Source: Eledone cirrhosa (Eukaryota). From it: 64,000 nt of DNA. Position numbers and translations under genes: made by a program. Under the pieces are notes generated by a model. The model saw only the letters and a program-made list of their open reading frames with translations. It was not told where the DNA came from and made no database searches. Location of the stretch: NCBI GenBank assembly GCA_964016885.1, contig OZ024743.1:57164001-57228000 (forward strand). The letters run 5' to 3'. Shown piece after piece: positions 1 through 64,000 of this stretch; within the stretch, counting starts at the first letter, position 1, and each line of letters begins with the position of its first letter.

Positions 1-117
1 ACACACACACACACACACACACATGCGCACACACACACACACACACACGCGCACACACACACCCACACCCACACACACACACACACACACACCCACAGAC
101 ACACACACACACACACA

Positions 118-329
118 CAATAATATTAATAAGGAGCAGGAACGTAGTATCAATATAACATCACTGTGTTTATTCACACATACGAGAACCCACAAGTCTG
201 ATGATCTATCAATTTCAGAGTCGGGCGCGATCACCAGCGATCGTACATTGAGCTGATCGACCACGAAACGCACGTCACGTGTGAATAAACATAATGATGA
301 TTCTTCGTTTCTGCTCATTATTGTTATTG
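118..329. mobile_element. Head-to-head PLE 3'-end insert with hammerhead
   Basis: 118-181 is an imperfect reverse complement of 277-329; an HHR core lies between the arms. Confidence 0.6.
191..283 (+). ncRNA. Type I hammerhead ribozyme (degenerate)
   Basis: cacaagt-CTGATGA(198-204)-imperfect stem II-GAAA(265-268)-cgcacg-TC-acgtgtg; stem I pairs 6 of 7. Confidence 0.65.
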
Positions 330-537
330 GCAGCATTGGTAGAGCGTTGGACACCATGTTTTGTAGCATAGTATTATGGCTCATTACGTTCTGATTTCAA
401 ATCCCGCCGAGGTTAGCTTTGCCTTTCATCCTTACGGGGTCGATAAAATAAAGTACCAGTAACACACTGGGATCGATTTAATTGACTTTCCCTTCCCTTC
501 AAATTGCTGGCCTTGTGCCTAAATCAGAAATTATTAT
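327..537 (+). mobile_element. tRNA-derived SINE, family A
   Basis: A-box-like TGGCAGCATTGG, B-box-like TTCAAATCC, core GCCTTTCATCCTTACGGGGTCGATAAAATAAAGTACCAGT; about 20 copies in the window. Confidence 0.85.
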
Positions 538-672
538 GATTATTACACTCTGCTTCTTAAGGATACCGACTATGGTGAAATACCAAACGTTCCCATATTA
601 ACATTGAGTGCTCAAACTGGTGAATCAATAGTTACTAAACGTTACAAACGAATATACTATATATATATATAG

Positions 673-762
673 GGTATATTTGAAAGAATCGGAGCCCGAC
701 AGCTGAGCTTTTGCCGTTTCAACAGTCAGTTCCACACTCTGTTGAAACGAGAAGAGCTCAGC
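673..762. mobile_element. Short palindromic PLE-end insert in (TA)n
   Basis: Arms 702-725 and 739-762; related to 22322-22508; minus strand reads GAAAcggc...gctGTC. Confidence 0.55.
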
Positions 763-889
763 CATATATATATATTATATGTATGTACGTAAATGGTAAA
801 CAGAAATAATAACACAATCGGTACAGTATATGGAAGGGATATATAAGGTTAATGCTTCATATAGCAGGAAAAGGTTCTTAAAGTTTCGG

Positions 890-1390
<501 letters not shown>

Positions 1391-1398
1391 ATGTATAT

Positions 1399-1829
1399 AC
1401 TAGACCTGAAAAATACGCAAGCTCAAAAGAGCCACAGAATGTTACCTTCAAAAGTGTGGGACTAGAGTTGTTGCTAAAAAATATTGTAATCATTATCTAT
1501 CGTACACTCTGTGGCATCCTTTTATAAAAAAGAGACTCATAACGAACTCAAGACGATACGATAATTACTTAAGCTAATGTTCAATATCTCATAGATGTTT
1601 AGTAATGATTAATACGAAATGCACTTAAACCGAATATTATAAATTCACTTAAATAATTATCGTGTCGTCTTGAGTTCGTTATAAGTCTCTTTTTTATAAA
1701 AGGATGCCACAGAGTGTACGATAGATAATGATTACAATATTTTTGAGCAACAACTCTAGTCCCACACGTTTGAAGGTTTATTATAACATTCTGTGGCTCT
1801 TTTGAGCTTGCGCATTTTTCAGGTTTAGT
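1399..1829. repeat. Fold-back inverted repeat with about 175-bp arms (MITE-like)
   Basis: ACTAGACCTGAAAAATACGCAAGC... versus ...GCTTGCGCATTTTTCAGGTTTAGT; spacer about 75 bp. Confidence 0.85.
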
Positions 1830-2599
1830 TTAATATTTTTTTAAGGCTTTAACGCTTGTAATAACTCTAGTTAAACATGATATATATTAATAATAAATTA
1901 TCGTTGTAATGTAATTAGATTATATAATTGTTATTTTATAAATGATCTTATAAATATTATTGTAAGATGTATAAAAATATTTTCAGACTTTTAATATAAA
2001 CAACTACAAAAACAATCAATATGAAATAAATATATTTTACATAATAATTATTATAGATGAATTAATAAAAATTAAATATTACATACAAATAGTCTAACAT
2101 AATAATAAAAAAATAATCTAACATAGTAATAATAAAATAAGCTAACATAAAACGAACAATAATATGGACAAATATACAAGTAAATATGATACAACCAATA
2201 ATATAAGCATATTATAACGAACTGAAAAAAAAAATAGTTAATATAAATTTAAAAAATCATATATAAATTAACAATATAACTTACCAAAACGAGAAAAATA
2301 TTTTGATGATAAACGACGAAATTCAGGAGGAAGATTCGAAAGCGAAACGATAAATAAACGTGCAAACAAAATGGCGGATGCTTTTGAGCAACAATTACTC
2401 TCGTTGGTTGATTAGCCAATAAGATTGTGAAATTAGCCAATAAGATAATACATTACAAAATATGTTTGGCAACGATCACCACGGCCAGCGACACCCCTTG
2501 AATTTTTTATTCACAAGCTACGCATATATGTCAGACATGCAGACTTAAAACATTCTGTTGTTAGTCACTGAGTGTCTAACAGATATAAGCTCGAACTAG

Positions 2600-2780
2600 A
2601 AAGCATGCTGGACATTCGCCGGTTCCTATAACTAATGTTACTATTGTTTGATCAATGGTATAGGCTGCTCACGAAATTAACGTGGAAGTGACTGAGCATT
2701 CGATAATCACGTGTACCTCGGAAATTCAGCGTGGCACATTGTGTTTCAAGGTGACTCCTTTGAAATACAAGTACAACTTC
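2600..2780 (+). mobile_element. SINE-like dispersed repeat, family C
   Basis: GAAATTAACGTG.AAGTG.CTGAGCA...ATTCAGCGTG shared with about 8380-8570, 40900-41250, 62620-63040 and minus-strand copies near 21100 and 61970. Confidence 0.65.
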
Positions 2781-3046
2781 CAAATGAATGACTGAAGAAT
2801 TGTGAAATAGAGTATCTTTTCCGTCAGATTCCACGCTAAAAGTCTATGATTCTGTAAAGCATTTTCATACCATACTCTAACTCCTGATAGTCGTTGGGGT
2901 TCTGTCTTGGGTAATGTAAACCTGACGCAGTTTATACCTTTCAAGTTGCGAACAGAGCCAATTTCTTCTTCTTCTTCTTCTTCTTCTTCTTCTTCTTCTT
3001 CTTCTTCTTGAGAGAGAGAATAAGAATCGACCTCAGTACTGAACTA

Positions 3047-3328
3047 TGTGGAGGCGCGTGGTTTAGTGGTAAGGACTTACGATCATAATGTCGTAGGTTC
3101 GATTCTTGTGCTGGGTGGTGCGTTGTGTTCTTGAGCAAAACACTTCATTTCACGTTGCTCCAGTGTACTCAGCTGAAAAGAAGTACCAGCTGAGGGTTTA
3201 ATCCTGCGATGGACTGGCATCACGCCCTGGGGGGAAGTCTCCTAGACTTAGTCGCTCTACGCCACGAAAGAGGAATAAGTAGCGGCCTGACAAACCTCCT
3301 GGCTTGAGACAGACTTTAGACTTAGACA
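3047..3328 (+). mobile_element. tRNA-derived SINE, family B (V-domain-like), nested in a SINE A
   Basis: GGAGGCGCGTGGTTTAGTGG head, GGTTCGATTC B box, CCTGCGATGGACTGGC segment; flanking duplication AGTACTGAACT. Confidence 0.8.
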
Positions 3329-3659
3329 AGTACTGAACTGGTACTTTATTTATCCAAATGGAAAGGATGAAAAGCAGAGATGACCGCAGCGAGATTTGTA
3401 CTCAGAGAGGTGAGAGCCGGAATGCATTGAAGCATTCTATCGAACGTTCTATCGACTCTGCAAATTCGGCGTTTATTGTAAAGTATTGTCTGTCTGTCAG
3501 GATCCGTGACTTCTAAGGGAGTCGCAGAGTCACCGCATTAACATACGGTGTTTCTAGGGCATTTTAAAACCTGGCGAAGACCATTTCTCCAGGTCTGGAT
3601 ATAGCAGAATTCTTCCAAAGAATAGCGAGAGAGAGGATGGACGCGAGGAAGATATATAG

Positions 3660-3825
3660 AGGAAGAATCGACCCCAGTATTTAAATGGTACTTTTTTTTA
3701 TCGATCTCGAATGGATGAAAGGCAAAGTTGATGTCGACGTGATTTGAACTCACAGAGCAGAGAGCTGAAACGCATGCCACCAAGTATTCTGTCCGACGTT
3801 CTATCAATTATGCTAATTTGCCGTT
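3660..3825 (-). mobile_element. SINE family A
   Basis: Reverse complement of the core (GGATGAAAGGCAAAGTTGA). Confidence 0.7.
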
Positions 3826-5047
3826 TATTATAAAGCATTACTTTTGTCCTAGTTCTAATATGATTGCATACAACAATATTTTATTTTGTGGTGAGATACG
3901 AGTCGCTGTCTTTGGAATAAATAGCAGCAACCTAGTATCATCCCTGTAATAAATGTAACAAATCTGTTTGTAAAATGTCTCCTGTACAATTTCAGTACAA
4001 GTTCTAACTACTCTAAAATGATGTGGTTTAATCCCAACCCCATTCGACAATACGTTTATACAATTTACTTTATAATCTTATTTTATTGAAGAAATCCTTT
4101 TGATTAATTTCCTTGCCATCATCTCTCGAGGGGAAGTTGCTATTTATTGTTCCGAGCTGTCTTTGTTCTATATTTAGCCAGCGATTTCTATCGTTTTTTT
4201 TCTTCCATGCATTATTACGTGTACACTTGATGCCATCTATTTTTCATTTTCTTAATATTCCAGCTAGTGTTTGTGCTATTAAACTTTAGTAATAGTTGAT
4301 ACTGATAAACGGAATCAAACACACCCACCTTTCCCTTCCCCCCTCTTTTGCTACTACTTCTCACTAACAAAGGAATAAATCTTCAGGGTAAGATACAGAA
4401 TTATCAATAAATATAATGCTTGCTATTCGAAATTCAGTTGAAGAGTCGATGAAGTTCAGAGAACACACGCGATATTTGATATCCACCATTTTGAATGATT
4501 GCCGAAGAACATTACGTCCATTGTTGCTCTCCGAAAAGAATGGAAATTTCTTCTGTTTTACAGTCTCTTTTTTTTTTGCTTTGTATAAAACCTGACCATT
4601 GAATGTATAACCTTGTCGGTCACTTAGTTCACATACCAAGAATAAAGAACAAAGAATTTTGATAAATGTGGGACAATTCAGATTTCAACATAATGTTGAA
4701 ATATTCTGTCTATTATATGAGAATTTAGTAGTGACCTAGGGTATTTTACAGGGATTTTTCTTTTTCTGAAAGAAAATTGCCTCCCACCTCCCAGGAAATG
4801 GAAAGGAGCTGATTGTCAGATTGGCCCCAGGAAACAAAGTTGCTATTGGTCTCCCCGTTGCTGATACTATCTTCTGGTCACAACTCCTGGCAATAGGGGG
4901 TGGCATTGAAATTAGAATGCACACACTTGAATCGGATACTACATACCCCCCCCCCCCCCATACCTACACACGACAATTACAAACAATTCCATCAATCTAC
5001 GGCATCTGGATTAGTACTTTATCAACCCTGAAAGCCACCCTAAAATA

Positions 5048-5082
<35 letters not shown>

Positions 5083-5086
<4 letters not shown>

Positions 5087-5392
5087 AAGAGTGAAGAATA
5101 ACATGGTCGGCTGTACAAAAAGGGTTTTATTTACAGTATTAATAATTGTTTCATTGATCAGGTGGGTCTAAAGGCCGCTGATCACTCGAAATTGCGTCAC
5201 TCGACCTTAAATACAGTGTGTGTCTCTGATCAAATCTTCGATGATCTGATCAGAGACACACACTGTATTTAAGGTCGAGTGACGCAATTTCGAGTGATCA
5301 GCGGCCTTTAGACCCACCTGATCAATGAAACAATTATTAATACTGTAAATAAAACCCTTTTTGTACAGCCGACCATGTTATTCTTCACTCTT

Positions 5393-5396
<4 letters not shown>
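5083..5396. repeat. Apparently perfect 150-bp-arm palindrome inside (TA)n
   Basis: 5083-5232 is the reverse complement of 5247-5396 with a 14-nt loop; HHR-like GATGA...GAAACA...TGTA. Confidence 0.95.
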
Positions 5397-5437
<41 letters not shown>

Positions 5438-5440
<3 letters not shown>

Positions 5441-5638
5441 AATAATAATAAATTTGAAGACTAAAATCCAAAGAGGGCTCGATAAGGATAAATATATATC
5501 AAATATATAAGAACCGTAGAGCAAATATTTATTAAAATAACAGATTAAAGTTTAAGCAAAGAATCGCTGCTTTCACCCTTCCCGTTAAGGGTGAAAGCAG
5601 CGATTCTTTGCTTAAACTTTAAACTGTTATTTTAATAA

Positions 5639-5640
<2 letters not shown>
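5438..5640. mobile_element. Asymmetric palindromic insert in (TA)n
   Basis: Arms 5526-5580 and 5586-5640; GAAAGCA..TGCTT HHR 3' half; its left end matches 26455-26498 in reverse. Confidence 0.7.
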
Positions 5641-6024
<384 letters not shown>

Positions 6025-6856
6025 TAATTAGTCTCTCAGGGAGATCTATATATAAGCGAGTGTAGATAGTTTTTGTCTATACTTTTTATACGCCCATAAT
6101 TAGTTTTTTCTCACTTATATATACTAGCAGAAAAACCACCTTTCGAGTGGTTTTCTGCTAGCATGTGTAGTGTGTATATTTATATTAGCCTCGCCATCAC
6201 CCGCGGTAACACTGCGAGTGTGCTGGTTTGCCTAAAAAATTATTAGAGAGGTTGTCCAGTACTCCTCGCTGCTGTCATTTGCTTTGGTGGTGGCTCGGTT
6301 GTTCACCCCTTCCTTTACATTTTCTTTAATATTGCAACATTAAAGGAATACATCCTTCTGACAGAATCCCGAGCAATTTATAATGTTATCTAAGCATTTG
6401 TAATGTTATTTATGTATATATTTAAAACATATTTGTTGTTATTCTACTGTAAAATTATCTATATGCTTTGTATATATATCATATGTTTTCATATTTTCAC
6501 TCCCATTTGTAACGAACGTTATTTAATAAAATAAAAATATATATGCATGTAGATATGATACATCAAATAAAATCGTAATTGACAATATACACAGAAATTG
6601 AACGAAGAATGCGTTATGTAATCAGTAACGTAATCCACGATACATTAAAAAAAGACGATATTATATATAAACTGCATTAGGAGATAATTAGTGACGGAAA
6701 TATATGAATGTTTATTTAAGCGATCGCTATCCGGAAGTCTTGACGTTTGAAAATTTTAAAGAAGTGAATCTTTAAATAAACAATAAAATATATTTAATCA
6801 ACAACTACGAAATTTAGTAGATAAATTGTGTAATATTCATTCATTAGTTATTTAAA

Positions 6857-7050
6857 TCGGTGGATTGGCAGTATCGGTAGAGGGTCGGACGCCATGCTTT
6901 GACGCATAGAGTTACGGTCCTTGCCATTCTGAGTTCAAATCCCGCCAAGGTTAACTTTGCCTTTCATCCTTACGGGGTCGATAAAATAAAGTACCAGTAA
7001 TGTACTGGGTTATTGCTGGCCTTGTGTCAAAAGTAGAAACAATTATTTAT
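6857..7050 (+). mobile_element. SINE family A
   Basis: Full head (GGTGGATTGGCAGTATCGGTAGAG), B box, core and tail. Confidence 0.85.
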
Positions 7051-7129
7051 TCAAAGTAATCCAACTTATTTTACTAACTGGATTAAAAGAAATAAACCGT
7101 ACGCAATCCCGTACTCCTTACTTTATTAT

Positions 7130-7168
<39 letters not shown>

Positions 7169-8924
7169 ATATATATTATTTTTTATATATATATATATAT
7201 ATATATTATAAAAGTAATGAGGATCGCTGGTATTAAGTCAATGTTCTCCGGCCAACATCTAGCGCCCTTAATGAATCTAATCTGCCAAATTGCAGTAATG
7301 CAGTTGCAATTAGTTGTTCAGAGTGCACACATTTAGTTAAAAGCAGATACGGTGGCTGTGTTTTGGTAGAGAGAAAGGTAAAAATTTCAATTCCTGTTTC
7401 TGTGCAACATAACTTCACAAATGTAAATATTAGATCCTCAATGTTCAGAAAGTCACGTAATATCAGCAGATATTTACGAAACCAGGTTGTTACACTTCAT
7501 CAGCAGGTGGCCAAAATCATAAGATACAGTGTGTGTTAGCCGTTACAACTGGACAAGGTATCTAGTAGTTCTTGCCATTCTCATACTCTGCTTCTAATGA
7601 AAAAGAGGAAGAATTCTATAGTAGACTAAAAAACGTGGTTTGGCGTTTGAATTCAAACAAAGGAATTAGCGTCAAACAAAAGAACTCAAATAACTAGCCG
7701 TATACACACACACACATATATATATATAACGAGGTTTATGCATATATACATATATACAAGCAAATAATAGCTGATTTGAGATACAAAGTCGAACATTCAA
7801 TACTCACAATTTAATATTAGGAAATATAAACAAGAAATATTGGAAAGCCTAACCTTATACGGGAGATTAAAATCAGCGCAGCTGGGAGTATAATATATAC
7901 ATTCATTTATACATTTATATTTAAAATGTCGTGTTGATTTTTAATAATTGGTGGTTGTTTCTAATTAAACCATGGAATTTTGACGGGGTCAGTTAATTAT
8001 AATGAATATGACCTCAAAACATCTAGTGACATGTAACAGAAAGACGTAAATTTACTTGCTTTTATTGACTAAACATTTATATAACTTCTCTCCGTAATAT
8101 GGCATTGAACTCTATCTAAAACGCTATAAAATATAAGTCATTGATTCTAGTTTTGAAACTTTAGCCATATATTGTCGTCTGACAGAACAAAGCTATTTAT
8201 TTGTAACATAGCTTTAACGACTCAACAATTTCTAGCAATAAACGAGTTGAAACTAGACTTATGGAAAAAACTTTGTTGTCATGCGATTTTTTGTTCTCTT
8301 TGTGTCTAGAATTTATTTCCTCCCCTCTTACACACATATTCGTAACTCATAAGTATGGTGCGTGTATGTTGAACCTTCGTTGGTTACGAGGATGAGTGTT
8401 CCAGCTACTTGACAAATAGAATAGCTTGCTCGTAAAATCAACGTGTAAGTGGCTGAGCATTCTATAGCATGTGTATCCTTAACGTAATTCTCAGGGAGAT
8501 TCAGCGTGATGCAGTGTGTGATAAGGATAGCAATTTAAATTATAAATACATCTCATTTTTGAAGTTTTGCTAGCTGAGTGAACTGCAGCAAAGGGATAAT
8601 AATGTGTTTGCTCAAGGAGATAATTTACTGTTGGGAAAAGAAATTGAGTTTGACACCTCATTATTAGTATTCCTATCATTGTTCAACTTTTTTTTTCCCA
8701 GCTGAGTGAACTATAGTAACCTGAGCCGAGCACCCTAGCCACTAAGTCCAGGCGCCTTCATAATATTTATACCAACAAACACACTGACACAAGTCGCCAA
8801 CTCTCTGCTTTCTGGGTAGAAACTCATCTCAGACTTTGCAGATTTTATACGTTGCTAGCTGTACAACAGCAGCAACTGCATAGCTTCACATTATAGTTGC
8901 TGCATCTACTGCTGCTGACGATGG

Positions 8925-9430
8925 TGATATTATCGTGGTGGTAATGAAGTGGCGATGGGGTAGAGACGATGGTGGTGGTGGGGGAAGAGATGATGGTGTG
9001 GTGGGGGTGAGGGGAGTGGTGTTAACTGTTCTAGTGGCGATGCTTGTATTTTTGGTGGTGGTGCTTATAATGGTAGGGATAATAGTCGTAGTAGTGGTGA
9101 TATCGTGGTGATAGTGAAGTGGCGGTGGTGGTGCGGGCAGTAGTGATGGTGTAGTGGTGGGGGTGGGGGCAGTGGTGATAACAGTTCTAATAGTGATGCT
9201 TGTGTTTTTGGTGGTGATGATGGTAGAGATAATTATCGTAGTATTGGTGGTGGCATGGTTGGTTCTAGTAGTAGTGGCGTGTGGGGGTGTGGGTGTGTGG
9301 ATGGTGGTAGTGATGGTGTTGGTGTTTGATGATGACGGCTGTGATTGTAGTAGTAGTGGGGCGATGGTGGTGGCAATAATGCTAGTAGTGAGGGTAGTAG
9401 TTGCAGTAGTAGTAATAGTAACTACAACAG
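8925..9430. repeat. Degenerate (GGT/GTA)n low-complexity tract
   Basis: Triplet-rich sequence with an internal duplication of about 150 bp. Confidence 0.8.
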
Positions 9431-9706
9431 CTCTTCAGTAAAGAGGATGCTGCTCGGAATTGAGAGAAAAAAAATACATTCTACAATGCTCGCCCTATTT
9501 TCCATAACATCTGACAATTACGGAAGGAAGAAAGGGGCTGCTTTCTAAGAGAGCCCTACAATTGGAGCAACCACTAAAGTATGTCAGATCAGCAGTTAAT
9601 GACACTTCAATGCTTCCATATTATGTTTGAATAACTTCAATCAAACCTCCATTGTTTCGTCTTTGCTGCTGTTACACAGTAATTAGCAAAGTTGCTTCAG
9701 AAATGA

Positions 9707-9775
<69 letters not shown>

Positions 9776-9959
9776 CATATATATACATACACACACACAC
9801 ACACGCACACATATATGTTGTTGTGTGTATATATATCTATATATATTTAAATATATATATGTATGGATATGTATGTATATGTATGTATATGTATATGCAT
9901 GCATATATATGTATATGTATACATGTGTATATGTATATATGTGTATATATATATAAATA

Positions 9960-10012
<53 letters not shown>

Positions 10013-10117
10013 ATATATGTATATATATGTATACATATCTGTATATGTATATCTATATATATGTATATCTATATATATGCATGTAAATGTATATACATGT
10101 ATGTATATGTATATGTG

Positions 10118-10149
<32 letters not shown>

Positions 10150-10613
10150 ATTGTGTGTGTGTATATTTGTGTGTATATATATGTGTGCGTATATATATAT
10201 ATATATATACATATACACATATATATATAAATATATATATGGTGGCTGTCAACTCGTTTTCGAGTACGGCCACTACTTTATATCCATGTAGGAGAACCCC
10301 TACCGATGCGCTGAACGAGTGTGACTTTTTAGTCCAGTCAGCGACTTGAAAACTCTGGTACAAACACTACACTTGTGACAATTATTGACACAGTGCTGGG
10401 CCCATGGTACCTTGTGACGGCAAGTGCAGATAGATCTCCGGATATAAGCAATGCCTGTGCCGTGAAGCTTTTATAGTGAGCAAAAGCGCTGCACAAAGCC
10501 AGTCCCACTCTCTTAACCAAGATGATATTTACCAAAAAGAAGAACAAGTCAACATCATTGGATACCATCAGGGTTGCAGGTGTTATATCAGAGTTTTCCT
10601 TCTCCTATATATA

Positions 10614-10645
<32 letters not shown>

Positions 10646-10672
10646 CACATATATATATATGTGAATGGTTGT

Positions 10673-10762
<90 letters not shown>

Positions 10763-10838
10763 GGAAATTTAGTAAAATCGAATCTCTGGCGGTTTGCAAG
10801 CAAATTCAGCCCACTTATATGATATATATATATATATA

Positions 10839-11460
10839 TTTCGTTTCTGAATTTGTTTAGCAAGATTCTTTATCTGAAAACGTGTGTTGAAACCGATATT
10901 GTTATGCTTTGGGAGGGTCATGTTGCCAATAAGAAACACACGCACCAGTTGCTTTCACTCCAATTTATTATAAATTAAATTTATAAATTTCCGGTTGGTT
11001 GGTTGGCTCCATCGGACGGTTGTTCATATATTGTCAAAGTTCTTTCGTCACACATTCTGTGACCTCTTCAGTGACTGGGGATTCTTTTCTTTGTTTTGTG
11101 CCTCTCCTTTGTTCTGTCCTCCGCCATCTTGTTTTTTGTGTGTGTTGTGTGCTTAGTTTGCGCACGTGTTACATCCGGGTATCTGTGTGTGTTTTTATTT
11201 GTTTATTTATTTGTTTATTTACATGTTACTAGTTAGTTGTTTGTTCTATGTGTGTGTTTTCATTTTGTCCTTACTTTTAAGTTGTGATGTTGCTATTCCA
11301 TTCATGTTTTCTATTTAATTTTGGTTGGAGTTTATTTATGTTTATTGCCTCTGTGATTTGTCTAAACATTGCGTCTTTTCTGTGTGTAGATTTTATTTTT
11401 ATTTCTATGTTCTCTAATTTTCCCTTATGTTCTATTTTAGCATGTTGGTGGAGTATTGAT
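10839..11460 (-). mobile_element. PLE 3' UTR/pLTR (family B) with 3' end at (TA)n
   Basis: Homologous to 40018-40520 and 49881-49953; contains an HHR. Confidence 0.7.
11033..11075 (-). ncRNA. Minimal type I hammerhead ribozyme
   Basis: gtca-CTGAAGA-g-gtcac-agaatgt-gtgac-GAAA-gaac-TT-tgac; stems I and II pair. Confidence 0.7.
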
Positions 11461-12142
11461 GATTCAATTACCCAGTGTATTACTGGTACTTTATTTTATC
11501 TCGAAAAATAAAGTATCTGTAATACACTGGGTAATTGCTGGCCTTGTGCCAAAAGTAGAAACAAATAATGATAATAATAATAATATGTATATGTCTGTTA
11601 TATATCTGGCTTAGTAGTTAGGGGATTATCCGACAGTGCGTTTTGTCCTTGAGCAAGACATTTTATTATATAATTGCTCCAGTCTAATTAGGTGGAAAAA
11701 AGTTGTACATCCTTACGGGGTGGATAAAATAAAGTACCAATAATACACTGAGTAATTGCTGGCCTTGTGCCCAAAGTAGAAACAATTATATACATACTGT
11801 TATTTGAAAGAAAAAAAAAAGAAATGAAATGTTCAGCTCACGATCTGACATCTCATAGGAGGTTTCTTGGGTGTTTTAATGTGAGGAGCCCCAATCATAT
11901 CCTGAAAGCACATGGTTTAGTGGTTAGAGCATTGGGCTTGCAATCGAAAGGTTGTGAGTTCAATTCTTGGATCGGGTGATGTGTTGTTTCCTTGAGCAAG
12001 ACACTTTATTTGACGTTGCTCCAGTTTACTCAGCTGCAAAAATGAGATTATAGGACTGGGGTCCCTATCGTTAAATTACCCAATATACCTCCAACGAGAT
12101 ATACCTTAGAGGAGGCCAGCTAAACTTGCATAGGTGTGAGCT

Positions 12143-12246
<104 letters not shown>

Positions 12247-12525
12247 TATCGTCCACTTATTTCATTATTTATTTATTTATCTTATTGATTGATTGTTTAT
12301 GTTTTATCATTGATAAAATGTTTTTTTATTTATATTCTCTAATTCACATATTTTTTACATCAATATGTTTATGTATTTAAAAAAATTTATATTCTAATGT
12401 GCATATTAAATTTTAGAATACTTTTCGATATATTGATTTCTTTTAATATTGATACATTCATGTATTTATGTTGATAATTATACTTTAATTTATGCATATT
12501 GTCATATATTGATTATATATGTATG

Positions 12526-12584
<59 letters not shown>

Positions 12585-12593
12585 GTGTGTATC

Positions 12594-12633
<40 letters not shown>

Positions 12634-12651
12634 GATGTATATGTATATATG

Positions 12652-12689
<38 letters not shown>

Positions 12690-12693
<4 letters not shown>

Positions 12694-12723
12694 AAACTGG
12701 GACGGGAACAAAAACAGAGAGGC

Positions 12724-12727
<4 letters not shown>
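12690..12727 (-). mobile_element. 38-bp PLE 3' terminus embedded in (TA)n
   Basis: GTGAAAACTGGGACGGGAACAAAAACAGAGAGGCAG matches 25393-25428 and the reverse complement of 30896-30935. Confidence 0.75.
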
Positions 12728-12801
<74 letters not shown>

Positions 12802-12989
12802 ATATATATATGTGTATATAAATTCATTCGTTTCTTTTCAAAATTATGCATTCATACATTCAAGATTCTCTTTTAATCTTTACAAAATTTATCCATTTAG
12901 AATAAACTTTCACAGATCGTCAATATCTTAAATACTTACTAAATAAGTTCCTTACATTATGTATTTTTTACATTTATATATATTGCCTT

Positions 12990-13111
<122 letters not shown>

Positions 13112-13283
13112 TATATATATACATATATTTATTAAAAAAACCAATATTTGCGTTCGTGTAGTGACTATTAATTTAATACATGCGTATTTGATACTCTTAC
13201 TCCTCTCCCCCGTCTCTCTGTCTGTATGTATATATATACATATATATACATATACATATATATACATATACATATACATATAC

Positions 13284-13345
<62 letters not shown>

Positions 13346-14270
13346 AAAAAGTAAACAGAAATAAAACAAATGACATAGTACAATGAAGAAATATATTAGT
13401 TTAGCACTTGACACACACACACACACATACACATGCACACACACGCACATATACACACACACACACATATATATATCGCTAGCTCGGTGGTTTTGGTTAG
13501 TTACCGCTTCTCAGAAAAGGTAACTAGCCGAAACCACCGAGGCCGTGCAGCATCCTCTTCTTTCACTAATATACCCTCTCTGCATCTTACCATGTATCGA
13601 GTACTTCTTTGATTTGTTGTCTTTCCGGTCCCAATTCCGTAGACTATCAATACTCACACACACGTATGAGTGGTGCATATATATTCGTCATCATGTTTTA
13701 GTCAATCCCCTGAGAAGATGATACCATGACGCAGATCTCAATTTATGTGAACCTTTTCTAAGGCAACGTCTCTCAAACCACTCTGCCAATTTGCCGCTAT
13801 TATAACATCGTAATTATTAACGTTAGGTTAACTACAACTTCAGATTTTGGAATTATAGCTAATTACGTCTCATAATATTTTTATACAACACATCTGTTCC
13901 TATTACTTTTCATACAAATTTATTATTTAGGTTTTACTCTATTGAACTCTATGTAGGTTTAAAGGTACTTGAAAAGAACACATTGCGCTTGTTTCACTGT
14001 AAGTATCTATTCAGTCTTACCTTATCTTCAATACGTAGTAGATATATTATGTCATTATCAGATTCCTGATGATAAGCAATTCTAAATGCTGCCTTCGTTT
14101 GCATGCTTTCCCTCTTTACACTTGTTGCTTCATTTAACATCCAATTTCTAACACTAAAGCCATGATTATGGAGACAGTAAAAATATTCATATACATTTCA
14201 ATGTTTTTTTGTAAGCCCTGTGTGGCTAATAAAGAAATTACTACTACTACTACTACTACTACTACTATTA

Positions 14271-14580
14271 CTAGATGAGGGCGATGTCATCTCTCCCTTT
14301 CTGTAACATACACACACATACACACACACTCTCTCTCTAAACAAAAGACGTTCCTTTTCCCTCTCTATTTATGTATATCTCTTTCGCTTGGCGCTCCGCC
14401 TCGCTCTCTATATAAATGAGGGCGACGTCATAACTTTCTGTCTATCTATTTCTTTCTGTCACCTCGAAAACACACGGCGTTCTCTTTTCGCTCGCTATCT
14501 ATGTGCACATCTCTCGCTTGGCGCTCCCCCTCTCTATATAAGTGACGGACGGACGGACAGCACTCTCATTATAATATAGA
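14271..14580 (-). mobile_element. Non-autonomous Helitron-like element
   Basis: Minus strand A|TC...CTAG|T, (GTCC)n near the 5' end, internal duplication; no clear 3' hairpin. Confidence 0.55.
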
Positions 14581-15971
14581 TTATAAGTAAATAAATAATA
14601 ATTATTATTGGGTGCTTTCAATGCCTGTGATAGGAAAGATTAATCTGATGTTTTGTGTGGGTTTTTCTCTGGAATTATCTTAAAGCGCAGTCCCCTTGTA
14701 TTGTTTCTAGTCGACATATTTTGTATCGTTGTCATGAATATTCATTAAAAATGTTATTACTGTTAAACCTACTGATTCCTCTTCGGCGATGTCTCCTTCC
14801 CTTTACTCGATGTAAACCTCACTCTGTGTTATTTTTGTCCTTGTATTGTCCCTAATATGCTGGGCCCTTGTGGCAAATAACAGAAATCGCTGTTAGAGCA
14901 TTGGACAAACGCTTAACAGTATTTGTTCCGGTTCTTTATGTCTGAGTTCAAATCTGAGTTCAAATCTGGTTCAAATCTGAGGTTAACTTTACCTTTTACT
15001 CTTCTGAAGTCGATTAAATAAAATACCAGTAACGCACTAGGGGCGATTTAATCGACTTTCCCCTTCCTGAAAATTGTTCGCCTTGCTCCTAAATCAGAAA
15101 TAATTACTTTTTACTATTGGTTCACTGGCATAATCGTTAGAGCGTCGGACATTCTTTGCGGGATATAGTTACGTACCTTTGCATTCTGAGATCAAATTCT
15201 GCCGAGGTTAGCTTTGCCTTTTATCCTTACGGGGTCGATTCAACCGACTTTCCCCTCTCCTCAAATTTTGATCTTGTGCCTATAGTAGAAATCCTCATTA
15301 TAATTATTGTTTCTACTTTTGGAACCAGGCCAGCAATTATCCTAGTGTATTACTGGTACTTATCCTGCAAAGCATGTCCGGCGCTCTAAGCCCACCAATA
15401 ATAATAGTAATCATTATTATTGGTGGGCTGGCAGTGTCGTTAGAACTTTAGACAACATGCTTTGCATCAATACACTGAATCCTTTCAATACTGATTAAAA
15501 GAAACATGTTTTATTGAAAATGATCAATTTTGATTAAACTAAACTTTCACAAAATGAATTACGACGACTGTTACATAGTTGCATCGACGTTTGATTTACT
15601 CTTGGACACCATCACTGTCATGGAGAGGGAAGATGTGGAAAGTATGGGTACTGTGCTGCCTTTACGCAAAACACACTATCCAGCATTATGCCTCGGGGAT
15701 GAAAACACACGACAAGTAATGACCTAGATTAGGGGGGAGTGGTGCTATCATTCTTCCTGATTTGTCTTATCTCCCTTCCGTATTTATTTTGTAAGAGCAT
15801 GAGAAAACAATGGGATGAAGGTGTATTGGAAAAATCATTAGAGTGGCAGTCGAGAATGTTATGTGGTATTTTTTGTCAGGTCTCTTTACGTTTTGATTTC
15901 AAATCTCGCCGAGCTTAACTTTGCCGCTAATCATTCTTGGACTAGTAAAATATAGTACTAGTTCAGTACTG

Positions 15972-16253
15972 TTGTGGCGTGTGGCCTAATTGTAATGGTG
16001 ATGGACTTACGATCATAATGTTGTGGTTGTATTCCTGGGCTGGGTATTGTGTTGAGTTCTTGAACAAAATACTTCATTTCACGTTGTTCCAGTATACTCA
16101 ACTGAAAATGAGTACCAGCAATAGCTGAGAGTTTAACCCTGCGATGGACTGGCGCCCTGTCCAGGGAGGAATCTGGAACTCTCAGACACTTCACGCCACG
16201 AAACTGGGATAAGCACTGGCCTCACAAGCCTTCTGATTTGAGACATACTTTGG
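15972..16253 (+). mobile_element. SINE family B nested in SINE A
   Basis: 15-bp TSD ACTAGTTCAGTACTG at 15957 and 16254. Confidence 0.85.
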
Positions 16254-16708
16254 ACTAGTTCAGTACTGGCGTCGATTGACTTTCCCCTCCCTTAAATTGC
16301 TGCTTAAATCAGAACCTATTATTATTCTGAGTTCAAATTCCCTTTCATCCTTTCAAGGTTAATAAACTAAAGTACCAGTCATGTGCTGGAGTCAATATAA
16401 TCGACCTTTCTCTTCTCCCAAATTGCTGGCCTTGTGCTTAAATTAGAAACCATTATCTTCTAATGCTGTACATTTGTTACATTTAGAGAATAACTTCCTA
16501 TATTTTTTGCACTAATTCACCACTACTAATTAAATATAGCAATAATTACACATGTAGATTAATTAATTCTATTACTAACCATTGGGAACATTAGTTGCTG
16601 TATATTTACCAACTGTTTTGTATTTTCTGATTCAATTTTGCTTTTGTAGAGATTTTTTTGTTGCTACACATCATTTGATTTAGATACAATAAGCTTTTTT
16701 AATCAATA

Positions 16709-16915
16709 TACGAAATTTGTCTGAAAAGTAACGGGACTGGTGTCACAAACAATTTATTTCAATTAAAAACAACAAACTACATGGTTTCCCCTTCAAAGTA
16801 TTCCCCTTCAAGTTTAATGCACCTTTACATCCTTCTCTGCCACGCTTCTATGCATTGCTAGGAGGATTCTTCTCTGATGCCTCTCAGCAGCTTCGTTATG
16901 GCCCTCTTGATGCCT
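16709..16915 (-). mobile_element. Mariner 3'-end fragment
   Basis: TIR similar to 25262-25353 plus the transposase C-terminal coding remnant. Confidence 0.7.
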
Positions 16916-17299
16916 GGTTCATGTTGTTACTATATTCACGTATGTATTTCTCTTTCTCGATTATTGTTTCCTTTCTCGCTCATTCTCATTCTAGTCATGT
17001 ATAAGTCGTGCGAAGTAACTTACCGAATCAAACTGTTGAAAAGTCACGTTGACTACCGGAAACTTTGAAGTGCATTGACAGTAGAATTTTAACCTATGGA
17101 AGTTTTAAACATTTCGAGAATGTCCCGGTGGCATATTGGGTAGTGTAGCGGACAAACTGATCAGTCGATTTAACTTATTGGTCGTGTGCCTTTTATGTCT
17201 GCCAATGGTCGACTTAGTTCTAAGCCAGTTTCTAGGTTAATTTCATTTCAGACTTTATAAAACAACCCTATGATCTCTGCATTGCGAGCCGCGGCACTG

Positions 17300-17480
17300 G
17301 GGTTTGTGGCTGAAGCGACTAAATTGGAGGTCGAGAACGGGTCACAGCGCGTCGCATCCCAGATGAGGGATTTATTCCTTCGAAAGGGAAGAGGGTAATT
17401 CCGTCGGGGCGTTTGCCGTCACCATTGTCGAGGCCTATTGGCTCCGGTTGTGACTGGAAGCCGGTTGCGTCGAGGCTCCT
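17300..17480 (-). pseudogene. CRE-like non-LTR restriction-like endonuclease (RLE) fragment
   Basis: EPIGLDNGDGKRPDGITLFPF, then WDAT after a frameshift. Confidence 0.75.
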
Positions 17481-17539
17481 TAAAATATATATGTTAGGAT
17501 GTGTTATAAAGTCAATTAAAAATGTGTTTATTATGCTAC

Positions 17540-17578
<39 letters not shown>

Positions 17579-18689
17579 TTAAAAACAATTTAATAGAAAA
17601 AGAAAAAGAAAATAGATTGAGAAGAAAGAATAAAATGTAAAATAAGAAAATATAAAAAAAAACGGAGAAGGAAGGGAAAGGCAAGGGCTCTAGTGTCACA
17701 GAAAAATGGGGAGGGTGAAGGGGGATGGTGATAGGTTTGGGGCCTGTGGTGTGGTGGTAATGGGGCTGCGCCCTGCGGACAAGAACACAAAAGCATTCCT
17801 GCGGACAATGGCTAGCACGACACCCACTGCAACAGCCACCTCACTTCGCGGGGCTTCTTCAGACGCCTGAGGTCTCGACGTGTCACAAAATGTGATAGTG
17901 CCAAAAAGTGTGACGGGGTCTTATAAAATATTATAAAATATGTTAGGATGTGTTATAAAATGTAGCGAAGTGTTCATATTAATAATTATATTTTGAATCC
18001 TAATTGTGATCGTCTTATTTCTATCTCCAGGGAAATAGATGAATACCACAACTTCACACAATATTCACTAAATAACCATTAGTTTGGAACAGAATGACAG
18101 CACGATTCCTAGTTTAAAAAAAAAGTTTTAAATCTCAAATAAAAACAAGAATCAATTCAGTGTACGGAACAAAACACGCCTTCTCTGATAGATTCTCACA
18201 GTTAGATCGATAACAGAAATCAAAGAGTATGAAACAGAATTAGTCTCGTCTTGTCTTTGATTCGCTCTACTCCACTTTATCATCTAAATGACGTTTCGGC
18301 GGCGGCGGTGGTGGTGGTGGTGGTGGTTGCTGCTGCTGCTGCTGCCGCCGCCGTCGTCGTCGTCGTTGTCGTTGACGTTATTGTTGTTGTCTTTTTCTTT
18401 TTTCCTTTTTCTTTTTCTTTTTCTTCTATTTTTATTTTTATTTTTTCTCTTTTCTTTATCTTTTTTCTTTTTTTCTTTCTTTCTCTTCATGTAGTCCATT
18501 ACTTGACGTATCCTACTTTAATTCCTCCATGTCCATTAAAAAGCTTTTCTAAGGATTCTGTATGTACAACTGACCAGTTAACGCTGTTACACTAACTTGA
18601 CACTGACCAGAGTACTCTATGATTCTCAACATTATATCAACCTGTCTTGTTTTAGATTGTCTTCTCAGACTGAGAACTTTATCAAAGTC

Positions 18690-18900
18690 CTTCAATATAT
18701 TAACTAACCATTTCCCTTTCATGCCTGTCTCCATCGAGATCTCTGGTGTCCACGGTCCCCGAATGACCGTTTTCTTCCTCCCAAACCGGGAGGAATGTGT
18801 CTCGCATGAGGAAGGAGCTCTGCGAAGTAGAGTGGTTTATACAGTGGGTGTCGCTCGCTGTTCTATGCGGCAATGTCATCGCCATTTTGACCGAGGAACG
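18690..18900 (+). pseudogene. CRE-like RLE C-terminal fragment
   Basis: FMPVSIEISGVHG...EVEWFIQWVSLAVLCGNV. Confidence 0.65.
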
Positions 18901-19031
18901 TAGATGAATTATACCGCCTAGTCTTTACTTTCGCTATTTAAGTTCTTTTCCTTCTTCTTCGTTTTTGTTTCTTTGAATATGCAAGCGTTGATGAATTGTC
19001 AGTAAATTTCATTATTTATTTACTAGCTGAG

Positions 19032-19245
19032 TTCGGTGAATTGGCAGTATCAGTAGAGCACCGGACAACATGCGTTGTAGCATATAGTTACGGCCCTTTA
19101 CGTTCTGAGTTCAAAACCCGTGAGCTTTGCCTTTCATCCTTACGGGGTCGATAAAATAAAGTACCAGTAATGCACTCGAGTCGATTTAATCGACTTACCT
19201 TTCCCCAAAATTGCTGGCCTTGTGCCTAAATCAGAAACCATTATT
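19032..19245 (+). mobile_element. SINE family A
   Basis: Head, B box, core and tail present. Confidence 0.8.
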
Positions 19246-20066
19246 TATGTACTAGTTGGATATTGGCTAGGGCTTACTGTCAGTCCAACATGTTTATTAA
19301 CTTGTAGAAGTTTATCTTTTCTAGTCCAGCAATGTACTAACCATTGGCTCTTGGCCCATTCACCTTCTATTTATTGTGAACCATCAATTTATAGGTCCCA
19401 TACTTATCTACATAATATACTACTGGATAACATTAGGCCCTGACACCTTATGACACCAGATGCAGTTTAGTCATACCCTGGATTGTTACTAATATTACTA
19501 GGAACCAACTAAGAGCAACGTATTGACAAATTGGTTGAGCATGCTATTAATACCATTGAGGTTTGTGTCCTGGTTCCTTGAACTCTGAGTTCAAATCCCA
19601 TCGTGGTCAACTTTGCCTTTCATTCTTAAGGGGTCAATAAAATACAGTATCAGTCAAGTACAGTTGAATTAATCAACTTTGCCTTTCTTTGAATTTGCTG
19701 ACCTCGTTTCTTAGAAATCAATATTACTTGTGACCAATTAATGTGACCAATTAGTAGTTAATAAATCTGTTAGAAATAGTAGCCAAGAGTGACTATACTG
19801 CTTGAAGTAGACACGAATATAATATACAAGACAAACAAATTGACAGGATAATCAAGGCAAGAATATCAATAGATCTATGCCACGCACGCACGCGCACATA
19901 CAACTCGGGAATCTACACACACACACACACACACAACATATATATATATATATGCGTAGTACCGGCATATATGTCTAAATATTATGTATATATGTATATA
20001 TATATATGCACATATATTATGTATATATAATTATATATGTACATATATTATGTAAAAAAAAATATA

Positions 20067-20163
<97 letters not shown>

Positions 20164-21234
20164 TTATATATATGTGTGTATAAATGTATGTGTATGAGTA
20201 CATATGTATATTAATATATATATAATGGTACTTTAGTTTCAGGCATTATCTTCAGATAACAATCAACTGAGCAATACATATGTGGTGATTGCTGTGAATT
20301 TGAATGTGCCTATAAATATAGTTGATAAATCGAAAGATATTCAGCATTTTCCCCATTATGTATGTTGTTCCAACACAGCAGCCATATTGAGAAATATATT
20401 GTAGTAACACGACAGCTTTCAAGTGATGTAAAGCATAAGCATATTCTACTCGAGAGCTTTATCTACCTGACATTTATTGACATATGAAAGAGATCTTCAT
20501 CCAAAGTCGTTAGCTGTGTTTGACTAACTTATCTAGACCAACAGAAACTCAATATTAGTTCTATCAAAGATTGATCCTTTGTAAATATTAATTGATGCGA
20601 CTCTGGCCATCAATTGCATCAATATTCAGAAAAAGAATCATCGCCTTTCTCATCCAACTCTTATCTTACTATATTCGTGTGAAATCGGAAGCCAACTAAC
20701 TTCCTGTTGCCTTCTATATTAATGTATTATTCTATTAGATATCTTTGTGAGATTGTCACTTGTCAAACAGACGATATTTATCCTAGCTTTATGATGTATT
20801 TCAGTTAACTCAGTACACATTCTAACGCAGACATAGCTAAGTGGTTAAGATGTTTAATTCGCAATCATAGTATCTTGGATTCGATCCAAATATGTAGCAA
20901 CTTGAACATGCGTCTTTATATTATAACTTCCAGTTAACCCAGACATGGTGAGTATAGAACAAAGTCCGGTGATCCGAAGGCTGGTAAATCCTTGTTAATC
21001 CGTTTGCGGGTAATTATCCAAATCCAGTTGGACATACAGAAACTGTGAGCTAGCTGAAGCCAGTCGCGTTGTAACTGTAATTCAAAAGCCCAGCCATTTC
21101 CTATATTATGTCACGCTGATTCTACTTGAAAATTACATTAAAAGTACACGTGTCTGTGGAATACTCGACTACAGTGCGAACAGAATATTTTGAACACAGT
21201 GTCTTTTGCATTGATAATATTGTATTACATATTA

Positions 21235-21450
21235 GGGCGGTGGATTGGCAGTATCGGTAGAGGGTCGGACGCCATGCTTTGCAGCATAGAGTTACGGCCC
21301 TTTATGATCTGAATTCAAATCCCGAGAGGCTAATTTTGCCTTTCATCCTTACGGGGTCGATAAAATAAAGTACCAGTCACACACTGGGGTTGATTTAATC
21401 GACTGTCCCCTCCCCCCAAATTGATGGCCTTGTGCCTATATAAGAAACCA
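21235..21450 (+). mobile_element. SINE family A with TSD
   Basis: TSD AATATTGTATTACATATT on both sides. Confidence 0.9.
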
Positions 21451-21597
21451 ATATTGTATTACATATTCTTATAGTATATATGTAGATAAGGTAGCAAGTT
21501 TATAATGATCAAGACACACTGTATCACGGTGGCGCCCCTACGACACCATGGGTTAAAGGCCCTGTACCCTTTCTTGATATATGTAGATAGAAATAAC

Positions 21598-21784
21598 TGT
21601 TTCTACTTTTGGCACAAGGCCAACAATTTCCCAGTGTATTACTGGTACTTTATTTTATCGACCCCGTAAGGATGAAAGGCAAAGTTAACCTCGGCGGGAT
21701 TTTAACTCAGAATGGCAAGGGCCGTATATCTATGCGTCAAAGCATGGCGTCCGACCCTCTACCGATACTGCCAATTCACCGTCC
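21598..21784 (-). mobile_element. SINE family A with TSD
   Basis: TSD TATGTAGAT(A/G)GAAATAAC on both sides. Confidence 0.9.
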
Positions 21785-22267
21785 TATGTAGATGGAAATA
21801 ACAATGGACATTGGAGATGGTTATAGTTTTAGATTTGAATATAATGGTAATCGATACATGACTCCACTATCTTTTGTATGTGTATACTCTTCTAATGGAA
21901 TATGATTATTTATTTAGTACCAGTTATACTTGTGGATGTGAAGGCTGAAGTATGAGTTATAAAGTCTAATATTATATCTAAATTTAACACCTTTATCAGT
22001 AGTTAAAGGTAACAGTTCTTTAATCTCAGGGTGTGAATGAGGAATGGGTCCTAGTAGCATCTATCCATTACCACAAAAGTAATTGAATGGAAGATTTCTC
22101 TGGGATTTCCGAAAGAATCTTTCTTTTAAATACATGAATGGAGCATATTTAGAACATTTCCCACCCTTCTTTCAATTCCTTTAGAAATATAAAACTTCTG
22201 ATGTTTGGAAATTGTCTAGACTATCTTGTTTAATGTTTGAAGCAGGTGTTTGTTGATTTCCATCGCG

Positions 22268-22321
<54 letters not shown>

Positions 22322-22324
<3 letters not shown>

Positions 22325-22508
22325 AACCAGTAAGACCCCGACAGCTGAGCTCAAGCCGTTTCGACGGCTAATTCTGAATTAGCCGTCGAAACGGCTTGAG
22401 CTCAGCTGTCGGGGTCTTACTGGTTCCTATTACCCACTCTACTACCTCAAGTATTGAGTACTTTGGTGCGTTATGGTCCACCTGGTTCCTTACCACATTT
22501 CCTTCGTT
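22322..22508. mobile_element. Asymmetric palindromic PLE-end insert in (TA)n
   Basis: About 52-bp perfect arms; GAAAC-GGCT..AGCT-GTC HHR 3' half; second copy at 54357-54551. Confidence 0.8.
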
Positions 22509-22533
22509 ATATATATATATATATATATATATT

Positions 22534-22640
<107 letters not shown>

Positions 22641-22989
22641 TATATATGTATTATCTCTCTCTGTCTAGTAATTTACCGCTGTTGGTCTGGGGTTGCTTAT
22701 TCGTCCGGTAGTTGCCCGCCTATATCGCAACTAGACATCATATCTGGTGGCCGTATCGCTATCCGCCACCTGCGACCCGTTCTTTAGCAGAAGAGCTCGC
22801 TTGGAAATAAGTCCTCCTATTTGCATATGCGGTACAAGCAGGCAGGAAGAATCGCAGTAGAGAGAGTAAAGGCGTCCAAAGTTGAAACATAGGAGGACTT
22901 TGTGGTTGAGCTGGATTCGACTTCAGATCAGCAAATAAAGTGTTCTGGCAGACCACCCGCCGACTTCTTAATAAGAAGCCCTCCTCCAC

Positions 22990-23400
22990 ACCCGATATCA
23001 AAAACGCGTCTGGAGGTTCTCCTCTCTCCAGAGAGGTGCATCCTCGCGAGGTGGAGAGAACACTTTGCTGATCTCCTAAACCTGATCACAGCAGCATCAT
23101 CTGATGTACACGAGGTGCATCTGGGAGCGGTGACTAATATCTCAGAGGCTGAACTGAGGTCACAAGAGCAGTTAAAGGGCTCAAATCCGAAAAAGGCTGA
23201 TGGGGAAGATGAAATTCGGTTCGAGATGTTAAAAGCCTTAAATATAGAAGGTATTCTCTGGCTGACTCATGTGTGCCGGGTGGCCTAGATCTCTGGAAAG
23301 GCACCTAAGCAATGGCAATTGGAAGTGATATTCCCAATGTTTGAAAAGACAGATTTTCTAAATATAGAGGGACTTCAGTGATAAGCTCCCGGTAAAGCCT
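22990..23400 (+). pseudogene. RTE-type LINE reverse transcriptase fragment
   Basis: RWREHFADLLN...DGEDEIRFEMLK...PKQWQ..VIFPMF. Confidence 0.75.
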
Positions 23401-24417
23401 CTTTTACCTGTTCCAGCCATCCGGCTGAGGCCTTGCTGGGGCACCGCCCTTGTTGCTACACATTTTATCTCCAGCCTGTATTGGTGGGCCCCTGGTGCAA
23501 GAGGGAGTTCGTGCTGTCCTTAGGATTCCCTCGTGCCTTGCTGTGGGCTCATCCGGGATCCTGGATAGCAAGGTGTCGAGATGTTTCTTTAAAACATCTA
23601 CATCCACACCATGCAGATCTCGCAGATCCCTCGGCAGCTTGTTGAAGAGTTGAGGGCCCTTGAACCCCAGGCTATTGCAATATCTGCTCCTTATTCTAGA
23701 TGTGGAAGAAGTGACCATTGGTACCACACAGTGACGTCCTGTTCGAGGGTTGGTCCAGCTCCCAATGCCAAAGTTTGGTGCTAGTCCCTCCAGGATTTTT
23801 CCCATGTAGATCACTGCGTATCTCTCCCGTCTTCGTTCCAAGGAGTAGAGGTTTAATTCTTTTAGCCTCTCCCAGTAGCTTATCTCATTCATCGTCGCAA
23901 TCCTCTTGGTGTAGCTTCGTTGGATTGCCTCAAGCTCCGTGGTTAGTTTGACACTATGGAGTGACCACAATTGGGAGCAATAGTCCAGGTGGCTTAGGAC
24001 AAATGTCCTCCATAGTGTCAACATGGTGTATCGGTCTCTTGTCCGGAAAGTCCTCAAGATGCAGCCAGCGAGTCGTCTGTACATTGTCGCCACTTTCATG
24101 ATGTGTGAGGAAAAAGATGCATCGTCGTTCATGTCTATACCCAGGTCTCGTATAGATTTCGACACGGGAATATCGGTCCCTCCTGGTCCGGCGTAACTGC
24201 ATTGTACTATATTTGTGTTCGCAGGTATGTATTGTAGGGCTTGAAATTTGCCAGCATTAAACTGCCTGTTGTTGTCTTCCGCCCATTTGTATATGGCATC
24301 CAGATCTTGTTGTAAAAGGCCAGCTGGGTTTTTGATTGCCTGTGCTACCTTAGTGTCATCAGCATAGCTAATGAGGGATGTTGTATGTACTACAGAGGGC
24401 ATGTCTGAGAGAGCGAG

Positions 24418-24420
<3 letters not shown>
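23400..24420 (-). mobile_element. 5'-truncated CR1-type LINE (RT C-terminus and 3' end)
   Basis: YADDTK, RDLG, LDYCSQLWS, ERLKELNLYSLERRRER. Confidence 0.9.
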
Positions 24421-24448
<28 letters not shown>

Positions 24449-25353
24449 CGAGGTGGGTCAGAAAAGTTCCAGGACTGATGTCACAAAAGATATAATTCAA
24501 ACCCAAACTTCACACTAAGAGTTTTCTCCTTCAAAGTAATCCTCCTGGAGTATGTAACTGTAATCTTAGTTCTCTGCAGCGATCAAACTTTTTTCTTCAT
24601 AATTTTATATACATGTCCTCTGTTTCAGGTCGTTAAGCAATGAGCACAGAGCAACGAACAAACTTGAAAACTCCGTCAGAAGCAAGCACTGGGATTGCTG
24701 CAGCAAGTGTATGGAGATGAGAGGATGTCACGCTCACGTGTTTTTGAGTGGTGCAAGAGGTTTAAAGAAGGACGCGAGGACGTGGAAGATGGCCCCAGGA
24801 GCGGAAGGCCCTCAACAACCAGGACTAAGGTCAACGTTGAGCGTGTCTGGCAGATGGTGCGTAGCGATCGTCGGTTGACTGTTCGACTGATGGCAAATGA
24901 GCTGGGCATGAATCGGAACAGCGTCTGGAAGATTCTCACTGAAGATTTGGACATGCGGAAAGTCTGCGCGAAGATGATGCCAACACGGCTGAACGATGAC
25001 AGAAGGGTCGACGCATGCAAGTGTGCCAGGACATTCGCGAACATCTTGAAACCGAACCAGACTTGCTAGGGACATGCATCACCGGTGATGAGTCAATGAA
25101 TCTTCGAGTACGACCCGGAGGGGACCCTTTTTGAAGACGTGGTCGATTTCAAAAAGGCCGTGACGACGGAACTGCGGAGGATCCCGGAAGAATCCTTCCA
25201 GGAGTGTATGCAAGCGTGGCATCCAAAGGATGAAAAAGTGCATTAGACCCCAGGGGGGGGGGTGACTTTGAAGGAGAAAACTGTTAGTGTGAAGTTTGGG
25301 TTTGAAATAAATCTTTTGTGACATCAGTCCTGGAACTTTTCTGGCCCACCTCG
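24449..25353 (+). mobile_element. Internally deleted mariner transposon
   Basis: About 90-bp TIRs (CGAGGTGGG.CAGAAAAGTTCCAGGACTG), TA flanks; HTH region VYGDERMSRSRVFEWCKRFKEGR..RSGRP; ITGDES. Confidence 0.92.
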
Positions 25354-25355
25354 TA

Positions 25356-25392
<37 letters not shown>

Positions 25393-25397
<5 letters not shown>

Positions 25398-25480
25398 AAA
25401 ATTGAACGGGAACAAAACAGAGAGGCAGTACGAACAAAGGTTTATTAGTTTCACGCTCTTGAGAGTGGGGTGGTGGTGAT
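25393..25480 (-). mobile_element. PLE 3' terminus in (TA)n
   Basis: Same terminus as 12690 and 30935. Confidence 0.65.
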
Positions 25481-25551
25481 ATATATATATATATAAATAT
25501 ATACGTAGGTTTGTATATCTGTGTGTATGTGTACTGGTTTGTATGTGTCCG

Positions 25552-25587
<36 letters not shown>

Positions 25588-25784
25588 CGGACACATTTTA
25601 TTTGATGTGATCGCCTGTATGCGCGCTTGCGCTCTCTTAAATTATTTATACGTTGGCAGCATCAATATAATTTTCCATGAGAGATTCAACTGTGAAGTAG
25701 TATCAGACTGTATGGTATATTTTGTGCCTACTGTTCATCTATTGATCGTATCACATCTTGTGTAGCTTGTGTTGGTGTTACTGT

Positions 25785-25965
25785 CAGAGGATATACCACA
25801 GCGTATCAACTGCTAGACCGCCTATTATCTCGTCTGTATGTAGTTTATGCTGTTATTGGAAAAGGATATACCAAAGCTACTATAGAAAACATTATCTCGT
25901 TTGAGTGTAGCTTATGCTCTTACAGTGAGGGGATATACCACATCATATCAGCTACTAGATCTCAC
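25785..25965. repeat. Degenerate tandem repeat, about 70-bp unit, about 2.6 copies
   Basis: GGATATACCA recurs near 25789, 25864 and 25931. Confidence 0.65.
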
Positions 25966-26495
25966 ATCATTTTATTTGGATATTATCACACACAGGCATG
26001 TCCGTGTGGTTTAAAGTGTCGCCATGTATACACCAGCATGTTATGAATAAAATTTGTTAGGCGGAATCTGTGTGGAAGTCTCTCGACACATAGACTAACA
26101 CAGACAGACACACATAGCGACACACACATACCGGCAAACACACATACACACGCATGCAGACACATACATTCAACACAGACACACACACACACACATACAC
26201 ACACACAACATAGACACACATAAAGACGCAGGCACACACAGACACGCATACATACACATATACATACACACACATGTATATATATATATTTTGTTGACTC
26301 CGTTGATTTAAAAAAAAACAGTATTACTCGTTTAGTTTACATATTGAGACTCCATCCATCCTATTTATTTTATAACAATGGGATTTCTAGTAGTGTACTT
26401 TTTTGGTCGTGTATAATACTTTTTAATGTATAAAGAAAATTATTCATCGCAGGGTTGATCCCTCTCTGGATTTTAGTCTTCGCATTTATTATTAT

Positions 26496-26562
<67 letters not shown>

Positions 26563-26563
<1 letters not shown>

Positions 26564-27362
26564 GTGTCCATAAAGTCCCTTTACAATTTAAAAAATCACA
26601 TTGCATTTGTGTATTTTGGGTATCCTGATGATGAAAGAGGTACTGTTAAATGAACCCCTAAAATATGGCTACTCCTCAAGAAAAAGGCACAATGTGTGTC
26701 ATGGTTTATTCAAAGAAAATCGGATACGCGGACTCAGCGAATCTACAGAACTAAGTATGGAAGAGATCCCCCGTCACGTCCGTCAATTCGGGCATGGCAC
26801 AACAAATTTATCATTGGTCCATTTTTTTTCAATGAGACATCAGTTACAGCAAATGTTTACCTTGAACATTTGACAGAACATGTAGCACCACAACTAAATG
26901 ACTTTCAACCAACAATCATTTTTCAGCAAGATGGTACACCACCACATTGGGGACTGCATGTTCGAGGGTTCCTAATCAAACATTTCCAGACCGGTGGATT
27001 GGAAAGGATGGCCCAATTCCCTGGCCACCTAGTTCACCAGATATCACTCCCCTGGACTTCTTTCTATGGGGATATGTTAAAGATATTGTGTATCGAACAA
27101 AGATACAGGACATCACTGATCTAAAGCAAAATATCACTGATGCTATTGCCACCATTGATGAGGCTTTGCTACAGCAAACATGGCAATAAATCGAGTACCA
27201 TCTTGATTTGCTTCGTGAAACTAATGGTGCCCATATAGAGGTGTATTAAATTAGTTAAAACAACTTCAATATCTATTCCTCATTTTGTAACAATTTCCAC
27301 ATATTTATCTGTTCATTTGCTTTTGTAATAATTTTTTAAATTGTAAAGAGACTTTATGGACA

Positions 27363-27364
<2 letters not shown>
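26563..27364 (+). mobile_element. DD41D (rosa/Visitor-type) Tc1/mariner transposon, deleted and frameshifted
   Basis: TIR GTGTCCATAAAGTC.CTTTACAATTT; FQQDG...WPPSSPDITPLDFFLWGY with 41 residues between the last two catalytic D after frameshift repair. Confidence 0.88.
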
Positions 27365-27395
<31 letters not shown>

Positions 27396-27398
<3 letters not shown>

Positions 27399-28207
27399 TA
27401 TAGAGTAAAGCATGTCCAGAGAATTATTTAATAATATATATACATCATCTCTACTCCCAATCAGCATAATTAACCACACAAAAAAATCAATTAGACAAGG
27501 CTATAAGAATAAAAGGTCACCTATGAAGAAACAGTAAATAAATACGCCACAGCAGCGTCTTCGCGTCCAACCGCTATAGAATATTTACCCAACATTTCAA
27601 CAGCACGTGGAAATTAATTAAATATACTGTCAACCATACATAATTAGGTAAAAATTAAAGTTAGAAATACTTATATACATACCAGGATTAAATCACTAAA
27701 TCCCGACCCATGGGTTTCGCTCACATTTTGAGATATCTTATTAAGGATAAAATCTCGAGTTTAGAGCTCATCAGGGGACAAACTCGCTAGGACAGATTAT
27801 TTTCCGAAGTGGCCCCCGCCAAACACGAATTCAAAATGGTTGAGAACTATGACGTGGCAGTGGTCAAGTCAGGAAGGGTGTGATTGGTTGCTTACGGCGA
27901 GTGGGTTAGCTGCTAGAAAGCGCAGCCCAATATCGCCCATATTGTATCTCAACCTTATGGGAGATTATTAAATATAAATATTTACACATACACCAATTAG
28001 ACAAAGTTACAGGTATATGTGTTTTGGCAACTATTCACGATGTGGCTCAATGAAGAATTAAAAAATTAAATAATCAAGCAAAATACTATAGAGTAAAGCA
28101 TGTCCAGAGAATTATTTAATATATATATACATCATCTCTACTCCCAATCAGCATAATTAACCACACAAAAAAATCAATTAGACCAGGCTATAAGAATAAA
28201 AGGCACC
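27396..28207 (-). mobile_element. Non-coding HHR-bearing element with terminal direct repeats (retrozyme-like or non-autonomous PLE)
   Basis: About 125-bp direct repeats at 27396-27521 and 28084-28207 (period 688); (TA)n on both sides; intact HHR; no ORF. Confidence 0.75.
27700..27779 (-). ncRNA. Intact type I hammerhead ribozyme
   Basis: gtccc-CTGATGA-gctc...gagc-GAAA-cccatggg-TC|gggat; stem III ACCCATGGGT is a perfect palindrome; predicted cut between 27705 and 27704. Confidence 0.92.
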
Positions 28208-28208
28208 A

Positions 28209-28256
<48 letters not shown>

Positions 28257-28528
28257 GGTGTCCCCCACACACTTTGATTACCTGTACAGGCAATATTTAT
28301 TAGAATGATGTTGAAGTGTGTATACATTTTGGAGGGTACTCTGTGTTTATATATATATAAACATTGTTAGTTAATAAATCAACTAATACCTTCACACTTC
28401 ACACAAAGTAAAACATTTCGTTTTAATCATTTTCTAACCCAGAAAAAAGAGAGAAGGAAATAAAAAAGGAAAAAAATATATTTTTCTTCCTAATAATCGT
28501 CTCTTTCTCCCTGTTTTCATACATATAT

Positions 28529-28579
<51 letters not shown>

Positions 28580-29998
28580 AATATAAATAAAAATAAATAA
28601 ATAAATAAATAAATATATATATATATATATATATATATCCAACAGACCAGTGGAGACGCAGGACATGGCAGCGATAATGAGGGACAGAGACCGCTGGAGA
28701 GAACTCGTCCATGGATCTCGGGAATTTTACCCGCCTTAGATATATATATATATATACACACACACATACGCGGTCTTGAAATTGTGAGTAGAGTCTCTGT
28801 TGAATGGATTTTTTCCCACTCGCCATATTTAGAATGCAATACACTGTTTGTATGCAATACTTACAGAATGCACTCATCTGGCATTTCCGTCTATACCCTT
28901 TGTTGACATACACAATCAGTGCATAATTTCATTTCCCTTTCCTAGAGGACCGTATTTTTTTTTTACAATCCTTCTGACTAAATATGCTTTCCTTATCGAA
29001 ACTCGTCCATTGCTTTCATCATGTTGGCTTTATATAAGATCAACGCCCATTGCAATGTTTAAAACTGTTCTGAAAGACTTGAATAAACAAAGGTTATATA
29101 ACTTCTCTCCTTCGTTTGCTTCTCATGATCTGAACATCCAAAAAGGGAGCATTGGTTTTGAAATTGCGAGGATAGCATCAATTAATTGAATCCCTTTCCC
29201 ACTCGCTAGACTGTATTTGTATGTATACACTTCAGGCAGAGCGATTCTTTCAGACATTTTAGTTTCTACCATTTGCATACACAAACACACGCATACATAT
29301 GCACATACATAGTAAAGAATAGGACATTAATGTAAATGTAAATAAAGGTAAACATTCCAGATGCTCAACATGTAATAACTGTATATATACACACATATAG
29401 ATATAAAAACATATGTATATGTGTATATATATGGTAACTTAAACATAGAAATTCACACATGAAATGATATCCATACTTGCACACATACACACATGCAGAT
29501 CAACACAAATAATTACCTAAATGATAATTTCTAAATTCTAATGAAAGAACCTTGTTTCTGGGATAGAAACTAGCCCTTTCTCTATTTGTCAACCCCCTCC
29601 CCCCAAAAGACAAACAACGTAATTAGACAGCTTGCAACCTAATAACGTCCATCGTCTCCTAAGAAGTAATTAAAATGTTTCGGTTATTGTTATGTATGGA
29701 AGTGTATTTTGGATTTATTTCTGATAGGTGTGAGTATTTTTATCTTTTGTGTGGCATATGTATATGGTAGGTTTCATATTTTTTACAGTACTTGTTCGTT
29801 TCGTAGATAGCGTTAGATTAAAGCCACTTTTTACGCTGATGTTAGGGCGTATATATATATGAATATGCATATATATGTATATATATGCATATATATGTAT
29901 ATATGTATGTATATATATATATATGTATATGTATATATATAGGTATCTGTATGTATATGTATGCATATGTGTATATATATCTGTATGTATATGTATGC

Positions 29999-30059
<61 letters not shown>

Positions 30060-30314
30060 GTGTGTGTGTATGTATCTATCTATTTATCTATCTATCTCTC
30101 TCTATATATATACACATATACATACAATGTGTGTGTAGTGACAAGTGTGTAGAATAGATAAAGGAAAAAGCGAGCTCTATTAAGTAGAGGGCCAAAATAT
30201 ATTATTATAAATAAGATTGTGTCTTGCCTGAAAGGTAAGCACCACTTGCGTATATAACTATAGTAGGCTTTGAAACCTTAGGTAGCAAGCAGCTGTGTTA
30301 AGAAAGTATTTATG

Positions 30315-30375
<61 letters not shown>

Positions 30376-30378
<3 letters not shown>

Positions 30379-30555
30379 AGAAAAACCACAAACCGTCGAT
30401 CTCAATTCTACTTTTGAAATGAAAAATATAAGAACTGTGAAACTGGCAAAGGAAACAGATAAATATTCTTAAAAAGACTAGTTGCATTTTCGATTTCTTA
30501 TACTTTCACTCGTGTAGGACATAACGTTCTTGTTATTAAAAAAACTTCATTTTCA
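30376..30555 (+). mobile_element. Diverged solo Neptune pLTR 3' end in (TA)n
   Basis: Similar to 32690-32870. Confidence 0.75.
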
Positions 30556-30569
30556 TATATATATATATA

Positions 30570-30931
30570 CTAACACACACGTGCGTACCCCCACATATAC
30601 ACATGTACACCTACACACATACACAAAAACCACCTTCAGCCCTCCCCGCTCGGATCCCCGCCTCCCTCTCACTACTCCAACCCCCACCCCCACACCCTTC
30701 CACCACTTGTTTATGTTTATGTTTATTTTAAATTTTATTTGTACCCCTTCCCTTTTCTCTCCCCCCTTTTTTCTAAATGTCTCTCCACCACTCCCCCACA
30801 CACCCTCGAAACTCTTTTCCAACCCACTTTTCTCCTGAAGCAGGGCTTATACCCGAAACGTCGTTCCCCACCCTCACTCCCAACCTTTGTTTGTACTGCC
30901 TCTCAGTTTTTGTTCCCGTTCCAGTTTGTTT

Positions 30932-30935
<4 letters not shown>
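30570..30935 (+). mobile_element. PLE 3' UTR/pLTR with degenerate HHR
   Basis: CTGAAGCAGGG-CTTATA-CCCGAAACGTCGTT near 30835-30866; ends TTTTCAC(TA)n. Confidence 0.65.
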
Positions 30936-31004
<69 letters not shown>

Positions 31005-31527
31005 ATGAAAAAAATGAAATCGAAAATGCAACTGGAGTCTTTTTAAAAAAAATATAATTTTATTTGGTCCCTTTACCCGTTTCGTAGTTCTTCTGCTTTT
31101 CAAAAGTAGAATTGAGATGGAGGGTCTTTGGTTTTTTTCACATCTGGTTGGTCTTTGAATGTTACTTCTGTTTTATATGGAAAAAAGTGGCTCGAAATGT
31201 CAGGTTTATAGAGAAGTAATTTGGTTGGTTGGTGAATAAGTATAATACATTTCGCGCCAGTTCGCCTTACAAAGTTGTTCAAATGAAATAGAAAGGGCTA
31301 AAGTAATAGGCATTGATGAATTACGAAAATAGAAACAAATTCAAGGTACGTCCAATGTTCTATCATATATCTCAACACACAACCCAAGAAATGCGGAAGC
31401 TTACAACACTATTCACAAAAAACATCCCACTATTGAAACAAGACCCAAGAATGAAAAAATGCCAATGAAAAACACAAAATAATCAAAAGCAAAAGACAAC
31501 CGAAATCACTAAAAACATTACTCACCA

Positions 31528-31968
31528 ATGCCAAATTACCTACCACAAACCCACAACCAACTGTCAAAAAATGTGGTCGCTCTAATTATGGAAACCTGCA
31601 CTCGCCTCATTGAAGGCAACACGTATACATTTCAATCAGGACAAAATTTTGCTGTAAAAAATCACTTCACTTGCTCATCAAAAAATCTAATTTATGCCAT
31701 TAAATGTAAAGGATGCAATGAATATTATATAGGACAAACTAAACTCACACTCAGAAACAGAATGACAGTTCATCGCCAACAATTACGAGATCTAACCACG
31801 AGACAGATACCACTAAGTGCACATCTAGACATATGTGCAAGTAATAAGACACCCAAATTCCAAGTCTTCCCATTTTATCTTTGCGCTGACAATACAACAG
31901 AACAAATACGAATAAATAAGGAAAATATGTTTATTCAAAAATATAGACCAGCATTAAATATAGTTTAA
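31528..31968 (+). pseudogene. GIY-YIG endonuclease of the upstream truncated copy
   Basis: NLIYAIKCKGCNEYYIGQT..LRNRMTVH, nearly identical to 35890-36326. Confidence 0.9.
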
Positions 31969-32720
31969 TATACATTATGTCAATACCATAACATGCTAAC
32001 CATCCAAACAGACACATACACACATACATAACAGCTTCTACTTTAGAAAATAAAAACCAGAACTAAATAAACCTTAGCATACATTAATGCACTAACACAT
32101 TAACATGCTAACCACACCCCTCACACACACATACCCCCCCCCAACACAAGCACACAAATAAACATACATATCTCTACTTTCTTTATTTCAATAGAAAGTC
32201 TGAATTCTGACACCCCAGCGCACCAGCCATATTCACTGAACCAGAACAATTCTCCCCATCCTATTTTTCTTGACCATTATCTTTTGTTAGGCACAAAATT
32301 CTCTAAAAGGCTACAAAATAAATTCCCGGGCGCGAAATTTAATGTACTTGTTCATGTGACAGCCATAATTTCATTTATAACCAATCAAATTACATTTATA
32401 AAAAAAGCCTTCGTGAATCACATTTTTTTAAGTAAAAAGAAATTCAAACACAAACTGGCGCGAAAGCTGATGTGCTTATTCACGTGACTGCATCAACCAA
32501 CCAAACTTCACTCATATATGAAAAAACAACCTGAGCCCCCTCTCCTTGTTCGAAGAACTTTGTAACGCGAACTGGCGCGAAATTTATTATACTTATTCCC
32601 CAACCAACCAAATTACTTTTCTAAAAACCTGGCATTTCGAGCCACTCTTTTCCATATAAAACAGAAGTAACATCCAAAGACCAACCAGATGTGAGAAAAA
32701 CCAAAGACCCTCCATCTCAA

Positions 32721-32764
32721 TTCTACTTTTGAAAAGCAGAAGAACTGCGAAACCGGTAAAGGAA
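32721..32764 (+). ncRNA. Variant hammerhead (U3-A8 core) in Neptune pLTR
   Basis: TTGAAAA-gcag-aagaa-ctgc-GAAA-ccgg-TA-aaggaa; palindromic stem III ACCGGT. Confidence 0.7.
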
Positions 32765-32900
32765 CCAAAAAAGACTCCAGTTGCATTTTCGATTTCATCT
32801 TTTTTCCTTATACTTTCACTCGTGTAGGACACCTCGGTTATTTTTCATTTTGTAAAAAAAACTCACTTTCTAATACATACCCACCACACGAAGACCGAAA

Positions 32901-35900
32901 ATGCCACCAAAGTCTCAACAAAACGACAACTCTCTGAACCAGGACATCTTAAATGACCTCAAAGAGATTTCCTCCAACTTTCAATTTTGACCAATAAACT
33001 GGACCAAATACATATCTATAAAAAAGGACCCTATGAAGAAGCAGAAAATACCCAAGAGACGAATATTACTCCAGCATTAACTAAACTAATCGAAACTATT
33101 GAAACAGCAATGTTCCAAAAGCTGGAACAACCATTAGAACCCATTCTACGAGATGTCCACTCAGTGAAAAACACCCTAATCAATATATGTACTTAAAAGC
33201 TCACAGCCCGCAAATTCGCCTTTTGGAATCTCCTAAAAAATAATGACAAGGCAGACATATATGAAAAGTGGCTAAACTCTACCCCAATCATCCTCCCCAA
33301 AACACTCCAAATAAAACCCATCCCGAATGAACCAGAAAACCAACAAAAACTTAGGGAAAAGATGGCGTTAGAAAAGTTTAAAATAGAAATAGAACTGTTG
33401 CGGTTAAGAGCCAACTCCAAGGAAGAAAAATTCAAGTCACTCAACCAACAGATGGAAACAGAAATCTCAAGGCACTCTGAAGGCCTACGCTATGAAAAAT
33501 CCTTAAAACTTTGGAAAGAAAATTGTGATGATGAAGAACTAACATCCCTCCAGCGATGGGAAAAAACGCCACCTGGTTCAACAACTACGAAATGGATTTC
33601 AAAAATGAAAAACATATATGTAACCCATTTTAAAAACAATCTAAAACTCACACACCACACGCACAACAAATAACAAAAAAAGTAACAAAACGTCTAACAT
33701 AGCCCCAGCAAAACTATGACGATAATCCCAGAACCCATAGACAAAACTATAACACTACTAACAAAAACCGAATGTTCCCCAACACAAGACAGGACTCGAT
33801 CCGCTGATCACAACCCACACAAAACCTATTCCAAAACCGTAGACTCCAACCCACACAGAACCTGTTCCAAAATCGTAGATCCCAACCCACACAAAGGAAC
33901 AAAATCTACAACCCGGACCATCAACAAACCGAACCTCAATACGTCCGAAACTTCTATACAAGACCACACAACAACAGGGCAAATTCCATTAGATATAATA
34001 ATACCCCTGAAAAAACAATTCAGAAAAATCATTTTTTAGACCAAAGCTACAGGACCCACGACACTCGGTGACACAAACCGATTTTGAAAAATCCTAAAAT
34101 AATCAACCTTTCAAATACAAACTTCTCAGCCCAACAAATTAAAATTCTCTCCAAACGACTGAAATTCACACCAACACCACAATACTTTAACCCCAATGAG
34201 ATAAATGACGATATCTGAAACTCCTGTAGAAAATTACGTCTCACAGAGGAATTTTTTGACAAGGAGAATAACGAGCAATCAATTGTACGGAATAAAAGCA
34301 GCTACAACCCAACAAAAGGTAGAAACAGAGTTCTGGACACATTTTGTGACCTCATAGCAAGTTTCCCATACCATAAACTACCGCAACCTAAACCCAAACC
34401 CAACACGAGTCGAAGGGAATGAGAGATTAAAACAATACGGACATTATAATTAAGGAAGCGGACAAGGAAAATACTGTGGTCATTATGGATGCTGAACAAT
34501 ATCAAAATTCTATGTTATCTCTCTTACAAAATACTAACTACTATGAAAGAGTAAAAAACTACCAGCAATCAAAAACGATGACCAGATTAAACACATTCAT
34601 TTGTCGATACCAGGAAGACTTAACTAAAAAGGAACGCGATTATTTAACACATTTTGAATACAAAACCAGCGACCTTTACGGACTTCCGAAGATCCACAAG
34701 TGTAAAATAATTATCGATGCCTGTAAACAATCCACCTCAACCTGCGTCAACACACAATACCCCACGGACCTTAAATTAAGACCAATTGTAGCCGGCCCAC
34801 AATGTGAAACACACAGACTAAGCAACTTTATAGACATACTACTAAAACCAATTCTCAAACACATACCAAGACTTGTAAGAGACGATCTGGACCTCTTAAA
34901 CCACCTCCCCAAACATGTCAACAACGACACTATTATTGTGTCTTTCGATGTAGTGAATCTCTACACAACGATCCCACACCAATACGGACTAGAAGAAATA
35001 GGATTCTGGCTAGAGAAATATCCCAATTAGATACCTGACAGAATAGAAAAAAGCTTCATCACCGAGGGATTAAAATTCATTTTACAGAACATCTTTTTAA
35101 GTTTCGATGGCAGTACTTACAAGCAAATATCGGGGACTGCAATGGGTACAAAAGCCGCTCCAACTTATGCCAACTTAGTCATGGCATACTTGGAAGTCCA
35201 GATATATGAACAGTCCAAATCAAAATACGGATTGAACTTCCACAAATATTTATCAGAGAATTGGAAACGCTACTTGGATGATTGTCTCATTCTTTGGTCT
35301 CACACACTCGACCAACTAAATGATTTCAAAAATTTTATTAACGGCATCAATAACCACATACAATTCACAATGGAATACAGCCAAGATCAACTCCCATTTC
35401 TGGAATTTTAATCTTTAAAAAAGACACAAATATTGAAACTGACATACACTACAAACCAACAGATTCCAAACAATACCTGCTATTTATCTCCAACTATCCA
35501 AAGCACACGAAGACGAACATTCCTTTTAACCTAGCAAGAAGAATTTGCACAATTGTCTCCAGCTATGAAACGCCAAAATAAAAGACTTCAAGAATTAAAG
35601 GAAATTATACTCGAAAGACAGTACTCACCATTACTAATAAATAATGGAATAGAAAGGGCTAAAACAATAGGCATCGATGAATTACGAAAACAAAAACAAA
35701 TTCAAGGTACGTCGAATATTCTATCATATATCTCAACACACAACCCAAGAAATGCGGAAGCTTACAACACTATTAACAAGAACATCCCACTATTGAAACA
35801 AAACCCAAGAATGAAAAAAGCCCTTGAAACACATAAAATAATCAAAAGCAAAGGACAACCGAAATCACTAAAACCATTACTCACCAATGCCAAATTACCT

Positions 35901-36326
35901 ACCACAAACCCACAACCAACTGTCAAAAAATGTGGTCGCTCTAATTGTGGAACCTGCACTCACCTCATTGAAGGCAACACGTATACATTTCAATCAGGAC
36001 AAAATTTTGCTGTAAAAAATCACTTCACTTGCTCATCAAAAAATCTAATTTATGCCATTAAATGTAAAGGATGCAATGAATATTATATAGGACAAACTAA
36101 ACTCACACTCAGAAACAGAATGACAGTTCATCGCCAACAATTACGAGATCCAACCACGAGACAGATACCACTAAGTGCACATCTAGACATATGTGCAAGT
36201 AATAAGACACCCAAATTCCAAGTCTTCCCATTTTATCTTTGCGCTGACAATACAACAGAACAAATACGAATAAATAAGGAAAATATGTTTATTCAAAAAT
36301 ATAGACCAGCATTAAATATAGTTTAA
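32901..36326 (+). pseudogene. PLE polyprotein (RT plus C-terminal GIY-YIG), multiple stops and frameshifts
   Basis: LYGLPKIHK, LRPIV, FDVVNLYT, GTAMGT, RYLDD, CGRSNCGTC linker, YIGQT. Confidence 0.93.
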
Positions 36327-37364
36327 TATACATTATGTCAATACCATAACATGCTAACCATCCAAACAGACACATACATACACATAACAGCTTCTACTTT
36401 AGAAAATAAAAATCAGAACTAAATAAACCTTAACATACGTTAATACTCTAACACGCTAACCAGCATGCTAACCACACCCACACGCATAACTCCCTCCCCC
36501 ATTTCTACTAACGGAATCATTTTCCTACACACACACACACACAAAATATATATATTCTCTCCATATTAACATGCTAACCATACTCCACCCTCCCCACACA
36601 CAAGCACACAAATAAACATACATATCTCTACTTTCTTTATTTCAATAGAAAGTCTGAATTCTGACACCCCAGCGCACTAGCCATATTCACTGAACTAGAA
36701 CAATTCTCCCCATCCCATTTTTCTTGACCATTATCTTTTGTTTGGCACAAAATTCTCTAAAAGGCTACAAAATAAATTCCCAAATACGGGTGCGAAATTT
36801 AATGTACTTGTTCACGTGACAGCCATAATTTCATTTATAACCAATCAAATTACATTTATAAAAAAAAGCCTTCGTAAGTCACCTTTTTTTAAGTAAAAAG
36901 AAATTCAAACCCAAACTGGCGCGAAAGCTGATGTGCTTATTCACGTGACTGCATCAACCAACCAAACTTCACTCATATATGAAAAACCAACCTGAGCTCC
37001 CTCCCCCTTTTTTTGAAAAACTTTGTAAAACTTTGAAAAACTTTGAAAAATTTATGCTTATTCACCAACCAACCAAATTACTTCTCTAAAAACCTGGCAT
37101 TTCGAGCCACTTTTTTCCATATAAAACAGAAGTAACATTCAAAGACCAACCAGATGTGAGAAAAACCACAGACCCTCCATCTCAATTCTACTTTTTAAAA
37201 GCAGAAAAACTGCGAAACCGGTAAAGGAACGAAATAAATATATATTTAAAAAAAAAGACTCCAGTTGCATTTTCGATTTCATCTTTTTTCCTTATACTTT
37301 CACTCGTGTAGGACACCTCGGTTATTTTTCATTTTGTAAAAAAACCCTCACTTTCTAATATACA

Positions 37365-37426
<62 letters not shown>

Positions 37427-37498
37427 AAGAGAGATGTAAAATCACGACTGCGGCGCCAAGCACCGTAGTCTCTCTCTCTATCCCCCTCTCTCTCTCTT

Positions 37499-37529
<31 letters not shown>

Positions 37530-37649
37530 CTATATATATATTATATTATATATATATAAATATTTATGTTATATATATATAATATATTTATATTACATAT
37601 AAATATATTATATTATATATATATATAAATATTTATATTATATATATAT

Positions 37650-37795
37650 AGACATAGAGTTACGGCCCTTACCATTCTGAGTTCAAATCCCGCCGAGGTT
37701 AACTTTGCCTTTCATCCTTACAGGGTCGATAAAATGAAGCACCAGTAATGCACTGGGTAATTCCTGGCCTTGTGCCAAAAGTAGAAACAATTATA
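37650..37795 (+). mobile_element. 5'-truncated SINE family A
   Basis: B box, core and tail present. Confidence 0.8.
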
Positions 37796-37802
37796 TTATA
37801 TA

Positions 37803-38382
37803 CTAGCAGTAAAGCCCGGCGTTGCTCGGGGTCGCTCAGTAGCTGTGTTAAAGTTACACTGTTAAGTTTCTTTTTTGGCTTAAAGTCTGTCTGCACGCCT
37901 AACGAAATTTACAGATACATATATTTTAAATAAACTTATATAATTTTTGCTTTTTTTTACGAAATATTTGCTTGTTTTACGTAGTCTTTAAATAGACTTG
38001 TTTTCAAGTAAAAATATTGTTTTAAAAGGTTTTTAAATGGAAATGAAGCAAAACGGAAGCTTAGTGTTCGAACTGATGAATTTTGCAGGTCAAAATTTTG
38101 CTGGCTCGACAACTGTTCGTGTATTGTGTTAATGTCATTTTAAACGCTCAATGTAAACAGAACAAAGGGAAATAACTCGTCACTTACGCTCAAAAATCGA
38201 TACATTAGATTCGATTTCGTCACATAGGGTGGGTCAATTTGAAATATTTTTTTTCCGATGTCTTCGCTTGGGCTCAATGTACAAGTATAGCAATTTAGGT
38301 GCAATTCCGTCAGAGATTCTAAGAGGAGATGTGTGCCAAAAATCGATAGACAGACAGACAACCACAGCTTTATATATATAGA
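37803..38382 (-). mobile_element. Non-autonomous Helitron
   Basis: Minus strand A|TC start, (GTCT)n, subterminal hairpin CCCGAGCAACGCCGGG, CTAG|T end. Confidence 0.85.
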
Positions 38383-39473
38383 TAATGTGTATGTGCGTGC
38401 GCAGATAATGGTGGAGTGGAGTATATGCAGGTAGCTTTACACCAAAATACATCTAATCTTTCATCTTATCATTGCATCTTCCCCTCTGATGTCTGGACCT
38501 CTCTCCAGAGACTGAAATAAGTATAGATGCAAATGTAACTGTTTATTTGTGTGGGGTGTATATGATCTCTTATTTAAACTAATGCGAATATAAGTATAAC
38601 TCAAATACTTCCCTGGCAGAGTTGTTAGAACGGCTGATAGAATGCTTCATGGTATTCGTTCCGGCACTATTGAACTCTAAGTTCAAATCCTACTGCGGTC
38701 AGATTTGCCTTTTTTCCTTTCAAAGTCAATAAATAAAGTACCAGTCATGTACTAGGTCCATTAATCCTCTATATCTCATCTTCATTCTCCCTCTTTTGTC
38801 TCTGTTCACACGCTCACTCTCCTCCAAAAAGAATCAGCTGTGCTCAGATCAGGAGAAGGATGAGTTCTGCCAGTTCAAGTGCCAAAGAGACGCCGTATAT
38901 CATTACGGCGTCCCTACGACTCTATTAGGAAGTAGGGTGCATGGTATGGCATAACGCCCTATGGCTACCTATTTTTCATATGAGACAATTATGTGATGTA
39001 ACTCCCTGCGAGACTTATATGATCCCTTGCATCAATACCAATCCGCCTATATTTAATAAACTTAGGAAAGATAAAAAGAAGACAGCGAATGAAAATAAGA
39101 CAAAGCGAAAAAATACATATATTTGAAGGGGAAATCTCAACATTTTTTTTAGAAAATAAAAATACAAATGAAAGGCACAGAACTACAAGGTCTTCAGCCA
39201 CAGAGATGGACTTCTGGCAGTTTTGACCATTATCGACTGTACTGCTGGTTCACCCAGGGTCATAACGTCTGACACAAGCCAAAGTGGTATTCGTGGAGTA
39301 AAAGACGAGACAAAACAATAACTTATAGCAATTAAGCTATAACATAAACACAGAATATCATGTGACGTCTAGGAGAAGGTATTGTGCATTTATAAAAACG
39401 GTAATCGTGAGACTGAAACAAAGGAAGTAAAGAAAGAAAAACACCCCACCCCACACATATATATATATGTGTG

Positions 39474-39670
39474 TATCCGGGATTCAATCGGGGTAAGCAC
39501 AGCAAGTAAGGTACTCAATACATAGTAGAGTATAAATATTTAATATAAAAATGGCGTCTACATGACTAGAACTGCTTCATTCGAAGGAAATGACCAGGAA
39601 AGCAGGGCTTTCCTGATGATCTCCTTCGAATGAAATAGTTCTAGTCATGTAGAAGCCATTTCTATATTAG
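39474..39670. mobile_element. Palindromic PLE-end insert with degenerate HHR
   Basis: Arms about 39541-39603 and 39607-39669; same family as 54200-54330 and 58598-58750. Confidence 0.75.
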
Positions 39671-39700
39671 ACACACACACATACACACATATATATATAA

Positions 39701-39833
<133 letters not shown>

Positions 39834-39860
39834 TGTATATACATATACATATGCATATAC

Positions 39861-39899
<39 letters not shown>

Positions 39900-39934
39900 C
39901 ATATGCATATACATATACATATATATAAATATGC

Positions 39935-39965
<31 letters not shown>

Positions 39966-40017
39966 TGTATATACATATACATATGCATATACATATACAT
40001 ATAAATATGCATATATA

Positions 40018-40517
40018 TCGTTTCTGAATTTGTTTAGCAAGATTCTTTATCTGAAATCGTGTGTTGAAACCGATATTGTTATACTTTGGGAGGGTCATGT
40101 TGCCAATAAGAAACACATGCACCAGTTGCTTTCACTTCAATTTATTATAATAAATTTATAAATTTAGGAATTTATAAATTTCTGGTTGGTTGGTTGGTTC
40201 CACAACCAGATAGTTGTTTATATATTGTCAAAGTTCTTTCGTCACACATTCTGTGACCTCTTCAGTGACTGGCGTAGGACAGTGCAAAGGAGAGGCACAA
40301 AAATAAAGAAAAGAATCCCCAGTCACTGAAGAGGCCACAGAATGTGTGACGAAAGAACTTTGACAATATATAAACAACTATCTGGTTGTGGAACCAACCA
40401 ACCAACCAGAAATTTATAAATTCCTAAATTTATAAATTTATTATAATAAATTGAAGTGAATGCAACTGGTGCGTGTGTTTCTTATTGGCAACATGACCCT
40501 CCCAAAGTATAACAATA

Positions 40518-40520
<3 letters not shown>
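40018..40520. mobile_element. Head-to-head family B pLTR palindrome with two outward-facing HHRs
   Basis: Arms about 40073-40272 and 40319-40518; HHRs near 40226-40270 (-) and 40322-40364 (+). Confidence 0.88.
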
Positions 40521-40596
<76 letters not shown>

Positions 40597-40984
40597 TATG
40601 GGTGCAGAGCAACTACACACAAATACACTTCAAAGTCCCAACTGCACAGTTTTACCGATTGGTATGCAGCCAAAGTGCAACTACAGTGCACTCAGGCCGT
40701 GAGGTTATCGGTTTGTCGAGAGACTCCCTCAGTGAAGGACACATTTTCCGAACTGACCGCTATCAGTGAAATTTTCGAAAGGGAGAATTATCACATGGTA
40801 TAACGATCACCAGAAGGCTAGTAAAGGGTAGATAGTCGGTGAGTAACAGAATTGCTAGAAGAAGCAGTCTATATATGAGTGTTTAAGTTGTTTGATTAGC
40901 GGAACATTCTGCTCATGAAATTAACGTGTAAGTGGTTGAGTATTCTACAGGCACGTAAGTCATTGTTATTATTCTCAGGGTGAA

Positions 40985-41195
40985 GGGCGGTGGATTGGCA
41001 GTATCAGTAGAAGGTCGGACGCCATACTTTGCAGCATAGAGTTACGGTCCTTTATGATCTGAGGTCAAATCCCGCCGAGGTTAAGTTTGCCTTTCATCCT
41101 TACGGGATCGATAAAATAAAGTACCAGTCTCGCACTGGGGTCGATTTAATCGACTTTCCGCTCCAAAAATTGCTGGCCTATATAAGAAGCCATTA
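40985..41195 (+). mobile_element. SINE A nested in a family C repeat
   Basis: Flanking duplication TCTC(A/T)GGGTGA. Confidence 0.8.
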
Positions 41196-41807
41196 ATCTC
41201 TGGGTGATTCAGCGGGGCATAGTCTGACAAGGCTGATCATTTCAATTACAGGTTGAGTGCATCTGACTGGGACTCAGTTTCAATCAGATAGCATGGGTCA
41301 ACCCAAGTCTATGGTAAATGACACTTGCCTAATATGCCACATTAGTGGGTTCAAGCCTGGGATCTAATGACAGCGAAACGCACAAACTTATCATTCGGCT
41401 CTGTTACACTCATGGATATAATATGACAATGGATGTTGTTATGTTAACAGAAATCATTTACTACGGTTGAGTTATTATTACTTTTGATGTGTCAGTCACT
41501 TAGAACTAATATCGATTACTTTGAAATGTAACTATAAAATGGTGATTTCCTTTTAGCGAAAGTTTATATGGCTTCACACTTCCGTTAGCTGTGACTTTTA
41601 CACATTAAATGAATTATTTAACACCGAACCGAATGCAGTAGCCTTTTCAAGGGGGTGACCTGCTAGAAATATCAATGTATCAGGTAAATCTCCCTTGAAA
41701 CCTTATAAATGAAATGACACATTTGATAATGTAGATGTAGATATACTACGTCAAAAAGGAAGATGTGATAACCACGAGTGGAACTAATTCTATTATATAC
41801 CTACTAA

Positions 41808-42000
41808 AGGTGGTGGATCAGCAGTATCGGTAGAGCATCTGATAAGATGCTTTGTGGCATAGAGTTAGGGCTCTTTACGTTCTGAGTTAAAATTCCACCG
41901 AGGTTAGCTTTGCCTTTCATCCTTACGGGGTCGATAAAATAAAGTACCAGTAATGTACTGGTGTCGATTTAATTGACTTCCCCCTCCCTCAAATTGTTCT
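41808..42000 (+). mobile_element. SINE family A
   Basis: Head and core present. Confidence 0.8.
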
Positions 42001-42464
42001 ACCTACTAAATCAAGGCGGCTAATCGGCAGAGTCATTAAAGCGTCGTATTAAAAATGCTTCGGCATCTGCTCCGCCTCACTGCACTCTCAGTATAAATCC
42101 CTCTAAGGCCAACTGTACCTTTCACCCTTTCGAGGTCGATAAAAAATAAGTCCCAGCGAGGTCGATTCTTTCCTTATTTCTCTTTATCGTTTCCTCTCAT
42201 TTTCTCCTCTATAAAAAAAAAAAAAAATCGGCTGTGTTCAGACTTCGATATTGATGAGCTCCGCCAGGATTAAAATACCCAAGATACATCGTGTGTCAAT
42301 TTGATGCCCCTACAACTTCATCAGAAGTAAAAACCCTTTCTTTTTTCCTTTTCTATATTAGGTTTATAGAGGCTTATAAATGATAAAAACCGCTTAAAAA
42401 TTATTTGTATTTATATCAAACTATTGATGGCCGGCTTTTGTTTAATTAAAAGTCTATCTTAAGC

Positions 42465-42716
42465 AAGAAGGCTCGTTAGGTCAGTGTTTAACCTGGTTTC
42501 GTGGCGTGAAGCGACTGTCCCTCACCCCTGGACAGGACACCAGCCTATCGCAGGGTTAAACACCCAGCTATTGCTGGCACTCATTTTCAGCTGAGTATAC
42601 TGAAGCAACGTGAAGTGAAGTGTTTTGCTTATCAACGCAACACGCAACCCAGTCCAGGAATCGAACCCGCTACATTATGATAGTAAGTCCAACAGCATTA
42701 CCACTAGGCCACGCGT
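42465..42716 (-). mobile_element. SINE family B
   Basis: Reverse complement of the 3047-3328 type. Confidence 0.8.
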
Positions 42717-43309
42717 GATTCAAATATAGATGTATTTCAATATGTTGAGTATAAGTATACAACTTGTCTCACTGCAAACATGTCTAGCTACTTCAGCAAC
42801 CAGGGTAAGAGCAGCAGATGCATTTCACTATTTTTACGTGTCATCAGCTTGATGGGCTCGTTTTAATCAGAGAATATTTTTTATAAAGCCCGAATGTAAT
42901 TTAACTTTCGGCATTAGAAAAATAACATTAATCATCAAATGAAGCTTTTTGTCTTTCCATCGGAGAAATTTATCAAGTTTCTTTCCCATTGACGTAGGTT
43001 CGAGTTCAATCCCACTGGGTTTGACCAATGCTTTGTTAGTAAAATTTATATGATGGAAATTGTAGAAGATGGCCATGTTTTAGATACAGTATTGTATAAT
43101 ATACAGATATAACATAGTATGTAGATGAATCTACCGAAAGTTTACGGTAGTGTCCAATCCGTATGAAGAACTCAATGTAATCCGGATATCATGAAAAGAG
43201 AAGATACATTCAAAAACTACTTTCGGTGAAAAATAAACGGAAAACAGAGTCAAGATAAATTAATAAAATAATGAATAAACAAAGAAACAGTTCCTTATAT
43301 TAAAAAAAT

Positions 43310-43452
43310 TCATCATTTTACGATCGTTTCTAGGATATATATGTGTTAGAGTTGGTATGCATATTCTATAGATCTATGTACACTATTTATACAAACTATC
43401 AGAGGGAATATACATACCTACACATATATATGCTGTCTTCAGAAATAATGAT
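43310..43452 (-). ncRNA. Hammerhead with very long stem II (left arm)
   Basis: Mirror of 50630-50771. Confidence 0.75.
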
Positions 43453-44083
43453 ATTTGTTTATTGAAAAAAACAAAGATTCAATACAATAGGTCTGTTTGG
43501 GAACAGGTTTTGAATTGACCAATAGAGAGATAGTGATGGTCAGGATAGTAATATAGTAGTAGAAGAACCTTAAATTATGGGTAGAGGAAGGTAGATTTCA
43601 GTTTTGGATGGAAAAGAATATTATGAGTGAAGGATTATTTTAGGGAAGAAATAGGTCTTATGCTGACCTCAGAAATAATTTTATTTGTTCATTGACTAAA
43701 ACCAACAAAGATCTAATATATTCTGTCTGTATGGTAAGAGGTTTAGAATTAACCAATAGAAAGTTAATAATTGGCCAAATGGTAAAATAGTAGTAATTGA
43801 AGCTTATTTTAGGGGTGAAACTAGGTCAGGTGGTCAGTAAAAGGTATACAAGCAGTTGCTGTTATAAAATAGTAATGCCAATACAAATATCTAAGGTGAC
43901 TAAAGTTTTAAGATAAGAATGTTAGTGAAAAAAATACATCTATGAAAAGAATATAAATTAATTTAATTGATGGGTATAATTTATATTGATAAATTTATAC
44001 TAATACATATAGATATGATAAATAAGAGTTAGATGCAGTTGAAAAGTGCTGTTAAAGATGAGGGGAAATTAAAAGAATATAAA

Positions 44084-44123
<40 letters not shown>

Positions 44124-44165
44124 TTATATATATATATATATATATACACATATATATATACACAT

Positions 44166-44233
<68 letters not shown>

Positions 44234-44521
44234 TTACATATACATATATATATACATATGTATATACATACACACACACACATATACATATATATATATA
44301 TATACACATATATACACACATATACATATATATATATACATAGATATATACATGCATATATACATACATACACATACACATACACACACATATACACTTA
44401 TATATACATATAATTATTGGGGGGGGGGATTAAATTTATTAGTGAGAAATAGTAAATATATATAGTTTTCAAGGAACATAGAGTCATAACCTGAAGTTAA
44501 AGCATTATATATGTTTACTTA

Positions 44522-44638
44522 CGATCTGAGTTCAAATCCCGCCGAGGTTGACTTTGCCTTTCATCCTTACGGGGTCGATAAAATAAAGTACCAGTAATGA
44601 ACTGGGTAATTGCTGGCCTTGTGCCTAAAGTAGAAACA
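44522..44638 (+). mobile_element. 5'-truncated SINE A in the left arm only
   Basis: 18-bp TSD ATTATATATGTTTACTTA; empty site near 49460-49477 in the right arm. Confidence 0.92.
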
Positions 44639-44899
44639 ATTATATATGTTTACTTAATGGTATCAGTTTTAGGAAATGATATTTGCAAGAAGGAAAGCAA
44701 AATTATGTAGTTCATCAGTAGTAGAATATTAATTATAGGTTAACTAAATTAAAAATAGTTTATATATTAATTTCTAAAGTGTATATTAATTAGGTTTATA
44801 ATTTTTAAAGCAGAATTATGTAGTTCATCAGTAGTAGAATATTAATTATAGGTTAACTAAATTAAAAATAATTTATAAATTAATTTCTAAAGTGTATAT

Positions 44900-46883
44900 G
44901 AATTAGGTTTATAATATTTAAAGGTTTTTCTCAGTTTATGATTACACGATATTATTAATTCCTGTCGCTTATTTAATAGGATATCCTTAGATTTCATTAT
45001 TTCAAAAAGTTCTTGGGAACTAATCTACATTCATTTCTACTATTTTGATAAGGGGTGGCCCTTTTGAGCACACTCCAGGTCAGGTTATATTCTATATTCC
45101 TCTTTCTATAACTATTTATTATTTCAGCTAGAGATGTTGTATTAGCTAGTGCGGCATTTTTAAAACTATGTTTGTGGGTATTAAATCTTACCTTAAATTT
45201 GTTAGAGGTAGCTCCTATATATGAATAAATTGAGTCCTTAGTGTTAACTTTACATTTATATACTATGTTATTAACAAGGCAATTTCCTTTTAATGGACAG
45301 TTTGCCTTGTTTCTACAGTTACAACTTTTCGTGAATCCTGTATTTGAGGAGATATTATGGTTAGTTTGATGTACTGGTGGTATACTCATGGTTTTTTTAC
45401 ATTTATATGCATTATAGGCACTTATATTTTATGTTTTTGGTTGTTGAGTAGGAGAATTTAACCGTTGATCTATTTAAGATTTGATGGTATTTGTGGTTTG
45501 GTGGGAAGTTTTTCTCTAGGATATTAAAGAACTTTTTAGGTATATTTGTAAATTAAATGGAGCATTGTACCAAGTAACTCGTCTATTACGGTTTCGATGT
45601 TGTTTATTGTTTTTATAGGATGCATCCTGATGTTTATTAAGAGAATTATTGTTAATGACCTCACCACACACATTTTTAGTTAGAATTATTGATTTAGGTG
45701 TTTTAGCTTGTTTATTAGGAGTTTTATTATTAACATTTATTAGAGTTGTAGGATGAGTAGTTTTTTGAGAGTTACTATACTGTATATTAGAAGAGTTAGA
45801 GAAATTTGGTTTTATGTTGGTGTTTTGGGGTATAGTGTGAGTGGCATTTAGGTGTGTATGTTTCATTTGGTGTTTGTTGGTAATATTAGGTTGTAAGTTT
45901 GTAGTGTTATTGGTAGAAGGTATATATACTAATCTATTTTTGTGGCCACTTCTAGCTAGAGCTTCGTTATAAAAGGTCGCATTTTTATCAAATACATCTT
46001 GGTTAGACGAAAGGTTAGACATTCTAAGTGATATATTATATGCAAGGTTTTTAAGGATAGATTTAGGGTGATTAGATTGTGAGTGTATGTAGTGTAAATT
46101 TTGGTTGGGTTTATGGTAAGGTTGGTAGATACCCGTAGATAAGTCTAATGTTATATCTAGGAAATTAACTACTTTACTTGTGTTTTCAAATGTAATATCT
46201 AGACTATAATATTCTTTGAGGAAAGTTCTAATAAGCTTTTTATTTTTTTCTATCTCTGAGAGGCTAAGGTTATTGGAAAGAAGAAGACAGTCGTCACGAT
46301 ATAAACCACCTTTAAGGTGGGGAAAAGAAGCATTTATGTTAAAAAGAAGAAAGAGGCCCACAATATCAGTAATTTGGGCAGAATCGCTTGAGTCCATAGT
46401 AATATCGAATAGATTACTATATGTGTTTCTGGTCCAGTATTCATTCTGAAATTCCAATAGTGTTAGTCTAGCATGTGTAATAATATTAATGTCATCCAAA
46501 GTTAAGTTAGATCTATTTTTAGCAAATATCAAGGCTTTGTTCAGGAGTATAGGTGATATAGAAGAATAATAATTATCTATATCAAATTGTAGAAATGAAG
46601 CAGAGGATTTATTTCTAATATTATTAAACCAGTTAATTACCTGGGATGTGTTTTCCCAGAGTGGTAAATTAACATGTTTTCTTAGTTGTGGGATGACTCT
46701 ATCTAAAATGTTTTTACTAATTATTCCAATATCAGATTTGGAAGGGCATATAAGCCTTATAGAAGGATTAGAGTTAAAGTTAGATTTATGATCTTTCAGG
46801 TTGAAGTGAGGTCTTTTCAATGCCAAAGGTTCAGTTCTATCTTCAATATTAAGTCTATTCACTATGCTGTGTGTTTTGTTGTT
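44900..46883 (-). pseudogene. PLE RT plus GIY-YIG, left-arm copy, frameshifted
   Basis: ORFs 45516-46862 and 44997-45389 are nearly identical to the right arm. Confidence 0.9.
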
Positions 46884-47109
46884 TATTTTATTAATTTATC
46901 TTGACTCTGTTTTCCGTTTATTTTTCACCGAAAGTAGTTTTTGAATGCATCTTCTCTTTTCATGATATCCGGATTACATTGAGTTCTTCATACGGATTGG
47001 ACACTACCGTAAACCTTTGGTAGATTTATCTACATACTTTGCTCCTATTTTCATGGGGATATTCTTAATTTTATATTGTATGTGTATATATATTTATATA
47101 TATATAAAA

Positions 47110-49218
47110 AAATCTAAAAAAATCCATGTCCACTCGGACAAAACATGGATATTGAAAATTACAATGAGTTCATATATAAAGAACTCAGGAAAAATTATAG
47201 AAAAACAAATAATGCGTCACTTACCAACATCAACAACAAAACACACAGCATAGTGAATAGACTTAATATTGAAGATAGAACTGAACCTTTGGCATTGAAA
47301 AGACCACACTTCAACCTGAAAGATCATAAATCTAACTTTAACTCTAATCCTTCTATAAGGCTTATATGCCCTTCCAAATCTGATATTGGAATAATTAGTA
47401 AAAAATTTTTAGATAGAGTCATCCCACAACTAAGAAAACATGTTAATTTACCACTCTGGGAAAACACATCCCAGGTAATTAACTGGTTTAATAATATTAG
47501 AAATAAATCCTCTGCTTCATTTCTACAATTTGATATAGATAATTATTATTCTTCTATATCACCTATACTCCTGAACAAAGCCTTGATATTTGCTAAAAAT
47601 AGATCTAACTTAACTTTGGATGACATTAATATTATTACACATGCTAGACTAACACTATTGGAATTTCAGAATGAATACTGGACCAGAAACACATATAGTA
47701 ATCTATTCGATATTACTATGGACTCAAGCGATTCTGCCCAAATTACTGATATTGTGGGCCTCTTTCTTCTTTTTAACATAAATGCTTCTTTTCCCCACCT
47801 TAAAGGTGGTTTATATCGTGACGACTGTCTTCTTCTTTCCAATAACCTTAGCCTCTCAGAGATAGAAAAAAATAAAAAGCTTATTAGAACTTTCCTCAAA
47901 GAATATTATAGTCTAGATATTACATTTGAAAACACAAGTAAAGTAGTTAATTTCCTAGATATAACATTAGACTTATCTACGGGTATCTACCAACCTTACC
48001 ATAAACCCAACCAAAATTTACACTACATACACTCACAATCTAATCACCCTAAATCTATCCTTAAAAACCTTGCATATAATATATCACTTAGAATGTCTAA
48101 CCTTTCGTCTAACCAAGATGTATTTGATAAAAATGCGACCTTTTATAACGAAGCTCTAGCTAGAAGTGGCCACAAAAATAGATTAGTATATATACCTTCT
48201 ACCAATAACACTACAAACTTACAACCTAATATTACCAACAAACACCAAATGAAACATACACACCTAAATGCCACTCACACTATACCCCAAAACACCAACA
48301 TAAAACCAAATTTCTCTAACTCTTCTAATATACAGTATAGTAACTCTCAAAAAACTACTCATCCTACAACTCTAATAAATGTTAATAATAAAACTCCTAA
48401 TAAACAAGCTAAAACACCTAAATCAATAATTCTAACTAAAAATGTGTGTGGTGAGGTCATTAACAATAATTCTCTTAATAAACATCAGGATGCATCCTAT
48501 AAAAACAATAAACAACATCGAAGCCGTAATAGACGAGTTACTTGGTACAATGCTCCATTTAATTTACAAATATACCTAAAAAATTCTTTAATATCCTAGA
48601 GAAAAACTTCCCGCCAAACCACAAATACCATCAAATCTTAAATAGATCAACGGTTAAATTCTCCTACTCAACAACCAAAAACATAAAATATAAGTGCCTA
48701 TAATGCATATAAATGTAAAAAAAACCATGAGTATACCACCAGTACATCAAACTAACCATAATATCTCCTCAAATACAGGATTCACGAAAAGTTGTAACTG
48801 TAGAAACAAGGCAAACTGTCCATTAAAAGGAAATTGCCTTGTTAATAACATAGTATATAAATGTAAAGTTAACACTAAGGACTCAATTTATTCATATATA
48901 GGAGCTACCTCTAACAAATTTAAGGTAAGATTTAATACCCACAAACATAGTTTTAAAAATGCCGCACTAGCTAATACAACATCTCTAGCTGAAATAATAA
49001 ATAGTTATAGAAAGAGGAATATAGAATATAACCTGACCTGGAGTGTGCTCAAAAGGGCCACCCCTTATCAAAATAGTAGAAATGAATGTAGATTAGTTCC
49101 CAAGAACTTTTTGAAATAATGAAATCTAAGGATATCCTATTAAATAAGCGACAGGAATTAATAATATCGTGTAATCATAAACTGAGAAAAACCTTTAAAT
49201 ATTATAAACCTAATTAAT
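47110..49218 (+). pseudogene. PLE RT plus C-terminal GIY-YIG, right-arm copy, frameshifted
   Basis: LKDHK, FDIDNYYSSI, GLYRDD, CNCRNKANCPLKGNC, IVY..YIG, LNKRQE..SCNH. Confidence 0.9.
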
Positions 49219-49420
49219 ATACACTTTAGAAATTAATTTATAAATTATTTTTAATTTAGTTAACCTATAATTAATATTCTACTACTGATGAACTACATAA
49301 TTCTGCTTTAAAAATTATAAACCTAATTAATATACACTTTAGAAATTAATATATAAACTATTTTTAATTTAGTTAACCTAAAATTAATATTCTACTACTG
49401 ATGAACTACATAATTTTGCT
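49195..49420. repeat. About 114-bp tandem duplication in the PLE 3' region
   Basis: Two copies, mirrored at about 44697-44922. Confidence 0.85.
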
Positions 49421-49758
49421 TTCCTTCTTGCAAATATCATTTCCAAAAACTGATACCATTAAGTAAACATATATAATGCTTTAACTTCAGGTTATGACTC
49501 TATGTTCCTTGAAAACTATATATATTTACTATTTCTCACTAATAAATTTAATCCCCCCCCCAATAATTATATGTATATATAAGTGTATATGTGTGTGCAT
49601 GTGTATGTGTATGTATGTATATATGCATCTATATATCTATGTATATATATATATATATATATGTGTATATGTGTGTATATATGTGTATATATATATATAT
49701 ATGTATATGTGTGTGTGTGTGTATGTATATACATATGTATATATATATGTATATGTAA

Positions 49759-49818
<60 letters not shown>

Positions 49819-49829
49819 ATGTGTATATA

Positions 49830-49875
<46 letters not shown>

Positions 49876-49880
49876 TATAT

Positions 49881-49953
49881 ATATTGTTATACTTTGGGAG
49901 GGTCATGTTGCCAATAAAGATAAAGAATCTTGCTAAACAAATTCAGAAACGAA
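49881..49953. mobile_element. About 73-bp two-piece family B insert in the right arm only
   Basis: Two opposite-orientation 3' ends; duplication ATAAGTATATATA; empty site near 44120. Confidence 0.85.
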
Positions 49954-49957
49954 ATAA

Positions 49958-49997
<40 letters not shown>

Positions 49998-50629
49998 TTT
50001 ATATTCTTTTAATTTCCCCTCATATTTAACAGCACTTTTCAACTGCATCTAACTCTTATTTATCATATCTATATGTATTAGTATAATTTTATCAATATAA
50101 ATTATACCCATCAATTAAATTAATTTATATTCTTTTCATAGATGTATTTTTTTCACTAACATTCTTATCTTAAAACTTTAGTCACCTTAGATATTTGCAT
50201 TGGCATTACTATTTTATAACAGCAACTGCTTGTATACCTTTTACTGACCACCTGACCTAGTTTCACCCCTAAAATAAGCTTCAATTACTACTTTTTTACC
50301 ATTTGGCCAATTATTAACTTTCTATTGGTTAATTCTAAACCTCTTACCATACAGACAGAATATATTAGATCTTTGTTGGTTTTATTCAATGAACAAATAA
50401 AATTATTTCTGAGGTCAGCATAAGACCTATTTCTTCCCTAAAATAATCATTCACTCATAATATTCTTTTCCATCCAAAACTGAAATCTACCTTCCTCTAC
50501 CCATAATTTAAGGTTCTTCTACTACTATATTACTATCCTGACCCTCACTATCTCTCTATTGGTCAATTCAAAACCTGTTCCCAAACAGACCTATTGTATT
50601 GAATCTTTGTTTTTTTCAATAAACAAATA

Positions 50630-50771
50630 TCATTATTTCTGAAGACAGCATATATATGTTTAGGTATGTATATTCCCTCTGATAGTTTGTATAAATATTG
50701 TACATAGATCTATAGAATATGCATACCAACTCTAACACATATATATCCTAGAAACGATCGTAAAATGATGA
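50630..50771 (+). ncRNA. Hammerhead with about 105-nt stem II (right arm)
   Basis: tcattattt-CTGAAGA-long hairpin-GAAA-cgatcg-TA|aaatgatga; 9-bp stem I; palindromic ACGATCGT. Confidence 0.75.
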
Positions 50772-50924
50772 ATTTTTTTAATATAAGGAACTGTTTCTTT
50801 GTTTATTCATTATTTTATTAATTTAAGATATAACATAGTATATAGTTTAATCAACTCTGCCGCTATCCACGAATTACTAGCCTTGTGCCTAAATTTGAAA
50901 TAATAGATATACTGTTTATAGATA

Positions 50925-51115
50925 AACATAGATAATGTAGTCCTGGATAAACTGTGATACATTAGATAATGTACTCTCAGATAAACTATATCACCTTAGA
51001 TATAGTATTCCTAGACATGTTGGATACTGTAGTCCTAGATAAATTGTAACATAGACAAATGTTGTCCGAAATAAATTATGGCACATTTAGATATTGTAGT
51101 CCTAGATTGACTATG
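50925..51115. repeat. Degenerate minisatellite, about 33-bp unit
   Basis: Recurring AGATAATGTAGTCCTAGATAAA-like units. Confidence 0.65.
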
Positions 51116-51769
51116 TCTGGTTGAAAAAAAAGTCAATGATAATGGTAGAAATACGATTAAATATATTTTAATTGAATGACATTCATGAGCTTGGCTGGTT
51201 TCGATTGGGGATCCAGCCGGATCAGTTGGAGATGGTTGCTTCTGACAGGAACCGGTGGAAGGAGTGTTCGAGGGCTCTGCCGCCACGGCCTTCTTAGGAA
51301 TAAGTGAGCAAAGAAGAAGAAAAAGGAGGATGAGTGCTATCCCAGAATGAAGAGCAGCTACAACAACAGCATGTTATAAACGAGAATGATATTTCCCGTA
51401 CTAACTGCAGTGGTAACGAGCCCGTTAACTACTGCGTTAACCACTGTATTAACCGCTGTTTTAACCACTAGGTTAACGTCTATTTTAACCACTGAGGTAG
51501 TAACACCACCACGAGTCACCCCCCCCCCCCCCCACGGCCACCACGACCGCCACGACCCCCCCCCCCCACCATCGTACAGTCATCGTAGAATCAAGTTTAA
51601 TTCTATTTGACAAGTAATTCTAAAACCTATCATTTGATTGTTCACATGTCCACATCATACTGCTGTACAGACAGCGCGCGCGCGTGTGTGTATGTATATA
51701 TGTATGTATATACATTTAACATCATACAATGCACATATGTATCTATATGTACATATATACACATATATG

Positions 51770-51829
<60 letters not shown>

Positions 51830-51952
51830 TACACATACATACATGTGTATATATATGTACATACACTACCAACACATACTCAATATATATATACACTATA
51901 TATACACCCTTAATATCATATAATGCACATATACACATATATACATATATAT

Positions 51953-51996
<44 letters not shown>

Positions 51997-52032
51997 AGGT
52001 ATATATATATATATATATATATGTGTATGTAT

Positions 52033-52148
<116 letters not shown>

Positions 52149-52269
52149 ACATATATATATATATATATATATACCTACATACCTCCCTTTACCATCTACA
52201 CATCTTACCACATATACACCCGCCATTGTTTTATAGCCATACAATTGCGTAGAAGTGTATTTAGATTAA

Positions 52270-52317
52270 CTACACCAATATGTATGTATGCACACACACA
52301 CACACACACATACACGC

Positions 52318-52380
<63 letters not shown>

Positions 52381-53250
52381 CACACACACACGCAGTTACA
52401 CACACACACACACACATATATATATTCAATGATATATTCTGTGCGTTTATTACATATAATAAACGAATACATACACATACATATAATTGTTTATACACAT
52501 ACAGACGCAGATGCAGATAACTTCTTCGTCTCCATATCGTATATTTTCTATAAATCTATACATACATACTCTAACACAATTATACTATAAACAAACACAC
52601 ATATACAGCCACAAGCAATCACACTCATATGGAGCCAGAGGGAAAAGTAGACACACCACACACACAACGACAAGCAACACACGCACATACACACACAACT
52701 ACATGCTTAGCTATACATACAACCACAAGCAAATTTACATATATACCGCCACTGGCAAACGCACACATATAACAGCCAACACAAACACACACCCATACAA
52801 TCACAAATATATATATACACATATACCACTACAGGCATCTCACACATATGACAATTGATAAACACATACACGCACACATCCACAGGGAAACATACACACA
52901 CACAGACCCTTACTTCCAGCCACACACACACAGAGCCTTACTTCCAGCCACACACACACACACACACACAGACTTACATCTAGCCACACACACATACACA
53001 TGGCCAAACGCGTGGACACATACAGCCAAACACTTGCACATACATGCAGACACACACATACACACACAACTACTAAATATACATACAGCCATAAGCAAAC
53101 CCACAAATACAACCACAGGCTAACACACACACATAAAGCTACAGGCGGTCTCTTACACACACTGACACACGCGCAAACACAGACACATGCACACACACAC
53201 ACTTACAACCATACAGGCACACATAGACTTACCCCGGTGCACACATGTAT
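52270..53250. repeat. Long degenerate CA-rich tract
   Basis: (CA)n-derived sequence with CAGCCAC units. Confidence 0.8.
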
Positions 53251-53697
53251 TAAATGAGAAATTATATGATATGATATTAAATTTCTGCAAAGTCTAAAAC
53301 AGTTTTCTAATAATAATTGGAGGTGAATTAATGAAGTGAAAAAGAGACTTATTGAAGTGGTTTTTGTATTGTTGTTGGAGGTAGTTTACCATACGTTGTA
53401 TATATATATATATATATATATATAAAGTAGTGACGTCGATGTTTCAGCCAGATGTTGCGACCAAGCTGAAGTTTTTCTACATTCTACTATGGCATTTTAA
53501 ACACACAGCCTTATATATATTATTCTGTTGATGAAAGTTGGTTGACCATATAATCTGCCGACGTTTTCGTAAAACATTTGTTTTCCTTAGGATTTTCTCG
53601 GTAAGGATCAACCTTGTGGTTGTATTCACGTCACATACGTATAATAGAATAACGTAAAAAAATGAAGATGTACGAATAAAATCGTCTCTCTTATTTG

Positions 53698-53763
<66 letters not shown>

Positions 53764-54044
53764 GGAATAGAATGAAACGAAATTTCATTTCTCTATCTTA
53801 GTACGGCACTTACTTAAATGTAAGTATGTATGTATGTATACGTACATACATATATGTATACAGACGTACAGTAGTATGTATATATATACATACATGCACA
53901 CATATATATATATATATGCACGTATCGCTTTACCGAACATTTATTATAATGCTCGGTTTGTTTGTTTGTAAACAAGCAAACAGCCCGAATTACGCCGTAC
54001 AGTGTTTAGGCAAACACGTCACCTTTTTGTTCAACACTGACACA

Positions 54045-54094
<50 letters not shown>

Positions 54095-54356
54095 TGAAAA
54101 TAGTAAAAAGGACGAAGTGTTAGGTCTTCATTACGTTTATTGACTGGAAGTTACAATCCCTAAATATATGTAAACCCCCCCCCCCCCCACACACAATATT
54201 TGAGTCCCGGGTTCAATCGGGGTAACCACAGTTAGTAAAGTACTCAATACATTAGTAGAAGGTAAACATCAAGTTTAATATAGAAATGGCTTCTACAGGA
54301 CTAGAACTGTTTCATTCAACAGGAAGCATCTGTATATATATATATATATATATATA

Positions 54357-54548
54357 ACGAAGGAAATGTGGTAAGGAACCAGGTGGACCATAACGCACCA
54401 AAGTACTCAATACTTAGGGTAGTAGAGTGGGTAATAGGAACAAGTAGGACCCCGACGGCTGAGCTCAAGCCGTTTCTACGGCTAATTCTGGACCAGAAGT
54501 AGCCGTCGAAACGGCGGCTTGAACTCAGCCGTCGGGGTCCTACTTGTT

Positions 54549-54551
<3 letters not shown>
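54357..54551. mobile_element. Second copy of the 22322-type palindromic insert (opposite orientation)
   Basis: Same two end points as 22322-22508 but a different apex. Confidence 0.85.
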
Positions 54552-54641
<90 letters not shown>

Positions 54642-54642
54642 T

Positions 54643-54681
<39 letters not shown>

Positions 54682-54861
54682 TGTGTGTGTGTGTGCTGAT
54701 ACACATCTTTTTCCGTTCACTGGATTTATACGTGGATTTATACGCTCCATTATTAGACTATATTATAGTCAAACATTTTATGGTGAACCTTCTTTTTCAA
54801 TTTGAAACTTGCTGGCCGTGTTCCAAACATCCTTACACACACACACATACACACACACACG

Positions 54862-54895
<34 letters not shown>

Positions 54896-55048
54896 CTAGC
54901 AGAGACAGCCTGTAATTATCGAGTATATTATGAAAGTAACAATATTTTTGGCACGTAGTATAAAATATTTGGTCTATGAAATAGGATCGCTGATGAGTAT
55001 ATTCACTGAAGTAGGAACTGCATCAAGATAAAAATATTGTTTGATTTG

Positions 55049-55570
55049 TATGCTGCTGAAGGGGTCGAGTCTACTTCCCAGTAATACTTCCTGAATGTCT
55101 AAAATGTCTGCTCTTCCAGGATACATCGAAAAAAAAGAGACTTCCACAGATTCAAAAATACAATTCTACCTTTCTAACGGCATATTTCGGAGCTGAAAAG
55201 AACATGACAGACTTTCCATCTATACAACTTATAAAATTCAGGTACAACTTATAAAATTCAGGTACAAATTTGTGTAAATATATTTCATGGACAGAGTTCT
55301 GTCCATGAAATATATTTACACAAATTTGTGAAGTTCCTTTAAAAGTGGTAGAAGGCCACACACTAAATGGTAGCAGTACCTGAATTTTATAAGTTGTATA
55401 GATGGAAAGTCTGTCATGTTCTTTTCAGCTCCGAAATATGCCGTTAGAAAGGTAGAATTGTATTTTTGAATCTGCGGAAGTCTCTTTTTTTCGATGTATC
55501 CTGGAAGAGCAGACATTTTAGACATTCAGGAAGTATTACTGGGAAGTAGACTCGACCCCTTGAGCAGCAT
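55049..55570. repeat. Nested inverted repeat
   Basis: Outer arms about 55049-55245 and 55377-55570; inner palindrome about 55266-55328. Confidence 0.9.
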
Positions 55571-56094
55571 AAACCTGGTCTTTCTGCCACCCACGTTTTG
55601 GCACCAGATTGTTCAAAACATTTCATTCTCCGAAGAATTTGTGGATTACTCCTGTAGTCATTTTGGGTGAGGGGGTCATAGAAGAAGCATCTACCAATCA
55701 ATTCCTATTTCCTATTGCTCGTGCTTCTGCTTGGATTGTAGAACAGTGTGCTTAATCAACATTTCGCCTAATTTACTGGTGTTTCTCAATTTGTTATTCT
55801 CGAGTATCAGCATTCATGTAGCTGTTTTGAATACTAATTATCTGTCCATTACTCATTCCTGGGCTCGGGTCAAAGCATATTACAGCCTGTTAGCAGCCAG
55901 ACAGGCCTGTCGAGCGTCTTCACTGTCTTTAAGTTGCTGTGCTCTCTCTGACCTCTGAAGGAAACCTTCCATATAATAGTCTATTTCAGTGTTTGTCTTT
56001 AAACTCTTAATTTAAATAAACTTGCTAACACCATAATGTGCTACTACTCCGTGTAACAACTCTGGCAGTAATGAACATCGAGTTTTTAGAAACA

Positions 56095-56290
56095 ATTATT
56101 TATCCAAGTACCGGTCGCTCTCTGATAGGTTTATGGTAGCACCTGTAGCAGTGGAGACTTTGGAGATTCTTGGCTCTAGGACCACATCCCTACTCACTGC
56201 TATTGGAGCGGAGTTGGCTACCGGCAGTTGCGAGCCCCACGAAGTGGAGTGGCTGTTCCAGCTCGTCTCCCTCGCCATCCCCCGGGACCC
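56095..56290 (+). pseudogene. CRE-like RLE C-terminal fragment
   Basis: PVAVETLEILG...EPHEVEWLFQLVSLAIPR. Confidence 0.7.
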
Positions 56291-56896
56291 AGAAATGGAG
56301 GGTAAGTTAGTTGGAGGTGGAGGATACACGTTCGGTTATCATTTTCACTCTATTTCTATATGTACTTGATTCTTGTTAACATACAACATTCTAATTAATA
56401 CCATTAATAGGATTACTGAGCAAAAAATTATGAAATAGATTATTTATTAATTCAATGTAAAATATGATTTGAACAAACAATTTTAATCACAGGCAGTTTA
56501 AGTGTTATTACACGCTACATTTATTTCAACATTGAAACGATTTTAAAATATATTGAAAGTTCATTCAGTAATGTTGTTGCAACAAACTAATTATAAGAAC
56601 CTGAGTGTTTTGTAGTTAGTTTCAGCCATACATAGAAATATAGGAATTTCAGAATGAATTACAAACTATACGACTAAGGTATTAGGATGTATGTGTATTC
56701 TTGGTTTAGACCTGTGGTGTTACATTGAAAAGACGATTAGGGTTCCTAACTATCATTATTTTTTTATTTGTCGCATTTCTACATTTAAATCTGTCTGTCC
56801 ATTTATGTGTCTGTCTAGAACGCAATACACATACACACACACGCAGACACACACGCACGGACGCACGCACGCACGCACACACAGATATATATATAT

Positions 56897-57817
56897 ATGA
56901 GAGTGAACATAGCTAAGACAAAAGTGTTGATATGTAGAAAAGAGGACAAAACTCTGATTCCATCAGGGAAATGGCCATGTTCGATATGTAGAAAAGGAAC
57001 TGGCATACATTCTATAAAATGTACGCAATCTAGATCTTGGGTACGCAAGAGATGTAGTGGGATAGCAGGCAAACTAACAGGTAGGGAAAACTACGTATGC
57101 AGTAGATGTACAGGGAAAGTTGACAGTAGTAATCGCAGTGATAGACACATTTTTCAAATGCAGGAGGGGGGGTATTCTATAGAAGTGGTTGATAACTTCC
57201 GGTACCTAGGTGATCAGATTAGCATGGGAGAGGGGGGGGGGGTGTTCCGAGACCATAATATCTAGAATAAAGACGGATTGGAAGAGATTTAGGGAGCTGC
57301 TCCCTCTGTTGACAAAGAAAGGTTTTTCCCTGCGTACAAAAGGCCGGTTATATGATGCCTGTGTGAGATGCGCGATGCTGCGTGGTAGTGAGACATGGGC
57401 AGCAACTACAGAGGATATGGGACGGCTGGAGAGAAATAAAGAAATCATGCTCCGTTGGATGTACAATGTCAATGTGCGTGAACGACCAAGCATAGATGAG
57501 TTGAGAGAGAAACTGGGTATAAGAGGGATAAGTTGTGGTGTGCAGGAGAGAAGACTGAGATGGTATGGACATGTGATGCGCATGGAGGATGACCGCTGGG
57601 TAAAGAAGTGCCAAGAAATCCCAATAGAAGGAAGACGCAGTAGAGGAAGACCACGAAAAACATGGGCGGAGGTGGTGAGAGCAGACCTCAGATCGCTGAA
57701 GTTCACGGAGGAGATGACGAAGGACCGTGACAAATGGAGAGATGCATACTGAATAGGACCCGTCCCACCCTTGCAAGCAGGGAAAAGCGGACGTAAAATG
57801 ATGATGATGATGATGAT
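56897..57817 (+). mobile_element. 5'-truncated RTE LINE with PHD-like Cys cluster and (GAT)n tail
   Basis: KTKVL..CSIC..C..KRCSG..CSRC, FRYLGD, RRLRWYGHVMR, RGRPRKTW. Confidence 0.9.
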
Positions 57818-58014
57818 ATACATGTAAATATATGACGCCTTCGATAACCGCCTTTTAAAACACGAATAACTCAATTTCTTATACACCAACGATGGATTCC
57901 ACAGTTTTTTAAGAGCTGGCAACCTCAATTGACTTGTTTTTTTTCCAAAGAAATATTTTTCCCTTTTGCCACTGCTCCCTCTCCTCTATCTTTCTATTTC
58001 TTCTCTAATTTCTC

Positions 58015-58058
58015 ATTCTATTACTGATGAAAGATTAGCGTCCGAAACGTTAAGAGTA
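58015..58058 (+). ncRNA. Degenerate minimal PLE hammerhead
   Basis: CTGATGA-aagattagcgtcc-GAAACGTTA; stem I poorly paired. Confidence 0.5.
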
Positions 58059-58144
58059 TTGTCCTACTATATCAAGCGTAAAACTAATATGTTAACAGAA
58101 ACACACACATATATATATATATGTACACGCAGACATGAGATGAT

Positions 58145-58223
<79 letters not shown>

Positions 58224-58413
58224 GGGGAGTGGTTAAAAGATTAAATAAAGGCGCTCAGATATGGGACGCTTGAAAATGATATTCACCCCCACTTCAAATA
58301 TTTGTTTGTACCCCTCATTCCCACTTTAAGACTACGTTCATTCGTTCTACATTTCTCTCTCTTCTTTCTTTCTCTTCGCCATCCCCTCCCTCTTTCTCTA
58401 TAGAATGGAGAAA

Positions 58414-58585
58414 GACAGCCAACTGCTATACAATAGTATATAAAAATCGGGTAAAGAGCCCCAGAGACACACAAATGTTGCCAGCGGTCGGAGTTAGATT
58501 CTTCGTAGCGGCCGCTGACAACATTTCCCCGCCACTCAGGGGTCTTTACCTGATTTTTATAAGCTATTGTATAGCAACTGACTGT
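58414..58585. repeat. Old imperfect hairpin element
   Basis: GCTATACAATAG.ATATAAAAATCGGGTAAAGA versus TCTTTACCTGATTTTTATAAGCTATTGTATAGC. Confidence 0.7.
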
Positions 58586-58618
58586 TATTTTCTGCGTTTG
58601 AAGGAAATCATCAGGAAA

Positions 58619-58669
58619 GCTTTCCTGATGATTTCCTTCGAATGAAACAGTTCTAGTCCTGTAGAAGCC
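58619..58669 (+). ncRNA. Minimal type I hammerhead in a fold-back PLE end (58598-58750)
   Basis: gctttc-CTGATGA-tttccttcgaat-GAAA-cag-ttctagtc-ctg-TA|gaagc. Confidence 0.7.
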
Positions 58670-58745
58670 ATTTCTATATTAGATCTTGTATATACACTAT
58701 GTATTGAGTACCTCACTTACTGTGGTTACCCCCGATTGAACCCAG

Positions 58746-58793
<48 letters not shown>

Positions 58794-58974
58794 TATATAT
58801 ATATGTATATATGTGTAGTGCTTGTTATATTGGTGTTGTAGATTGTCTCAGGTTCCATATTACCAAAGAGAGAATAGATACAAAGGTGTGATTCGTTTGA
58901 ACAAGTTTTTAAAATAAATTTAAAGTATAGAATGTTCTTGTCTATAAAACATATTGATGACCTCCCTGATTTGT

Positions 58975-59480
58975 GAGGTCATCCTCTCGACCTCAACCAC
59001 GGTGACGGTGATGATTGACGCCAGGAGGAGATAACTATTTTCCCGTTTTATGAAGGTACGTTACTCTTCTGGGACGCCGTATTGCGACACTCTCTATGCT
59101 GTCAACTTCTTCCCTTCGACCACAAACCAGGGCGACACCGCTCGCAACGTGGAGAAGCAGAAGATAACAAAATAACAGGCATTGACTGACCGTTTCTTAA
59201 TTGTGCTGGTCATCATTGAAACATCCGGTGTCCTCAGTTTCCGGACAGCCGTAGAGAAGTAGAAGATAACTAAATAGCAAGCATTCACTGACCGTTTCCT
59301 TGTTGTCTCCGGCGCTGTTGAGACCTCCAGTATACTCATTGACTGGACAACCATTTTCCTCCACCAAATCTGAAGGAGGGTATTATGACCGAGGAAGTAG
59401 CTACGTGAAGTGGAATGGCTAATGCAGAGGGTATCGCTGGCTGTTCTTCACGGCAATGCTTACGCCATCTTGCCTGAAGG
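58975..59480 (+). pseudogene. CRE-like RLE domain remnant with internal duplication
   Basis: ITIFPFYEGTLLFWDA..CDTL..KITK..IETSGVL..EVEWLMQRVSLAVLHGNA. Confidence 0.75.
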
Positions 59481-59573
59481 ATCCAGCTGAGATATACTGT
59501 TCAGCCAAGGGTATAGAGTTTTCTCCCTTACCATATCTCCAACTTTTTCTCCCTTTCCTTTTGTCATTATATT

Positions 59574-59752
59574 TGGTAGTATCGGTAGAACGTCAGACAA
59601 TATGCTTTGCAGCATAGAGTTATGGCCCTTTCCGGTCTGACTTCAAATCCCACCGAGGTTGACTTTGACTTTCATCCTTACGAGGTCGACAAAATAAAGC
59701 ACCAGTAATGCACTGGGATAATTGCTGGCCTCGTGCCAAAAGTAGAAACAAT
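59574..59752 (+). mobile_element. SINE family A
   Basis: Head, core and tail present. Confidence 0.8.
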
Positions 59753-60094
59753 TATATAGTAAATATAATGTTTATAATCATTAAAAATTCTTATTCTATA
59801 AGTTGATTACTTTCCGGAGAAAGCATAGTAAAACAACATGAAACAAAGATAGGAGCGGGAAACCTATGAAGATAAATACTTTTTGATTTATTTAAAATTA
59901 AGTTGTTTATTTGATGACTTAACTAACAAATTGGATTCATGACAATATATCAATTTTAAGACTATCGCAATATTTTTTAATCTTTTGTTTCATTTCACTT
60001 TTCTTTACGTATTTGAAGATTTTTCTGATTTATCGAAGTTGCCGAGTGAGCTAACACGAAAATAGACGGCTCGTACTTCGTTCCTGATTAGATG

Positions 60095-60400
60095 TATTAT
60101 ATCTATAGCCAGGATAATGTGAGCTGAGGTGTCTCTAGCCAAGATAATGTATGCTATGTCTATAGTTAAGATAATGTGTGCTATGTTTGTGGTCAAGACA
60201 ATGTGTATTTGTGACCAAGACAGTGTATGTTGTGTGTCTGTAGCCAAGAGAGTATGTGTTGCGTGTCTGTGGTGAAGACTGTTTGTTGTGTGTCTGTGGT
60301 GACAATGTATGATATGTCTATGGTCATGGCATATTCTGTAGTCGACATAATGTGTGCTGTGCTTGTGAATTAAAATATGTGCTGTGTCTATGGCGAAGAT
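60095..60400. repeat. Degenerate minisatellite, about 27-30-bp unit
   Basis: TCTATAGCCAAGATAATGTGTGCTATG-like units. Confidence 0.7.
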
Positions 60401-62058
60401 AATTGAATCTACATTTTCCTACTTGTGCAATCGTAGGAATCATTTCAGCAATGTGAATGGTCACTATTTTTAATGATTTAGTCATGAGGAGGTGCAGCGC
60501 CCAAGACCTTTTTAAGTCACCGTAATTGTGAGAGAAAAGAAGGAAGTTATTGTCAGAGTGGAAATCAAATCCAGCCGAAGTCAATTTTACCTTTCATCCT
60601 TTCAAGGTCGATAACAAATCACCACTCCAGTACTGAGGTCGATTCTTTCTCTATATCTCTCTCACTTTCTCTCCCAGTCTCGACTGTGTTCAGACCTGGG
60701 AAGCGGTTAGGCTCCACCAGTGTTAACATGCTTAAAACATGACATACGTTACGGTGTCCTTAAGACTTCATTAGGAGTTATAGGTCCATACATGCATATG
60801 TATTCAAGAACCAGCTGTTGGCGTAAACTCTGTGACAGATTGAATTCACCATCTAACGGCAGGAATGTTCCTTCTGATGATCTGCCACACAGTCTCTGAC
60901 TCCTAAATTTAATACACAAGACTCTGGTTAATGTAAGGTCATGGTAAAAGACATTTGTCCATAGTGGTGCCACACATTGTGATCAATCTTCTTAACCAGG
61001 CCAACTTGATTTTTATCGTGCGCGTCTACTGTTTATATGTTGGTACCTATCATTTATATATCGTTGGTACCTATTGTGTATCAATGATACCTATTGCTTG
61101 TACACCATCACTGTCTATTGACTGTTTACCAGACATGTCTATTGTGTCTTTATGAAATGTCCCACGCATTCAGTCTCTGCGACTGGGTTCATTAGTTTTC
61201 CTACGTTCTACATAATACGACTTTCATACTTCATACATAATAATTTAAGACTTCCACACTTTATATTATATAAATGTTACTTATTAACTTTTCACTAAAA
61301 AATCGAATCTTTATTTCCAGCAAAGGAAATTAAAGACCAACAAACTTCTTTTATTACATACTAAACATTTATTTTTATCGTTTGAACTCAGTAGACTTCC
61401 GAGTCAAACACGTGAAACTAATCTTTTCTTTCTTCTTGTTCATATTTAGTCGTTTCTAAAGACAAGCAATATACACTGCAAAAGAAATGAAATTAAATCT
61501 TGTAAGCAACTAACCGCTAGTATACTGTACTAAAGTGATTTTTAATAATTCATATAAAAAAACTTTTAAGCATTTATGTCTTCGTTTTATTAATAATTTC
61601 TTGAAATATCTGAAGTAAAAGTGTTTTAAAGTTCGAAGGAAAAACAAACAAAACAAAACAAAAACAATCACTTTCAGACTGGTTTTAGATTTGAAGAAAA
61701 CTTCAATGTAGCAAGAATCATACTTGTATTAAAGCGATCACTTACAATATGTAAGACTTAGTGGTATGTACCATGCTTTCGCTAAGGGTTTTAGCTGTCT
61801 ATGCAATTACAATCGGTCACAGACACATTCTCGTCCAACAATCTTATAATCCAACGGAATGTTTCAGCTGGAAAGAGAAAGCTACAGCAGTTTGAGCTTA
61901 TACTTTATTTATCGATTCTGAAAGAATGTATGGCAAAGTAGATTATGTTGAGGGTACACGCATCTGAAATGATCAGCCACTTGCACAATAATTTCACTAG
62001 CAGATCTTTTTGATTTTTTGAACAACTGGAATACTCGTCGTCGGAGGTCCAGCATACA

Positions 62059-62383
62059 TACTCTCGGGTCTCTAATAATCGCTCCCGGCTTATTAATTTT
62101 CCAGAGTCTCCCCCCCCCCTTATTGTTTTATGTTAAGTGGTAGCATTCCTGCGACAATTAATTTTCTCTAGACATTAAAAAAAACATTATACATGACAGA
62201 AAAAGTAGATTACTAGAAAACCCATTCGTTATAAAATAAACAAGATGGGTTGGGGCCTCAACATGTGAACTAAACGACTAATTCTGGTTTTTTAAAAAAT
62301 CAACGGAGACAACCTAGAAAAATAACCAATTTTCTACCCCACTCCTGCTTATTCCACTCCCTATTATTTGGGAACCGCGAGTA
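62059..62383. mobile_element. Putative Tc1/mariner-superfamily MITE
   Basis: TACTCTCGGGTCTCTAATAAT versus the reverse complement TACTCGCGGTTCCCAAATAAT; TA ends. Confidence 0.55.
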
Positions 62384-62671
62384 GCTTCAATTTGTTTCAG
62401 TAATGACGTGTTTTTGTACCAATTTGGTTAATTATTCACATATTTGTTGTCTTGTGTTGTACTAACGCATGTAATGATTTCAATCTTTATGCTTATGGGA
62501 GTGGTGTTTTGTTTATGATATGAGGTGAGATAAGACCAATAACTACCCTGCTGAGATTTTTACTCAGAAGTCTTAGATCTTAATCAAGCTTTTTACCAAA
62601 ATCGAACACCTTCGATTGGAACAGCTTGCTCATGAAAATAAATGTAAGTGGCTCAGCATTCCACATATATT

Positions 62672-62958
62672 CTTTTTTTGTTTCGAGACCAGAATACTCA
62701 TCAGGCTGGTGCGTATCCCGGTTTCGTAGCGTGAAGTGACTGAGAGTACAAGACTCCTTCTCTGTACAGGACGCCAGTCTATCGTAGGGTTAAACTCCCA
62801 GCTATTGCTAGTACTCATTTACAGCTGAGTATAGTGGAGCAACGTAAAATGAAGTGTTTTGCTCAAGAATACAACACCCAACCCAATCCAGCAAATCGAA
62901 CTCACGACATTATGATCGTAAGTCCAAGCCCCCTTTTCAGTAGGCCAGGCGCCTCCAC
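62672..62958 (-). mobile_element. SINE B nested in a family C repeat
   Basis: Flanking CATTCC(A/G)CATA duplication. Confidence 0.8.
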
Positions 62959-63516
62959 ATTCCGCATACATATGTACACTTAACGTAACTCTCAGGGAGA
63001 TTTAGCATATCACTGTGTGACAAGGTTGGCCTTCCTGTTATAAGTATAGTCAAACAGACAGTTTTCCAAATAGTTCCATTTCATTCAGGTCGACATGAAA
63101 CTATGTTAAATGCAATTTACTGGAGATGTCACACAGTGGGATGGAACCCGAGATCCAATGATTGCGAAGCGAAAACCTTAACTATATTGCGTTCACAACG
63201 ACTACCTCCATAATTCATGAGACATACGAATCGGAAGTCGTTTTGGCGACACTTCACACAATCGATATTTCTCTATTCTATCTTCTGCCTGTATTTTCAA
63301 TGTTTCATTATCAAGAAGGCTGGCTATATCTGGTATGCATGCCCCAATCTTATCAATTGGTTTAGCGGTTGATTCTTTTATTTAGGCCAGTTGTCTAGTA
63401 ATCATCGTTCGAAACAATTGTGACCGGAAGACTATAATTAATGTAAATACCTATATAAATATTCAAGTCTATATAGCCTCCGGTTCTATCAAAACATTTC
63501 GTGGCGAAATTCTCAA

Positions 63517-64000
<484 letters not shown>

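What the first reader, a model, noticed from the sequence alone, without database searches (positions are those of the whole stretch)
43105..50841. 7.7-kb palindrome of a Hydra-clade-like PLE bounded by a single 16-bp TSD
Seen: two near-identical arms of about 3.6 kb with a 346-bp spacer. The spacer holds a pLTR fragment (46884-47038, the reverse complement of 43117-43270) directly upstream of the right ORF. One TSD, AGATATAACATAGTAT, brackets the whole structure, and the left 3' end overlaps the TSD by AGTAT (microhomology). The clade call rests on remembered motifs (GLYRDD, CNC-x5-CP, C-terminal GIY-YIG) and is inference. This is the kilobase-scale version of the mini-palindromes and suggests one insertion event with two-ended priming. 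Arm-specific secondary insertions argue against an assembly artefact.
Basis: partly seen in the sequence, partly recalled or inferred. Interest (0 to 1): 0.75.

Follow-up and report, generated by a model that had tools for sequence, protein, structure and literature searches.

The report
Double-ended Hydra-clade Penelope retrotransposon insertion
This 7.7-kb mirror-image repeat is a real but broken example of a layout already described for Penelope-like jumping genes, likely made in one event in which both cut DNA strands started copying the element's RNA at two fixed spots; its modest extra value is a readable target duplication and three deletions that the two halves share and no other copy in this genome assembly carries.

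Summary
The palindrome is real: arms 43256-46883 and 47232-50825, 348-bp spacer, one 16-mer at both ends. It belongs to a young, high-copy Penelope-like family. Intact siblings (816-aa ORF) meet the Hydra-clade protein criteria, but no canonical hammerhead was found. The family has two fixed 3' ends 135-140 nt apart. 46 of 47 outward-facing end pairs in sibling loci have one of each, as this copy does. That fits one insertion primed from both strands, and it is the published PLE layout (inverted 5'-truncated copy, tail at one end). Earlier notes of this scan describe it in other genomes. Less ordinary: the target is not (TA)n, so the duplication is readable, and both arms share three frameshift deletions found nowhere else in the assembly. 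An already broken donor, later arm-to-arm conversion, or fold-back copying of the first cDNA could each explain these; my tests do not separate them. No empty allele or spanning long read was seen.

The parts
43105..43120 (+). Left copy of the 16-mer; last 5 bp overlap the element's long (tailed) 3' end, so the true TSD is 11-16 bp
43121..43255 (-). 135-nt tail present on the left arm only (long 3' end, 'end B')
43256..46883 (-). Left arm: 5'-truncated copy (RT-EN remnant plus long 3' UTR)
44077..44412 (.). Compound (TA)/(CA) microsatellite in the 3' UTR, a family feature; mirrored at about 49568-49884
44522..44638 (+). Left-arm-only SINE-like insertion with an 18-bp TSD (44504-44521 and 44639-44656)
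44694..44923 (-). Two 113-bp tandem units after the ORF stop; mirrored at 49193-49422
45020..45543 (-). Three frameshift deletions in the left arm (1 bp near 45020, 5 bp near 45426, 10 bp near 45543), shared with the right arm
46883..47105 (+). pLTR piece plus start of the 5' UTR of the right copy; the centre junction has a 1-nt overlap with the left arm
47105..47146 (+). 385-bp deletion at 47105/47106 (removes the start codon region) and a 16-bp deletion near 47145 that is unique in the assembly
47106..49217 (+). Broken RT + linker + C-terminal GIY-YIG ORF of the right copy
47232..50825 (+). Right arm, ending at the short, tail-less 3' end ('end A')
48569..49096 (+). The same three frameshift deletions in the right arm (near 48569, 48685, 49096)
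49881..49955 (.). Right-arm-only stub of a second (TA)n-targeting family, matching both ends of the 40015-40525 mini-palindrome; TSD about 12-14 bp
50826..50841 (+). Right copy of the 16-mer

Best explanation
This is a head-to-head pair of broken copies of a high-copy Hydra-clade Penelope-like retrotransposon with one long and one short 3' end, likely made in a single insertion in which both strands of one staggered cut primed reverse transcription on RNA from the same donor locus. Shown: the anatomy, the duplication, the two fixed 3' ends and their pairing rule, the shared lesions, and two later insertions. Inferred steps: (1) the GIY-YIG endonuclease, supplied in trans by an intact sibling, cut a degenerate TA-rich site with an 11-16-nt stagger; (2) the top-strand 3' end primed at the long end, helped by up to 5 nt of pairing, and copied 3.7 kb; (3) the bottom-strand 3' end primed 135-140 nt further in, without visible pairing, and copied one whole unit through into the upstream pLTR; (4) the two cDNA ends were joined almost blunt (1-nt overlap); (5) the three shared frameshift deletions most likely came from an already broken donor that is absent from this assembly (about 0.5; rivals below); (6) the arms have since drifted about 0.3% each and taken one insertion each.
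For: One duplication brackets both arms; siblings in imperfect TA runs show 11-13-bp duplications (L109; L174, L183, L185, L186, L190, L192). Two precise 3' ends recur: 579 exact short-end and 5,908 long-end junctions into (TA)n genome-wide, from patterns that are not like for like. Outward-facing end pairs are long+short in 11 of 11 pairs found among 38 loci picked by RT match, 22 of 23 among 40 loci picked by short end, and 13 of 13 among 36 further loci. The single short+short case lies in a larger inverted duplication that includes flanks. The arms are each other's closest copies in the ORF (0.31% against 0.77-0.97% to the nearest of 41 others) and agree at 10 common polymorphic sites, disagreeing at 2 plus one homopolymer length. 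PMC11167929 reports that a PLE protein cuts and extends both strands and starts at two internal RNA sites with no homology to the cut DNA. Shared rare variants in inverted pairs have a genomic spectrum (A>G 5 of 50 shared against 25 of 283 arm-specific), and direct-tandem pairs also share some (7 shared, 101 differing), as a common donor predicts.
Against: No donor with the shared deletions exists in the assembly. Sharing is uneven along the arms: 9 shared against 9 arm-specific variants in the inner part, 1 against 9 in the outer part (Fisher p 0.04-0.05). In the outer 3' UTR the arms are no closer to each other (1.11%) than to the nearest sibling (0.99-1.11%). Deletions are over-represented among shared changes (3 deletions to 7 substitutions, against 31 to 804 family-wide). 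No empty allele or spanning long read was seen. Most pairing counts come from loci chosen by one end type; only the 11 RT-picked pairs are free of that bias.
Confidence: 0.75

Rival explanations
1. Same single insertion, but the inner arms were homogenised later by arm-to-arm gene conversion, which copied post-insertion deletions from one arm to the other; the SINE and microsatellite heterologies shielded the outer part.
For: Inner versus outer difference in sharing (p about 0.04-0.05). Rare changes per arm are similar inside and outside, but only the inner ones are shared. Other inverted pairs share more in the ORF (23 shared, 80 differing) than in the UTR (25, 209; p 0.007). Private indels shared: 3 of 21 in inverted pairs, 0 of 6 in direct pairs. 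No donor found.
Against: After correcting for the 1.46-fold higher UTR rate, the outer excess is not significant (p 0.15). Runs tests give p 0.16 for this locus and 0.25 for 11 pooled pairs. Shared variants are not nearer the centre family-wide (p 0.26). Inverted versus direct sharing in the UTR gives p 0.24.
Confidence: 0.25
2. Fold-back copying: the first cDNA, made with slippage deletions, snapped back and was copied as DNA to give the inner part of the other arm, which then annealed to a short cDNA primed at the other end.
For: Five deletions in the right copy against about 0.3 per kb family-wide. The two 5' ends lie within 25 nt of each other in 8 of 22 inverted siblings (null mean 1.5), and in 5 of 19 without the hot spot (p 0.00025). 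L120 has a short arm that jumps to the fold point. PMC3846280 infers self-priming from junction palindromes.
Against: Near-equal 5' ends follow equally from two run-offs on one truncated RNA. In this copy the 5' ends are far apart and the junction overlap is 1 nt. The shared substitutions still need a donor origin.
Confidence: 0.15
3. Two independent insertions at one site, or an assembly or DNA-level fold-back artefact.
For: The family has thousands of near-identical copies (3,323 candidates). No spanning long read was seen. One sibling locus (L146) is a larger inverted duplication.
Against: The flanks differ and carry one direct duplication. The ends are unequal as in the family rule. There are 20 substitutions and two arm-specific insertions with their own TSDs. 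The shared private deletions exclude independent donors. Public contigs hold the left junction and the 10-bp deletion junction (one contig in run X3).
Confidence: 0.04

Closest known systems
Hydra clade of Penelope-like elements (Craig et al. 2021, PMC8557442), e.g. Hydra-1_Obim and Penelope-13_HM
   Same: Single RT + C-terminal GIY-YIG ORF with RW[KR], DKT, CxCx5C, CxxC and CxH; no CCHH; (TA)n targeting. The supplement notes a 5'-truncated inverted copy on Penelope-13_HM.
   Different: Unit about 4.1 kb against generally under 3 kb; no canonical hammerhead found; about 100-aa Asn/Thr-rich insert before the linker; clearly a different family from Hydra-1_Obim, judged by eye from the printed N-terminal part.
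Typical EN+ PLE insertion: pLTR + inverted 5'-truncated copy + tail at one end + TSD (PMC8557442 Fig. 2 legend; Pen2a_Av in PMC3846280; D. virilis Penelope in PMC2377424)
   Same: Head-to-head arrangement, tail on one side only, one TSD (8-10 bp in Adineta), inverted repeats of variable size.
   Different: Tail of 135-140 nt against 30-40 nt; arms of 3.6 kb; duplication of 11-16 bp.
PAc Poseidon element in vitro (Frangieh et al. 2024, PMC11167929)
   Same: Cuts and extends both strands, prefers AT-rich DNA, starts at two internal RNA sites that match the tail boundaries.
   Different: Different clade; its start sites lie inside the ORF and 30-40 nt apart; the parts read do not address how inverted copies form.
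L1 twin priming (PMC2837659, search listing only; mechanism recalled)
   Same: Both strands of one cut prime cDNA, with one TSD around an inversion.
   Different: L1 gives two non-overlapping pieces of one RNA; here both arms contain the same 3' sequence.

Membership tests
PLE Hydra clade | Single ORF, RT followed by C-terminal GIY-YIG | tested here: met
   Open 816-aa frames in L044, L062 and L055 (L055 has a changed catalytic motif); IVY..YIG..R..H core. Pfam found nothing for the query; one homologue hit GIY-YIG weakly, below the cutoff.
PLE Hydra clade | RWK motif instead of GxKF/Y | tested here: met
   RIRWRAY in siblings; RW conserved in the 20-sequence alignment. This part is deleted in the window copy.
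PLE Hydra clade | DKG changed to DKT | tested here: met
   HSDKT in siblings; its codons remain at about 47127-47144.
PLE Hydra clade | Linker CxCX5C; CxxC and CxH around E/N; no CCHH | tested here: met
   CNCRNKANC, CRLC..E, CNH; no cysteine pair inside the GIY-YIG core (criteria).
PLE Hydra clade | Insertion into (TA)n | tested here: met
   Sibling ends run into TA repeats. The window copy sits in a degenerate TA-rich site.
PLE Hydra clade | Canonical hammerhead ribozyme in the pLTR | tested here: inconclusive
   No Rfam hammerhead hit on one full sibling, L045. My descriptor found none but had no positive control; two CUGANGA half-cores exist. The paper lists it as usual in Hydra, with exceptions.
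PLE Hydra clade | Generally short (under 3 kb) | tested here: not met
   Unit length 4,094 bp in L045, due to a long 3' UTR. The paper states this as a tendency only.
PLE Hydra clade | Falls in the Hydra clade in an RT phylogeny with named references | not tested
   Named reference proteins were seen only in the paper's supplement and were not entered into a tree.
EN+ PLE inverted insertion | Inverted 5'-truncated copy next to the upstream pLTR | tested here: met
EN+ PLE inverted insertion | Tail at one end only (30-40 bp in print) | tested here: met
   One-sided, but 135-140 nt long.
EN+ PLE inverted insertion | One TSD, present once at the empty site | tested here: inconclusive
   Duplication present; no empty site found by flank search or in laid contigs (list cut).
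Naiad / Chlamys | N-terminal endonuclease | tested here: not met
   The endonuclease is C-terminal.

The most novel reading that the evidence does not exclude
The second arm of long PLE palindromes is not an independent RNA copy. Its inner part is written from the first arm at the DNA level, by cDNA fold-back at insertion or by later arm-to-arm conversion. This locus, with three assembly-unique deletions confined to the inner arms, would record that step, and its non-(TA)n target gives a rare direct reading of the Hydra endonuclease's cut stagger.
Probability: 0.35. Interest if true: 0.55.

Novelty: new member of a known kind. Interest (0 to 1): 0.32.

Why it matters
How PLEs build inverted ends is named as an open question in PMC8557442. 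This family offers a countable rule (46 of 47 pairs have one long and one short end), a much longer tail than described, and readable 11-16-bp duplications in a clade whose (TA)n targets usually hide them. Intact siblings exist for in vitro work. The layout itself is known and this scan has noted the same rule elsewhere, so the gain is incremental unless the shared deletions prove DNA-level copying between arms.

Tried and rejected
Empty site: a search with the right flank found no paralogue covering the 16-mer; the laid contigs showed no loose end at 43120 among the rows displayed, with 178 rows cut. Runs X1 and X2 (other organisms, 7% word share) held only element ends, not the flank. RAD reads of another individual (X6) did not bridge the 10-bp deletion. 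Whether both arms carry the deletion in raw reads could not be read: one contig spans it with one other letter, and its depth of 89 is not a copy number. Pfam was uninformative. Rfam gave only microsatellite noise. An RNA-editing signature among shared variants was not found. Patchiness and distance tests for conversion were not significant. The concordance figures were wrong because of an offset in my script and are not used; one search replaced that analysis. Rows dropped before pooled counts: pairs with under 100 comparable sites, a non-majority load above 1.6%, or above 4% differences; the microsatellite, 113-bp repeat and tail regions were masked; L066 overlaps L055 and was left out of the variant analyses. 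The L147 'long+long' row is not counted, because its second site is an internal continuation. No structure prediction or tree was run.
Full report
Observation. Self-comparison confirms the palindrome. Base-level alignment gives arms 43256-46883 and 47232-50825, a 348-bp spacer, 20 substitutions and 7 indels. The 16-mer occurs exactly twice in the window, in direct orientation, at 43105 and 50826. Each arm carries its own later insertion with its own target duplication. Contigs from two public runs of one sample cross from unique left flank into the element, and one contig spans the 10-bp deletion junction. No long read, empty allele, or read support for the centre and right junctions was obtained.

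What it is. The RT region has 3,323 candidate matches in the 3.0-Gb assembly; the 40 scored are 98-100% identical. Three of 38 fetched loci have an 834-codon open frame, 816 aa from the first Met. [quoted passage not shown] It has 462 unnamed relatives at E below 1e-30. It differs in having a 4.1-kb unit, an Asn/Thr-rich insert and no canonical hammerhead that I could find. No tree with named references was built. Both window copies are broken. The right copy lacks 385 bp including the start region, and a further 16 bp; both arms lack 10, 5 and 1 bp at the same places.

Ends. The family ends at two exact positions 135-140 nt apart, almost always running into (TA)n. The left arm has the long end and the right arm the short one. 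The spacer piece is not a stray fragment: in tandem siblings the same sequence runs from the 3' UTR through the tail into the 5' UTR, so it is the right copy's pLTR. Where both outward ends were detected, 11 of 11 (among 38 RT-picked loci), 22 of 23 (among 40 short-end loci) and 13 of 13 (among 36 further loci) pairs were long+short. The exception lies in a larger inverted duplication. By alignment, 9 of 20 long-end-picked loci had an inverted short-end partner and none had a long-end partner. Siblings in imperfect TA runs show duplications of 11-13 bp, uncertain by TA slippage. Since the last 5 bp of the left 16-mer also match the element, the stagger here is 11-16 bp.

Mechanism. The simplest reading, which is inferred, is one cut, two primers and two fixed start sites on RNA from one donor, joined nearly blunt at the centre. 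It agrees with the in vitro result that a Poseidon-clade protein cuts and extends both strands and starts at two internal sites (PMC11167929, parts 1-2 of 4 read). The layout is described for Adineta (PMC3846280, passages), for D. virilis (PMC2377424, passages) and in general (PMC8557442). Earlier unreviewed notes of this scan report the same one-tail rule in other genomes.

The shared deletions. All three shared junctions match only the two arms genome-wide, and the 16-bp one only the right copy. The arms differ by 0.31% in the ORF (6 of 1,951 sites) but 1.11% in the outer UTR (9 of 810), where the nearest sibling is as close. Shared versus arm-specific variants are 9:9 inside and 1:9 outside (p about 0.04-0.05), but the rate-corrected, runs and distance tests are not significant. 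Three other inverted loci share a private indel, against none among direct pairs (3 of 21 and 0 of 6). Shared substitutions show no A>G excess. I rank a broken donor first, later conversion second and fold-back third; the data do not decide. Five literature searches listed no paper on shared private lesions or conversion in PLE palindromes. The library omits most subscription papers, and the supplement of one bioRxiv preprint (10.64898/2026.07.22.740005, passages read) was not seen. PMC13282606 (passages) does not mention Hydra.

Verdict. A real, dead, long-armed instance of the known PLE inverted insertion, from a Hydra-clade family that does not match the one relative I compared by eye (Hydra-1_Obim). 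Useful details are the readable duplication, the long tail and the shared lesions. Interest 0.32.

Noticed in passing
window 40015-40525, 10822-11126 and 49881-49955: A second (TA)n-targeting family of mini-palindromes with two different ends; the right-arm insertion is a minimal stub of both ends joined back to back. Its ends also flank siblings L042, L053 and L094.
   Followed up: partly
window 50639 region (43442 on the left arm); sibling loci L117, L137, L159, L183, L198, L204: A 5'-end hot spot just upstream of a CTGAAGA half-core: 10 aligned pieces start there, several forming perfect hairpins, and others (L132, L141, L165, L166, L192, L201) follow a SINE 3' end directly. It may be an RNA 5' end or a SINE target.
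   Followed up: partly
window about 48200-48510; L044 protein: About 100-aa Asn/Thr/His-rich in-frame insert between thumb and linker, absent from most homologues; recalls the Asn-rich inserts of Adineta Penelopes (PMC3846280).
   Followed up: no
L146 (G000:C1:403747500-403757400): Inverted duplication of at least 2.7 kb per arm that includes the flanks of a short-end copy.
   Followed up: partly
L120 and L139: Small palindromes at the centre junction with a discontinuous arm; L139 looks like an L1-type 5' inversion.
   Followed up: no
window 55049-55571, 5055-5424, 1396-1832: Further 370-520-bp palindromes with no match to this element's ends.
   Followed up: no
runs X1, X2 on window 43144-43259: Contigs of two other organisms show TA-rich loose ends at about the same long end, and X2 also at the short end, so the start sites may be conserved across species (few records).
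   Followed up: no
window about 50900-51120: Right flank holds a degenerate tandem repeat with 65-80% matches elsewhere in the genome.
   Followed up: no
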